Shown here: positions 1 to 64,000 of the stretch, piece by piece
Layout of the letters: each line of letters opens with the position of its first letter
Position numbering within the stretch: the stretch's first letter is position 1
Source of the DNA: Candidatus Binatia bacterium
Lineage (GTDB): Bacteria; Desulfobacterota; Binatia; UBA9968; JAJDTQ01
DNA length: 64,000 nt
NCBI GenBank assembly: GCA_963666515.2
Contig: OY762897.2
Coordinates: 3,232,001-3,296,000, forward strand
Direction of reading: 5' to 3'
Notes under the pieces: model-generated
Told to the model about the DNA's origin: nothing
Database searches by the model: none
Seen by the model: the letters and a program-made list of their open reading frames with translations, nothing else
Position numbers and translations under genes: made by a program

Positions 1-334
1 CGACGTCCCAGAGCACGAGCTGCACCGTCACCTTGAGCGGCGCGGCGAAGTTCATGCCCCGCTCGTGACACTCATCGACGTCGTACTTGGGCTCGCCCAG
101 GGCGTAGCTGACGTACTCCAGCGAGGCCGTGTCGTTGAAGTCCTTGATGGGGAACACGGACTTGAACACGGCCTGCAGGCCGATATCCTGCCGCTGGTCT
201 TCGGGGACGTCCCGCTGCAGGAAAAGGTCGTAGGAGTTCTTCTGTATCTCGATGAGATAGGGCAGATCGATGATCTTCTTGATCCGCCCGAAATCCCGGC
301 GCAGTCTCACATTGTTGGCCACCTGGACCGGCAT
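1..334 (-). CDS. rpoB: RNA polymerase beta subunit, 5' part (runs off the window start)
   Basis: Manual translation from ATG at 334: [40 protein letters not shown]...[15 protein letters not shown]...[18 protein letters not shown]. This is a typical RpoB N-terminus and lies downstream of rplL. Confidence 0.96.
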
Positions 335-384
335 GAGATCCCCTTTCGCTCGACCCTGAGAATGACGCCCGGCGCCGCCGGACA

Positions 385-407
385 GGGCGGCTGCCGGCCG
401 CCCCTGC
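385..407 (-). repeat. REP-like palindrome (GCAG-GGGCGGCCGGCAGCCGCCC)
   Basis: Tetranucleotide plus GGGCG...CGCCC hairpin; variant of the copies at 427, 867, 913 and 22994. Confidence 0.65.
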
Positions 408-426
408 CACTGGCCTCCCCGGACAA

Positions 427-449
427 GGGCGGCCGCGGGTCGCCCCTAC
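427..449 (-). repeat. GTAG-family REP-like palindrome overlapping the rplL stop codon
   Basis: Minus strand GTAGGGGCGACCCGCGGCCGCCC; one mismatch to the copies at 867 and 22994. Confidence 0.75.
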
Positions 450-817
450 TTGACCTCGACGCTGCCGCCGACCTCTTCGATCTTGTTCTTGACCTCCTCG
501 GCCTCGTCCTTCGAGACGCCTTCCTTGACGTTCTTCGGAGCGCCGTCCACCAGGTCCTTGGCCTCCTTCAGACCCAGGCCCGTGATCTCCCGCACCACCT
601 TGATGACCTGGATCTTCTTCTCGCCGGAACTGGTCAGCACGGCGTCGAACTCGGTCTGCTCCTCGGCCGCCGCGGCGGCAACCGGCGTCGCGGCCACGGC
701 GACGGGCGCCGCGGCGCTGACCCCCAGCTCTTCTTCCAGCTCCTTGACCAGGCTGGCGGCCTCCAGCAGGGACATGTTCTTGATGAAATCCTTGACTTGC
801 TCCCGACTCACTTCCAT
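446..817 (-). CDS. rplL: 50S ribosomal protein L7/L12
   Basis: [10 protein letters not shown]...[29 protein letters not shown] motif; operon position. Confidence 0.98.
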
Positions 818-866
818 TGGTGGATTCCCCCTTCTACCGTCGTTGTCTACGGATCGAACTTCAGGG

Positions 867-935
867 GGGCGACCGCGGGTCGCCCCTACACATACGCCAG
901 CGATGACCCCATGCAGGGGCGACCCGCGGTCGCCC
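867..935. repeat. Inverted pair of REP-like palindromes between rplJ and rplL
   Basis: 867-889 is GGGCGACCGCGGGTCGCCCCTAC and 913-935 is GCAGGGGCGACCCGCGGTCGCCC; they are near reverse complements. Confidence 0.8.
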
Positions 936-1450
936 TAGCCCTTGCTCTCCTCGATTGCGCCGAGCAGACGCACCAGTTGGCTGCCCGGCTCCTGGATGGT
1001 CCGCAGCAACCGGCCGGCCGGCGCCTGCATCAGCGACAGCACCTGCGCCTGCAACTCGGGCAGGCTCGGCAGCGCGGCCAGCCCCTTGACCTGCACCGGT
1101 TCCAGCAGCGTTCCGTCCAGGACCGCGCCCTTGATGGTCAGGTCGTCGTTGTCGTCCGCGAACTTGACCAGCGCCTTGGACAGGCCCACCGGATCGTCGT
1201 AGGCGAACACCCAGCCGTTGGGGCCGGTGAGGAAGTCCTCCAGAGCCTGATACGCCGTGTCCTTGATGGCCAGCCGCACCAGGTTGTTCTTGGCGATCTT
1301 GTATTCCCCGGCCGCCTCGCGGACGTCGCAACGAAGCTGCGTCATCTTGCTGACGGACAGCCCCCGGTAGTCGGTCACCACCGCCATGGTGGCGGTGCGG
1401 AACCTGTCCTGGAAGGCGTCGACGACGGCCGATTTTTCCTGACGATCCAC
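935..1450 (-). CDS. rplJ: 50S ribosomal protein L10
   Basis: DYRGLSV...KNNLVRLA...GP...LAALPS motifs. GTG at 1450 is preferred because GGAG lies upstream; the alternative start is TTG 1462. Confidence 0.96.
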   Translation of the reverse strand: MDRQEKSAVVDAFQDRFRTATMAVVTDYRGLSVSKMTQLRCDVREAAGEYKIAKNNLVRLAIKDTAYQALEDFLTGPNGWVFAYDDPVGLSKALVKFADDNDDLTIKGAVLDGTLLEPVQVKGLAALPSLPELQAQVLSLMQAPAGRLLRTIQEPGSQLVRLLGAIEESKG

Positions 1451-1479
1451 GCTGTTCTCCAATCAATGCCGCGCCCGGT

Positions 1480-2184
1480 TCACACCGCCATGACGCGCAC
1501 TTCCGCCGGGTCGATCCGCACGCCCGGTCCCATGGTCGCGGCCACCGCCACGCTCCTGATGTAGGTCCCCTTGGCCGCCGCGGGCTTGGCGCGCAGCAGC
1601 GCGCCCACCACCGCCTTGGCGTTGTCCAGCAGCTTGTCGGCCTCGAACGACACCTTGCCGATGGGCAGGTGCACGATGCCCGCCTTGTCCACCCGGTACT
1701 CCAGCCTGCCCGCCTTGATCTCCGTGACCGCCTTGCCGATCTCCGCGGCCACGGTGCCGGAGCGCGGGTTCGGCATCAGGCCCCGGGGGCCGAGGATCTT
1801 GCCGATGCGGCCGACCGCGCCCATCATGTCGGGCGTGGCCACCACCTTGTCGAAGTCGAGCCAGCCCTCGGTGATCTTCTTGATCAGCTCGTCGTTGCCG
1901 ACGAACTCGGCGCCGGCCTCCTCGGCCTCCTTCTCCTTCTCGCCCTTGGCGAACGCCAGCACCCGGACCGGCTTGCCGAGGCCGTGGGGCAGCCCCACCG
2001 CGCCGCGGATGTTCTGGTCCGCCCGGCGCGGGTCGACGCCGAGCCGGACCGACAACTCGACCGTCTCGTCGAATTTCGCCGTAGCGGTGTCCTTGACCAT
2101 TCGTATCCCCTCTTCCAGAGGATACTTCCGGGCCTTGTCCACCTTTTCCGCGACTCCCTGGTACTTCTTGCCTTTCGCTCTCAT
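1480..2184 (-). CDS. rplA: 50S ribosomal protein L1
   Basis: AKFDETVE...LPHGLGK...[10 protein letters not shown]...GRLEYRVDK. Confidence 0.98.
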
Positions 2185-2202
2185 GACAGCCCCCGCGCCC
2201 GA

Positions 2203-2625
2203 TCAGACGACCTTGAGCCCGAGACTCCGGGCCGTGCCCTCGACGGTCTTGACCGCGGCCTCGATGCTGGCGCTGGTCAGATCGGGCATCTTGACTTGGG
2301 CGATCTCCAGAACCTGCGCCTTCGTCACCTGCCCTTTCGTTTCCTTGCCCGGCTCCGCCGCACCCTTGTCGAGCCCGGCCGCCTTCTTCAGCAGCACCGC
2401 GGCCGGAGGGGTCTTGGTGATGAAGCTGAAGGAGCGGTCGGCGTAGACGGTGATGATGACCGGGATGATCATGCCCTGCTCGTTCTGCGTCGTCGCGTTG
2501 AAGTTCTTGCAGAACTCCATGATGTTCACGCCCCGCTGACCCAGGGCCGGGCCCACCGGCGGGCTGGGGTTCGCCTGCCCCGCGGGTATCTGCAACTTGA
2601 TCTCGCCGATCACCTTCTTGGCCAT
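2203..2625 (-). CDS. rplK: 50S ribosomal protein L11
   Basis: [23 protein letters not shown]. Confidence 0.98.
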
Positions 2626-2665
2626 GGTTCCGTGTCCTGTCCCTCTGGTTCACGCGATAGCCGGT

Positions 2666-3199
2666 CTAGCTCCGCTCCACCTGAATGAAATCCAGCTCCA
2701 CCGGAGTCGCCCGGCCGAAGATGCTGATCAGCACCCGCAGCTTGCCCTTGTCGGGCTTGACTTCCTCGACCACGCCGTTGAACTCGGAGAAGGGTCCGTC
2801 GATGACCTTGACGCTCTCGCCCACCGAGAAGACCACCCGGGGCCGCGGCCGCACCGCGCCTTCCTCCATCTGGTGCGTGATCGCCCGCACCTCCTCCTCG
2901 CTCACCCACGGCGGCTGCGTGCTGCCGCCGACGAACCCGGTCACCTTGGGAGTGGACTTGACGACGTGCCAAGTCTCGTCGTCCATCACCATTTGAACCA
3001 GGATGTAGCCCGGAAAGAACTTTCGCGACGACGTCCGCTTCTTGCCTTTCACCAGTTCGACGACCTTCTCGGCCGGCACGAGGATCTCGCCGAACCGGTC
3101 GCCGTTGCCCTTCAACACCTTGATCCGCTCCTCCAGAGCGGCCTTGGCCTTGTGCTCGAACCCGGCGAAGGTGTGGACGACGTACCAGTGCTTTTCCAT
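2666..3199 (-). CDS. nusG: Transcription termination/antitermination factor NusG
   Basis: WYVVHT...FFPGYILV...KOW (GESVKVIDGPF)...IFGRATPVEL. Confidence 0.98.
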   Translation of the reverse strand: MEKHWYVVHTFAGFEHKAKAALEERIKVLKGNGDRFGEILVPAEKVVELVKGKKRTSSRKFFPGYILVQMVMDDETWHVVKSTPKVTGFVGGSTQPPWVSEEEVRAITHQMEEGAVRPRPRVVFSVGESVKVIDGPFSEFNGVVEEVKPDKGKLRVLISIFGRATPVELDFIQVERS

Positions 3200-3215
3200 G
3201 GGATACCCGGTTGCC

Positions 3216-3428
3216 TCAGCGCAGCAGCCACTGTCTCGCGTACGAAAGCAGGAAATCGACCAGGCCGAGATAGATGGCGAAGAAAATCACCACCAGCACC
3301 ACCACCCCCGTTGCCGCGTAGGTCTCCCGCCGGGTCGGCCAGTGCACCCGCTTCAACTCCTGCCAGGCTTCGCGAACGAAGTCGGTCAGCCGCCCCACGG
3401 AGGCGAACGAATCAGTGAGCTTTTCCAT
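3216..3428 (-). CDS. secE: Preprotein translocase subunit SecE
   Basis: ELKRVHWPTRRET followed by a single TM helix; lies between tRNA-Trp and nusG. Confidence 0.95.
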   Translation of the reverse strand: MEKLTDSFASVGRLTDFVREAWQELKRVHWPTRRETYAATGVVVLVVIFFAIYLGLVDFLLSYARQWLLR

Positions 3429-3442
3429 CGCCGGCGATGAGC

Positions 3443-3519
3443 TGGCGGGTCAGGCAGGACTCGAACCTGCAACAGCCGGATTTGGAGTCCGGTGCTCTAC
3501 CAATTGGAGCTACTGACCC
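3443..3519 (-). tRNA. tRNA-Trp (CCA)
   Basis: Cloverleaf GGGTCAG...CTGACCC-G-CCA; anticodon arm CCGGA-CT-CCA-AA-TCCGG. Confidence 0.96.
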
Positions 3520-3531
3520 GGCTCCGCTGAA

Positions 3532-3684
3532 TCAGACCCGGATTTCCTTGTGCGCCGTGTGGGTGCGGCAACGACCACAGAACTTCTTGAACTCGAGCTT
3601 GTCCGCTGTTCTCTTCTTGTTCTTGGTCGTGGTGTAGTTCTTCCGCTTGCAGCGGTCGCAGGCCAGCCCAACCAGATCACGCAT
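3532..3684 (-). CDS. rpmG: 50S ribosomal protein L33 (zinc-binding C+ form, 50 aa; not in the ORF track)
   Basis: Manual translation [50 protein letters not shown]. Confidence 0.95.
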
Positions 3685-3698
3685 CTCTCACCCCCAGC

Positions 3699-4889
3699 TT
3701 ACTGGACGATCTCGGTCACGACCCCGGCGCCGACGGTGCGGCCGCCTTCGCGGATGGCGAAGCGCAGGCCGTCGTCCATGGCGATGGGGGTGATGAGATC
3801 GACGTCGATGTGAACGTTGTCGCCGGGCATGATCATCTCGGTGCCCTCGGGCAGCGTGGCCACGCCGGTGACGTCGGTGGTGCGGAAGTAGAACTGCGGG
3901 CGATAGCCGTTGAAGAACGGGGTGTGCCGGCCGCCCTCTTCCTTGGTCAGGATGTACGCCTCGGCCTTGAACTTGGTGTGCGGGGTGACCGTCTTGGGCT
4001 TCGCCAGCACCTGGCCGCGCTCCACCTCGTCGCGCTTGATGCCTCGCAGCAGCACGCCGATGTTGTCGCCCGCCTGTCCCTCGTCGAGCAGCTTGCGGAA
4101 CATCTCGACGCCCGTGGCCACCGTCTTCTGGGTCTCCTTCAGGCCGACGATCTCCACCTCGTCGCCGACGTGCAGGATGCCCCGCTCCACCCGGCCGGTC
4201 ACCACGGTGCCGCGGCCGCTGATGGTGAAGACGTCCTCCACCGGCATGATGAACGGCTTGTCCACGTCCCGCATGGGGTCGGGAACGTAGCTGTCCACCG
4301 CGTCCATCAACGCGGTGATCGAGTCGGTGCCCAACTCGCCACCCTCTCCCTCGAGGGCCTTGAGCGCGCTGCCGGTGATGACCGGGATGTCGTCGCCCGG
4401 GAACTGGTACTTGGAGAGCAGCTCCCTCACCTCCAGCTCCACCAACTCCAGCAGCTCGGGGTCGTCCACCATGTCGGCCTTGTTGAGATAGACCACGATG
4501 GAGGGAACGCCGACCTGGCGGGCCAGCAGGATGTGCTCGCGGGTCTGCGGCATCGGGCCGTCGGCCGCGGACACCACCAGGATCGCGCCGTCCATCTGGG
4601 CGGCGCCGGTGATCATGTTCTTCACGTAGTCCGCGTGTCCCGGGCAGTCCACGTGGGCGTAGTGGCGCTTGTCGGTCTGGTACTCGACGTGGGCGATGTT
4701 GATGGTGACGCCCCGCTCCCGCTCCTCCGGCGCCTTGTCGATCTGGTCGAAGGGCACGAAATCCGCCGACCCCCGTTCCGCCAGCACCTTCGTGATCGCC
4801 GCGGTCAAGGTCGTCTTGCCGTGGTCCACATGGCCGATGGTGCCGATGTTGAGGTGTGGTTTCGTACGCTCGAATTTTGCCTTGCTCAT
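3699..4889 (-). CDS. tuf: Elongation factor Tu (396 aa)
   Basis: [12 protein letters not shown]...GHVDHGKT...DCPGH...NKAD; true start is ATG 4889 with AGGAG upstream. Confidence 0.99.
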
Positions 4890-4943
4890 CTTCTCCTCCT
4901 GTGGATCCCTCTCCGTTGGTTTCAATCCTTTACAAACAGGCAA

Positions 4944-5016
4944 AGCCCAGGAGCGGGCTTGAACCGCCGACCTCGTCCTTACCAAGGACGTGCTCTACCG
5001 ACTGAGCTACCTGGGC
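4944..5016 (-). tRNA. tRNA-Thr (GGT), CCA not encoded
   Basis: GCCCAGG...CCTGGGC-T; anticodon arm CGTCC-TT-GGT-AA-GGACG. Confidence 0.95.
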
Positions 5017-5101
5017 ATGGGGTCACGTGGCGGAAGACGGTCTCCGAAGGCGCTCTCGCGGAACGGGCCGCTTCCCACGGACATTCGGACCACTGATTCT
5101 G

Positions 5102-5178
5102 TGGAGCGGGAAACGGGATTCGAACCCGCGACCCCGAGCTTGGAAGGCTCGTGCTCTAGCCAACTGAGCTATTCCCGC
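5102..5178 (-). tRNA. tRNA-Gly (TCC)
   Basis: GCGGGAA...TTCCCGC-T-CCA; anticodon arm CGAGC-CT-TCC-AA-GCTCG. Confidence 0.96.
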
Positions 5179-5212
5179 AAATGATTCCTTCGCTCCAGAG
5201 TCCTGCAACTGA

Positions 5213-5298
5213 TGGTGGAGAGGGGAGGATTCGAACCTCCGAAGCCGATCGGCGGCAGATTTACAGTCTGCTCCCTTTGTCCACTCGGGAACCTCTCC
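5213..5298 (-). tRNA. tRNA-Tyr (GTA)
   Basis: GGAGAGG...CCTCTCC-A-CCA; anticodon arm GCAGA-CT-GTA-AA-TCTGC; long variable arm. Confidence 0.96.
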
Positions 5299-5328
5299 CT
5301 GATTTTCTGGCCGGACAGATCGCTCACG

Positions 5329-5403
5329 TGGAGCTGGCGATAGGATTTGAACCTACAACCTGCTGATTACAAATCAGCTGCTCTACCGTTGAGCTACGCC
5401 AGC
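5329..5403 (-). tRNA. tRNA-Thr (TGT)
   Basis: GCTGGCG...CGCCAGC-T-CCA; anticodon arm GCTGA-TT-TGT-AA-TCAGC. Fits the classic thrU-tyrU-glyT-thrT-tuf order. Confidence 0.96.
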
Positions 5404-5491
5404 GGATCACCCTGCGTCCGGGAACAAAAAGCCACACCTACCCTGTCCCTCGTTATTGAAACAGGGCAAAGATTGGCTACGGATTCCCGAA

Positions 5492-5521
5492 ATTTTAAGC
5501 ATCTGACGGAGGAAATGTCAA
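5492..5521 (-). promoter_or_regulatory. Sigma70-type promoter of the tRNA-tuf operon
   Basis: TTGACA-18 nt-TAAAAT on the minus strand; the -35 box overlaps the rlmB stop codon. Confidence 0.7.
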
Positions 5522-6339
5522 CGGGGCCGGCCGGGAACCGCGGAAAATCGTTGCCGCGCCAGTTCGTACACGAACATGCCCCAGGCCACGCCGACGTTCA
5601 GCGAGCCGACCCGGCCCGCCATGGGGATGGAGACCAGGTGGTCGCAGCTTCGCCGGATCAGCGGCCGGATGCCCCGTTCCTCGCCGCCCAGCACCACGGC
5701 CAACTTTTCCGGATAGACGAGGTCGCAGGCCCGGTTCTCCGCCTGGGCGTCGAGCCCCACCACCCAGTAGCCCCGATCCCGCAACGCCGTCAGCCCGCGG
5801 TGGAGGTTCGGGACGCGGTAAAGCTCGACGTGGTGGACAGCCCCCGCGGAGGCCTTGGTCACGGCACCCGTGACCCCCGCGGCGCGGTCCTTCGGAATGA
5901 CCACGCGCCCCACCCCCATGGCCTCGCAGGTGCGCAGGATGCCGCCGAGGTTCCGGGGGTCCACCACCCCGTCCAGAAAGAGCACGCAGTCGGCGCCCGC
6001 CGGTGGCGGGGCGGCAATCAGCGCATCGAACGAGCCGTAGGCGAACGGCGCCACGCGGGCGGCGACGCCCTGGTGCTTCGCCCCCCGGGTCAGGGTGTCC
6101 AGCGCGCGGGCGTCGATCTCCGAGACCCGGCAGCGCTCCCGCCGAGCCGCCTGCTCCACCCCGCGTAGCGCAGGGCCGCGGCTGCCCGGCAGCAGCAGCA
6201 CTTCAACGACTTCGCCGGGCGCCGCCCGGAGCTTCTCCAGCACGGGATGGATACCGTAGACCAGCGCCGGCTTCCGCCGGCGTCTTTCCGGTTCGTGTCC
6301 CGCCCGGCCGGTTCGCGGAGGCTGGATTGAGGAATTCAT
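5518..6339 (-). CDS. rlmB: 23S rRNA (G2251-2'-O)-methyltransferase RlmB
   Basis: VYGIHPV...HQGVAA...LDGVVDPRNLGGILRT...VLGGEERG...SIPMAGRVGSLNV (SPOUT fold); start position uncertain. Confidence 0.92.
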   Translation of the reverse strand: MNSSIQPPRTGRAGHEPERRRRKPALVYGIHPVLEKLRAAPGEVVEVLLLPGSRGPALRGVEQAARRERCRVSEIDARALDTLTRGAKHQGVAARVAPFAYGSFDALIAAPPPAGADCVLFLDGVVDPRNLGGILRTCEAMGVGRVVIPKDRAAGVTGAVTKASAGAVHHVELYRVPNLHRGLTALRDRGYWVVGLDAQAENRACDLVYPEKLAVVLGGEERGIRPLIRRSCDHLVSIPMAGRVGSLNVGVAWGMFVYELARQRFSAVPGRPR

Positions 6340-6355
6340 CAAAGAAGGCTACCAT
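6327..6355 (+). promoter_or_regulatory. Candidate sigma70 promoter of lptFG (possibly leaderless)
   Basis: TTGAGG-17 nt-TACCAT, ending 7 nt before GTG 6363. Confidence 0.45.
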
Positions 6356-6362
6356 TGCCGGT

Positions 6363-7553
6363 GTGCATCGGACCTTGAGCGCCTATGTAGCCGGTCAGAT
6401 CATCCCGCCGTTCCTGGTCGGACTCTTCGCGTTCACGCTGGTGTTCCTCACCGGCCGCATCGTCAAGCTCATCGAGCTGGTCGTCAGCCGCGGAGCGTCT
6501 CCGGGCCAGATGGCCAAGCTGTTCGCGCTCATCCTGCCGACGCTCCTGGAAACGACCCTGCCCATGGCCTTCCTGCTGGGGATCCTGTACGGTTGCGGCC
6601 GCCTCACGCGGGACAACGAGACCCTCGCCTTCAAGGCGTGCGGCGTCGGCCCGATTCACTTCCTGATCCCCGTGGGCCTGGCGGCGCTGGCGGTATCGGC
6701 GCTCGCCCTGGTCCTGTCGGTCTTCGTGAGACCGGCCGCCAACGTCGCGGTCAAGCAGGAGCTTTACTCCATCGCCCGGAGCCGCGCCGGGTCCCTCGTC
6801 AAGGAGCGGGTGTTCAACGATTTCTTTCCCAAGGTGCTGATCTACGTCGACCGGGTGGTCCCCCCGGGGAACGCCTTTCAGGGGGTGCTGATCGTCGACC
6901 AGAGGGACCGGGACGCCGAAAATCTTATCATCGGACGGGTCGCGCTGCTACTTTCCGACACGGACTTCGTCGGCTTGAGGTTGTACGACGGCATGATCCA
7001 TGAGCGGCGGAAGAACCGGGCCGGGTTCAGCCGCACCTCGTTCAGCGTCTACAACCTGCACCTGGAGCTGGACCCGCTGCTCTCGCCGCTGACGCCGGGG
7101 CGGCGGAGCCCCGAGGAGATGTCGCTACGGGAGCTGCGGCAAGCGGTCCGGTCCAGGTCGGCGCGGGGCGAGAGCGCGATCCCGGAAACGATAGAAGTCC
7201 ATCGGCGCTTCGCTTTCCCGTTCGCGCCGCTGGTCTTCGCGCTGCTGGGGGTCGCCATCGTCCTGGCGCCCAGCCGGCCGCGCACGGGGCGCTCTCACGG
7301 AGTGGCCTCGTGCCTGGCTTGGCTGTTCGGCTACTACGCGCTGCTTTCCCTGGGCACGGCCATGGCGGAGACCGGCAGGATCCCGCCGGCCTTGGGGCCG
7401 TGGCTGCCCAACGCCGCAGTGGGGCTCGTCTCGGTCCACCTGTTCGTCAGGACGCTCAAGGAATCACCGTCGCCGTTGGGGCCGGCGGTGGGAGGCCGGC
7501 TTCGAGCCTTGGGCCGAAGGCTCGTGAGGCGGCGCGAGGCCCCGCAGAGATGA
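6363..7553 (+). CDS. lptF: LPS export ABC transporter permease LptF
   Basis: Three N-terminal TM helices, LPMAFLLG...GRLTRDNE...ACG, periplasmic domain, EVHRRFAFP, WLPN; GTG 6363 chosen as start. Confidence 0.88.
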   Translation: MHRTLSAYVAGQIIPPFLVGLFAFTLVFLTGRIVKLIELVVSRGASPGQMAKLFALILPTLLETTLPMAFLLGILYGCGRLTRDNETLAFKACGVGPIHFLIPVGLAALAVSALALVLSVFVRPAANVAVKQELYSIARSRAGSLVKERVFNDFFPKVLIYVDRVVPPGNAFQGVLIVDQRDRDAENLIIGRVALLLSDTDFVGLRLYDGMIHERRKNRAGFSRTSFSVYNLHLELDPLLSPLTPGRRSPEEMSLRELRQAVRSRSARGESAIPETIEVHRRFAFPFAPLVFALLGVAIVLAPSRPRTGRSHGVASCLAWLFGYYALLSLGTAMAETGRIPPALGPWLPNAAVGLVSVHLFVRTLKESPSPLGPAVGGRLRALGRRLVRRREAPQR

Positions 7554-8662
7554 GCCATCCCAAGGGACCCCTTGCGGCTCCGGCGCCGGGAAGCACCCTC
7601 GACCGCTATCTGCTGGCGCTGTTCTCCCGCGTCTTCGCCGGCACTCTCCTGGCCGTCATCCTGTTGCACCTGGCGGGCGACGTCTTCAACCGGGTCGACA
7701 ACCTCATGGGGAGCAGCGCGACGCTCTCGACTTCCGTCCGGTACTTCGTCCACCGGCTGCCCCTGCTGGTCTCCCGCAGCGTCGGCTTTGCCGCGCTGTT
7801 CGCCGCGTTCCTGACCCTGGGCGCGCTGTCGCGGCGGCGCGAGCTGGTGGCCATCCGCGCCTGCGGCCTCAGCCTGCACCGCGTCACCGCGCCCCTGCTC
7901 CTGGCGGCCCTCGGCATCAGCGCCGCCACGTTCTTCTGGAACGAGACCGCGGTGCCCTCCTCCACCAGGAAAGCCAAGCACATCTACGACGTGGAGGTCC
8001 ACGGGAAGGAGCGGCAATCCGTGTTCGGCAACCGGGAGATCTGGATGCGGAGCGACGGCGACTTCATCCGCGCCGACGACTTCGACGCCGAGCGCAATCG
8101 GCTTCGCGGGCTGGTGATCTACCGGCTCACCCCGGAGTTCAAGCTGGACGGGCTCATCGAGACGCCCGCGGCGAGCTGGAACGGCAACCGCTGGGTGCCG
8201 GAGGGAGGCACGGAATGGCGTCTGCTGGAGGGTGGAGGGGTGCGCCGGCGATCCGTGGGGACGACCCTGCCCCTGGATGAGGAGCCCGACGACTTCCGCG
8301 TCTTCGCGCGTTCGCCCGACGAGTTCGGCTACTTCGAGTTGAGGGCGCGCATCGACGACTTGCGGGACAAGGGGGTCGATACGGTGCGGGACACGGTCAA
8401 CCTGCACGCCAAGGTGGCGATTCCGCTGGTCACGCCGCTCACCATTCTCCTGGCGGTGGCGCTGGCGACGAGGCCGGGAAGGAAGGACAGCCTCGTGCTG
8501 AACTTCGGGCTCGCGGTCGCGATAGGATTTTCCTACTGGGTGCTGCTGGGCTTCTGCGTGTCGTTGGGCAAGGCCGGAGCCATGCAGCCCTGGCTTTCCG
8601 CTTGGCTGCCCAACCTGCTGGTGGGTTCGTTCAGCCTGTTCCTGTACACGGGCTCCGAGTGA
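7550..8662 (+). CDS. lptG: LPS export ABC transporter permease LptG
   Basis: LDRYL...LGALSRRRELVAIRACGLS...HAKVAIP...AWLPN; ATGA overlap with lptF. Confidence 0.88.
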   Translation: MSHPKGPLAAPAPGSTLDRYLLALFSRVFAGTLLAVILLHLAGDVFNRVDNLMGSSATLSTSVRYFVHRLPLLVSRSVGFAALFAAFLTLGALSRRRELVAIRACGLSLHRVTAPLLLAALGISAATFFWNETAVPSSTRKAKHIYDVEVHGKERQSVFGNREIWMRSDGDFIRADDFDAERNRLRGLVIYRLTPEFKLDGLIETPAASWNGNRWVPEGGTEWRLLEGGGVRRRSVGTTLPLDEEPDDFRVFARSPDEFGYFELRARIDDLRDKGVDTVRDTVNLHAKVAIPLVTPLTILLAVALATRPGRKDSLVLNFGLAVAIGFSYWVLLGFCVSLGKAGAMQPWLSAWLPNLLVGSFSLFLYTGSE

Positions 8663-8678
8663 GCCCGCGACGAGGGGC

Positions 8679-9071
8679 CTAGCGCTTGGAGAACTGCGGC
8701 CGTTTCCGGGCCTTGTGCCTGCCGTACTTCTTACGCTCCACCGCGCGCGGGTCGCGGGTGACGTAACCGGCCTTCTTCAGCGTGACGCGGTAACCCTCGT
8801 CCACCTGCATCAGCGCCCGGGTGATCCCATGCCGGATGGCGCCGGCCTGACCGGAGATCCCGCCTCCCTTGACGTTGACGACGAGATCGAAGTCACCGAG
8901 GGTGCGGGTCACGTGAAAGGGCTGGCGGACGATCATCCTGGCCGTTTCGCGGCCGAAATAGTCTTCGAGCACCCGGCTGTTGATGCGGATGTCTCCCTTG
9001 CCGCGTCTCAGGTAAACCCGCGCGACCGAGGTCTTCCGCCTGCCGGTCGCGTAAATGAACTCTTCCGCCAT
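8679..9071 (-). CDS. rpsI: 30S ribosomal protein S9
   Basis: [12 protein letters not shown]...[19 protein letters not shown]...QFSKR. Confidence 0.98.
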
Positions 9072-9116
9072 CTTCGTGAACCTGTCCTTGACCGCAACGG
9101 GGTCGAAACCGCCCTG

Positions 9117-9551
9117 CTAGATATCGAGAGGCTCGGGCAACTGTGCTTGGTGCGGGTGCTCCGGGCCGCCGTAGACCTTCAGCTTGTTGAGTTGGCCTCT
9201 TCCGAGCCGGTTCTTCGGCAGCATGCCCTTCACCGCCAAGCGCACCACCGCCTCCGGCTTGCTGGCCCGCATCTGCGGCAGCGTCGCCACCCGCAGGCCG
9301 CCGGGATACCCGGTGTGGCGGTAGTAGAGCTTGTCGGTGTCCTTGGCCCCGGTCAGCTTGACGCGGCTGGCGTTCACCACGATGACGAAGTCGCCCGCGT
9401 CCACGTGTGGGCTGAAGGAGGGCTTGTGCTTTCCTCGCAACACCCGGGCGATCTCGGTCGCCATCCGTCCGAGCACCTTGCCCTCGGCGTCGACGATATA
9501 CCAGCGACGCTGCGCCAGGGACTCCTCCTTTGTCATTTGAACCGTACGCAT
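9117..9551 (-). CDS. rplM: 50S ribosomal protein L13
   Basis: [13 protein letters not shown]...LRGKHKP...GDFVIVVNA...HTGYPGG...GMLPKN; start ATG 9551, since the longer ORF runs through tRNA-Asp. Confidence 0.97.
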
Positions 9552-9561
9552 ATCAAAAATA

Positions 9562-9638
9562 TGGCGGGGCCGACGAGACTCGAACTCGCGACCTCCGGCG
9601 TGACAGGCCGGCGTTCTAACCAGCTGAACTACGACCCC
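9562..9638 (-). tRNA. tRNA-Asp (GTC)
   Basis: GGGGTCG...CGGCCCC-G-CCA; anticodon arm CCGGC-CT-GTC-AC-GCCGG. Confidence 0.96.
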
Positions 9639-9651
9639 GAATGGAAAGAAA

Positions 9652-9680
9652 CGTATAACGGTAATCTTCCGGGAATGCAA
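9652..9680 (-). promoter_or_regulatory. Candidate promoter for tRNA-Asp-rplM-rpsI
   Basis: TTGCAT-17 nt-TATACG, 13 nt upstream of tRNA-Asp. Confidence 0.5.
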
Positions 9681-9717
9681 CACCGGCGGCGCACGCGGAT
9701 CGCCGGCGTGCCGGGAA

Positions 9718-9790
9718 TGGGCGGTACAGGACTTGAACCTGTGACCCCCGGCTTGTAAGGCCGATGCTCTCCCAACTGAGCTAACCGCCC
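9718..9790 (-). tRNA. tRNA-Val (TAC), CCA not encoded
   Basis: GGGCGGT...ACCGCCC-A; anticodon loop CT-TAC-AA. Confidence 0.95.
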
Positions 9791-9800
9791 GAAGCCCCGG

Positions 9801-12263
<2,463 letters not shown>

Positions 12264-12272
12264 GGCTCCCCC

Positions 12273-13526
<1,254 letters not shown>

Positions 13527-13538
13527 TGAAACTCCCCT

Positions 13539-14141
13539 TCACCCCTTTGCGGCTACGTCAGCGCGGCTGGTGATCACTTCATCCACCAATCCATATTCCA
13601 AAGCCTGCCGGCCCGTCATGAACAGGTCCCTGTCCGTATCCCGCTCGATTCTCTTGAGCGACTGACCCGTGTGCTTCACGAGGATCGCGCCGAGTTCCTC
13701 CCGCATCCTCAGAATCTCCCTGGCCTGGATGTCCACGTCGGCCGCGGTGCCCTGAAAGCCGCCGAGGGGCTGGTGGATCATGATGCGCGAGTGCGGCAGG
13801 GCGTAGCGCTTGCCCTTCTCGCCGGCGGCGAGCAGGACGGCGCCCATGCTGGCGGCCTGACCGAGGCATACGGTGGAGACCTGCGGGCGGATGTACTGGA
13901 TGGTGTCGTAGATGGCGAGGCCGGCGGTCACCGAGCCGCCCGGGGAGTTGATGTAGAAGTAGATGTCGCGTTCCGGATCCTCGGATTCCAGGAACAGCAA
14001 CTGCGCGGTGATCAGATTCGCCACCTCGTCTACGACCGGGCTCCCCAGAAAAACGATCCGGTCCTTCAGCAGGCGGGAATAAATGTCGTAGGCGCGCTCC
14101 CCGCGACCGGTCTGCTCTACGACGAAAGGAATGAAGTTCAT
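13539..14141 (-). CDS. clpP: Clp protease proteolytic subunit
   Basis: [11 protein letters not shown]...YINSPGG...AASMG...MIHQP. Confidence 0.98.
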
Positions 14142-14197
14142 GTTGCCTCAACCCGGGTGGCGACGCCACCAGAAAAGTCTAACCTCTTTTGTATCCG

Positions 14198-15496
14198 TCA
14201 GCAAGCGCTTTCCGGCGGGTCCACCACCGTAACGTCGGCCTGATCCAGCAGGAAATCCAGCGTCTTTTCGGACACGAGCTGGGAGCGCATGGTCTCTCGC
14301 GCCCAGTCCTGTCGGTAGTGCTCGCGCACCGCGGCCGCCTGACTGCCGCCGGCCCGGGCCACGGCGTCGATCCGGCCGTCCACCTCTTCGTCGGAAGCCG
14401 TGATCCCCTCGGCCGCGGCGATCTTCTCCAGCAGCAACGTCGCCCGGACCCGGCGTTCCGCCTGCGGCGTCAGCTCTTCCCGTACCTCCTCCGTGGTGGG
14501 TTCCGTAGCGTCCGCCCCCGGCCGTTCCCGCCGGCTCCCGGCCCGGCGCACGAGGTACGACAGTTCCCGGTCCACCATGGACGGAGCGACCTCGAAGTCG
14601 TGCTGGTCGATGAGATGCTCCATGATCCGGTCCTTCAACCCACCGTCCTGAAGCGTCTCGATCTCGCCCTGCAACCGGGAGCGCACCTTCTCGCGCAGTT
14701 CGTCCAGCGAATCGCACTCGCCGTAGTCGCGCGCGAACTCGTCATCGAGGGGAGGCAGAATCTTGCGCCGGATGTCCCGGACCGTCACCTCGAAGTCGGC
14801 CGTCTTCCCGGCCACGCGCTCATCGTTGGCATCCGCGGGGAAGCTCACCGCGATGTTGCCGGGCTCCCCCCGTTTCATGCCCACGAGGCCCCGTTCGAAC
14901 TCCGGTAACGCCTGGCCGGCGCCGATATCCACCCCGTAGCCCTCGGCCGCGCTTCCCGGAAACGGCTCACCGTCCACCGAGCCCGAGAAGTCGATCAGCA
15001 CGTAGTCTCCCTCTTCCACTTCGTCGCGCCCCTCCACCGGCTCCAGTTGCGCGTTGCGGTCCTGAAGCGACGTCAGGGCGCGGTCCACGTCGTCGTCCTT
15101 CACGTCGGCGCGCAAGCGCTCCACCGGCACCCCGCGATAGTCCTTCAGCTCGATGTCCGGCTTCACCTCGATCACCGCGCTGAACGCGAACGCCTGCGCC
15201 TCGTTCAGATCGCCGGTCTCCAGCCGCGGTTCGGACACCGGCTCCAGCCCCTGGTCCTTCACCGCGCCGGCGAGCGACTCCTCCACCAGCTCGGACAACG
15301 CCCGCGCCTGGATCTCCGTGCCGTAGAGGCCGCGCAGCACGTTCTGCGGAATCTTGCCGGCGCGAAAACCGCGCACCTTGGCCTGGCGCCCGAACTGCCG
15401 GTAGATGCGCGCGAAGGCCTTGTCCACCCGCTCCGCGGGGATCTCCACCCGCAGCCTTCGCTGGGTAGGCGTCAATACGTCGACTTCACACTTCAT
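14198..15496 (-). CDS. tig: Trigger factor
   Basis: GFRAGKIP signature and FKBP domain; lies upstream of clpP. Confidence 0.96.
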   Translation of the reverse strand: MKCEVDVLTPTQRRLRVEIPAERVDKAFARIYRQFGRQAKVRGFRAGKIPQNVLRGLYGTEIQARALSELVEESLAGAVKDQGLEPVSEPRLETGDLNEAQAFAFSAVIEVKPDIELKDYRGVPVERLRADVKDDDVDRALTSLQDRNAQLEPVEGRDEVEEGDYVLIDFSGSVDGEPFPGSAAEGYGVDIGAGQALPEFERGLVGMKRGEPGNIAVSFPADANDERVAGKTADFEVTVRDIRRKILPPLDDEFARDYGECDSLDELREKVRSRLQGEIETLQDGGLKDRIMEHLIDQHDFEVAPSMVDRELSYLVRRAGSRRERPGADATEPTTEEVREELTPQAERRVRATLLLEKIAAAEGITASDEEVDGRIDAVARAGGSQAAAVREHYRQDWARETMRSQLVSEKTLDFLLDQADVTVVDPPESAC

Positions 15497-15528
15497 CCCC
15501 GTTCCGCTCCCGAATTCCGTTGCCGTGA

Positions 15529-15611
15529 TGGTGCGAGAGGGGGGACTCGAACCCCCACGGTTGCCCGCTAGATCCTAAGTCTAGTGCGTCTACCAGTTCC
15601 GCCACTCTCGC
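15529..15611 (-). tRNA. tRNA-Leu (TAG)
   Basis: GCGAGAG...CTCTCGC-A-CCA; anticodon arm CTAGA-CT-TAG-GA-TCTAG. Confidence 0.95.
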
Positions 15612-15749
15612 ACGCCGTTGACACGCACACCCGCGTGTCCCTGCTTTTGCTGTAGCAACCGCGCAAACCGCAAGTCAAGGTAGCTTCCGTCCGGGATCGG
15701 CCTGATCGAGGGCTGGATGGCCGGTGAGCCTTTGAGAGAGGGGGGGGAG

Positions 15750-15823
15750 TGGGCCGCCAGGGATTCGAACCCCGGACCTACTGATTAAGAGTCAGCTGCT
15801 CTACCAGGCTGAGCTAGCGGCCC
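15750..15823 (-). tRNA. tRNA-Lys (CTT), CCA not encoded
   Basis: GGGCCGC...GCGGCCC-A; anticodon loop CT-CTT-AA. Confidence 0.95.
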
Positions 15824-15840
15824 GCACGACCTGTTTTGAT

Positions 15841-15918
15841 TGGGGTGAGTGAAGGGACTTGAACCCTCAACCCCTGGAGCCACAGTCCAGTGCTCTAACC
15901 AATTGAGCTACACTCACC
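15841..15918 (-). tRNA. tRNA-His (GTG) with encoded G-1
   Basis: GGTGAGTG...CACTCACC-CCA; anticodon arm CTGGA-CT-GTG-GC-TCCAG. Confidence 0.95.
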
Positions 15919-15940
15919 AGAAACACCAACTTCCGACATG

Positions 15941-16017
<77 letters not shown>

Positions 16018-16075
16018 GTCGAACCGTTCCTTCAAAGCCCGTTCGCGGCAGGTCGGCCGAGCCGCCCCGCCGGCG

Positions 16076-16152
16076 TGGTCGGGGCGAGCCGATTTGAACG
16101 GCCGACCCCCTGCTCCCAAGGCAGGTGCGCTACCTGGCTGCGCTACGCCCCG
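16076..16152 (-). tRNA. tRNA-Pro (TGG)
   Basis: CGGGGCG...CGCCCCG-A-CCA; anticodon arm CCTGC-CT-TGG-GA-GCAGG. Confidence 0.95.
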
Positions 16153-16164
16153 TCACGGAGTCTG

Positions 16165-16192
16165 ATTTTACCTGATGTCGCGCCGATATCAA
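16165..16192 (-). promoter_or_regulatory. Candidate promoter of the Pro-Arg-His-Lys tRNA cluster
   Basis: TTGATA-16 nt-TAAAAT, 12 nt upstream of tRNA-Pro. Confidence 0.55.
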
Positions 16193-16240
16193 GCGTTGAG
16201 CCACCGGGAGCGCGTCCGGGCAGTCGAATCGCTGCGGGCG

Positions 16241-16264
16241 GGAGCGTCCGGCCGGTCGCCCTAC
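16241..16264 (-). repeat. Degenerate GTAG-REP overlapping the rph stop codon
   Basis: Minus strand GTAGGGCGACCGGCCGGACGCTCC. Confidence 0.55.
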
Positions 16265-16992
16265 GAGCGCCAGTCCCGAAGCGCCCGTTGCTGCACGTCC
16301 AGGATCCGCTGGATGCCCGTCTGCGCCAGGAGGATCAACCGGTTGAGGGTCGCCGGGCTGAAGGGCCGCTTCTCGGCTGTGCCCTGGACCTCCACGAACT
16401 CCCCCGACCCGGTCATCACGAAGTTCATGTCCACCTCGGCGTTGTTGTCCTCGCCGGCGTCCAGATCCAGCAAGGTCTTTCCCTCCACCACGCCCACGCT
16501 GACCGCGGCGACGCTGTCCTTGAGCAGGCCCTCCGGCACGGTCTTGTCGGCGACCCACTTCGTCAACGCGCAGGCCAGCGCCACGTAGGCGCCGGTGATG
16601 GAGGCGGTGCGGGTGCCGCCGTCCGCCTGGATCACGTCGCAGTCCAGCCACACCGTCCGTTCGCCCAGACGGTCCATGTTTGCCACGGAGCGGAGGCTGC
16701 GTCCGATGAGCCGCTGGATCTCGTGGGTGCGGCCGCCCACCTTGCCGCGGGCCGCCTCCCTGGGGATGCGCACCGGCGACGACGACGGCAGCATGCCGTA
16801 CTCCGCGGTGATCCAGCCCCTGCCGGACTTGCGCAGGAACGGCGGCACCCGGTCTTCGATGTTGGCGGTGCAGATGACCCGCGTCCCGCCCATCTCCACC
16901 AGCACCGAGCCGGCGGCGTGCTCGATGAACCCGGGCGTGATGTGGACCGGCCGCAACTCCTCGTCCCCACGTCCGTCGGCTCGCATGTGCAT
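16261..16992 (-). CDS. rph: Ribonuclease PH
   Basis: RADGR...ELRPV...GSVLVEMGGTRVICTA...GWITAEYGMLP...GRTHEIQRLIGRSLR...QADGGTRTASITG; start 16992 or 16986. Confidence 0.97.
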   Translation of the reverse strand: MHMRADGRGDEELRPVHITPGFIEHAAGSVLVEMGGTRVICTANIEDRVPPFLRKSGRGWITAEYGMLPSSSPVRIPREAARGKVGGRTHEIQRLIGRSLRSVANMDRLGERTVWLDCDVIQADGGTRTASITGAYVALACALTKWVADKTVPEGLLKDSVAAVSVGVVEGKTLLDLDAGEDNNAEVDMNFVMTGSGEFVEVQGTAEKRPFSPATLNRLILLAQTGIQRILDVQQRALRDWRS

Positions 16993-17139
16993 GTTTACCT
17001 GCACTCCGACGCACACCGTAGACGCTCTCAAGGCCGAAGACAAGCCCGACGCTACGCCGCTCTCGGGGTCCCTTCGTGGGAGGTCTCGGCAGCGCAAGGC
17101 GAGGTTCCGCTAAAGTTCCTCCGGGCGGCGTTGAGCCAC

Positions 17140-17167
17140 TTGACGCGGCTGGACGCCCCTGTAGAAT
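17140..17167 (+). promoter_or_regulatory. Candidate promoter of the defence-like islet
   Basis: TTGACG-16 nt-TAGAAT; GGGAG ribosome-binding site precedes ATG 17202. Confidence 0.5.
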
Positions 17168-17201
17168 ATCCATGGTCGACCAAAACTGACGGGAGAAGAC
17201 C

Positions 17202-17708
17202 ATGGTTTCCGATCAAACGAGAAACGCCGTCTGGCAGGACATCCTGGACGCAGCAAGACTCGTCCGGTACTACGAGACACTGGCCGACCGGCATCGGTTC
17301 AAGCACTGGCTGATTCGGTTCCTGATGTTGGCGGCGGCGGCCGGGGGAGTCGCGGCGCTGCTGGAATTGCTTCCATCCATTGCTCAGTTGGTGGCCGGCG
17401 GGCTGATCGCCTTGCTTGTTGTGTGGGACTCCATTTCCGACTACGCAAAGAAGGCTGCCGTGCTACACGCGATCAGCCTTGAATGCAGCTCCTTGGAAAA
17501 CGAATGGCGCGAGCTATGGCTGGACATCGAGAATGAGGCGACCGATGAGGCCGACGCTCGAGCCAGGAACAACCGGCTCGCACGCAGAATGGATGACGTA
17601 ACCGCATGGGCGGGGCACGCGGACATCCGAGAGAATACCAGGCTCAACGAGGAATGCGAGGCAGCGGCGTACCGCGTGGTGGTTGACCGATATGCAGCCG
17701 AGAACTAA
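17202..17708 (+). CDS. SLATT-like two-TM membrane protein (putative)
   Basis: N-terminal helix, two adjacent hydrophobic segments (WLIRFLMLAAAAGGVAALL; IAQLVAGGLIALLVVW), then a long amphipathic helical tail (YAKKAAVLH...SLENEWRELW); clear RBS. Confidence 0.6.
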   Translation: MVSDQTRNAVWQDILDAARLVRYYETLADRHRFKHWLIRFLMLAAAAGGVAALLELLPSIAQLVAGGLIALLVVWDSISDYAKKAAVLHAISLECSSLENEWRELWLDIENEATDEADARARNNRLARRMDDVTAWAGHADIRENTRLNEECEAAAYRVVVDRYAAEN

Positions 17709-17814
17709 GAGAGCCAGCGGCAAGCCTGCGAGGCCGGGCAAGACTCCGCCGCCTTCCCCGCCTCCAAAACCTCCGTCCAAAAAACCTGCTCCGCCACGCC
17801 AGGACAAAGCATAG
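17692..17814 (+). CDS. 40-aa Pro/Lys-rich microprotein (not in the ORF track)
   Basis: MQPRTKRASGKPARPGKTPPPSPPPKPPSKKPAPPRQDKA*; overlaps the 3' end of the SLATT-like gene. Confidence 0.4.
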   Translation: MQPRTKRASGKPARPGKTPPPSPPPKPPSKKPAPPRQDKA

Positions 17815-17877
17815 CGCGCCGGCGACGGTTACTTCATGACGGGCCGTTGGGAGTGCGCTGAAACGTACGGAACCGAA

Positions 17878-19367
17878 ATGCTCGAACGCCTGGAGTTGGA
17901 AAACGTCGGCCCGGCGCCGGAAATGCTGCTGGATCTGCAACCCCGGTTGAATCTCATCACCGGCGACAACGGGCTCGGCAAGAGCTTCCTGCTTGATGCC
18001 GCCTGGTGGGCGCTGACGCGGAGGTGGCCTCGTGATCTGAATCACGCCTGACCTCCGGCTACGCGGCCCGTCCGTCGGATATTGCGAAACCGGCGAAGCT
18101 GCAATTCGCACTAACAACCACTGCCGGAAAGCGCGGGAGCTTCGAGAGCAGATACTCAGCCCAAGACGAGAGCTGGACCGGCCAACCTGGAAGACCGTGG
18201 AGCCCCGGACTGGTTATCCATGCACACGCCGACGGCGGCTTCTCGGTCTGGGATCCGGCCCGGAACTACTGGAAGAAAAAAGGGAATATCGACGTTCAGG
18301 ATCGGCTTCCGGGGTACGTTTTCTCACCGGAAGAGGTCTGGACCGGGCTGGTCGTCCCGATCCAGGGCAAAGCGACCAGGGTCTGCAAGGGACTCCTCGA
18401 CGATTGGTCGAGTTGGATACGGGAGAATGGGGAGAACGCACGCCGCATGGCCGAGGTCGTCAGTACACTGACGGTCGGAGACGAGCCTTGCCAAGTCGGT
18501 CCGATCCTGCGGCTTTCCGTTGATGACGCGCAGGACATCCCATCGATCAAGACCGAATATTCCGACGCCGTTCCGATCGTGCTCGCATCATCGGCGGTGC
18601 GCAGGATTACCGGCTTGGCCTATATGCTCGTGTGGGCCTGGAGCGAACACGTGCGTGCCGCAGCACAGCTCGGCTTAAAAGTCGCCGGGCAGGTAATTCT
18701 GCTGTTTGACGAAATAGACGCGCACCTTCATCCACGATGGCAGCGAGCCATCATACCCGCAATTCTCCGAGTAATGGACCATCTCACTGATCGCAACACG
18801 GGCGTACAGCTCATCGCGGCCACCCACTCGCCGCTCGTGCTCGCCTCGGTGGAGCCTCACTTCGATGAAGACCTCGACCGGCTATTCCACCTGGAGATAC
18901 GCAATGGTCGGGTGCACCTCGATGTCAAGCCGTGGGCGGCACAGGGCTTTCGGAATCTCTGCGCCTACTCTGCGATGTACGAACCGGTCGGGACTGTGGA
19001 TCACTTCGTAAGCTGCCATGAAGACCCGTCGAAGACATACGAGTGGGACAACTACCGCTACTGCGCAGCATGGATCAATTCAAGCAAGGGCAATGCGCCG
19101 GCAGGTGATCTGCTCGATCCGTTCGATATCGAGAACGGGTGGTTCGAGATCCATCTGCCGTCCTTGCAGTTGCGAGTTTCGGACACCATTCCCGACGAGT
19201 TCCGGGAACGCGCCGAGTACGTATTGAACAGGCTGCATCTGCGCGACGACGAGCGTGTCATACGTCAACGCAGCGAGTGGTACCGCATGTATCAATGCGG
19301 GGAGCTTTCCTTGGATGGACTCGACGGGAAAGCACCGCTGATAGCTGCAGCAATAGACAGGGCATGA
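17878..19367 (+). pseudogene. Disrupted ABC-type (AAA_15/AAA_21-like) ATPase fused in frame to an HNH-like nuclease; Septu (PtuAB)-like remnant
   Basis: Walker A GDNGLGKS in ORF 17878-18051, then a frameshift near 18043. The second frame is open to 19367 with Walker B/D-loop LLFDEIDAHLHPRWQ and H-loop ATHSP, then switches abruptly near 18947 to FRNLCAYS...VDHF...YEWDNY...WINSSK (HNH). Confidence 0.75.
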
Positions 19368-19421
19368 ACATGACGTTGACGTGGACGCGGGGAGGGGCGT
19401 GACCGGCGGCCCATCCACAAT

Positions 19422-19443
19422 CGGGCTCGAATTCCGCCCCTAC
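19422..19443 (-). repeat. Degenerate GTAG-REP overlapping the ALDH stop codon
   Basis: Minus strand GTAGGGGCGGAATTCGAGCCCG. Confidence 0.5.
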
Positions 19444-20852
19444 AGGTGGAAGACGACGGTCTTCAACTCGGTCATCTCCTCGACGGCGTACTTCGGGCCT
19501 TCCTTGCCGAAGCCCGACTCCTTGAGGCCGCCGTACGGCATCACGTCGGCGCGCCACTGCGGCCCCCAGTTCACGTGCAGGTTGCCGGACTCGACCTCGC
19601 GGGCGAAGCGCATGGCCCAGCCGACGTTCTCGGTGAAGATGCCCGCGGAAAGGCCGAACACCGTGTCGTTGGCCAGCGCGATGGCCTCGTCGATGGATTC
19701 GAACGGTGTGACCGCGACGGCCGGGCCGAACAGCTCGTCGCGCGAGATCCGCATGCCGCTGGAAACGTCGGCCACCACGGTGGGCGCGTAGACCGCACCG
19801 TTGCGGGAGCCTCCGGCCACCAGCCGGGCGCCTTCGCCGACGGCCTCGTTGACCCACTGCTCCACCCGGACGGCTTCGGCCTCCTTGATCATCGGCCCCA
19901 CCTGGGTCGCGGCATCGAGTTGGCTGCCGGTGGCCAGGGCCTCCACCCTGGGCGCCAGCGCGCCCAGGAAGTCCGCATACACCTTGCCGTCGGCCAGCAC
20001 GCGCTGGGTGGAGATGCAGACCTGCCCGGAATTGGCGTAGCCGGTGGCGGCCACGGCCGCGGCCACCTTGTCGAGGTCGGCGTCCGGCATGACGATCAAC
20101 GGGCAGTTGGAGCCCAGCTCCATGGTGACCTTCTTGATGCCCGCCACCCGGCAGATGTTCTCCCCCACCTCGCGGCTGCCGGTGAAGGTGATCTTGCGCA
20201 CCCGGGGGTCGGCCACCAGCGGATCGCCGATCTCGCCGCCCGAGCCGGTGAGGCACTGGACGCCCTCGGGCGGCACGCCGGCCTCCAGCAGGATCTCGGT
20301 GAGCTTGAGGCCCGACAGCGGCGTGTCGGAAGCCGGCTTGATGACCACCGAGTTGCCGCCGGCGATGGCCGGGCCCACCTTGTGGCACAGCAGGTTGAGC
20401 GGGAAGTTGAACGGGCCGATGGCCACCACCACGCCGCAGGGCACCCGGAGCGTGAAGGCCAACTTGCCCGCTCCCGCGGGGTCGGCGTCCAGCGGCACGG
20501 TCTCGCCGTGCACCCGCTTGGCCTCCTCGGCCGAGGCGGTCAGGGTCTCCACCGCCCGGCGCACCTCGCCCTTGCCCTCGGCCAGGACCTTGCCCTCCTC
20601 GCTGGAGATGAGCGTGCCCAACTCGTCCACCCGCTCGGCCATGAGCGCGGCCGCGCGGGTCAGCACGCGCCAGCGCTCGTGGGCGGTCATGCGCGCCATC
20701 ACCTTGGCGCCGCGCTCGGCGAACGCGAGCGCGCGATCCACGTCGGCGACGCCGGCCTTGGGCACGGCGTCGATGACGGAGCCGTCATACGGGTTGCCGA
20801 CATCCTGCATCCTGGGTCGGTCCACCCACTCGCCTGCAAGAAACATCTTCAT
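19440..20852 (-). CDS. NAD(P)-dependent aldehyde dehydrogenase
   Basis: PFNFP, VIKPAS, FTGS, catalytic MELG and GQVCIS, ELFGP; ATG 20852 with AGGAG upstream. Confidence 0.93.
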   Translation of the reverse strand: MKMFLAGEWVDRPRMQDVGNPYDGSVIDAVPKAGVADVDRALAFAERGAKVMARMTAHERWRVLTRAAALMAERVDELGTLISSEEGKVLAEGKGEVRRAVETLTASAEEAKRVHGETVPLDADPAGAGKLAFTLRVPCGVVVAIGPFNFPLNLLCHKVGPAIAGGNSVVIKPASDTPLSGLKLTEILLEAGVPPEGVQCLTGSGGEIGDPLVADPRVRKITFTGSREVGENICRVAGIKKVTMELGSNCPLIVMPDADLDKVAAAVAATGYANSGQVCISTQRVLADGKVYADFLGALAPRVEALATGSQLDAATQVGPMIKEAEAVRVEQWVNEAVGEGARLVAGGSRNGAVYAPTVVADVSSGMRISRDELFGPAVAVTPFESIDEAIALANDTVFGLSAGIFTENVGWAMRFAREVESGNLHVNWGPQWRADVMPYGGLKESGFGKEGPKYAVEEMTELKTVVFHL

Positions 20853-20979
20853 GGCGATCACACTCCTTTGCGCGGTTCAGGCCGCATCATCATGCTGGGC
20901 TTGACCCGGGGCCCGGGGCGACGGTGAGGCAGTCCGGGGGGCGGGTGATGGCCCGGGATGACGGAGTGATGGTCCGTCG

Positions 20980-22050
20980 TCACACCAGGTCCCCTATCGG
21001 CTCCAGCACGGTTTCCGAGAGCCCCTCGATCATGGCGGCGAGGCTCGGCGGCTCCACCGTGCCGATGGCGGCCATGGCCGCCTGCCGGCGGGCGTGCATC
21101 TCCCCCACCGCGAAGCGCAGCGAGCCGAGCCGGTCGAACAGGGCCCCGGCCCGCTCCACGTCCGCGGCCGACGTGTCCGCCCGGTCCCTGTCGAGCACCT
21201 CCAGCAGCCGGCGCGCGTCGTCCGGCGGCGCGTTCTCCAGCGCGTGGACCGCCAGGACGCTGCGCTTGCCCTCGGCGATGTCGCTGCCGCGCTGGTCGCG
21301 GCCCTTGTCGCCGTAGAGGTCCAGCACATCGTCCTGCACCTGGAACAGGATGCCCAACTGGCGCGCCGCTTCGGTGAGCCCCTCGACGACCCCGGCCTCC
21401 CGGCCCAGCATCTCGGCGCTGCCCGCCATGCCCAGCACGAACAACCGCGCGGTCTTGGCTTCGACCATGTCGAAGTACCGCGCCAGCGAGGGGCGCGGAC
21501 TGGCCCGCAGGGCGAACTCCTGCTCCTGCCCGTCGATGACCTTCAGCGTCTCCATGAGGATGCGCCGCGCCAGCGCCTCCCGCCGCTCGCCCGACACCGG
21601 CGCGCGCTGCGCCAGCAGCAGCGTGAAGTAGAACATGGCGTCGCCAAGGTTGATGGCGCGGGCCACGCCGAACCGGCGCCATACCGTCTCGTGCCCCCGG
21701 CGTGCCTCGTCGCCGTCCTGCACGTCGTCGTGGACCAGCGTGGCGTTGTGCAGCATTTCGCACGCCGCGCCCATGGCCACCGCCCTGGCCGGGTCCTCGC
21801 CCAGGCAGTCCGCCACCAGCAGCGGCAGCAGCGCGCGCAGCCGCTTGCCGCCGGTCTGAAAGTGGTAGCGGGTCATCTCGGCCAGCCCGGAACCGGCAAG
21901 CTCCGCTTCCCGGACCACATCGTCGAGGAGGGACAGGACTTCGGGCAGGTAGCGTTTGCGGATGCTTTCGAGGTGGGCCAGGAACGCCTGCCTTGCCGCC
22001 GCCGAGGGGTCGCCGGCCGCCGCACGGCCCGGGGGATCGTCGCGCGCCAT
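20980..22050 (-). CDS. Polyprenyl diphosphate synthase family protein
   Basis: GGKRLR, first Asp-rich motif LVHDDVQD...RRG, KT, and second motif FQVQDDVLD; start ATG 22050. Confidence 0.92.
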   Translation of the reverse strand: MARDDPPGRAAAGDPSAAARQAFLAHLESIRKRYLPEVLSLLDDVVREAELAGSGLAEMTRYHFQTGGKRLRALLPLLVADCLGEDPARAVAMGAACEMLHNATLVHDDVQDGDEARRGHETVWRRFGVARAINLGDAMFYFTLLLAQRAPVSGERREALARRILMETLKVIDGQEQEFALRASPRPSLARYFDMVEAKTARLFVLGMAGSAEMLGREAGVVEGLTEAARQLGILFQVQDDVLDLYGDKGRDQRGSDIAEGKRSVLAVHALENAPPDDARRLLEVLDRDRADTSAADVERAGALFDRLGSLRFAVGEMHARRQAAMAAIGTVEPPSLAAMIEGLSETVLEPIGDLV

Positions 22051-22061
22051 GCGCGTCCTTC

Positions 22062-22265
22062 TCAGCGGAGCTTCATGCCGAACGCCACGGGCCCCTTGTC
22101 GCCCGCGCGGGTCTGGAACTGCACGCTGTCGCCTTCGCCGAAGTCCTCGAACTGCACCCGCGGCGCGCCGCTGCCGCGGTGGAAGAAGACGTCGTCGCCG
22201 CCGTCGTCCGGCTCGATGAAGCCGAACCCCTTGTCCCTCAGTATCTTCTTGATGGTTCCCGTCAC
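22062..22265 (-). CDS. Cold-shock domain protein
   Basis: RNP1 KGFGFI and RNP2 VFFH; GGAGG RBS; candidate promoter TTGACG-16-TAAGAT at 22292-22319. Confidence 0.92.
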   Translation of the reverse strand: MTGTIKKILRDKGFGFIEPDDGGDDVFFHRGSGAPRVQFEDFGEGDSVQFQTRAGDKGPVAFGMKLR

Positions 22266-22324
22266 GCTTCGGCCTCCCTGTTCCCGCTGTCATCTTAGTC
22301 GATTTCTGGTATGCGTCAAGAAGG

Positions 22325-23038
22325 ATGACCGGTTCGCTGCGCGTCATGGATCTGGGCCGCCTGGAATACGAGGCGGCGCTGGCGGTCCAGGAGCGGGTGC
22401 TCGAAGAGAAGGTCCGCGAGCCCGCGGACGACTGCCTGATCCTGGTGGAGCATCCGCACGTGATCACCACCGGCCGGAGGGAAGCGGCCTCCCACGTCCT
22501 CGACCCCGGCGGCGTCCCGGTCCGCGCCACCAGCCGGGGCGGCGACGTGACCTACCACGGCCCCGGCCAGTTGGTGGCGTACCCGATCATCGATCTCAAG
22601 TCGAAGCTGCGCCGCGCCGTCCACCGCTACCTGCACCGGCTGGAGCAGGTGATCATCGACGTGCTCGGGGCGTTCGGTCTGGAGGGCGCGCGTCGGCCGC
22701 CCTTCACCGGCGTGTGGACCGGCGACCGGAAGATCTGCGCCATCGGCATCGCCGTCAAACGCGGCGTCACCTATCATGGCGCCGCCCTCAACGTGGCGCC
22801 GGACCTGGACTATTTCCGCAGGATCGTCCCGTGCGGCCTGGAATGGGCTCAGGTCACCTCCATCGAGCGGGAGGCGGGGAGGCTGGTTGAGATGGATGTA
22901 GTGAAATCCCTGCTGGTGCAGGGCTTCTGCCGGAGGTTCGGATACGAAGGGTTCGTGCGGGATGGGGACGCGCCGGCGTCGGGCGCGGGCGGAGGGCGAC
23001 CGCGGGTCGCCCCTACTTCTGAAACCAGTCGGCGTTGA
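22325..23038 (+). CDS. lipB: Lipoyl(octanoyl) transferase LipB
   Basis: [44 protein letters not shown]. Confidence 0.95.
22994..23016 (-). repeat. GTAG-family REP overlapping the ferredoxin stop codon
   Basis: GGGCGACCGCGGGTCGCCCCTAC, identical over 23 nt to 867-889. Confidence 0.8.
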
Positions 23039-23276
23039 TCTGCGTGTACTCCTGCCACTTCTCGGGGACCGCGGCCTCCTCGAAAATGGCCTCGACGGGA
23101 CAAACCGGCTCGCAGGCGCCGCAGTCGATGCACTCTTCCGGATCGATGTAGAGCATGTTCTCTTTCTCGAATGTCTCGGGGTCGTTCTTGGTCGGGTGGA
23201 TGCAATCGACAGGGCAAACATCGACGCAAGCCGTATCCTTGACGTCGACACAGGGCTCTGCAATCACGTAGGTCAT
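23013..23276 (-). CDS. 7Fe-type (FdxA-like) ferredoxin
   Basis: [26 protein letters not shown]...[12 protein letters not shown]; GGAGG RBS; candidate promoter TTGACT-17-TAGCAA at 23342-23370. Confidence 0.94.
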
Positions 23277-23418
23277 TCACGTCCTCCTGGAGATACTGGT
23301 GGCCTGTCCACGTGTTCCCAACCACGAACAGGTGACTGTTTTTGCTAACAAATAGGCCGGTTCAAGTCAAGCGCGCGGGCCGTCCGGCGCCCCGTCCACG
23401 GCCCCCGTCATCCCCCTT

Positions 23419-24843
23419 TCACCCTTTTCCGGCCCGCTTCCGCGGCAGCGTGTGGGTGGCGGTTCCGTAGAAGCTCTCGGCGCACTCCATGAGGGTCTCG
23501 GAGAGGGTGGGATGCGGGTGGACGGACTCGGCGAGGTCCCTGGCGGTGGCGCCCATCTCGACGGCCAGCACGCCCTCGCCGATCAGCTCGCCGGCTCCGG
23601 CGCCGGTGATGCCCACGCCCAGGATGCGCTCGGTGCCGGGCTCCAGGACCAGCTTGGTCAGCCCTTCGGGGCGGTCGAGGGTGAGCGCCCTGCCGGAGGC
23701 GCCCCAGGGGAACTTCACGACCTCCACCGCCACCTTCCCTGCCTTGGCCTCCTGCTCGGTGAGCCCGCACCAGGCCACCTCCGGCTCGGTGAAGACCACC
23801 GCGGGGATCACCACGCCGTCGATGGTGCCGGACTCGCCGGCGATGACCTCCACCGCCACCCGCGCCTCCTTGACGGCCCGGTGCGCCAGCAAGGCGCCGC
23901 CGTTGGCGTCGCCGATGGCGTAGATGGCCGGGTCCGCAGTCTGCTGCTGGTCGTTGCACTCGATGAAGCCGTTGGCGCCTACCCTGACATCGGTGTTCTC
24001 GATCCCCAGGTCCTCGTAGCTGGGGGTGCGGCCCACGCTCACCAGCACCCGGTCGTAGCTCTCCTCGCGCTTGGCCCCGCCTGCCTCCATGGCCACCTTG
24101 ATCTTCCTCCCGCTGGTGGCCATGCTCAGCACCCGGGTCTTGAGGCGGATCTCCTTGAAAAGCGCCCCGGCCACCTTGGCCACGGGCCGCACCAGGTCCG
24201 CGTCCACCCCCGACAGCAGGTGTTCCAGCGCCTCCACCAGCACGATCTCGCTGCCCAGGCGAGCGTAGACCGTCCCCAGCTCCATGCCGATGTAGCCGCC
24301 TCCCACCACCAGCAGCCGGCCCGGCACGTCCTGAAGCTCCAGCGCCTCGGTGGAGGTCATGATCCGCCGGTTCCCCAGGTCGAAGGCCGCGGGCATGGCC
24401 GGCCTGGAGCCCACCGCGATGATGGCCTTGTCGTAGTTGACGAACTGCTGCCCCTCGGCGGTCTCCACCCGCAGGGTGCGGGAGTCCTCGAAGTGGCCGC
24501 GGCCGTGGAGCCGCTGCACGCCCCGCCGCGAGCACAGCCCGTCCAGCCCCTTGGCGAGCTTGCCGATGACCGAATCCTTCCACGCCCGCAGCTTGTCGAG
24601 CTTCACCTTGGGCTTGCCGAAGGCGACGCCGCGGGCCGCGGACAGCGCCGCCTCGTCGATGACCTGGGTGGCGTGGAGCAGGGCCTTGGACGGGATGCAG
24701 CCGCGGTTGAGGCAGACCCCGCCCAAGCGCTCGTCCCGTTCCACCAGGAGCACGCGCTTTCCCCTGTCCGCGGCGTAGAAGGCCGCGGCATAGCCGCCGG
24801 GGCCTGCGCCGACCACGACGATTTCCGTTTGGATGGGTTCCAC
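23419..24843 (-). CDS. lpdA: Dihydrolipoamide dehydrogenase (E3)
   Basis: GAGPGG, GGVCLNRGCIPSK, GGGYIG, HPHPTLSE. Confidence 0.97.
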   Translation of the reverse strand: MEPIQTEIVVVGAGPGGYAAAFYAADRGKRVLLVERDERLGGVCLNRGCIPSKALLHATQVIDEAALSAARGVAFGKPKVKLDKLRAWKDSVIGKLAKGLDGLCSRRGVQRLHGRGHFEDSRTLRVETAEGQQFVNYDKAIIAVGSRPAMPAAFDLGNRRIMTSTEALELQDVPGRLLVVGGGYIGMELGTVYARLGSEIVLVEALEHLLSGVDADLVRPVAKVAGALFKEIRLKTRVLSMATSGRKIKVAMEAGGAKREESYDRVLVSVGRTPSYEDLGIENTDVRVGANGFIECNDQQQTADPAIYAIGDANGGALLAHRAVKEARVAVEVIAGESGTIDGVVIPAVVFTEPEVAWCGLTEQEAKAGKVAVEVVKFPWGASGRALTLDRPEGLTKLVLEPGTERILGVGITGAGAGELIGEGVLAVEMGATARDLAESVHPHPTLSETLMECAESFYGTATHTLPRKRAGKG

Positions 24844-24884
24844 GGGCCTCCTGACCGATCAGCCGGCCTGTGCCGCCGGCGGGT

Positions 24885-26186
24885 TCATGAGACGGGCCAC
24901 TTGACGTCCGCCTCGGGATAGTCTTCCAGGCAGCGCACGATCTCGCGCAGGAAACGCGCGCCGTCGGCGCCGTCGATCACCCGGTGGTCGTACGAGAGCG
25001 CCAGCGGCAGCACCATCCGCGGCACCACCTTCCGCTCCCGCACCACCGGCCGGTGCACGCCCCGCCCCATGCCCAGCACCGCCACCTGGGGGCTGTTGAC
25101 GATGGGGGTGAAGTAGGAGCCGCCGATGCTTCCCAGGTTCGAGATGGTGAACGTCGCCCCCTGCATCTCGTCCGCGGCGAGCTTGCGCTGCCGGGTGCGT
25201 TCCGCCAACTCGTCCAGCTCGATGGAGAGGGCCAGCAGGTCCTTCTTGTCGGCGTCGCGGATGACCGGCGCGATCAGTCCGGCCTCGGTGTCCACCGCCA
25301 CGCCGATGTGGACGTAGTCGCGGGTGACGATCTCCAGGGCTTGGTAGTCGATGCTGGTCTTGAACGACGGATACCGGGACAGGGCCGACACCGCGGCCTT
25401 GATGGCGAAGGAGGTCACCGTCAGCCGGGCGCCCGCCTTCTCATAGGCCTTGGCGTAGCGTTTGCGCAGCTCCATCAGGCCGGTGATGTCGGCGTCATCG
25501 AACTGGGTGACGTGGGGCACCGTGGTCCACGACTCCGTCATGCGCTGGGCGATGGTGCGCCGGAGCGGCGACATCCGCTCCCGCTTGCTGGGCCCCCACT
25601 TGGTCAGGTCCAGGGTCTGGAAGACGTCGCCCGCGGGCGCCGCGGCTGGAGCCGGCGGCTCCAGCGCCCGCTGCTGAAGCCCCTCGATGTAGCTCCGCAC
25701 GTCCTCCATGACGATGCGGCCGCCGCGCCGGCTGCCCTTCACCCGGGTGAGGTCGATGCCCAGTTCCCGCGCCGTCTTCCGCACCGAGGGCGAGGCCGGC
25801 GGCGGCGCGCCGCTGGCGGAGACGTGGACGTAAGCCTCCGGCGGCGCGGCCGGCGCGGCCGGCGCTTCCGCCGCGGTCCCCGGCGGCAACGCCGGGGCCT
25901 CGGCTGCGGCCGCGGGCGCCTCCCCGGCCGGCGCCAGAGCCGGTTCGGCGGCCCCGTCGTCCTCGATGGTCACCAGCACCTGGCCCACCGAGACCACTTG
26001 GCCCACGTCCACGTGTATCCGCGCCACCTTGCCGGCGCCGGTGGAGGGAATGGGGGCCACCGCCTTCTCGTTCTCCAGCTCCAGGAGGGTCTGGTCCAGC
26101 TCGACCCGGTCCCCTTCCCGGACCACGATGTTGACGACGGTGCCGGAGTCGGCCCCTTCGGCCAGTTTGGGAAGCGTTACGTCCAT
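24885..26186 (-). CDS. aceF: Dihydrolipoamide acetyltransferase (E2), single lipoyl domain
   Basis: LENEKA lipoyl Lys, ASPSVRK E3-binding domain, and catalytic YDHRVIDG. Confidence 0.92.
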   Translation of the reverse strand: MDVTLPKLAEGADSGTVVNIVVREGDRVELDQTLLELENEKAVAPIPSTGAGKVARIHVDVGQVVSVGQVLVTIEDDGAAEPALAPAGEAPAAAAEAPALPPGTAAEAPAAPAAPPEAYVHVSASGAPPPASPSVRKTARELGIDLTRVKGSRRGGRIVMEDVRSYIEGLQQRALEPPAPAAAPAGDVFQTLDLTKWGPSKRERMSPLRRTIAQRMTESWTTVPHVTQFDDADITGLMELRKRYAKAYEKAGARLTVTSFAIKAAVSALSRYPSFKTSIDYQALEIVTRDYVHIGVAVDTEAGLIAPVIRDADKKDLLALSIELDELAERTRQRKLAADEMQGATFTISNLGSIGGSYFTPIVNSPQVAVLGMGRGVHRPVVRERKVVPRMVLPLALSYDHRVIDGADGARFLREIVRCLEDYPEADVKWPVS

Positions 26187-26202
26187 GGGCTGCGGGCCGC
26201 GG

Positions 26203-28956
<2,754 letters not shown>

Positions 28957-29179
28957 GCTCTTCCGGGGATGCGACGAAAACGTTTGCGCAAGCGGCACCT
29001 GCCGGGCAACATATTCACCGCCGCCCGCACCTGTCAAGCCCTTTCGGGCGGCGGCGCCGCGACCGGAAGCACCCCCGGAGGAGGCGGCGCCACGACCGGA
29101 GAACACCGCCCGGAGACGGCGCGTCGCGGCCGGAGAACACCGCCGCGGACGGCCCTTTCGCGACCGACGGCGATCCGCC

Positions 29180-29899
29180 ATGCAGTGCCTCGACCTGACG
29201 CTACCGACCCCCGAAGCGAACCTGGCCTGCGACGAGGCGCTGCTGGACGACTGCGAGGAGAGGCAGGACCGGGAGGTCCTCCGGTTCTGGGAATCGCCCG
29301 ATCCGTTCGTGGTGCTAGGCCTCGCCGGCCGGCGCGACCGCGAGGTCCACCTGCCGGCGTGCCGCGCCCGGGACATCCCCGTGCTGCGGCGATGCAGCGG
29401 CGGCGGCGCCGTGGTCCAGGGTCCCGGCTGCCTGAGCTACGCGCTGGTGCTGCGCATTTCCGGCGACCGCGCGCTGGAGCGCATCGATTCCGCCAACGCC
29501 TTCGTCATGGAGCGTCACCGGCGCGCGCTGGCCGAAGCCACCGGCCTGCCCGTCCGGCGCGAGGGCGTCACCGACCTGGCTGTGGGCGGGCGGAAGTTCT
29601 CCGGCAACGCCCAGCGCCGGCGGCGGCGCTGCCTGCTGTTCCACGGCACCTTCCTGCTGGACTTCCCGATCCCGCTGATGGAAGCGATCCTGCCGTACCC
29701 GCCCGCGGCGCCCGGCTACCGCGGCGAGCGTCCCCACCGCACATTCGTCACCAACCTGCACCAGCCCGCAGCCCGCATCAAGGCCCTGCTGACGCGCGCC
29801 TGGAAGGCCGAACCCGGCAGCGTCGATGTCCCGGACGAGCCCATCGCGTCGCTGGTGGCGCAAAAGTACGCGCTGCGGAGCTGGAACGAACGGTGCTGA
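29180..29899 (+). CDS. Lipoate-protein ligase A family (catalytic domain only; LplA/LipM-like)
   Basis: NLACDEALL, LRFW, RRCSGGGAV, KFSGNAQ, HGTFL; start ATG 29180. Confidence 0.88.
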   Translation: MQCLDLTLPTPEANLACDEALLDDCEERQDREVLRFWESPDPFVVLGLAGRRDREVHLPACRARDIPVLRRCSGGGAVVQGPGCLSYALVLRISGDRALERIDSANAFVMERHRRALAEATGLPVRREGVTDLAVGGRKFSGNAQRRRRRCLLFHGTFLLDFPIPLMEAILPYPPAAPGYRGERPHRTFVTNLHQPAARIKALLTRAWKAEPGSVDVPDEPIASLVAQKYALRSWNERC

Positions 29900-29925
29900 G
29901 AGCAGCGGAGGTGCAGGGGCGGGGT

Positions 29926-31842
29926 TCAAACTTGGCCGTGTCCTACTGCCCCATGATCCGCTGTCGACCGGAGATGGTCGATCACCTTGTCGGCGATCTC
30001 GTCGACGCTGTGCTCGGCGGTCTTCAGCACGATATCCGGGTTCTCGGGCGGCTCGTAGGCGCTGTCGACCCCGGTGAAGTTCTTGATCTGACCGGCCCGG
30101 GCCTTGCGGTAGAGCCCCTTGGGGTCGCGCTGCTCGCAGACCTCGATGGGGCAGTCGACGAAGATCTCGACGAACTCGCCTTCGTCCATCATCTCGCGGG
30201 CCATGGTGCGCTCGTCGCGGAAGGGCGAGATCACGGAAACCAGGACGATCAGCCCGGCATCGACGAACAGCTTGGCGACCTCGGCGATGCGGCGCACGTT
30301 CTCCACCCGGTCCGCCGCGGTGAAGCCCAGGTCCCGGGTCAACCCGTGCCGCAGGTTGTCGCCGTCCAGGGTGTAGCTGTGCCGGCCCATGGCGTGGAGG
30401 CGCCGTTCCACCGCGTTGGCGGTGGCCGACTTGCCCGCCCCCGACAACCCGGTGAACCACAGGACGCACGCCTTCTGGCTCTTCTGCGCCGCCCGTGCCG
30501 GCTTGTCGATGGCGAGTTGGTGCGGGGTCAGGTTGGAGCCTCGCCACAGGCCGAAATCGATCATGCCGGCGCCCACCGTTTCGTTGGTGTAACGATCGAT
30601 GAGGATGAAGCCGCCTGTCTCCCTCAACTCCCGGTAGGGGTCGAAGGCGATCCGCCGGTCCAGCCCGATGTTGCAACAGGCGATGTCGTTGAGGCCGAGG
30701 GTCCTGGCCGCGGCGTGCTCCAGCGTGGTGACGTTGAGCTTGTACTTGATGGCCGTTATCTGCGCCCCGAGCAGGCGTGTGCCGATTTGCAGAAGATACG
30801 GGCGCTCGGGCAGCAGCGGGTTCTCGTGCATCCACACGATGTGACAGGCGAACTGGTCGCTGAGGCTCGGTGGGTCGGCGGCCGAGGCGATGATGTCTCC
30901 GCGGCTGACGTCGACCTCGTCGGCGAAGGTGAGCGTCACCGCCTGACCGGCGCGCACGTGGTCGAGGTCGCCGTCCGGTCCCACGATGCGTTTTACGGTC
31001 GAGATTTTCTGTGAGGGGAACAGCATCACGGGGTCGCCGGTGCTCACGAGCCCGGACGCGACGGTGCCGGCGAAACCGCGGAAATCGGCGCTTGGACGGT
31101 TCACCCACTGCACCGGCATGCGGAAGGGCGCGCTCTCGCGGCCGGCGGCCACCTCGGCGGATTCCAGGCCTTGCAGCAGCGTCGGCCCGTCGTACCAATC
31201 CATGGCGGCGGACGGCCCGGTGACGTTGTCGCCGGTGAGCGCCGACACCGGAATGCAGGTCACGCCGGTCACGTCGAGCCGCTTCGCGAAGTCGCCGTAG
31301 GCCCCGGCGATGCCGTCGTAGACGTCCCTGGACCAGTCCACCAGGTCCATCTTGTTGATGGCCGCGATTACGTGGCGCACCCCCAGGAGGGAGAGGATCG
31401 TCGTGTGGCGGCAGGTCTGCGGCAGCACGCCCTTGCGGGCGTCGATCAGGACCACCGCGAGGTCGGCGGTGGAGGCGCCGGTGGCCATGTTGCGCGTGTA
31501 CTGCTCGTGTCCGGGCGTGTCCGCGACGATGAAGGATCGCCTGCCGGTTGAAAACATGCGGTAGGCGACATCGATGGTGATGCCCTGCTCGCGCTCCGCC
31601 TGAAGTCCGTCCACCAGGAGCGCCAGGTCGAGGTCGTCGCCCTGGGTGCCGTGCCGCTTGCTGTCGGCCTCTACCTTGGCGAGCTGGTCCTGAAAGACCA
31701 GCCGGGACTCGTAGAGCAGCCGCCCGATCAGCGTGGACTTGCCGTCGTCCACGCTGCCGCAGGTGATGAAGCGCAGGATGTCCCGGTCTTCGCGGGCGTT
31801 GACGTAGGCGCGGAATTCCCGATCGTCCGGCGTGGCGGACAT
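29926..31842 (-). CDS. cysNC: Bifunctional sulfate adenylyltransferase subunit 1 / APS kinase
   Basis: [14 protein letters not shown] and NKMD GTPase motifs; C-terminal [25 protein letters not shown]. Confidence 0.96.
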
Positions 31843-32753
31843 CAGAAATACCCCTCCTGCTTCTTGCGCTCCATGGAGCCCTCTCCGTCGTGGTCGATGA
31901 CGCGCCCCTGGCGCTCGGAGTGCGTGGCCGTGAGCATCTCGCGGATGATCGCAGGCACGCTGCCGGCGTCGGACTCGATGGCGCCGGACAGCGGGTAGCA
32001 GCCCAGCGTGCGGAAACGCACCTTCTTCATCTCCGGCTCTTCGCCGGGCTCGAGCTTCATGCGCTCGTCCGCCACCATGATCAACGTTCCCGAGCGGGGC
32101 ACCACCGGGCGCGGAGCGGCGAAGTAGAGCGGCACCACCGGAATGTTCTCCCGGTCGATGTAGTTCCACACATCCAGCTCGGTCCAGTTGGAAAGCGGGA
32201 AGACCCGCATGGACTCGCCCTGGCGGATGCGGGTATTGTAGAGGCGCCAAAGCTCCGGGCGCTGGTTCTTGGGATCCCACCGGTGCGACTGCGAGCGCAA
32301 CGAGAACACCCTTTCCTTGGCTCGGGACATCTCCTCGTCACGCCGCGCCCCGGCCAGCGCCGCATCGAACCCGTGCTTGTCGAGCGCCTGCTTCAGCGCC
32401 TGGGTCTTCATGACGTCGGTGTGGAGCGCCGAACCGTGAGTGAAGGGGTTGATGCCCCGGGCCACTCCCTCCTGATTGATATGGACGATCAGCTCCATTC
32501 CGGTCTCGCGGGCCGTGCGCTCGCGGAACTCGTACATTTCCGGAAACTTCCAGGTCGTATCTACGTGCAGCAGGGGGAAGGGGGGCGGCGCCGGATGAAA
32601 GGCCTTCTGCGCCAGCCGCACAAGGACCGAGCTGTCCTTGCCGATGGAGTAGAGCATGACCGGCTTCGAGAACGCGGCCACCACCTCGCGCATGATGTAG
32701 ATGGATTCGGCCTCAAGCTGGTCAAGATGGCCTGGGCCGTGGTGCTTGGCCAT
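31842..32753 (-). CDS. cysD: Sulfate adenylyltransferase subunit 2
   Basis: [36 protein letters not shown], and terminal GYF. Confidence 0.97.
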
Positions 32754-32851
32754 GCGGAAGTCCTCGCAGATGACCCTGACGATGTTTGACCATCCTGCAC
32801 GCCACGGCAAGGAGCCATTGACGTTGAATGGAACGGGATCGGACCCCCGGC

Positions 32852-33769
32852 TCACACGAGCGTCAGCCAGTGAAGGTAGCCTTCGTCCCGGCCCCGGATG
32901 ACGTCGAAGAAGGACTGCTGCAGGTCGAGGGTCACCGGCCCCGGCTTCCCCTCGCCGATGGTGCGGTCATCCACCTCGCGGATGGGCGTCACCTCGGCCG
33001 CGGTGCCGGTGAGGAAGGCCTCGTCGGCGATGTAGAGGGCGTCCCGGGCAAAGCGCTCCTCGCGGACCATGTATCCCTTGGCGCGCGCCAGCTCGATGAC
33101 GCTGGCGCGGTTGATGCCGGGGAGGATGGAGGTCACCGGCGCGGTCCTCAGCTCACCGTCCTTGACGATGAAGAGGTTCTCGCCGCTGGCCTCGGAGACG
33201 CATCCCTCAGGGTCGAGCATGATGGCCTCGTCGTAGCCCGCCTGCTTCACCTCGTGCTTGGCCATCACCGAGTTCACGTAGTTGCCGGAGATCTTGCTGT
33301 TGGTCATCATCACGTTGACGTGATGCCGCGTGTAGGACGAGACCTTGGCGCGGATGCCCTGCTTGAGTCCCTCGTCACCCAGGTACGCCCCCCAGGCCCA
33401 CGCCGCCACGATGACCCGCACCGGGTTGTTGAGCGCGTACAGCCCCATCTCGCCGTCGCCCACGAACGCCAGCGGCCGGATGTAGCACTCCTTCAGCCGG
33501 TTGACCCGGATCACCTCCAGCACGGCCTCGGTCATCTGCCCGATGCTGTACGGCAGCGGCGTGCCGAGGATGTGCCCCGAGTCCCGGAGGCGCTGGACGT
33601 GCTCGGCCAGCCGGAACACCGCCGAGCGGTCATCCTCCAGCGCATAGCAGCGGATCCCCTCGAAATAGGCGGTGCCGTAGTGGAGCGCGTGGCTCATGAC
33701 GTGGAACCGGGCGTCGTCCCAGTCCACCATCTCGCCGTCGACCCAGATCTTTTCACTCCTCACAGACAT
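32852..33769 (-). CDS. ilvE: Branched-chain amino acid aminotransferase
   Basis: HALHYG...[35 protein letters not shown]. Confidence 0.95.
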
Positions 33770-33884
33770 CGGCACTCCCCGTATCGCTTTCCCCGCGCGC
33801 AAGCACAAGAACGACAAAAGGCCGCCACGCCAACGCGATGGCGGCCGCTACAGACTCATATTTCTTCAGATTCGGTGTGGAATG

Positions 33885-34949
33885 TCAATCTTCGGACGGC
33901 GCGGCGGCGCAGGGGAACACGACGACGTTGGCGGGACGGACGGTGACCTTCACCCGGGCGCCGGCGGAGAGGATGCGGGTGGACGGCTGGCTGCTGCGGA
34001 CCTGCGCGCCGGACCGAAGCGTGAGGAGGTAGATGTTCTCGGCGCCGCGAAACCGCCGCCGCGCCACCACCGCGGCGCCGTCCTCGGCGGGCTCGATCTC
34101 CACCTCGTCCGGCCGCACCAGCAGCTCGACCCTGGCGCCTTGGGGCAGACCGGCGTCATTGGGAAAACTCCCCACCTCGGTCTCGATGGCGTCCCCCACC
34201 ACGCCCGGAATGAAGTCCGACTTTCCCACGAACTCGGCGACGAAGCGGGTCCGGGGCCGGCGGTACAGCGCCTCCGGCTCGGAAAGCTGCTCCAGCACGC
34301 CGTTGTTGAGGACGCCCACGCGGTCGGCCACCGCAAGGGCCTCTTCCTGATCGTGGGTCACCATGACCGCGCTGGTCTCGGACGCGCTCAGGATCCGCAG
34401 CAGCTCGTCGCGCATCTCGGCTTTCATGTCGACGTCGAGGTTGCTGAAGGGCTCGTCGAGGAGCAGCACCAGGGGCTTGGGCGCCAGCGCCCGGGCCAAG
34501 GCCACCCGCTGCTGCTGGCCGCCGGAAAGCTCGTGGGGATAGCGTTGCGCCAGCTCTTTCATCCCCACCACGTCCAGCACCTCCCGCGCGGAATCGGCAC
34601 GCGATGTCCGCGGCCCGTTCCGAAGCCCGAACATGACGTTGTCCAGCAGGGTCAGATGCGGGAACAGGGCGTAGTCCTGGAAGACCATGCCGATGCGCCT
34701 CTGCTCGGGCTCGATCCACATGCCTTCGCCGGATACCGGGGCTCCGTTGAGCAGGATCCGGCCGCTGTCGGGCCGGTCGAAGCCCGCGATCAGGCGCAAC
34801 GTCGTGGTCTTGCCGGAGCCGCTGGGGCCCAGAAGCGCCAGGATCTCACGCTGGTTCAGGGTGAAGCTCACTCCGGAGACCGCGGCCGGACTGCCGCGCG
34901 CGTGGCTCTTCCAGACGTCTTCGAGGGTGATAAGGCCGGCGGCGTCCAT
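33885..34949 (-). CDS. ABC transporter ATP-binding protein, FbpC/PotA type with TOBE domain
   Basis: GPSGSGKT, VFQDYALFPH, LSGGQQQR, LLLDEPFSNLD. Confidence 0.9.
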   Translation of the reverse strand: MDAAGLITLEDVWKSHARGSPAAVSGVSFTLNQREILALLGPSGSGKTTTLRLIAGFDRPDSGRILLNGAPVSGEGMWIEPEQRRIGMVFQDYALFPHLTLLDNVMFGLRNGPRTSRADSAREVLDVVGMKELAQRYPHELSGGQQQRVALARALAPKPLVLLLDEPFSNLDVDMKAEMRDELLRILSASETSAVMVTHDQEEALAVADRVGVLNNGVLEQLSEPEALYRRPRTRFVAEFVGKSDFIPGVVGDAIETEVGSFPNDAGLPQGARVELLVRPDEVEIEPAEDGAAVVARRRFRGAENIYLLTLRSGAQVRSSQPSTRILSAGARVKVTVRPANVVVFPCAAAPSED

Positions 34950-34954
34950 CGGAC

Positions 34955-36289
34955 TCACGCTTCCCGCACCGCGGCGACGCCCTCGCCCGTCTCCAGCCAC
35001 CAGCGCTCCAGGTCCCGGAGGGAGCGTTCGGCCATGAGCTCCTTCTTGCGCCGCCCCTTCGCCTTGACCGGCAGATCCGGGAAAAGGCCGAAGTTGACGT
35101 TCATGGGCTGGAAGTCTTCCCTCCCGGTATCGGAAATGTAGCGAAGCAGCGCGCCCAGGGCGGTGGTGGCCGGCGGCGTCACCGGCTTCCCGCTAGCAGC
35201 CAGGCGGGCCGCGTTGACCCCGGCCAGGAGCCCGGACGCGGCCGACTCGATGTATCCTTCGACGCCGGTGATCTGTCCGGCGAATAAGAGCCGCGGCGCC
35301 CCGCGCCATTGCAGCGTGGGCAAGAGGTGCCGCGGCGCGTTGATGAAGGTGTTGCGGTGCAGGCTGCCGTAGCGCACGAACACCGCGTCGGCCAGCCCGG
35401 GAATCAGCGAGAAGACCCGCTTCTGCTCGGGATACGTCATCTTGGTCTGGAAGCCCACGAGGTTGTACAGCGTGGCCTCGCGGTTCTCCTGGCGCAACTG
35501 CACCACCGCGTAGGGCCGCTGCCCGGTGGCCGGGTCCACCAGCCCGGTGGGCCTCAGCGGGCCGAAGGCCAGGGTCTCCCGCCCTCGCCGGGCCATCTCC
35601 TCGACCGGGAGGCAGCCCTCGAAGAAGCGCTCGAAGCTCCGCACCGGCACCTTCTCCGCAGCGGTGACCTCGTCCACCAGCCGGTAGTAGTCCTCCCGGC
35701 TGAGCGGCAGGTTCAGGTAGTCGCCGGGCTTCTCGTCGTAGCGGGAGGCGCGGAACGCCACCGACGAGTCCACGGACTCCGCGGTGACCACCGGGGAGAT
35801 GGCGTCGTAGTAGTAGAGGTGCTCGGCCCCCAGCAGCTCGCCGATGCGCTGCGAAAGCGGCTGCGCGGTGAGGGGCCCGGTGGCGATGATGGTCAGGCCG
35901 GGCGGAACCGTCTCCAGCTCGCGCCGCATCAGCCGCAGGCCCGGCAGGGACGCCACCTTTTCCGAAACGGCCTCGGCGAACCGCGTGCGGTCAACCGCCA
36001 GCGCGGAGCCCGCGGGCACCTGGTGCTCTTCGCCCACGGTGAGGATCAGGGAGCCCATGCGCCGCATCTCTTCCTTGAGCAGCCCGGCCCCCGCGGTCAG
36101 CGACCGGGAACGGAACGAGTTGCTGCACACCAACTCGGCCAGATGGCCGGTGGCGTGGGCCTCGGTCCGGGTGACCGGCCTCATCTCGTACAGGTCCACC
36201 GGCACACCCCGCCGGGCGAGCTGCCAAGCGGCCTCGCATCCGGCGAGACCGCCGCCCACGATGGTGACACGTTGGATGGCTTCGTTCAT
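34955..36289 (-). CDS. trmFO: Methylenetetrahydrofolate-tRNA-(uracil-5)-methyltransferase
   Basis: [36 protein letters not shown]. Confidence 0.96.
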
Positions 36290-36296
36290 TTCCCGC

Positions 36297-37454
36297 TCAC
36301 AGGCTCCCGGCTATCGCAGAGTTTAACGCATATCTCTTTCCTGGCAACTGCCTGAGCAGGCCCTGCAGCTCCATCTCCAGAAGCACCTCGCAGACCTGCT
36401 GCGCCGGCAGGCCCGTCCGGTGAATGACCTCGTCCATCTGCAGCGGTCCGGCCTCGAGGTCCCGCAGGATCGCTCCGGCCGGGCCTTCGAGGGGTGCCCC
36501 TCCGCCGGAAACGCCGCCGGAGCCGGTTGCCGTCGGGGTGGACGCAAGCGCCGAGGCAGGCAACTGCGGCGCGATCTCCTCGATGACGTCGGTCACGTCC
36601 TCCACCAGCTTGGCTCCCTGACGGATCAGCCGGTGGGGACCCCGGCTGCGGGCGGCGCCGGCCGGGCCGGGGACCGCGAACACCTCCCGGCCCTGCTCCA
36701 ACGCCCAGCGGGCAGTGATCAACGAACCGCTCCGCTCGGTGGCTTCCACCACCACCACGCCCAGCGAGAGGCCGCTGATGATCCTGTTGCGGGCGGGGAA
36801 GTGTCGCGACAAGGGAGCAGTCCCCATGGGATGCTCGGAAAGCACCGCGCCGCTCTCCTCGATGCGGCGGCAGAGGTCACGGTGCTCCGGCGGATAGGGC
36901 ACATCCACGCCCGAGCCCAGCACCGCCAGGGTGCGGCCGCCTCGGGACAGCGCCGTTTCATGCGCTTCGCCGTCGATGCCGCGGGCCATGCCGCTGACCA
37001 CGGCGACGCCGGCGGCCGCCAGACCCCGGCACAGCAGACGGGTCATCTCGCGGCCGTACTCGCTGGGCGCGCGGGTGCCGACCACCCCCACCGCCGCACG
37101 CCCGGCCGCGTCCGGCGAACCCTTGACGTAAAGCACAGGAGGCGGGTCGGGAAGGACGCGCAGGCGCTCGGGGTACGAGGCGTCGGAGTAGCGCAAGAGC
37201 AGGCATCCCGCGTCCCGCACCCGACGCATCTCGTCCGCCAGACGGTCCCAGCCCGAAAACGCCAGCAGGCCCTCGACCGCGGCGCGGCTCAGCCCGGGAA
37301 CCTCGCGCAACGCCACGCGACCGCCGAAGAAGGCATCGGTGGGGTCGGCGAAGAACTCCGCGATGCGCCGGAACCCGACGCACCCGAGCCCCGGCGTCTG
37401 TCCGAAGGCCAGCCACGCGAGGTCCCGCCGGCTCTCACCCGGCGCCCGGCTCAC
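36297..37454 (-). CDS. dprA: DNA processing protein DprA
   Basis: YPERL...[40 protein letters not shown]-terminal winged helix; GTG overlaps the der stop. Confidence 0.93.
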
Positions 37455-38926
37455 CGTTGGCCCCGGCCCGCCCGCGGCCGCAGGGCCAGCCGCACCGGCG
37501 TGTGCTCCAGACCCAGCTCCGCGCGCAACGCCTTGACGAGGTAGCGCCGGTAGCCCGCGCCCACGCCTTCCGGATGGTTGACAAACAGCGTGAACGTCGG
37601 CGGCTGCACGTCCGTCTGGGCGCCATAGTAGAACTTCACCGGACGCCCGCGGAATTGCGGCGCGGCGTGCCTTTCGGTGAGGCGGCGCAACGCCCGGTTG
37701 AGCGCCGGCGTCCTGATCCACCGGCGCGTGGCGTTGCCCACCCGTATGACCGTATCCATGAGCTTCGTCATGCCCGACCCTTCCAATGCCGATAAGGATA
37801 CTATCGGCACGTGGTCGGCAAACGGTAGCCGCCGGTGCAAAAAATCCTGGTACACCCGAAGGCTCGACCGGTCCGTGTCCAGGAGGTCCCACTTGTTGAT
37901 GCCCAGGACCATGGCCTTGCCGCGCTGGAAGCCGTAGGACATGACCTGCGCGTCCTGGTCCGTCACCCCTTCGGAGCCGTCCAGCAGGTGGATCACCACG
38001 TCGCCGGCGTCCACCGAGCGCAACGCGCGGCTTACGCTGTAGCGTTCCACCGGGTCGACCACCCGTGCCTTGCGCCGGATTCCGGCCGTGTCCGTCAGGC
38101 GGCACGGGGTCTCGCGCCAGGTGAAGTCGGCCTGCAGCGCGTCCCGGGTGGTGCCCGGCCGCGAGTCCACCAGCGAGCGGTCGTAGCCCAACAGCCGGTT
38201 CACCAGCGTCGACTTGCCGACGTTGGGACGGCCCACGACGGCCAGCGCAAGAGGCTCGGCGGAATCGGGGTTCCCCTCCCGGCCGCGGGCGCCGGCGGCA
38301 TCCGGCGTGCCCTCCCGACCACGGGCGCCGGCGGCATCGAGGGTGTCCTCCCGACCCCGTGCCCGAGCGGATTCCGGTGAGGAGGCGGAAGGCATTGCCG
38401 GCGCCCGGTCCGGCCCCGGCGGCAACGCGTCCACCACCTCCTGCATCAGGTCCGCCACCCCCAGCCCGTGCTCGGCGGATAGCGGGAACAACCGCTCCGC
38501 GCCGAGCCGGAAGAACTCGTAGAGGTCGCTCTCGCGGGGGCCGGTGTCCAGCTTGTTCACCGCGTAGAACACCGGCTTGGGTGCCTGCCGCAGCAGCTCC
38601 GCCGCAGCCGTATCCAGCGGCGTGGGCCCAGCGCGGCCGTCCATGAGGAATACGATGACGTCGGCCTCGTCCACCGCGGTCAGGGTCTGCTTGAATATCC
38701 GGCCCTTGAGCCCCTCGCGCTCGTCCGGCTCCAGTCCGCCGGTATCCACCAGCATGAAGCGGTGGCGGCGCCACGCCACCGGGTTGTAGTTGCGGTCACG
38801 GGTCACACCGGGCTGGTCGTCCACAATGGCGCGCCGCGCCCGGCTCAGGCGGTTGAACAGCGTGGACTTGCCCACGTTGGGCCGCCCCACGATGGCCACC
38901 ACCGGCATGTTTTCGGGAGTGCTCAT
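37451..38926 (-). CDS. der: Ribosome biogenesis GTPase Der (EngA)
   Basis: Two GRPNVGKS G-domains (DTGG/NKLD; DTAG/NKWD) plus a KH-like C-terminus. Confidence 0.97.
   Translation of the reverse strand: MSTPENMPVVAIVGRPNVGKSTLFNRLSRARRAIVDDQPGVTRDRNYNPVAWRRHRFMLVDTGGLEPDEREGLKGRIFKQTLTAVDEADVIVFLMDGRAGPTPLDTAAAELLRQAPKPVFYAVNKLDTGPRESDLYEFFRLGAERLFPLSAEHGLGVADLMQEVVDALPPGPDRAPAMPSASSPESARARGREDTLDAAGARGREGTPDAAGARGREGNPDSAEPLALAVVGRPNVGKSTLVNRLLGYDRSLVDSRPGTTRDALQADFTWRETPCRLTDTAGIRRKARVVDPVERYSVSRALRSVDAGDVVIHLLDGSEGVTDQDAQVMSYGFQRGKAMVLGINKWDLLDTDRSSLRVYQDFLHRRLPFADHVPIVSLSALEGSGMTKLMDTVIRVGNATRRWIRTPALNRALRRLTERHAAPQFRGRPVKFYYGAQTDVQPPTFTLFVNHPEGVGAGYRRYLVKALRAELGLEHTPVRLALRPRAGRGQR
38274..38381. 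repeat. Three degenerate 36-bp tandem repeats inside der
   Basis: Units start at 38274, 38310 and 38346 ((C/T)CCTCCCG...) and encode ARGRE-x-x-x-DAAG in the inter-domain linker. Confidence 0.85.
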
Positions 38927-38948
38927 GATCGGGGGAAGTTGTCGTCGA

Positions 38949-39884
38949 TCACAACCCGAAGGCCTCGAGGCTCCGGGGGTCCCGGCTCCAGCCGGGCGCG
39001 GCCTTGACCGCCAGATCGAGGTAGACGCGGCAGCCGAGCAGGCGCTCCAGGTCCTCCCGGGCCGCGCTGCCGATCTCCTTGAGCGCCGCGCCGCGCTTGC
39101 CGATGAGGATCGGCTTGTGGCTCTCCCGCTCGGTGTGGATGGTGGCGGCGATGACCACGAGGCCGCCGCCGTTCTTCTCCTCGAAGCTCCGTACCGACAC
39201 CGCGGTGCCGTAGGGGATCTCCTGGCGGGTGTGCAGGAAGACCTTCTCCCGGACGATCTCCGCGGCGATGAACCGCTCCGTCTGGTCCGTCAGCTCGTCC
39301 TCCGGGAAATAGCGGGGACCGGGCGGCAGCCGCTTCAGCATCCCCTCCAACAGCAGCGGGACGTTCTCCCCGGTCCGGGCGCTGATGGGTACGATCTCCC
39401 GCTCCGGCAGCAGCTCGGCCAAGCGCGCCATCACCGGCAGCAGCCGTCCCTTGGACACCGCGTCGATCTTGTTGAGCGCGATCACGGTCTCGCGCCGGCT
39501 GCCGGACAGTATCCCGGCGATGTCCTCATCGTCCCCCCGCAGGCCGCCGCGGGCGTCCACCACCCACACCACCGCCTCCACGTCCCCCAGGGAACGTCTG
39601 GCCACGTCCACCATGCGCCGGTTCAGCAACGACCGCGCACGGTGGATACCCGGCGTGTCCAGCAACAGGATCTGCCCCTCCGGCAGGGTCTTGATGCCCA
39701 TGATCCGGTTCCGGGTAGTCTGGGGCCGGGGCGAGACAATGGCGATCTTCTCCCCCAGGAGCTGGTTCAGCAGCGTGGACTTCCCCACGTTGGGCCGGCC
39801 CAGGATCGCGACGAAGCCCGAGCGGAAATCCTCCGGAACAGGCGCTTCCTTCTGCTCTCCGCGCGTAGGGTCGATGGCGGCCAT
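38949..39884 (-). CDS. era: GTPase Era
   Basis: FRSGFVAILGRPNVGKST, PQTTR, DTPG, NKID, KH domain (EIPY, IGKRG). Confidence 0.97.
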   Translation of the reverse strand: MAAIDPTRGEQKEAPVPEDFRSGFVAILGRPNVGKSTLLNQLLGEKIAIVSPRPQTTRNRIMGIKTLPEGQILLLDTPGIHRARSLLNRRMVDVARRSLGDVEAVVWVVDARGGLRGDDEDIAGILSGSRRETVIALNKIDAVSKGRLLPVMARLAELLPEREIVPISARTGENVPLLLEGMLKRLPPGPRYFPEDELTDQTERFIAAEIVREKVFLHTRQEIPYGTAVSVRSFEEKNGGGLVVIAATIHTERESHKPILIGKRGAALKEIGSAAREDLERLLGCRVYLDLAVKAAPGWSRDPRSLEAFGL

Positions 39885-39890
39885 CGGTCC

Positions 39891-39918
39891 ATTATGGCAC
39901 GGACGAAGGGCAGGTCAA
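39891..39918 (-). promoter_or_regulatory. Candidate promoter of era (leaderless geometry)
   Basis: TTGACC-16 nt-CATAAT with upstream TG; only 6 nt to the ATG. Confidence 0.55.
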
Positions 39919-40032
39919 TCCACAGTCCTGACGAGCGCAGACCGGCATGGAGTGGGCGTTTCACCCCGGTGCTCACGGCACGACCACCGGCGTTGACTTC
40001 GTGATGGCCCATATTTTGCGGCGAAGTAGAGG

Positions 40033-40341
40033 ATGCAATGGTACAGGTACATCGAAGACTCCGAATGGGAGGATATAACCAATAGCGGGATGCTGAAACC
40101 GGGGCGCAATAGCTGCGGATCCGGCAAGTGGTTGGCCAGCAGCGAAGAGGCTGCATGGCGGTGGGGGAGAGCACTCGACGAGCGTTTTCCCGGTCGGGTT
40201 GTGGTTCTGGATCTGGACGATGACATCGCCGAGAGGGCCAGGCTCGTTGCCAACCTTGACGGCATTGGACATGCAGCGTACATTGACTCCGACGACTTGT
40301 GGCGGCTTCGGATTGTGGACATACGGAGGTACGAAGGATGA
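40033..40341 (+). CDS. Hypothetical 102-aa protein; putative ADP-ribosyltransferase-fold toxin domain
   Basis: WYR strand, helix (SEWEDI), GKWLASS strand-loop, helix (EEAAWRWG), RVVVLDL strand, LDGIG...YI. AGAGG upstream and ATGA coupling to the next gene. The ORF is likely real; the fold call is inference. Confidence 0.55.
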   Translation: MQWYRYIEDSEWEDITNSGMLKPGRNSCGSGKWLASSEEAAWRWGRALDERFPGRVVVLDLDDDIAERARLVANLDGIGHAAYIDSDDLWRLRIVDIRRYEG

Positions 40342-40664
40342 GACGTCCCGGACAACACGCGGTGTTCGCCACCTTCCGTCCCGCAGACGATCGGACCCGG
40401 GCGGTACTGCGTCGGGGCAAGCCCGTGAGCAGTCTTGCCCGCTTCACGGGCACGGACACGCCGCCAGCCAGCCTGTTGATGGATGCCTGTCAAAAGAGCG
40501 ACAACCTTGTCCGTATCGAACTTCTGGTACACGCCGAGCGAACGGAACAATTGCCCGTAGGCAGCAACTTCGAACTGGTGGCCGGAGATGCGTTGTTGGG
40601 ATACGGGACGATCCTTCCCCGTGCTACGGGGAAGGATCCGGCTGATGTGAAACCGCCAGGCTAA
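40338..40664 (+). CDS. Hypothetical 108-aa protein with an EF-Tu domain III-like C-terminus; putative antitoxin/immunity protein
   Basis: GSNFELVAGDALLGYGTI aligns without gaps to [18 protein letters not shown] of Tuf in this window; GGAGG RBS; ATGA overlap. Confidence 0.55.
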   Translation: MRRPGQHAVFATFRPADDRTRAVLRRGKPVSSLARFTGTDTPPASLLMDACQKSDNLVRIELLVHAERTEQLPVGSNFELVAGDALLGYGTILPRATGKDPADVKPPG

Positions 40665-40752
40665 CGAAACCCCGCCCTGAACGTTCGCTGAATCGAATTC
40701 TGTCCCCAGAAACGTTTGCTGGCGGTCTCGCCGGGAATCCTCGTCCGCCGCC

Positions 40753-43700
40753 TCACCCTGCCCGCCGCACGTGGATGAACGTGCGCAGCGCCAGATCCAG
40801 CAGGAAGACGCCCAGGCCGGCGGCGGCCAGCGCCCACCAGATGCCCCGGGCGGAACCGGCGGCGTCGGGGTCGGCGGTGAACAGGCGCTCGATGTCCTCG
40901 GCCAGGGTTTCCTCCCGCAACACCTTACCGCCGGTCTCCTGGGCCAGCCGTTCCATCAGCCCGGTGTCGGCGTCCATTTCGCGGTACTCCCTGGAGAAGG
41001 GCACGATGAAGGGGACGGTGAGGGCCACGGGGGGCGCGCCAGAAGGGCCCGGCGGCTGCTTCACGGTGAGCAGGTTGATGCCCCGGCGCGGCGTGGCGAA
41101 GCTCGTGCGGTAGCGGCCGGGAGCCACCTGCCGGAACGCTTCCTGTTGCAGGGTCTCGTCGGCCCGTGTCAGCAGCCCTTGCAGCTTCAGGTGGTTCACC
41201 GGCCGTCCCGAGGCTGAGAAGAGGTCCACCACCGCCCTCATGACCTCTCCCTCCCTCACGAAGTCCGTCCGCAACCGCTGGTCCGACACGCTCCTCACCG
41301 CCAGCCGGGCCATCTGCGCGGCCCACCTGGGGAACGCCGGCCACTGCACCCAGTGGCGCCCCCACCTGCCGGAAACGTCGGAGGTGAACGCGTACACCCG
41401 GCCCAGGCCGTAGCGCCACGAGACCAGCAACGGGTCCTCGCCGGCGCGCGCGTGGACCTCGGCTCCGGGCTTCACATGGGTCAGGACGTAGCCCAGTATC
41501 CGCGGCAACGGCTCGCCCGAGAGGCCGCGCATGGGGCCCGCCGGCCCCGCTGCCACCGGGGTCACGGTCTTTTCCACCAGCAGGTCCCGGGAGATCAGCA
41601 GCGTCTCGGTGGTGAAGATCTGCGGGATGGTCCGCGGGTCCACGCTGGCATAGCTCCGGCCCTTGCCGCCCTGCGCGAGCTGGGTCATGAGACGGCGGTT
41701 GGCGTCGCCGCCGATGGACACGGTGGAGACGGTGATCCGCTCCCGGGCCATGCCGCTCACCTGTTCCAGCAAGTCCTCCTTTTCGGTGAGCCCGTCCGAC
41801 AGCACCAGCACGTGCTTGATGGCGGCCTCCTTGGCCGCCAGCGCCCGGCGGCCTTCCACCATGGCCTTGTGGAGGTCGGTGCCGCCGTCGGAGCTGAGCG
41901 CGGCCACGTCGTCGGCGATGCTCTCGCTGCCGCCGGCCGCGCGGAACGGCACCACCCACTGCCACTGGGAGTCGAACGCCAGGATGCCCACCTCGTCGGT
42001 GGGGTTGAGCAACTCCGCGGACGCCATGGTGGCCGCCTTGGCCAGGTCCAGCTTGGTGGTGCCGTAGGGGCCGCTGCCCATGCTCCCCGACTTGTCCACC
42101 ACGAAGAGCAGCGCCACGTGGGGCAGCTCCATGCGCGCCGGCGGCCGCATCTCCACCGGGAGCGTCTGCTCCAGCGGCGTCCGGTAGTAGCCCCCGGCGC
42201 CGTAGCTCCGGGTCCCGCCCAGCACGATGAGGCCGCCTCCGAGGTCGCGCACGAACCGCTCGATGCGTTCCATCTTCACCTGCGAGAGCTGGTAGGCGGG
42301 CACGTTGTCGAGGATCAGCAGGTCGAAGCCCGACAGCTCGGGCAGCGTGAGGTTGGCCCGCGCCGGGGTCTCCTCCACCACGTCGTACCCTTGCACCTGC
42401 AACGCCTCGGCCATGAAACGCCGCCCCGCGTCGGCGCCGTGGAGGTACAGGACCCGCGAGGGTCCCTTGACGCTCACGATGCCCTGCAGCAGGTTGTTCT
42501 CCGCCAGCACGTCCGCGGCCGCGTCCACCATCAACTCGTAGGTATGGGCGCCGCGGCGCTCCAGGCTGTCGGTGAAGCTGAGCCAGTTGGCGCCCGGCGC
42601 CAGCTCCCGGCGGGCGGAGCGGATGACGCGCCCGTCCCGCAGCAGGGTGACGGCCGCGGACGACGCCCGGGCGCTGGTGAGCGCGGCCTTGATCTCGAAG
42701 GTCTCGCCGCTGTCCACTACCGAAGGCACGGTGAACTCCGACAGGTAGACCTCGTTCCTGCCCTCGGCGAGGCTCACGGGATACGGCCACACCGCCACCC
42801 CGTGGGACCGCAGCATGGGCAGCACCCGCTCCACCGAGCCGCGGTTCTCGTTGGCGTCGGAGATGAGCAGGATGCGGCTCTCGCGCTCCTCGCTCAACTC
42901 GCCCAGGGCGCCCTGGAGCGCCGCTCCGAGATCGGTGGCGTCGCGCTCCGGCGGGGGCGGAAGGTCGCTCACCGGAAGCTCGTGGGTGGGCAGGAACTCC
43001 CACTGCGGACGGCGCGCGAAGGAGAACAGGCCCAGCCGCACCTTGGGGTCCACCAGTTCCCCGGCCTGCTCCAGCACGTCCGCGGCCCGCACACGGGCCT
43101 CCTCCCCGACGCTGTGGGAAAGGTCCACGGCCATCACCACGTCCAGCTCGGGATCCTCGGCGAGGACCCGCGGGTTCACCAGCGCCACCACCAGCAGCGC
43201 CACCGCCGGCGCCCGCAGCCACAGCGGGAGCAGCGAACGCCGGGCGCGGCAGACCACCACGCTCTCCGCCAGCAGCAGCGCCAGGGCCAGGACCAGCAGC
43301 GCCGGCCACAGGTCGAGGCGGGCGCCGCGGCCGCTCTCGGCCACGCGCGCGGCCGCCGAGGCCGGCGGCTCCGCCCGGTAAGCGGGACGGATGCGGGACT
43401 CCTCCTCGCTGAACAGGTTCACCCCGAACTCGCCCTCCCCGTGCTTTCCCCGGAACCGGTAGAAGCCGACCTCCGCGGTGTCGGCGTAGGCGCCCTGGCG
43501 CTCCCGGATACGCACCGGGCTGCTGTCGCCGGAGGGGTTCACGAACACGAGAGCCTCCTCGTCCACGCCGACGTCGGCGACGAACGGCAGGCCCGCGGCC
43601 ACTTGGCTGGCGGGAAACTCCCGGGCCGTGGGCCGGAACCAGGAGAAGGCGTTGCGCACCAGCAACGGGAACGAGACCCGGAACGGCAGGTCCGACCGGG

Positions 43701-45090
43701 TGAGGTCGAAGGCGAAGACCAGGGCCTTGAGATCGCCGGACTCCACCGCGTGGATCAGCGGCCCGCGTTCGGATTCGGCCAGCGACACGCCCCCGCCGTC
43801 CGCCACCAGCTCCAGCGCGTCGCGCACGTAGAGCCCGTCCAGGCGCACGCCCGCGGCCAGCGGGTGGTCGGAGCCGGTGGAGACCAGCGCTGGCCGCGGG
43901 GTCTCTCCGGCCACGCGCAGGGGCAGACCTTCGGCCACCGTGCGGATGAGGATGAAGTTGCCGCGGGCCAGCGGCGGCGCCGGCACCCGGTCCAGCATCA
44001 CCACGTCGTAGGCGGCCACCTGCTCGGTCACGCGGTCCACCGGGATGCGGTCGATGCGGGCCAGGGTGACGTGGGGGAAATAGCGCAGCAGGCGCTCCAG
44101 GAACGGGTTGCCGGGCCCCACGTACAGCACCCGCGTGGGGCGCTCGTCGGGAAAGGCCAGGAAGGCGCGGTTGTCGGTGCGCAGGTCGTCATCCACCGCC
44201 AGCAGCGCGGTGGCGCGCCCCCGCAGGGGGCCGGGGACGCCGTAGATCAGCACCTCCCGCGCCAGCGGCTCCAGCGACAACAGCGCCCGGCTCACCACCC
44301 GGTCCGACACCGTCACGACGAGGGGCGCGTGCACCGTCCGCTCGGTGAAGTTCTGCACCACCACCATGGCCTCGTACTCGTCGGCCCGCCCGGCCACCCG
44401 GCGGAACTGGAAACCCAGGATGCCGACGTTGTCGACGCCTCCGCGGACCTGCACGACCTCCAGGTAGGACGCCTCCAGCGGCAGCTCCTCGATGCCCTTG
44501 AAGGCGCCGTCGGTGATCACCACCACCCGGTGCGGCCCCTGGCGCTTGAGGAACGTGTGCGCCAGCAGCACCGCCTCCTTCACCGGGGACTCGGCGTCGG
44601 TGGCCGACAACCCCTCGGCGGCGCGCCGAAGCCCGGCCCGGTCCCTCGTGAAGGGCTGGATCACCCGGGGCTGCGCCGCCGCGCCGATGATCATCATGCG
44701 GTCGCCGGCGCCCAGCGCGTCGATACGCCGCAGCAGCTCGCCGCGGGCCGCATCCCAGCGCGAGCCCGACTCCCCCGCCGCCTTCATGCTGGCGCTCAGG
44801 TCCATCACCACCACGAGGTCGCGGCCGCCGCTGCCCACTCCCAGGAGCGCCGGCCACGCCAGCGCGGTGACGACCGCGGCGGCGGCCAGGAGCTGCAGGA
44901 TCAGCGGCAGGTTGCGGCGCCAGAGCCAGCCCAGGCGCCGGCCCACGGGCCTTTCACGCAGCACCTTCTCCAGCAGGAAGAGCGCGGTGACCGGGACCCT
45001 CGGACCCCTGGGCCGGAGGCTGTTGAGCAGCAGGATGAGCGGGACGGCCCCCAGCAGGATGAGAAAAGCCGCGGGAAAGAACCACAGCAT
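40753..45090 (-). CDS. Large membrane-anchored protein with a BatA-like N-terminus and three vWA/MIDAS motifs
   Basis: N-terminal TM pair with LILQLL; MIDAS motifs DLSAS, DLSHS and DKSGS; GATase-like segments (FDLLILDNV...GGGLIVLGG; GLGRV); C-terminal TM. Confidence 0.85.
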   Translation of the reverse strand: MLWFFPAAFLILLGAVPLILLLNSLRPRGPRVPVTALFLLEKVLRERPVGRRLGWLWRRNLPLILQLLAAAAVVTALAWPALLGVGSGGRDLVVVMDLSASMKAAGESGSRWDAARGELLRRIDALGAGDRMMIIGAAAQPRVIQPFTRDRAGLRRAAEGLSATDAESPVKEAVLLAHTFLKRQGPHRVVVITDGAFKGIEELPLEASYLEVVQVRGGVDNVGILGFQFRRVAGRADEYEAMVVVQNFTERTVHAPLVVTVSDRVVSRALLSLEPLAREVLIYGVPGPLRGRATALLAVDDDLRTDNRAFLAFPDERPTRVLYVGPGNPFLERLLRYFPHVTLARIDRIPVDRVTEQVAAYDVVMLDRVPAPPLARGNFILIRTVAEGLPLRVAGETPRPALVSTGSDHPLAAGVRLDGLYVRDALELVADGGGVSLAESERGPLIHAVESGDLKALVFAFDLTRSDLPFRVSFPLLVRNAFSWFRPTAREFPASQVAAGLPFVADVGVDEEALVFVNPSGDSSPVRIRERQGAYADTAEVGFYRFRGKHGEGEFGVNLFSEEESRIRPAYRAEPPASAAARVAESGRGARLDLWPALLVLALALLLAESVVVCRARRSLLPLWLRAPAVALLVVALVNPRVLAEDPELDVVMAVDLSHSVGEEARVRAADVLEQAGELVDPKVRLGLFSFARRPQWEFLPTHELPVSDLPPPPERDATDLGAALQGALGELSEERESRILLISDANENRGSVERVLPMLRSHGVAVWPYPVSLAEGRNEVYLSEFTVPSVVDSGETFEIKAALTSARASSAAVTLLRDGRVIRSARRELAPGANWLSFTDSLERRGAHTYELMVDAAADVLAENNLLQGIVSVKGPSRVLYLHGADAGRRFMAEALQVQGYDVVEETPARANLTLPELSGFDLLILDNVPAYQLSQVKMERIERFVRDLGGGLIVLGGTRSYGAGGYYRTPLEQTLPVEMRPPARMELPHVALLFVVDKSGSMGSGPYGTTKLDLAKAATMASAELLNPTDEVGILAFDSQWQWVVPFRAAGGSESIADDVAALSSDGGTDLHKAMVEGRRALAAKEAAIKHVLVLSDGLTEKEDLLEQVSGMARERITVSTVSIGGDANRRLMTQLAQGGKGRSYASVDPRTIPQIFTTETLLISRDLLVEKTVTPVAAGPAGPMRGLSGEPLPRILGYVLTHVKPGAEVHARAGEDPLLVSWRYGLGRVYAFTSDVSGRWGRHWVQWPAFPRWAAQMARLAVRSVSDQRLRTDFVREGEVMRAVVDLFSASGRPVNHLKLQGLLTRADETLQQEAFRQVAPGRYRTSFATPRRGINLLTVKQPPGPSGAPPVALTVPFIVPFSREYREMDADTGLMERLAQETGGKVLREETLAEDIERLFTADPDAAGSARGIWWALAAAGLGVFLLDLALRTFIHVRRAG

Positions 45091-45096
45091 CGGAGG

Positions 45097-45984
45097 CTAA
45101 CCCGTATCCTGCGTCAGGTAACGCAGGACGAAGTCGTCGAAGGGGACGTCGCTGGTGGTGCGCCGGTAGTCCATCTCCCGGCCCTCGCAGAACCGCTCGG
45201 TGGCGGCGAAGAACTCCTCCACCTCCCGGTGGAACCGGTCCGCCAGGTCGCGGTCGAGGAAGACCCGCCGCTCCCGCGCGGACTCGACGTCCACCAGCGA
45301 CACGTCGCCGCCCGGCTCCAGCCGCGTCTCCCCTTCCCTGAGAACGTGCACCAGCAGGACGTCGTGGCGTTTCCGCGCCAGCTCTTCGAGGGCCGCGCGG
45401 CAACCCGCGGCGTCCAGCAGGTCGCTGAACAGCACCACCAGCCCCGGCCGCGGATAGAGCCGCGTGAAAGTCTTCACCGAGGTCTCCAGGTCGGTGCGGC
45501 CGGCGCAGGACAGCCCGGCGAGGAAATCGAACAGGGCGAGGATCTGGCGGCGCGACCGGGCCGGCGGCAACTGCGCCGCCACGTCCTCGGCCAGACCCAC
45601 GGCCCCCACCCGGTCGTGGGTCTTGAGGCCGATGTAGCCCAGGGCCGCGGCCACGCTCTTGGCGAACTCCAGCTTGGGCGGCGAGCCTTCCGCCATGGAC
45701 AGGCTGGTATCGAGCAGGAGGTAGACCGTGATCTCCTCTTCCGCGGTGAACACCTTGAGCAGCAGCCGTTCCAGGCGCCCGTAGACGTTCCAGTCCACGT
45801 AGCGCAGGTCGTCGCCGCGGCTGTACTTGCGGTAGTCGGAGAACTCCAGGCTGTAGCCCTTGCGCACGGTGGGATGCTCGCCCCGCGCCATGCCCCAGTT
45901 CAGCCGCTTGGCCACGAGACGCAGCTTGTCCAGCCGCGCCAGGAAGTCGGGCTCCAGGAAGCGGTGCGCCTCGGCCTCGGCCAT
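45097..45984 (-). CDS. DUF58 family protein
   Basis: EFSDYRKYSRGDDLRYVDWNVY, LLDTSLSM, VVLFSD. Confidence 0.92.
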   Translation of the reverse strand: MAEAEAHRFLEPDFLARLDKLRLVAKRLNWGMARGEHPTVRKGYSLEFSDYRKYSRGDDLRYVDWNVYGRLERLLLKVFTAEEEITVYLLLDTSLSMAEGSPPKLEFAKSVAAALGYIGLKTHDRVGAVGLAEDVAAQLPPARSRRQILALFDFLAGLSCAGRTDLETSVKTFTRLYPRPGLVVLFSDLLDAAGCRAALEELARKRHDVLLVHVLREGETRLEPGGDVSLVDVESARERRVFLDRDLADRFHREVEEFFAATERFCEGREMDYRRTTSDVPFDDFVLRYLTQDTG

Positions 45985-46994
45985 CAGGACGGCACCTCCG
46001 GCACCCGCTCCACCACCTCCTCCAGCACCCGCTCCGGGGCGACGCCGGAGGCTTCGGCGGCCAGGTTGAGCAGCAGCCGGTGCCGCAGGCTCGGCATCAG
46101 GTCCCGGCGGATGTCGTCGAACGAGACGTTGGGCCGGCCCGAGAGCAGCGCCCGCGCCTTGGCCGCCAGGATCACCGCCTGCAGGCCCCGCGGGCTGGCG
46201 CCGTACTGCACGTACTTGCGCGCCGTCTCGGTGCTGTGCTCGGTCTCCGAATGGGTCGCCCGCACCAGCCGCACCGCGTAGTCACGCACCGGGCCCGCCA
46301 ACGGCACGGCCCGCACCGCCTCGCGCATCTCCAGCACCGACTCCGCCGCCAGCACCTTGGCCAGGGCGCCGGAAGGCGCGGCCGTGGTCAACTCCGCGAT
46401 CCGCCCCATCTCCTCGTACGACGGGTAACGGACCACGAGCTTGAAGAAGAAACGGTCCACCTGGGCCTCCGGAAGCGGATAGGTCCCCTCCATCTCGATG
46501 GGGTTCTGGGTGGCGAGCACCATGAACGGGCCGGGGATGGGATGCACCGCGCCGCCGGCGGTGACGCTCTGCTCCTGCATGGCCTCCAGCAGAGCCGACT
46601 GGGTCTTGGGGGTGGCCCGGTTGATTTCGTCCGCCAGCACGATGTTGGCGAACACCGGACCGGCCTCGAACTCGAACACCTTCCGCCCCGAGGCGTCCTC
46701 GTTCACCACGTTGGTGCCGGTGATGTCCGCGGGCATCAGGTCGGGAGTGAACTGGATGCGCGAGAAGCTCAGGTCCATCAGCTCTCCGAGCGAACGCACC
46801 ATCAGCGTCTTGCCCAGCCCCGGCACCCCCTCCAGCAGACAGTGGCCGCCGCACACCAGCGCGATGAAGATGCCTTCGATGAGGTCCTCGTGGCCCACCA
46901 CCGCCTTGCGCATCTCGCCCATGACTTCCTCGAACGCGCGCTGGGCGCTCAACATGCGGCGCCGTACCCCGTCGGTCGATGCTTCCGTCGTCAC
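45984..46994 (-). CDS. MoxR family AAA+ ATPase
   Basis: LLEGVPGLGKT, RIQFTPDLMPADITG, LADEINRA, ATQNPIE, YPLPEAQVDRF. Confidence 0.95.
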   Translation of the reverse strand: MTTEASTDGVRRRMLSAQRAFEEVMGEMRKAVVGHEDLIEGIFIALVCGGHCLLEGVPGLGKTLMVRSLGELMDLSFSRIQFTPDLMPADITGTNVVNEDASGRKVFEFEAGPVFANIVLADEINRATPKTQSALLEAMQEQSVTAGGAVHPIPGPFMVLATQNPIEMEGTYPLPEAQVDRFFFKLVVRYPSYEEMGRIAELTTAAPSGALAKVLAAESVLEMREAVRAVPLAGPVRDYAVRLVRATHSETEHSTETARKYVQYGASPRGLQAVILAAKARALLSGRPNVSFDDIRRDLMPSLRHRLLLNLAAEASGVAPERVLEEVVERVPEVPS

Positions 46995-47010
46995 TCCCGC
47001 TCCACTTCTA

Positions 47011-48420
47011 CTACGGCCTTTCCCGGGTCACGCCCAGGGACAGGAAATAGTTCTTGATGGTTTCCTTGAACTCGGCGGGGATCTCCTCGGAGGAGAGGTC
47101 CGCCTCCAACTGCCGCCGGTATTGCACCACCACCGCCTCTTCGGACACGGTGCTGTCGCCCGCGCGCGCCTCGCCCCTGAAGCCGAACCCCCGGCTCCGG
47201 CCCTGCCCCAGGAGCCCTTGCAGATGCGTGCGCACGCGCGCCTGGAAGGCGGGGTCGTAGGGCTGCTCCTGCCGGTCCGTCCCGGGCTCGTTTCCCGGCT
47301 GCCGGCCGGCCGGCGGCGACTCTTCCGAGCCGTCCTGGGGCTTTCCGGGCCGGGCCGCTTCGGCCATGGACTCGTCGGGCGCGTCGCCGAGCAGCATCTC
47401 GGTGAGGAACTGCTGCGTGGCCCCCAGCGCCCGGCGGTCCTGCTCCTGTCTGGCCTCCCGCTCCACCCGGTCGAGGAACTGCTGCACTTCCTCCGCGCTC
47501 ATGTCCGCGGAGCCGTCCGGCCGGCGGTCGAGGGAGGACAGCCCCAGGGACTCCAGCAGGTCGGACCGGCTCTGTCCCTGGAACGCGCCGTCCGGCCTGC
47601 CGGCCTCCGACCGCCGCAGATGCTCCCTCAGCCGCTCCAGGGCGGCGTCGGAGAGCGCCGGCCACTCCAGGCCCGCGCCCGCCGGCCACGACCGGGTCAT
47701 GTCTTCCAGCACGTCCACCATGGCCCCCACCGACGCCTCCAGGCGCGACTTCTCCGCGCCGGCCTCGCCCACTTGCCGCTCGGCCATCTCGCGCAGGGCC
47801 TCGGCCATGCGCCGGCTCTCGGTGAGGTCCTGCTCCCGCGCCTGCCGTTCCAGCTCCCGGGCGTGCTCCCGGATCGCTTCGGCCATGCGCGACGGCGCCG
47901 AGGCCGCCTGGGGAGCGCCGCCCGGCGGCAGCCACAGTCCCGCCGCCGCCAGCAGCGCCAGCACCGGGCCGGCCACCGCGCGCCAGTCGAACCGGCGACG
48001 GCTGAGCGGCCGGAGCGCCGCGGCCGCGACCTTCTGCGCGGCTTCCTCCACCACCAGCGACTCTTCCGGCGGGACGCGTTCCTCCGGCGCCTCCCGCGAG
48101 CGGGAAAGGACCTCCCACGCCGTCAGCACCCGCTCCTTGAGGTCGAGCCCGTCGTCCACCCGCTTGAGCGAGGCGATGAACGCCTGCTCGCGCCACGGCC
48201 GAAGCAGAAAGATCAGGGCCGCGGCGACGGCGAACACCACCGGCGCGAACCACAGGAAACCCGCGTCCACCGGCAGCAGGGCGCGCGCCAGCACCAGCGC
48301 CGCGGCCGCCGACGCGGTATAGAAGAAGCTCTCCAGCAACAGGCGTTCGCGGCGCTTGCGCCGCTCCCAGCGGCGCAGGTCGGCCAGCTTCTCCTTCAGG
48401 ATCGCTTCCGGATCGGTCAC
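47011..48420 (-). CDS. Membrane-anchored coiled-coil protein of the MoxR locus
   Basis: Three hydrophobic segments, a long helical region, and C-terminal IPAEFKETIKNYF; GTG 48420 overlaps the upstream stop. Confidence 0.75.
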   Translation of the reverse strand: MTDPEAILKEKLADLRRWERRKRRERLLLESFFYTASAAAALVLARALLPVDAGFLWFAPVVFAVAAALIFLLRPWREQAFIASLKRVDDGLDLKERVLTAWEVLSRSREAPEERVPPEESLVVEEAAQKVAAAALRPLSRRRFDWRAVAGPVLALLAAAGLWLPPGGAPQAASAPSRMAEAIREHARELERQAREQDLTESRRMAEALREMAERQVGEAGAEKSRLEASVGAMVDVLEDMTRSWPAGAGLEWPALSDAALERLREHLRRSEAGRPDGAFQGQSRSDLLESLGLSSLDRRPDGSADMSAEEVQQFLDRVEREARQEQDRRALGATQQFLTEMLLGDAPDESMAEAARPGKPQDGSEESPPAGRQPGNEPGTDRQEQPYDPAFQARVRTHLQGLLGQGRSRGFGFRGEARAGDSTVSEEAVVVQYRRQLEADLSSEEIPAEFKETIKNYFLSLGVTRERP

Positions 48421-49178
48421 GAGTAGCCTTTCTGGATGCGCTTCAGGCCCCGGGCCATGAAGGCCAGGCCCACGGCGAACACGAGCCCCTGGAAAGTCCA
48501 GTGGACGAGGGCCGGCGACCAGTCCGGACCCCACGGCGCGCTCATTTCCAGCGTGCCGAGATGATAGAGCAGAAACGCCACCGGATTCAACGTTTGCGCC
48601 CATGCCCCGAAGGCGCCCGAGATCAGGAAGAAGCAGACGAAGATCCAGCGGATGAAGACCCGGCGGCTGTCCGCCTTGCGCTCCCACCAGGCGAGGCCCA
48701 CGAGTCCCCAGATGCCGTAGCCCACCGCGTACAGGAAGAGCATGGGCAACGTGGTGGCCATGTCGCCCGGCGGCGTGCGGGCGATGCCCGCCGACCACGC
48801 CAGCAGCGGCGCCGCGAGGCACAGCAGGATCAAGCCGTGGACCGCCAGGATGGACAGCAGACCGGACGCCACGGCCACGACTCCGAGCCGCTCCTCCTCG
48901 AGCCAGTGCCGTAGCGGCGAGAACCGCCAGGCGAGGAATTCCAGACCCGCGAAGCGCAGGGCGAGGTAGACGATCAGCAACAGCGTGGCCACCGCGGAGA
49001 ACTTGAAGAGGAAAGCGGGCCCGATCCAGAAACTCGCCTCACCCGAGGGCAGCACCAGCGCCAGCACCTGCAGCGCGCCCAGGATGGCCACGTAGAAAAG
49101 GTAGGTGACGCAGGCCTGTCCCTCCTCCCAGTAGACGGCCGCGCCCTCCCGGAACACCGGGTTGGCCCAGGGTCTCAC
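48417..49178 (-). CDS. Multi-pass membrane protein (ABC-2 permease-like)
   Basis: NPVFRE at the N-terminus, about six TM helices, LNP motif near the C-terminus. Confidence 0.7.
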   Translation of the reverse strand: MRPWANPVFREGAAVYWEEGQACVTYLFYVAILGALQVLALVLPSGEASFWIGPAFLFKFSAVATLLLIVYLALRFAGLEFLAWRFSPLRHWLEEERLGVVAVASGLLSILAVHGLILLCLAAPLLAWSAGIARTPPGDMATTLPMLFLYAVGYGIWGLVGLAWWERKADSRRVFIRWIFVCFFLISGAFGAWAQTLNPVAFLLYHLGTLEMSAPWGPDWSPALVHWTFQGLVFAVGLAFMARGLKRIQKGYS

Positions 49179-51190
49179 AGGTCCTCCTCCTCGGCGCCCA
49201 GCGGGATGGCCACGCGGAACAGCTTGAAGTGGTGCGCCGTGACCCGCGGGTCATCCATCCGCAACTCCGGCTCCTCTCCGCGAATCCAGCAGATGACGAA
49301 AGCCGTCGCCGGGTCCGCGGCCGGCCCTTCCGGGAATACCGAGCGCCGCAGCAGCACCTCGCGCACCCCCTCGTCGAACCGCACGTCCTGCGGCTGGAGG
49401 CCCTCCGCGTCACCGGCTTCGCCGGCGCGGCGAGCCTCGGGCAGTTCCCGTCGCAGGGCGCCGCCGGGCGGCACGTCCCCCAGCCGGTAACCGCCGTCGC
49501 CGACCAGGAGCCAGCACTCCCGAAGGCTTCCGGGGCCGCGGTTGGCGATGCCGATGCGGTAGGTCCGGCGGGACTGCTCCCACTCGATGGCCCCCGGCGA
49601 CGGCCGGACGGCGCGCAGCCGGAACAGCGCCGCGTTCCATTCGGCCAGGGGGACGTGAACGCGGTTGCGCGGCCGTCCCTCCCGCAGCACCAGCGAGGCC
49701 TCCGCGTCAGCGGCGGGCGCCGGCACCAGGTCGAGCTGCGTGAGGTCCCGGCTCAGGCTGAAGGAGAAGTCCTTGTTCCGGGTGGCGAACAGGCCGACGT
49801 TGGAGTGCAGCGGCGCAACGTCCGACCACAGGGCGCCGTCCACCACCGTGGAAGAGATCAGGATGCCGTCCGGCACGTGGCCGCCCCGGTCGAAGTACCA
49901 GTAGCCGCCCAGCGCCCACGCCAGCATCAGCCCCGCCGGCGCGAGGACCAGCCCGTACCGGGACGGCCCGGCGCGCCCCCGGTAGCGGAACCAGAGCAGC
50001 AGCGACCCGACGTAGAGCGCCAGCGCCAGCAGCAGCGACAACATCGGGGAACGCAGGCTGGAGAAGCCGAAATCCTGGAGCAGAGCCGTGAAGATGTCCC
50101 GGCTCCAGGCGGTCCACGGGTCCGAGCGCCGGGAAGGCGGAGCGCCCAGTATCTCCCCGAACAGGCCCGGGAGGCCCGCCCAGTCCGACGCCGGCGGCCG
50201 GCCCACGTCCAGCGCCAGGTACACCACCCTGCCCTCGCCATGCCTCTTCTCCACCAGGATGGGGGTGTCCTGCTCCGCCAGGAGCACCTGGCCGCCGCCT
50301 GTCGGACCGGCTTCCTGGACCAGCGCGTCCTCCAGGACGCCGCCGAACCGGGCCGACAACTCCGGCAGCGCGTCCACCCGCTTCAGGCCGCGCACGGCGG
50401 CCGGCAGCAACCCGGCGGTGGCCCGGTCCTGGTACAGGGCGAAGTGCGCGCCCCCCAGCACCACCAGGATCCCTCCCCCGGAAAGCCAGCCCTCCAGCGC
50501 GCGCCGCTGGCCCCGCGACAGGCCCCGCAGGGACTGCTCGTAGAGCATGACGCTCCAGACGCCGCCGTAGGCTCGGGCGTCCTCGGGAAGGTCGCCCAGG
50601 GGAAGGGAGACCACCGGCACCGGGGTCTGGTAGGACAGGGGGATAGCCGGGGCGACGTTGCTCCGGGTCAGCAGCAGGATCAACGGCTGGCCGGTGAACC
50701 GGCCGCGCAGGCTGACGGCGGTTTCATGGCTTCGGCCGCCGCCGGTGAAACGCAGCAGCAGCGGTTGCGCCACCGAGTCGGGATCGACGGTGACGAAGAC
50801 GACCTTGCGCGCGTGGGTGGAGAGGAAGACGTCCCGCCGCTGGATGAACGAGTAGGGCTCCATGCCCCGGGTGGGCCCGCCGCGGGACTCCACCACCTCC
50901 AGGACGCCGCGGACGGCGACACCGGAGTTGACCAGCTCGATGCGCAACGGCAACGGCTCGCCGAGACGAAAGATGCCTCCGAAGCCCGGCTGCGCCCTTA
51001 TGGAGACCTCGGCCGGCGCGCAAGCGGGCCAGAGAAGCAGCAGCCCCGCGAGAACCGCGGCCCACCCCGCCGGCGCCGGGCGCGGCGAAACGCCGGCGGA
51101 GCGAAGTCGAAGGAAGCTATTCGATGAAAGAGACGTCCAGTACCTCGAAGTTCCGCACGCCCGCGGGCGTGCGCACCTCCACCAAGTCAC
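49175..51190 (-). CDS. Exported/membrane protein with a GATase-like domain; start codon uncertain
   Basis: Signal-like WAAVLAGLLLLWPACAPA, then ALEGWLSGGGILVVLGG and GEGRV, then two TM helices. The only standard in-frame start (GTG 51190) lies inside greA. Confidence 0.72.
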   Translation of the reverse strand: MTWWRCARPRACGTSRYWTSLSSNSFLRLRSAGVSPRPAPAGWAAVLAGLLLLWPACAPAEVSIRAQPGFGGIFRLGEPLPLRIELVNSGVAVRGVLEVVESRGGPTRGMEPYSFIQRRDVFLSTHARKVVFVTVDPDSVAQPLLLRFTGGGRSHETAVSLRGRFTGQPLILLLTRSNVAPAIPLSYQTPVPVVSLPLGDLPEDARAYGGVWSVMLYEQSLRGLSRGQRRALEGWLSGGGILVVLGGAHFALYQDRATAGLLPAAVRGLKRVDALPELSARFGGVLEDALVQEAGPTGGGQVLLAEQDTPILVEKRHGEGRVVYLALDVGRPPASDWAGLPGLFGEILGAPPSRRSDPWTAWSRDIFTALLQDFGFSSLRSPMLSLLLALALYVGSLLLWFRYRGRAGPSRYGLVLAPAGLMLAWALGGYWYFDRGGHVPDGILISSTVVDGALWSDVAPLHSNVGLFATRNKDFSFSLSRDLTQLDLVPAPAADAEASLVLREGRPRNRVHVPLAEWNAALFRLRAVRPSPGAIEWEQSRRTYRIGIANRGPGSLRECWLLVGDGGYRLGDVPPGGALRRELPEARRAGEAGDAEGLQPQDVRFDEGVREVLLRRSVFPEGPAADPATAFVICWIRGEEPELRMDDPRVTAHHFKLFRVAIPLGAEEEDL

Positions 51191-51605
51191 CCACCCGGCG
51201 GCCGATCAGCGACCGCGCCACCGGGGATCCCAGGGAGATCCTCCCTTCCCTGGGCTCCGCCTCGTGCTCGCCGACGATCTTGTAGATGACGTTCTCGTCG
51301 GTGTCGTCGTCCGCCAGCTCCACGGTGGCGCCGAAAACGATCTTGTCGCCGGAGAGCTTGGACACGTCGATGACCTGAGCGCGCGCGATCCTGTCCTCGA
51401 GCTCTCGAATCTGGACGTCGAGCAAGGACTGGCGTTCCTTGGCCGCGTGAAACTCGGCGTTCTCCGACAGGTCGCCGTGGGCCCGGGCTTCCTCGATGTC
51501 GCGAACGTTCCTGGGTCGCTCAACGGATTTGAGTCGCTGGAGATCCTCCAGCAATTGTTGATGCCCCTGCGCCGTCATCGGCACCGGGCCGTCATTGTCT
51601 GCCAT
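51117..51605 (-). CDS. greA: Transcription elongation factor GreA
   Basis: ARAHGDLSENAEFHAAKE...FGATV...ISLGSPVARSLIG; candidate promoter TTGATT-16-TACACT at 51679-51706. Confidence 0.96.
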   Translation of the reverse strand: MADNDGPVPMTAQGHQQLLEDLQRLKSVERPRNVRDIEEARAHGDLSENAEFHAAKERQSLLDVQIRELEDRIARAQVIDVSKLSGDKIVFGATVELADDDTDENVIYKIVGEHEAEPREGRISLGSPVARSLIGRRVGDLVEVRTPAGVRNFEVLDVSFIE

Positions 51606-51738
51606 CTACTGCACCTCTGAAAAAATTTCCGGGCAAGCCGAGGCACCGCCTCGGCCTGCCCGTGATTTCAGGTCGGGTAGTGTAACACCGGGCCACGAGA
51701 AATCAAAGAACGGGCGGAGATCCCGGAATCAGGCGGGG

Positions 51739-51814
51739 GGTGGGGTCGGGGTCAGGCCCTGGGACTCCGAAGGGCGGACCCAACGTCGCCCCAGGGCCTG
51801 ACCCCGACCCCACC
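51739..51814. repeat. Perfect 25-bp inverted repeat around a conserved core
   Basis: Arms 51739-51763 and 51790-51814; core CCGAAGGGCGGACCCAACG shared with the hairpin at 62601-62684. Confidence 0.9.
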
Positions 51815-51876
51815 TTTCGTCGTCGCTGGCTTGACCGGGGGCGGAGGGGCAGAGGTGACGGGAACGGGCCGTCGGT

Positions 51877-52878
51877 TCAGGACTCGCGCGGCGGGTTGGG
51901 CCAGGAGCGCTTGCCGGGGCCGAAGACGTGGCAGGCGGTGCCGTGGCCGCCGAGGGAGAAGTCCAGCTCCGGCTCCACCTCGGTGCAGACCTGCTCGCGG
52001 TACGGGCAGCGCGGGTGGAAGTTGCAGCCGGTCGGCGGGTTGACGGGGCTGGGCACGTCGCCTTCCAGCACCATGCGGTCCTTCTTGGGATTGGGGTCCG
52101 GCATGGGCACCGCGGACAGCAGCGCGCGGGTGTAGGGGTGCCGGGCGTCGGTGTAGATGGCCTCGCTGGGCGCGATCTCGACCACCTTGCCCAGGTACAT
52201 GATGGCCACCCGGTGGCTCACGTGCTCCACCACCCGGAGGTCGTGGGAGATGAAGAAGAAGGTCAGGCTCATGCTCTCCTGCAGCTCCTGCAGGAGGTTG
52301 ATGATCTGTGCCTGAATGGACACGTCCAGAGACGACACCGGCTCGTCCGCGACGATGAACTTGGGCGACACGGCCAGCGCCCGGGCGATGCCGATGCGCT
52401 GGCGCTGGCCGCCGCTGAACTCGTGGGGGTAGCGGTCGTAGTGGTCTTCTCTCAGCCCCACCTTGTCGAGCAACCCCATCACCTGGTCCTTGCGGTCGTT
52501 GCCGGAGGCCATGCGATGGATCTTGAGGCCCTCGCCGATGATCTCGCCGACTCTCATGCGGGGGTTGAGCGACGCGTAGGGGTCCTGGAAGATGATCTGC
52601 ATGCGCCGGCGCAGGTCGCGCATCTCGGCGCTGGAGATCCGCATGATGTCCTTGTCCTCGAACAGGATCTCGCCGTCGGTGGGCTCGATCAGGCGGAGGA
52701 TGGTCCGGCCCAGCGTGGACTTGCCGCAGCCGGACTCGCCCACCACGCCCAGGGTCTCGCCGTCCTCCACCGTCAGGCTGACGCCGTCCACCGCCTTGAC
52801 GTCGCCCTTGCGCCGGGCGAGCAGCCCTTCCTCCACCGGGAAGTACTTCTTCAGGTTCCTGACTTCGAGCAAGCTCAT
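51877..52878 (-). CDS. Oligopeptide/dipeptide ABC transporter ATP-binding protein (OppF/DppF type)
   Basis: [39 protein letters not shown]. Confidence 0.94.
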
Positions 52879-52908
52879 GGGATCAGTCGTCCTGTAGCGG
52901 GGACACCC

Positions 52909-53871
52909 CTAGTTGGTTCTGTAGCACGCTACCCACTGGTTGCGCGCCTTCTCCTCCAGAGTGGGCTCGTGACCGGCGCATATCCCGGACGCCTTGAAGC
53001 AGCGGTCCCGGAAACGGCACCCGCTGGGAAGGTCCAGCGGACTCGGCACCACGCCGGGGATGGCGTCGAGGCGCCGCTTGCTGGTGCCGCTGGGCAGCGA
53101 GTTCAGCAGGCCGATGGTGTACGGGTGCAACGGCTTGCTGAAGATCGCCTCGGGCTTGGCGCGCTCGACCATCCGGCCGGCGTACATGATGGCTACGTCG
53201 TCGGCCTGCTCGGCCACCACCCCGAGGTCGTGGGTGATCAGCAGCAAGGCCATGCCTAGCTGGGTTTGCAGCTCGCCCATCAACTCCAGGATCTGGGCCT
53301 GGATGGTCACGTCCAGCGCCGTCGTGGGCTCGTCGGCGATGAGCAGGCTCGGGTTGCATGACAGCGCCATCGCGATCATCACGCGCTGGCGCATGCCGCC
53401 GCTCATCTGGTGGGGGTAGTCGTTGACCCGTATATCGGGATCGGCGATCTTCACCAGCCGCAGCATCTCCACCGCCTTGTCCTTCGCTTCGCGCCGGGAC
53501 ACCTTCTGGTGGAGCCGGACGGCCTCCATGATCTGGTCGCCGACGGTGAACACCGGGTTCAGCGAGGTCATGGGCTCCTGGAACACCATGGAGATCTCGT
53601 TGCCGCGGATCTGCCGCATCGACTCGTCCGAGAGCTTGAGCAGGTTCTCGCCGCGATAGAGTATCTCGCCCTCCGCCACCCGTCCGGGAGGGGACGGGAT
53701 GAGCCGCATGATCGAGAGGGCGGTGACGCTCTTGCCGCAGCCCGACTCGCCCACGAGGCCGAGGGTCTTGCCCGCTTCGATGGTGAGGTTGAGTCCGTCC
53801 ACCGCCGGGAACTCGCCGTCGGCGGTGACGAAGGAGGTGTGGAGATTCTTGATTTCGAGCAGTGTCGCCAT
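52909..53871 (-). CDS. Oligopeptide/dipeptide ABC transporter ATP-binding protein (OppD/DppD type)
   Basis: [38 protein letters not shown]; start ATG 53871. Confidence 0.94.
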
Positions 53872-54068
53872 GCCCAGATGCCGCTCCCTGCCGGCAGGCC
53901 CCATCGGACCCGCACGCGCGAACTTTACCAAAAAAGGGCCGGGGTGCAAACGAGTTTGCGGCTCTCCGCGGCTGTCCGTACTCACACCCCACGCGGCCGG
54001 AACCTTCCAGTCCTCGTCGGTGAACGCGCGACCATGCGAAAACGGGCGCGGTCTGGCATACTCGCCCC

Positions 54069-55661
54069 ATGCGCTTCTTCAACACGACCGGCCCCGTCCG
54101 TCTTGACGAACACTACGGGATCCCGCCGCTCGAACGCCTCGACCTCGACGAGGTGCTGGCCCTCGTTCACCAGAAGAAATACTTCGTCCTGCATGCACCC
54201 CGCCAGACCGGGAAGACGTCCGCCCTGCTCGCCCTCCGGGACCTGCTCAATGGCGGAACCGCGGGCGGGTACCGCGCGGTCTACGTCAACGTCGAGCCCG
54301 CCCAGGCCATGCGCGAGAACGTCCACGAGGCCATGCGCACCATCCTGAGCGCCCTTGCCTCCCGGGCGCTCCAGACACTCGGCGATCCCTTCGTGGACGA
54401 GAACTGGCCCGACATCCTGGCCCGCTCCGGCGCCGGCGCCGCCCTCGGCGAAACACTGTTGCGCTGGGCGCGTTCCGACCCCCGCCCAATCGTACTGTTC
54501 ATCGACGAGATCGACTCCCTCATCGGCGACACCCTGATCTCGGTGCTGCGCCAGCTACGGGCCGGCTACGACCAACGCCCGCGACACTTTCCCCAGAGCG
54601 TCGTCCTGTGCGGCGTGCGCGACGTGCGCGACTACCGCATCCACGCGAGATCGGAAAAGGAGATCGTCACCGGCGGCAGTGCGTTCAACGTCAAGGCCGA
54701 GTCGCTGCGTCTGGGGGACTTCACCGAGGCCGAGACCCGCGCCCTGCTTACGCAGCACACCGAGGAGACCGCGCAGGCGTTCGCCCCGGAAGCCCTCGAC
54801 ACCGTGTGGCGCCAGACGCGAGGCCAGCCGTGGCTGGTCAACGCGCTCGCCTACCAAACCTGTTTCCGGGACCGGGCCGGGCGCGACCGTTCCCGGCCCA
54901 TCACCCGGGAGGCCATCCTCGCCGGGCAGGAGGCGCTCATCGTGCGGCGCGAGACGCATCTGGACCAACTCGCCGACAAGCTCCAGGAGGAACGCGTGCG
55001 GCGGGTGGTCGAGCCCTTGCTGACCGGCGCTGCCCACCAGGTCGCCAGTCGGGACCTCGAATACGTGCGCGACCTCGGCCTCGTGGCGCCCGACGACCCC
55101 CCGCGCATCGCCAACCCCATCTACGCGGAGGTCGTTCCCAGAGAGCTGACCTGGGGCACTCAGGCCAGCCTGCTCCACGAGACTGCCTGGTACGTCACCG
55201 CCGACGGCGGCCTCGACATGGAGAAGCTCCTCGAAGCGTTCCAGCGTTTCTTCCGCGAGCACTCCGAACACTGGGCCGAGCGCTTCCAGTACCGGGAGGC
55301 GGGGCCGCAGCTTCTGTTGCAGGCGTTCGCCCAGCGCATCGTGAACGGCGGAGGGCGCATCGAGCGCGAGTACGGTCTGGGGCGCGGGCGGGTGGACCTG
55401 CTGCTGCTCTGGCCGCGCGGCTCGGCACCCGGCGCCGCGGTGGAGCGGCACGTGGTGGAGTGCAAGGTCCTGCACAAGAGCCTGGAGACGACGGTGGCGG
55501 AGGGGGTCGAGCAGACCGTCGGGTACATGGACCGGTGCGAGGCGGACTCCGGGCACCTGGTGGTGTTCGACCGCACCGATGGCAAGTCCTGGAAGGAGAA
55601 GGTCTTCCGCCGCCAGGAGACCGCGCCCGACGGGCGCCCCGTCACGGTGTGGGGCATGTAG
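54069..55661 (+). CDS. P-loop (STAND/AAA-like) ATPase with a C-terminal PD-(D/E)XK-like domain
   Basis: [10 protein letters not shown] Walker A, VLFIDEID Walker B, TRGQPWLV; C-terminal [12 protein letters not shown]...VVECK...GYMD. Confidence 0.82.
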
Positions 55662-55734
55662 CCGGGGACGGCGGCTGACAGTGCCGCCCGCGTAACGCGT
55701 CACGAATGGACTCCCGGAGTCCGTGCGCGTTTCA

Positions 55735-55763
55735 TTGATCGACCCCAGGAATCCTGTTAGACG
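55735..55763 (+). promoter_or_regulatory. Candidate promoter of the seven-gene membrane/GlmL-like operon
   Basis: TTGATC-17 nt-TAGACG with an extended TG. Confidence 0.4.
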
Positions 55764-55778
55764 CCAAAATCGGGTCCT

Positions 55779-56081
55779 ATGCGCTCACGAGCCATGGAAG
55801 CGCCTCACCAAAGCCACACCGGGAACACCGACGCCCTCATCGAGCAGCTCGCCTGCGCGGTGCATGCCCGCCGCATGACGGTGCCGGCGGTCCTGTTCCT
55901 GGAAGCCCACAAGCCGCTGACTTCCCTGTTCCATACCGCCGCGGTCATGAGCCTGCCGATGCTGCTGCCGCTGTTCGGGGCGCGGGCGCGGGAGCTGCCG
56001 GCGTTCCTGCAGTCCCGCGACAACGTCGAGCGGCTGATCCGGCGGATCGAAGAGCTGGCCGGGGAGGGCGGGGACGGCTGA
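55779..56081 (+). CDS. Small hypothetical protein, first gene of the operon
   Basis: MTVPAVLFLEAHKPL...RDNVERLIRRIEE; TGATG coupling to the next gene; alternative start 55794. Confidence 0.75.
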   Translation: MRSRAMEAPHQSHTGNTDALIEQLACAVHARRMTVPAVLFLEAHKPLTSLFHTAAVMSLPMLLPLFGARARELPAFLQSRDNVERLIRRIEELAGEGGDG

Positions 56082-56887
56082 TGCCGGGGTTCGAGAACGC
56101 CACCCCCGCGGTGCTGGTGATCATGGCGCTCATGATCGGGCCGGTGCTCTACTACATCCGCGTCGCCCGCCGGCGAAGGGACCTCTACGTCCGGCGCCTG
56201 GCCGGGGTGGACGCCATCGACGAGGCCGCCGGCCGGTCCGCGGAGCTGGGCCGGCCGCTCTCCTTCTGCACCGGCATCACCAACATCAGCCCGGTGCTGT
56301 ACGCGTGCCTCGGGGTGCTCTACTACGTCGCCCGCAAGGCCGCGCAGTACAAGTCGCGCCTGCTGCTGCCGCAGAACAACCCCGAGGTCATGGCCATCGC
56401 CGAGGACGTGCTGCGGGACGCGTACCGCGCCGAGGGCCGGTCGGCCCAGTTCGACCCGCGCAACGTCCGCTTCCTCTCCGAGGAGCAGTTCGCCTTCGCC
56501 GCCGGCTACATCGGCCTGGTGCAGCGGGAGCGGGTGGCCGGCGCCTTCCTGTTCGGCCACTTCGCCGCGGAGTCGCTGATCCTGGCGGAGGCCGGACAGC
56601 AGGCGGGGGCCATGCAGGTGGGCGCCTCGGTGAGCCCCGAGCAGGTGGCCTTCTTCATCGCCGCCTGCGACTACACCCTCATCGGCGAGGAGCTGTTCGC
56701 GGCCTCGGCCTACCTGACCCGTGAGCCGATCCAGCTCGGCAGCCTCTACGGGCAGGACCGCGCCAAGCTCTTCCTGTTCCTCATGATCGTGGCCGGCGTG
56801 GGCATCGCCACCGCCAACGCGGTCTGGCCGGAGCTGGGCCTCACCAACCTCGACACGCTGATGACGCAGGGCTGGGGGGCCGGATGA
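56081..56887 (+). CDS. Membrane-anchored alpha/beta protein (recalled as DUF6754-like)
   Basis: N-terminal TM, VRRLAGVDAIDEAAGRSAELGRP, QFAFAAG, AESLILAE, CDYTLIGEELFAASAYL, C-terminal TM. Confidence 0.8.
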   Translation: MPGFENATPAVLVIMALMIGPVLYYIRVARRRRDLYVRRLAGVDAIDEAAGRSAELGRPLSFCTGITNISPVLYACLGVLYYVARKAAQYKSRLLLPQNNPEVMAIAEDVLRDAYRAEGRSAQFDPRNVRFLSEEQFAFAAGYIGLVQRERVAGAFLFGHFAAESLILAEAGQQAGAMQVGASVSPEQVAFFIAACDYTLIGEELFAASAYLTREPIQLGSLYGQDRAKLFLFLMIVAGVGIATANAVWPELGLTNLDTLMTQGWGAG

Positions 56888-57930
56888 CGCGGACGCGCCT
56901 GATCAAGCTCGTCACCTTCCTCGGCGGCATCTACTTCTTCCTGGAGTTCGTGCTCCCGGGCACCGTGTTCGGGGTGAAGATCGACGCCTGGCACGACCCG
57001 ATCACCAACGGCTTCATCACCGTCGGCGCCATGGCCGCGGGCCTGGGCCTCATCAACCTGGTGCTGCAGCACGGCTCGAAGATCATCTTCCGGCGCAGGG
57101 AGTGGGTCTACAGCTTCGCCCTGCTCGCCGGCCTGGCGGTCATGATGGTGGTCGCCTACCAGGACTGGGCGGGCACGCGCGCGGTGGCGGAGGAGGTGGC
57201 GCAGATCTCCCGCCTGGCGGACTTCGCGGAGCGCATCCGATCGGACCACGGGAAGCGGACCGAAGGCGTGCTGCCGGCGGCGGAACGCAACCGCAGGCTC
57301 AAGGAGGCCGCGGACCGGCTGCTGGCGCGCATCGAGGCCGCGACGGCCAGCTTCGACCTCGAACGCTTCGGCGCCGGCAGCGCCGACCAGGGGCTGGCGC
57401 GAAACTACCTGGCCGAGGCCGGCGCCGGCGTGGGCGCGGTCCGGGCCGCGGCGGCGACGCTGACGGCAACCGACGGCGCGCCCGTGGACACGGCCGCCAA
57501 CACCGGCACCGCCCGCGCCCTGAGAAGGCTCGCCGAATCCTGGCTCAACCTGCGCAACCTGGAGTACGAGCACTCCACCCCGAAACACGTCTACCACCTG
57601 CTCTTCGAAGGGCTGTTCGTGGCCCTGGGATCGGCCATGTTCTCGCTCCTGGGGTTCTACATCGCTGCCGCGGCCTACCGCGCCTTCCGGGTGCGCTCCG
57701 CCGAGTCCTCGCTGATGATGATCGCCGCGGTGCTGGTGATGCTGGGCCAGATCCCCTTCGGCGTGTGGATCTGGTCGGGCCTGCCGGACGTGCGGCTGTG
57801 GCTCCTGGAGGTGCCCAACTCCGCGGCGTTCCGGGCCATCACCCTGGGCGCCGGCGTGGCCGGGCTGGTGATGGCGTTCCGCATGTGGTTCTCCATCGAA
57901 TCGGAGTCCTTCGACGGAGAGGAACGGTAG
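56884..57930 (+). CDS. Multi-pass membrane protein with a soluble helical insertion
   Basis: Three TM helices, an Ala-rich helical domain of about 130 aa, then three more TMs with SAMFSLLGFYIAAAAYRAFRVRS...LVMLGQIP. Confidence 0.8.
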   Translation: MTRTRLIKLVTFLGGIYFFLEFVLPGTVFGVKIDAWHDPITNGFITVGAMAAGLGLINLVLQHGSKIIFRRREWVYSFALLAGLAVMMVVAYQDWAGTRAVAEEVAQISRLADFAERIRSDHGKRTEGVLPAAERNRRLKEAADRLLARIEAATASFDLERFGAGSADQGLARNYLAEAGAGVGAVRAAAATLTATDGAPVDTAANTGTARALRRLAESWLNLRNLEYEHSTPKHVYHLLFEGLFVALGSAMFSLLGFYIAAAAYRAFRVRSAESSLMMIAAVLVMLGQIPFGVWIWSGLPDVRLWLLEVPNSAAFRAITLGAGVAGLVMAFRMWFSIESESFDGEER

Positions 57931-57931
57931 G

Positions 57932-58915
57932 ATGAATCTCGCACGGCTGGACCGCCGCTGGATCTACCTGCTGGTCTTCCTGGCGTTGAGCGTGCCCATC
58001 CTCACCCAGTACACGGTGCAGCCGGCGCGCATGGACGACGCCGAGCGGTTCTTCGAGGTGGTGGACGGCATCGAGACCGGACCAGGCCGCTACGCCTTCG
58101 TGGCCATGGACTTCGGCCCCAGCACCAAGGGCGAGAACCAGCCCCAGGCTCGTGCGGTGGTGGAGCACCTGATGCGCCGGCGCGTCCCGGTGATCCTGTT
58201 CTCGCTCTACTACCTGGCCGAGCCGTTTCTCAAGTCCGTCCCCGAAGAGGTGGCGCGGCAGCTAGAGCGCGAGCACCCCGGCGAGACCTGGGAATACGGC
58301 CGCGACTGGATCAACCTGGGCTACCGTCCGGGCGCCGGCGTCCTCATCCAGGCGATCCCCAAGTCGGAGAACCTGGCCGAGCTGTTCGGCAAGGACGCCC
58401 GCGGCAACCGCATCTCCGGGCTGCCCGCGTTCAGCGGACTGCGCACGCTGCGCCAGATCGTGTTCCTGGCCGAGTTCACCGGGCTGGTGGGCGTCTTCGA
58501 CAACTACGTCCAGTACTTCACCAGCAAGGACTACACGCCGGCGTTCGGCCACGGCTGCACCTCCATCACCATCCCGGAGGCGTTCATCTACCTCGACTCC
58601 GGGCAGATCCAGGGACTGCTGGGCGGCCTGGCCGGAGCGGCCTGGTACTCCGAGCTGCTGCGGCAACGTTATCCCCGGCGGCCGGCGGACGAATCGCTGA
58701 TGCTCAACACCGGGCTGGGAGTGGCCCAGCTCGTGGTCATCGCCTTCATCGTGCTGGGCAACCTGGCCGGGCTGCTGCGCCGTTCGAGTTCGCGTCCTTC
58801 GACTTCGCTTCGCTACGCTCAGGACGGACGGGGGAAGGGGTCGGAACGGGGGAAGGGTTTCGCACGGAAGGAGTCTGGACGGGGGCAGGGGCCGGGACAG
58901 GACTCGGAGCCATGA
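57932..58915 (+). CDS. Membrane-anchored alpha/beta protein with a repeat-derived C-terminal tail
   Basis: DRRWIYLLV TM, DFGPSTKGENQP, YGRDWINLGY, YLDSGQIQGLLGGLAGAAWY, C-terminal TM VLGNL. Confidence 0.8.
   Translation: MNLARLDRRWIYLLVFLALSVPILTQYTVQPARMDDAERFFEVVDGIETGPGRYAFVAMDFGPSTKGENQPQARAVVEHLMRRRVPVILFSLYYLAEPFLKSVPEEVARQLEREHPGETWEYGRDWINLGYRPGAGVLIQAIPKSENLAELFGKDARGNRISGLPAFSGLRTLRQIVFLAEFTGLVGVFDNYVQYFTSKDYTPAFGHGCTSITIPEAFIYLDSGQIQGLLGGLAGAAWYSELLRQRYPRRPADESLMLNTGLGVAQLVVIAFIVLGNLAGLLRRSSSRPSTSLRYAQDGRGKGSERGKGFARKESGRGQGPGQDSEP
58794..58825 (+). repeat. Palindromic repeat GTCCTTCGACTTCGCTTCGCTACGCTCAGGAC
   Basis: GTCCT/AGGAC stem; a 15-nt piece recurs exactly on the minus strand at 51100-51114. 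Confidence 0.65.
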
Positions 58916-59622
58916 CCGCCCTGGACACTTGGCATACCGCCACGGTTCTCGTGGGCGGCATCGGGACGCTGGCGATCTTCAGCTTCCTGATCCGGGAGAA
59001 CCCGTTCTTCCGCCTGTTCGAGCACCTCTTCATCGGCATCGCCGCCGGCTTCGGGCTGGTCTTCGGCGTCAAGAACTTCCTCTGGCCCAAGGTGCTGGTG
59101 CCGATGCTGGGCCTGGACATCGTGACCTGGCCCGACGGCAGCCTCTCCCACGAGTACGACCCGCGGCTGCTGCTCTACCTTTTCCCCATGGTGTTCGGCC
59201 TCTTCTACTACTTCATCTACTCGCGGCGTCACGCGTGGCTGGCCAAGCTGGTGATCGGCTTCTCCCTGGGCATGAGCGGCGGTCTGGCCTTCAAGGGGTT
59301 CTTCAACCAGATCATGCCCCAGGTGACGAGCAGCTTCCGGCCGCTGGCGGTGTTCGAGGACGGCGCCCTGGCCCTGGGCCCCAGCCTCGAGAACGCGTTC
59401 TTCATCTTCACCCTGCTGGCGGTGATGTACTACTTCTTCTTCTCGTTCCGGCAGGGGAACCCGGCCGCCAGAGGCATCTCCCTCTCCGGCCGCTGGCTCC
59501 TGATGGTGTGCTTCGGCGCCTTCTTCGGCTCCACGGTCATGGCCCGCACCGCGCTCCTGGTGGAGCGGGTGCAGTTCCTGCTCATCGACTGGTACGGGAC
59601 CCTGGCGACCCTCGTCTCATGA
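58912..59622 (+). CDS. Multi-pass membrane protein
   Basis: TLAIFSFLIRENPFFRLFEHLFIG...YFFFS...GRWLLMVCFGAFFGSTVMAR; about six TM helices; ATGA overlaps at both ends. Confidence 0.82.
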   Translation: MTALDTWHTATVLVGGIGTLAIFSFLIRENPFFRLFEHLFIGIAAGFGLVFGVKNFLWPKVLVPMLGLDIVTWPDGSLSHEYDPRLLLYLFPMVFGLFYYFIYSRRHAWLAKLVIGFSLGMSGGLAFKGFFNQIMPQVTSSFRPLAVFEDGALALGPSLENAFFIFTLLAVMYYFFFSFRQGNPAARGISLSGRWLLMVCFGAFFGSTVMARTALLVERVQFLLIDWYGTLATLVS

Positions 59623-61457
59623 ACACCGATCCCGCAACGCTCCGCACCGTGCTGGTCACCGACTGCGGCTCCACCACCACCAAGGCGCTGCTGTTCGAGA
59701 AGACGGACGCCGGCTGGCGCCAGACGCACCGCGGGGAGGCGCCCACCACGGTGGAGCAGCCGGTGGCGGACGTGACGGTGGGGGCGCTGAACGCCTTCGC
59801 CGAGGTGGAGGAGGTGAGCGGCCGGAAGATCCTGGCGGCGGATGCGGCTCCGGGCGGCGCGGCACCGTTTCTCGAAACCGGCGACGACGGCGACCGCGGC
59901 ATCGACCTCTATCTCTCCACCAGCTCCGCCGGCGGCGGATTGCAGATGACCGTGGCGGGGGTGGTGCGGCAGATGAGCGCGGAGTCCGCGGAGCGGGCGG
60001 CGCTGAGCGCCGGGGCCATCGTGATGGACGCCATCTCCGCGGACGACGGCCGCGAGGACCACGAGCGCATCCAGCGGCTGCGCCACCTGCGGCCCGACAT
60101 CGTGCTGCTCACCGGCGGGGTGGACGGCGGCTCCCAGGAACACGTGGTGGAGATGGCCGAGACCCTGGTGGCGGCGGCGCCCCGGCCCCGGTTCGGCGAC
60201 TCGCTGCGGCTGCCGGTCATCTACGCCGGCAACGGCGACGCCACCGACGACGTCCGCGGCATCCTGGAGAAGGCCGCCCAGGTGGCGGTGGTGGACAACG
60301 TGCGCCCGACCCTGGAGGCCGAGAACCTCGGCCCGGCGCGGGAAGCCATCCACGAGTTCTTCCTGACCCACGTCATGAGCCACTCGCCGGGCTACGACAA
60401 GCTGCTGCAATGGACTCCGGCGCCGGTGATGCCCACGCCCGCGGCCGTAGGCGACATGGTGCGCGGCTACGCCGAGGGCAGCGGCAAGCCGCTCCTGTGC
60501 GTGGACATCGGCGGCGCCACCACCGACGTCTTCAGCGTCTTCGAGAACCGGGACGGCGAGCCGGTGTTCAACCGCACGGTGAGCGCCAACCTGGGCATGA
60601 GCTATTCGGTGGCCAACGTGCTGATCGAGGCCGGGGCCGAGTCCATCGGCCGCTGGCTGCCCTACGAGATGGAGGCCGCGGAGCTTCGCGACCGGCTGCG
60701 CAACAAGATGATCCGGCCCACCTCGATCCCCCAGACCCTGGAGGACCTGTGGCTGGAGCAGGCGGTGTGCCGCGAGGCGCTGCGGCTGGCGCTGGCGCAT
60801 CACCGCTCCCTGGCGGTGGGGCTGAGCGGCGTGCAGCAGCAGCGCGGCATCGCCGACATCTTCTCGCAGACCGCCGGCCGCTCGGACCTGGTGGACATGA
60901 TGAGCCTCGACCTGGTCATCGGCTCCGGCGGCGTGCTGAGCCACGCCCCGGACCGCATGGCCGCGGCGCTCATGATCCTGGAGGGTTTCGAGCTTCAGGG
61001 CTTCACCGGGATCGCGGTGGACTCGATCTTCATGATGCCCCACCTGGGCGTGCTGGCGTCGGTGCACCCCGAGGCCGCCCGGGAGATCTTCCTGCACGAC
61101 TGCCTGGTGAACGTGGCCCACGCCGCGGTCCCCGTGTTCAGGCGCCAGCCGCCCGCGGGGTCCGTGGTGGCGGAGGTGTCCGTGGACGGCCGCCCGGCCG
61201 GCACCGTCAAGGCCGGCCGGGTCGGCCGCATCGAGCTGGAGCCCGGTGCCGCCGCCCGCATCGCCGTCAAGCCCATGGCGGGGAACATCGACGTGGGCGC
61301 CGGCGCCGGCGCGACCCTGGAGCGGGACATCACCGCGGGCCTCTGCGGCCTGATCCTCGACGGCCGCGGCCGCCCGCTCCGGGCCCCGGCGTCGCCGGAG
61401 CGGCGGGTCGCGGAGCGCCGGGCCGTCATGGAGGAGTTGGGGCTCGCCGGATCATGA
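59619..61457 (+). CDS. GlmL/MutL (glutamate mutase L)-like ASKHA (actin-fold) ATPase, 612 aa
   Basis: Phosphate-1 VTDCGSTTTK, TSSAGGGL, GGVDGG, IYAGN, MPTP, phosphate-2 VDIGGATTDVFS, adenosine motif IGSGGVLSH. Confidence 0.85.
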   Translation: MNTDPATLRTVLVTDCGSTTTKALLFEKTDAGWRQTHRGEAPTTVEQPVADVTVGALNAFAEVEEVSGRKILAADAAPGGAAPFLETGDDGDRGIDLYLSTSSAGGGLQMTVAGVVRQMSAESAERAALSAGAIVMDAISADDGREDHERIQRLRHLRPDIVLLTGGVDGGSQEHVVEMAETLVAAAPRPRFGDSLRLPVIYAGNGDATDDVRGILEKAAQVAVVDNVRPTLEAENLGPAREAIHEFFLTHVMSHSPGYDKLLQWTPAPVMPTPAAVGDMVRGYAEGSGKPLLCVDIGGATTDVFSVFENRDGEPVFNRTVSANLGMSYSVANVLIEAGAESIGRWLPYEMEAAELRDRLRNKMIRPTSIPQTLEDLWLEQAVCREALRLALAHHRSLAVGLSGVQQQRGIADIFSQTAGRSDLVDMMSLDLVIGSGGVLSHAPDRMAAALMILEGFELQGFTGIAVDSIFMMPHLGVLASVHPEAAREIFLHDCLVNVAHAAVPVFRRQPPAGSVVAEVSVDGRPAGTVKAGRVGRIELEPGAAARIAVKPMAGNIDVGAGAGATLERDITAGLCGLILDGRGRPLRAPASPERRVAERRAVMEELGLAGS

Positions 61458-62575
61458 CCCAGGCGCTCACACCCGGACTCCAGGTGTTGGCCGGCACGGT
61501 GGTGCGGAAGACCCGCGAGCTTCCGGTGCCGGGGCAGACCCTGTGCGAGCGCGGCGACGCCGTGACGCCGCACGCCGTGGTGGCCCGGGCCGAGCTGCCG
61601 GGCGACGTCACCATCATGCGCATCCCCGAAAGCCTCGGCATCGAGCCGTTCGAGGCGCTCAAGGGGCTCAAGGTGGACGAAGGCGACGTGGTGGCCGAGG
61701 GTGACGTGGTGTGCGAGCACGCGGGCCTGTTCGGGCTGTTCCGGTCGCGCCTCCACGCGCCCGTGGACGGCGTCGTGGAGTTCGTCGCCCGGCGCACCGG
61801 CCACGTCGGGCTCCGGCTGGCGCCCCATGCCGTCGAGTTGCGCGCCTACGTGCCCGGCAAGGTGGTGGACGTCGATCCCGGCAAGTCCGTCACCATCGAG
61901 AGCCGCGGGGCGTTCATCCAGGGGATCTTCGGCGTCGGCGGCGAACGCTACGGCACCATCCGCATGCTGGACGGCGGACCCAGGACGGTGGTGGGCACGA
62001 GGAAGATCCCCGCGGACGCGGCCGGCCAGATCCTGGTGGGAGGCACCCGCCCGACCTTCGAAGCGCTGGAACGGGCCGCGGAGGTGGGGGCCGTCGGCAT
62101 GGTGGTGGGCTCCATCGACGACCAAGCCCTCACCGCCTACCTCGGGTATGAACTCGGCATGGCCGTCACCGGCCACGAGGAGGTCCCCCTCACCGTCATC
62201 GTCACCGAGGGCTTCGGCTGGCTGCCCGTGGCCGAGCGCACCCATTCCCTGCTCCGCAGCCTCGAAGGCCGCGCCGCCTCCCTCAACGGCGCTACCCAGG
62301 TGCGCGCCGGCGCGGTGCGCCCGGAGATCATCGTCGCCCGCGACGACGTCGAGCCCGGCGCCGCAAGCGGACGGCAGGGCGCGGAGGCCGGCCTGCGGGT
62401 CGGCGCCGCGGTCCGCATCATCCGGGCGCCCTACTTCGGCGCCACCGCCGAGGTGGTGGCGCTGCCCCCCGAGCCCCGGCGCATCGAGACTGGCGCCCGT
62501 ACCCGGGTCCTGGAAGCCCGGCTGCCGGACGGCGCGGTCGTCACCGTGCCCCGGGCCAACGTCGAGCTGCTGTAG
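61454..62575 (+). CDS. Hypothetical 373-aa protein with barrel-sandwich-hybrid-like repeats and a C-terminal KOW/SH3-like domain
   Basis: ERGDAV, VDEGDVVAEGDVV, APVDGVV, IQGIFGVGGE, VTEGFG, QVRAGAVRPE, LRVGAAVRIIRAPYFG...VPRANVE. Confidence 0.8.
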   Translation: MTQALTPGLQVLAGTVVRKTRELPVPGQTLCERGDAVTPHAVVARAELPGDVTIMRIPESLGIEPFEALKGLKVDEGDVVAEGDVVCEHAGLFGLFRSRLHAPVDGVVEFVARRTGHVGLRLAPHAVELRAYVPGKVVDVDPGKSVTIESRGAFIQGIFGVGGERYGTIRMLDGGPRTVVGTRKIPADAAGQILVGGTRPTFEALERAAEVGAVGMVVGSIDDQALTAYLGYELGMAVTGHEEVPLTVIVTEGFGWLPVAERTHSLLRSLEGRAASLNGATQVRAGAVRPEIIVARDDVEPGAASGRQGAEAGLRVGAAVRIIRAPYFGATAEVVALPPEPRRIETGARTRVLEARLPDGAVVTVPRANVELL

Positions 62576-62600
62576 CTGAAGGAGGCGAACGAAGGAGGGG

Positions 62601-62684
62601 CGCCCGCAGGACCGCGGGTCGGACCCGGGACGCCGAAGGGCGGACCCAACGGCGTCCCGGGTCCGACCCGCGGTCCTGCGGGCG
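62601..62684. repeat. Perfect 35-bp inverted repeat with a 14-nt loop, downstream of the operon
   Basis: Arms 62601-62635 and 62650-62684 are exact reverse complements. Confidence 0.92.
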
Positions 62685-62716
62685 GGGACATTATCGCTTT
62701 GCGCTGACGGACATTG

Positions 62717-62745
62717 TTGCAATGGGGTCTCCCGGCCAGCATACT
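62717..62745 (+). promoter_or_regulatory. Candidate promoter of the yejA-like gene
   Basis: TTGCAA-17 nt-CATACT. Confidence 0.5.
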
Positions 62746-62787
62746 TGTTTTCGGGACGATGGTTTCCGCCTGGGCGAGGGAGGTTCC

Positions 62788-64000
62788 ATGAGATCGAGTT
62801 GGCTATGGGTGTCAGCCTTGTGGGTGCTGGTCCTGGTTGCCGCGCCGGGGCTTGCGGCGTCGAGCGGCGAGGGCGTCACCAGCCACGGCATCGCCATGCA
62901 CGGCGACCTCAAGTACCCGCCGGACTTCAGGCACTTCGATTACGTGAACCCGGAGGCGCCCAGGGGCGGCTCGGTGCGGCTCCAGGCCATCGGCACCTAC
63001 GACAGCTTCAACCCCTTCATCGTCAAGGGCAGTCCGGCCGCGGGCATCGGGCGCATCTACGAGACCCTGATGGCCGGGTCCGCGGACGAGCCCTTCAGCG
63101 AGTACGGCCTGCTGGCAGAGAGCATCACCGTGCCCGAGGACCGCTCCTGGGTGCAGTTCAGGCTGCGGAAGGAGGCGCGCTGGCACGACGGCAAGCCGGT
63201 GACCGCGGACGACGTCGTCTGGACCTTCGAGACCCTGCTGACCAAGGCCGTGCCCTTCTACCGCGGGTACTACGGCGACGTGAAGAAGGTCGAGAAACTC
63301 GACCAGCGGACCGTGCGCTTCACTTTCGCCAGCGGCACCAACCGGGAGCTGCCGCTGATCCTCGGACAACTGGTGGTGCTGCCGAAGCACTACTGGGCCG
63401 GGCGGGACTTCAGCAAGACCACCCTGGAGCCGCCGCTGGGCAGCGGTTCGTACAAGATCGGCGCCTTCGAGCCCGGACGCCACGTGGAATACGAGCGCGT
63501 GGAGGACTACTGGGGTCGGGACCTCCCGGTGAACGTGGGGCGCGACAACTTCGACCGCATCCGGCATGACTACTACCGCGACGGCACGGTGTCGGTGGAG
63601 GCGTTCAAGGCCGGGGAGTACGACTTCCGCTATGAGAACAGCTCCAAGAACTGGGCCACGGCGTACGACTTTCCGGCGCTGAATCAGGGCTTGGTCAAGA
63701 AGGAGGAGATCCCCCACGACCGCTCCACCGGCATGCAGGCGTTCGCCTTCAACACCCGCCGTCCGCTGTTTCGGGACCGGAAGGTGCGGCAGGCGCTGGC
63801 CTACGCGTTCGACTTCGAATGGTCCAACCGGACCCTGTTCTATGGGCAGTACAGGCGCACCCGCAGCTACTTCGACAACTCGGAGCTGGCGGCCACCGGG
63901 CTTCCGGGGCCGGCCGAGCAGGCGATCCTGGCCCCCTACCGCGGGCGGTTGCCGGAGGAGGTCTTCACCAAGGCGTACGAGCCGCCGGCCACCGACGGTT
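62788..64000 (+). CDS. Family 5 ABC transporter substrate-binding protein, YejA-like (runs off the window end)
   Basis: GGAGG RBS; signal peptide, then HGIAMHGDLKYPPDFRHFDYVNPEAPRGG, YGLLAE, ARWHDGKPVTADDV, PLGSGSY, FDFEWSN. Confidence 0.92.
   Translation, partial: MRSSWLWVSALWVLVLVAAPGLAASSGEGVTSHGIAMHGDLKYPPDFRHFDYVNPEAPRGGSVRLQAIGTYDSFNPFIVKGSPAAGIGRIYETLMAGSADEPFSEYGLLAESITVPEDRSWVQFRLRKEARWHDGKPVTADDVVWTFETLLTKAVPFYRGYYGDVKKVEKLDQRTVRFTFASGTNRELPLILGQLVVLPKHYWAGRDFSKTTLEPPLGSGSYKIGAFEPGRHVEYERVEDYWGRDLPVNVGRDNFDRIRHDYYRDGTVSVEAFKAGEYDFRYENSSKNWATAYDFPALNQGLVKKEEIPHDRSTGMQAFAFNTRRPLFRDRKVRQALAYAFDFEWSNRTLFYGQYRRTRSYFDNSELAATGLPGPAEQAILAPYRGRLPEEVFTKAYEPPATDG

Follow-up and report, generated by a model that had tools for sequence, protein, structure and literature searches.

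What do two small genes do that lie between era and a giant BatA/vWA gene, beyond which come DUF58 and MoxR ATPase genes, in the 64,000-nucleotide stretch of Candidatus Binatia DNA analyzed here (the window)? A sequence-only reading had described them as ATGA-coupled, richer in AT than their flanks and inserted at this site, and had proposed a toxin with a minimal ADP-ribosyltransferase (ART) fold whose partner mimics the C-terminal barrel of EF-Tu. The description of the locus holds in each particular: the coordinates and the overlap agree (Table 1), the ATGA at 40338-40341 being common to the end of ORF1 and the start of ORF2, and GC content is 0.59-0.62 over 39900-40800 versus 0.66-0.77 in the flanks. 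The insertion is literal, as two sister genomes retain the empty site. In one of them (G015) the matches to 39885-39921 and 40742-40900 sit only 3 nt apart, and it is from this that the approximate bounds of the cassette are taken; in the other (G024), era likewise adjoins the vWA gene. The ends of the insertion carry neither a target-site duplication nor terminal (inverted) repeats. Scans revealed no terminator downstream of ORF2 and no sigma-70-like promoter on the + strand upstream of ORF1. A single 263-nt contig from one metatranscriptome run spans 40447-40709, which is not enough to establish transcription, and no RNA covers the remainder of the cassette. Two antisense open reading frames (39767-40459 and 39915-40550) are taken as high-GC artefacts.

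Table 1. Features of the cassette and its flanks, in window coordinates.
Feature	Coordinates	Strand	Remarks
era, left flank	38949-39884	-	Housekeeping GTPase; Pfam MMR_HSR1 and KH_2
Inserted cassette, ~820 bp	39922-40741 (approximate)		Bounds from empty-site comparison
ORF1	40033-40341	+	102 aa; stand-alone toxin domain, predicted ART fold; family without a model
ORF2	40338-40664	+	108 aa; putative cognate partner (immunity protein/antitoxin), short form; predicted EF-Tu domain III-like beta-barrel
Perfect inverted repeat, 13 bp, 3-nt loop	40610-40638		Within the 3' tail of ORF2
BatA/vWA gene, right flank	40753-45090	-	1445 aa; Pfam BatA, VWA_2, VWA and GATase1_like

Scans of both proteins against Pfam, NCBIfam and PADLOC (E up to 10) gave no true match, a SpnB_Rossmann match at E 0.03 being spurious. 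A profile of ORF1 nonetheless matches 269 representatives (clusters) from many phyla, many of them the C-termini of Rhs proteins. Among the 14 longest relatives scanned, 13 have RHS repeats or an RHS core upstream and end in the ORF1 domain, so that the question raised earlier, whether ORF1 also occurs as an Rhs C-terminal domain, can be answered in the affirmative. When genome loci of relatives were sought with a degenerate DNA pattern derived from two conserved motifs, 42 full-length domains were found, 20 with N-terminal extensions of at least 150 aa and 15 standing alone. The homologs of the two genes also co-occur: an ORF of at least 85 aa lies directly downstream of 49 of the 55 strong toxin ORFs, often with a 4-nt overlap, and 46 of these 49 downstream genes, from across phyla, group with ORF2 in one similarity cluster when a database of 62 sequences is joined by single linkage on blastp matches at E <= 1e-3. 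The link of ORF2 itself to this wider partner family is of moderate strength. A partner profile built without the ORF2 subfamily places ORF2 first among the 26,873 six-frame ORFs of its own genome, with an E value of 0.019 and a match that covers the C-terminal half only, and hhalign pairs ORF2 with the partner family at P 2.7e-5 (probability 74%).

Orphan Rhs toxin-immunity cassettes likewise consist of a toxin tip and its immunity gene with no delivery part, and one orphan Rhs toxin is reported to function as a type II toxin-antitoxin (TA) system (PMC7043789). The cassette here differs in that its genome contains no RHS repeat and no Rhs gene, nor is there any remnant of an Rhs core upstream of ORF1.

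The AF2 model of ORF1 (pLDDT 86.7) has the split beta-sheet core of the ART fold, in agreement with the fold proposed from its motifs. In three structure searches with Foldseek and VIA, the best 50 rows are all ART-fold proteins, and 97-102 of the 102 residues are spanned. The best matches are two small ART-fold proteins, the C-domain of the RNA 2'-phosphotransferase Tpt1/KptA (1wfx; VIA Z 10.2, rmsd 2.8, 89 aa) and CC0527 of the DUF952 family (2o0q; Z 9.4, 97 of 102 residues aligned). TreTu is matched with Z 8.1-8.6 and rmsd 2.5-2.8 over 86-87 aligned residues, and further matches include VPA0770 (Z 8.0), RES (7.5), Tne2 (7.3) and MbcT (7.2), as well as RhsP2 and ParT. Tpt1/KptA and CC0527 differ from ORF1 as housekeeping members of the H-H-h clade that lack any sequence match to it, any Rhs fusion and any immunity partner; the Pfam models DUF952 and Tpt1 match neither ORF1 nor any of 50 family members scanned. 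Sequence-profile searches of the PDB (profiles A1, A2 and A3) returned nothing useful, the best row being the ADP-ribosylating toxin SAIP at E 0.064, and the TreTu structures are absent from the matches at E <= 10 for profiles A1 and A3.

The motifs singled out in the sequence-only reading are present (W3-Y4-R5, G31-K32-W-L-A-S-S37 and L75-D-G-I-G79), but the catalytic analogies drawn from them, to the aromatic-S-T-S motif and to the E-x-E loop, are just partly right: what the family conserves is R5, E11, G31-K32 and D76. In particular, the likening of GKWLASS to aromatic-S-T-S fails, as the conserved beta2 residue is K32 and the serines are not conserved. The full family signature comprises R5, E11, G31-K32, W44, L75-D76-G-I-G79 and A81, and ORF1 keeps all the family-invariant residues. 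In 50 sequences there is little or no variation at R5 (beta1), K32 (beta2) and D76 (the loop ahead of beta5), and this set matches none of the canonical triads. The features of the R-S-E clade are absent: beta2 reads G-K-W-[FL]-A with variable serines after it, and the beta5 loop, L-D-G-I-G-P-A, has no Glu. The probable active site would consist of R5, E11 on helix 1, K32 and D76.

Such a site would resemble that of TreTu, a toxin that modifies EF-Tu and has an unorthodox R/E/H/W site. TreTu is the C-terminal ART toxin of the Salmonella Typhimurium Rhs-main protein, whose structures with its immunity protein TriTu (PDB 7ZHL/7ZHM) are described in PMC9825190; in that description, toxicity needs R6, E12, S25, H31, F41 and W68. 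Both toxins are minimal ART-fold domains of ~100-110 aa found at Rhs tips with an immunity gene directly downstream. Both have an Arg on beta1 followed six residues later by a Glu on helix 1 (R6/E12 in TreTu, where the Glu is essential, and R5/E11 in ORF1), and both have a basic residue or His on beta2 at about +26 (H31 and K32, respectively). They differ in that W68 of TreTu lies on beta5 whereas the ORF1 family has D76 in the LDGIGPA loop, in the lack of an Rhs carrier for the ORF1 copy, and in their partners, since TriTu, as PMC9825190 presents it, traps NAD+ and is built of a five-stranded sheet and two helices, in contrast to the beta-barrel predicted for ORF2.

Other Rhs-borne ART toxins were considered and set aside. 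Tox-ART-HYD1 (PF15633), the family of the Photorhabdus toxin Tre23 that blocks translation (PMC8661411), appears at rank 9 among the ESM Atlas matches, but PF15633 matches neither ORF1 (E up to 10) nor any of 50 family members, and Tre23, in what that paper reports of its catalytic residues, uses H8 and Y33 (signature H-Y-[EDQ]) where the ORF1 family has its beta1 Arg. TreThr is described as of the R-S/T-E type with a helix-bearing immunity protein (PMC13617354), and Tne5 as having a K...E pocket and five helices (PMC13285283). Neither the toxin family nor the partner family is known to have been described, and no Pfam or NCBIfam model exists for either.

The fold, as modeled, cannot by itself separate transfer of ADP-ribose from degradation of NAD(P)+, and it is possible, though we think rather unlikely, that ORF1 is a glycohydrolase or phosphorylase like Tne2, Tse6, Tne5, RES or MbcT, in which case ORF2 would be a plain immunity protein with an EF-Tu-like fold as an incidental scaffold. 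Tne2, RES, MbcT and VPA0770 are all among the structural matches, the canonical catalytic Glu that transferases use is missing from the conserved set, and Tne5, according to the published description, is an ART-fold Rhs toxin that depletes NAD(P) with a Lys-based pocket (PMC13285283). Against such an activity, the best matches are RNA- and protein-directed transferases (Tpt1 and TreTu), and the invariant acidic D76 precedes beta5, where transferases have their own acidic residue.

ORF2 is modeled with less confidence than ORF1 (AF2 pLDDT only 71.5), as one beta-barrel plus a disordered tail, and the model has the fold of domain III of the translational GTPases. All of the best 50 rows of the VIA search are this domain (Z 8.2-9.5 over ~80 residues), as are 20 of the 21 top rows (Z 9.5-7.0) of a Foldseek-independent scan of the PDB, where the exception is the MnmA barrel (Z 7.7) and the next unrelated row has Z 6.2. 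The barrel expected from the sequence-only reading is therefore borne out by the model, and the motif spacing on which it was based is real: G75..F78.L80..G83...L87-G88.G90.I92 has the same spacing as an 18-residue segment of Tuf, and hhalign pairs the two in register. The partner consensus, W..e.GGR..pP..g.Y...A.F ... F.L.EG.k.VA, runs parallel to two Tuf segments of 18 and 13 residues, so that a GGR loop, an aromatic strand and a C-terminal F.[IL].EG...[GA] follow in the same order in the partners and in Tuf domain III; the ORF2 subfamily has DDRTR where the partner family and EF-Tu have GGR. When the partner family is aligned by hhalign with Tuf domain III, represented by five distinct EF-Tu sequences, the match is full-length (84-86 columns) at P 1e-3, versus P 0.04-0.2 for a Tuf domain II control; for the ORF2 subfamily alone the match to domain III is not significant (P 0.26-0.34). 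Tuf is the second- or third-best match of the partner HMMs among the 26,873 ORFs of the genome, at HMM E values of 2-4, below significance. GTP_EFTU_D3 (PF03143) finds no match in ORF2 and only tuf in the genome, and one of 49 partners scores against it, with 16.8 bits versus a cut-off of 27. The commonest weak NCBIfam matches of the partners are nevertheless EF-Tu models (three models, with 3, 2 and 1 of the 49 members, possibly overlapping), and in some clusters among the ESM Atlas neighbors GTP_EFTU_D3 is present in 28% of the members. ORF2 thus resembles GTP_EFTU_D3 in its fold over ~80 residues and in the parallel order of motifs, and differs from it as a free-standing protein of ~100 aa that scores below every curated cut-off. 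We conclude that the ORF2 family probably descends from EF-Tu domain III, with all similarity at the level of sequence being sub-threshold.

It is tempting to go one step further and to suppose that the immunity family is a captured EF-Tu domain III that protects because the toxin recognizes its substrate, EF-Tu or EF-Tu-aminoacyl-tRNA, through that domain. The toxin would dock on domain III and modify EF-Tu or the bound RNA, and ORF2, as a free copy of the docking domain, would occupy its substrate-recognition surface. This decoy mechanism, which the sequence-only reading had proposed in outline, we consider doubtful. In its favor are the fold of ORF2, which among clear matches resembles domain III and essentially nothing else, the parallel consensus with its full-length alignment, the high rank of Tuf together with the weak NCBIfam and ESM Atlas signals, and the fact that TreTu, the nearest characterized toxin with the same spacing between the beta1 Arg and the helix 1 Glu, is reported to ADP-ribosylate EF-Tu (PMC9825190). 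The same account, as far as it goes, speaks against it: TreTu recognizes EF-Tu by its G domain and helix D rather than by domain III, and its immunity protein, TriTu, is an unrelated lid of alpha/beta type (PMC9825190). Moreover, immunity proteins are mostly unrelated to the targets of their toxins, and every sequence signal to EF-Tu falls short of significance. The predicted complex of ORF1 with ORF2 scored 0.26, short of the 0.32 that marks an answer, and counts neither for nor against the supposition. If the supposition were true, the immunity protein would have descended from the toxin's own target, and the conserved GGR loop and C-terminal EG..VA strand, which in EF-Tu we take to be on the face of domain III turned toward the tRNA and domain 1, would be the recognized epitope.

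Close homologs number 10-12 for each gene, and judged by their substitution patterns ORF1 and ORF2 are real genes under selection, with dN/dS values (0.11-0.25 and 0.13-0.26) like that of era (0.15-0.23) in the same four genomes. The distribution is patchy (ORF1 is present in seven of 61 related genomes), and within the genus the same site displays a series of decay in which the toxin is lost first and ORF2 is kept: ORF2 is intact beside a frameshifted ORF1 in G025 and beside a remnant of it in G017, and is alone in G004, while G012 has just a 58-aa fragment of ORF1. No genome has an intact ORF1 without ORF2. A long, fused form of ORF2 occurs in G013, and its DNA homology to our copy stops at 40624, within the loop of the hairpin in the tail of ORF2; the C-terminal domain that ORF2 lacks here has no match in the PDB or Pfam, and a PD-(D/E)XK reading of the long form rests on a motif spotted by eye. 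That our cassette is itself a decaying, functionless remnant, as the frameshifts, deletions and fragments in relatives and the missing C-terminal domain could suggest, is improbable, given that both frames are intact, the family-invariant residues are kept, dN/dS is low (0.11-0.26) and the partners elsewhere are mostly ~100 aa as well.

Taken together, the ART fold, the domain III-like barrel, the co-occurrence and the Rhs C-termini provide good support for the proposal of a stand-alone toxin/immunity or TA-like module, and we favor, with a probability of roughly 70%, a horizontally acquired, stand-alone polymorphic-toxin/immunity pair that works like a type II TA system. In this view ORF1 would use NAD+ as a minimal toxin domain with an ART fold, the same domain that other bacteria carry as an exchangeable Rhs tip, and a component of translation is the best guess for its substrate. 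ORF2, translationally coupled to it, would be the cognate immunity protein that neutralizes ORF1 by binding, as the place of its gene, their co-occurrence and the order of decay suggest. The genome contains neither Rhs nor another delivery part for ORF1, and for this reason the pair most likely persists as an addiction or abortive-defense module that is now disappearing from parts of the genus. It shares with type II TA systems its two small, coupled genes in one direction, a protein as the putative antitoxin, and a toxin that is lost ahead of its partner. Several observations weigh on the other side. The catalytic set differs from the canonical ART triad, no Pfam, NCBIfam or PADLOC model matches, there is no defense-island context, and the Pfam scan of ORF2 gave no match to HTH, RHH or AbrB and hence no DNA-binding antitoxin domain. 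The moderate link between ORF2 and the partner family and the lack of a + strand promoter count here too, as do the searches of mobile elements: tblastn searches of plasmid and phage collections with ORF1 and a consensus-like relative (L052) gave no match, and none of the viral contigs searched matched the family pattern.

The alternative that there is no conflict system at all, ORF1 being a small housekeeping enzyme akin to CC0527/DUF952 or to Tpt1 in RNA repair and ORF2 an RNA-binding helper, draws on the top structural matches to proteins of similar size and on the likeness of ORF2 to EF-Tu domain III and the MnmA barrel, both of which bind tRNA, but is very improbable in view of the domain's place at Rhs C-termini, the patchy insertion with its empty sites and toxin-first decay, and the failure of the DUF952 and Tpt1 models to match.

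Read as a toxin/immunity pair, the cassette defines two families, a widespread one of toxins and one of immunity proteins that strictly co-occurs with it, has the fold of EF-Tu domain III and probably descends from that domain. The ART-fold Rhs and polymorphic toxins have been characterized singly (TreTu, Tre23, TreX, TreThr and Tne5), and each has brought to light a new mechanism for arresting translation or depleting NAD; at 102 aa, ORF1 is a minimal ART protein suited to structural work. The pairing opens the question of whether immunity proteins can evolve from a toxin's target, and the stand-alone copy, with its decay series in one genus, shows how such cassettes are kept and lost away from Rhs loci.

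The ART-fold domain represented here by ORF1 serves as the tip of Rhs toxins and comes with a strictly linked downstream partner family. ORF1 itself has no match among Pfam, NCBIfam or PADLOC models, and it is its predicted structure that identifies the fold. AlphaFold2 modelled ORF1 with confidence (pLDDT 86.7), and Foldseek returned ART-fold proteins only, with weak E-values of 0.01–0.6. VIA-align gave Z 10.2 against the Tpt1 NAD-binding domain (1wfx; rmsd 2.8, 89 aa), 9.4 against CC0527 and 8.6 against TreTu, an Rhs ART toxin of Salmonella Typhimurium (7zhm_A), followed by RhsP2, ParT, RES, Tne2 and the diphtheria and cholera toxins; the top 50 of a Foldseek-independent scan of 48,161 PDB representatives were likewise ART folds only. 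The sequence-only reading had proposed this fold, which stands, and had raised the question of whether the domain occurs at Rhs C-termini, which it does. Searching with a profile built on ORF1 and close homologues recovered 269 representative proteins at E ≤ 1e-3, in many of which the match is confined to the extreme C-terminus, and RHS repeats or an RHS core lie upstream of the domain in 13 of the 14 longest relatives scanned. No Pfam match fell on the toxin domain itself in any of 30 relatives scanned, and 50 short family members matched neither a Pfam ART family nor any NCBIfam family. Across these 50, R5, E11, G31 and D76 are invariant and K32, A35, A41, W44, L75, G79, A81 and L89 nearly so; ORF1 has every conserved residue. 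In its model R5 lies on beta1, E11 on helix 1 and K32 on beta2, and the loop preceding beta5 holds D76.

A degenerate pattern made from two toxin motifs collected 66 loci from genomes of many phyla, 55 of them with a toxin-domain ORF: 42 full-length domains (15 stand-alone, 5 with a short N-terminal extension, 20 long and 2 with the N-terminus beyond the locus edge) and 13 fragments. An ORF of at least 85 aa, starting between -60 and +150 nt from the toxin stop and often overlapping it by 4 nt, follows 49 of the 55 strong toxin ORFs, and 46 of these 49 share a blastp cluster with the ORF2 family (single-linkage clustering of a small database, E ≤ 1e-3), in agreement with the co-occurrence that had been predicted for homologues of the two genes. 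The ORF2 group joins this cluster through seven different partners and not solely through a Pseudomonadales MAG relative of 50% identity. Because a profile restricted to the 42 partners that do not belong to the ORF2 subfamily placed ORF2 at the top of the 26,873 six-frame ORFs in the genome that carries it (E 0.019, matching over the C-terminal half only), and hhalign linked the two groups (P 2.7e-5, probability 74%, 86 columns), we regard ORF2 as the local member, in the immunity position, of a partner family that also accompanies Rhs-borne toxins. At one Gayadomonas joobiniege locus (L050, 3073–4037), two toxin-domain ORFs are each followed by their own partner gene, which looks like a tandem cassette array of the kind seen in polymorphic-toxin orphan arrays.

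The cassette was horizontally inserted (see table for coordinates). Its bounds are drawn from two related genomes that show the site without the insert: in G015, matches to window 39885–39921 and 40742–40900 are separated by 3 nt, and in G024 era adjoins the vWA gene as well. No target-site duplication or terminal repeats were seen at the cassette ends. These empty sites, and a GC content of 0.59–0.62 over the two ORFs versus 0.66–0.77 in the surroundings, agree with the lower-GC insertion between era and the vWA gene described in the sequence-only reading, whose quoted motifs are all present in ORF1 and ORF2. Beyond era lie trmFO, dprA and der, and beyond the vWA gene DUF58 and MoxR genes. 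Der/EngA, as read from translation, has three tandem units of ~12 aa (ARGRE[GD]T[PL]DAAG-like) in the linker that joins its two GTPase domains, and a GC-rich bump overlaps this linker. One metatranscriptome run yielded a 263-nt contig that, with 3 differences, spans distal ORF2 and 45 nt past its stop; this is at most a weak hint of expression, and no RNA contig was found over ORF1.

Features of the cassette and its surroundings, in window coordinates
Feature	Position	Strand	Remarks
ORF1	40033-40341	+	102 aa
ORF2	40338-40664	+	108 aa
ATGA	40338-40341		common to ORF1 and ORF2
era	38949-39884	-	one flank of the ORF pair
BatA/vWA gene	40753-45090	-	1445 aa; other flank of the ORF pair
Inserted cassette	about 39922-40741		from empty-site comparison
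Inverted repeat	40610-40638		13 bp, perfect; 3-nt loop
RNA contig	40447-40709
der/EngA	37451-38926	-
GC-rich bump	~38100-38500
tuf	3699-4985	-	the window's own Tuf

That ORF2 and EF-Tu domain III have a common fold is well supported, as is the GTP_EFTU_D3-like barrel first suggested by a C-terminal pattern that is indeed spaced as in the window's own Tuf. The ORF2 model (pLDDT 71.5, below that of ORF1) is disordered past residue 96. Foldseek ranked EF-Tu structures highest for this model and placed eIF2-gamma domain III and the MnmA barrel in the top ten; the top 50 VIA matches are all translational-GTPase domain III (Z 8.2–9.5, ~80 aligned residues). In the Foldseek-independent scan the same domain fills 20 of the top 21 places (Z 9.5–7.0), the 21st being the EF-Tu-like MnmA barrel, and unrelated structures appear from Z 6.2 down.

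Whether the likeness reflects descent is a separate question, and we put the probability of common ancestry between the partner family and EF-Tu domain III at roughly 0.6–0.7, each sequence signal being below significance taken singly. The partner consensus, W..e.GGR..pP..g.Y...A.F ... WS ... FL..aP..L..G..F.L.EG.k.VA, parallels Tuf domain III ([27 protein letters not shown] ... [18 protein letters not shown]). Against an EF-Tu alignment of only 5 distinct sequences, hhalign aligned the family to domain III end to end (84–86 columns, P about 1e-3), versus 17–23 columns and P 0.04–0.2 for the domain II control. Tuf was the second-best match of the full partner HMM among the 26,873 ORFs and, through domain III, the third-best of an HMM built without ORF2. 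Three EF-Tu models were the commonest weak NCBIfam matches in 49 partners (3, 2 and 1 members, possibly overlapping), one partner had a sub-threshold match to Pfam GTP_EFTU_D3, and among the ESM Atlas neighbours of ORF2 are clusters with that domain in 28% of members. The ORF2 subfamily, which has DDRTR where the family has GGR, reached only P 0.26–0.34 against Tuf domain III by itself, and a PF03143 search does not recover ORF2.

An ORF2-like barrel also forms the N-terminal ~100 aa of proteins of 349–444 aa in G013 (L014:1501–2604), the Pseudomonadales MAG (L057:3701–5032) and three further protein clusters (P0172–P0174). The C-terminal part in the MAG matches PDDEXK_4 marginally (22.6 bits, cut-off 22.3); in the G013 type a conserved RPD...(I/V)EAK motif was spotted by eye, and BLASTP found no likeness between the two C-terminal parts. 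Fusion of an immunity domain to a possible nuclease may mean that the barrel has another use there, in a sensor-effector role. The variable 3' tail of ORF2 contains the inverted repeat, and DNA homology to the G013 long form stops within the hairpin loop, at 40624; this hairpin may mark a truncation or fusion point.

ORF1 would be toxic and would use NAD+, and binding of ORF2 would neutralise it. Most probably the two genes act together as an addiction or abortive module resembling type II systems; ORF1 is without a carrier here, since no RHS repeat was found in its own genome, and no DNA-binding antitoxin domain, PADLOC match or defence-island context was found for ORF2 or the cassette. TreTu ADP-ribosylates EF-Tu at D21 and needs R6 (beta1), E12 (helix 1), S25, H31 (beta2), F41 and W68 (PMC9825190). 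The spacing of its R6, E12 and H31 equals that of R5, E11 and K32 in ORF1; no sequence-profile link between TreTu and the ORF1 family was found. NADase activity in place of transfer is less likely but a serious alternative, because Tne2, RES and MbcT have the fold of ORF1 and a Lys-based pocket is described for Tne5 (PMC13285283). The sequence-only reading's decoy, in which the partner neutralises the toxin by mimicking EF-Tu, is attractive in view of the fold and motif parallels and of TreTu as a precedent for an EF-Tu-modifying toxin, but we consider it improbable because the target of ORF1 is only conjectural here. TreTu, moreover, engages EF-Tu through recognition of the G domain, and the immunity protein of TreTu bears no relation to EF-Tu (PMC9825190). 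Neither Tre23, an ART-HYD1 toxin with H8 and Y33 (PMC8661411), nor TreThr, which belongs to the R-S/T-E type and has an immunity protein that inserts a helix (PMC13617354), fits the ORF1 family. In open-access main text we found no paper that combines EF-Tu domain III with immunity or an antitoxin, and the 2012 polymorphic-toxin survey does not mention EF-Tu in the 300,000 characters covered. The toxin-immunity logic is ordinary; its components come from two unmodelled families, of which one is probably of unexpected origin.

Only close homologues emerged from an index of 5.8 billion proteins (10 for ORF1, 12 for ORF2). Among 61 related genomes, ORF1 occurs in 7 and ORF2 in 9, confined, bar one weak ORF2 match, to the window's own genus and always between era and the vWA gene. 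The era neighbourhood is different in G006, G011 and G023, where the 1.5 kb covered beyond era, towards the ORF1 side, showed no vWA gene; G006 has a second, partial era 3' end just downstream of era (L115 2664–2864; residues 244–311, 74% identity). ORF1 and ORF2 are real genes under purifying selection, with pairwise dN/dS in four genomes with intact copies of 0.11–0.25 and 0.13–0.26, respectively, and 0.15–0.23 for era. ORF2 is intact where ORF1 is frameshifted (G025, L005/L008) or reduced by internal deletion to residues 48–83 (G017, L007/L012), and stands without ORF1 in G004 (L015); a lone 58-aa ORF1 fragment is left in G012 (L006) and an ORF2 fragment in G003 (L016). In none of the related genomes compared does an intact ORF1 occur where ORF2 is missing. 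Such toxin-first decay at one syntenic site is the loss order expected for a toxin and its antidote, and a graded series of this kind within one genus would be useful for dating toxin loss relative to loss of the immunity gene.
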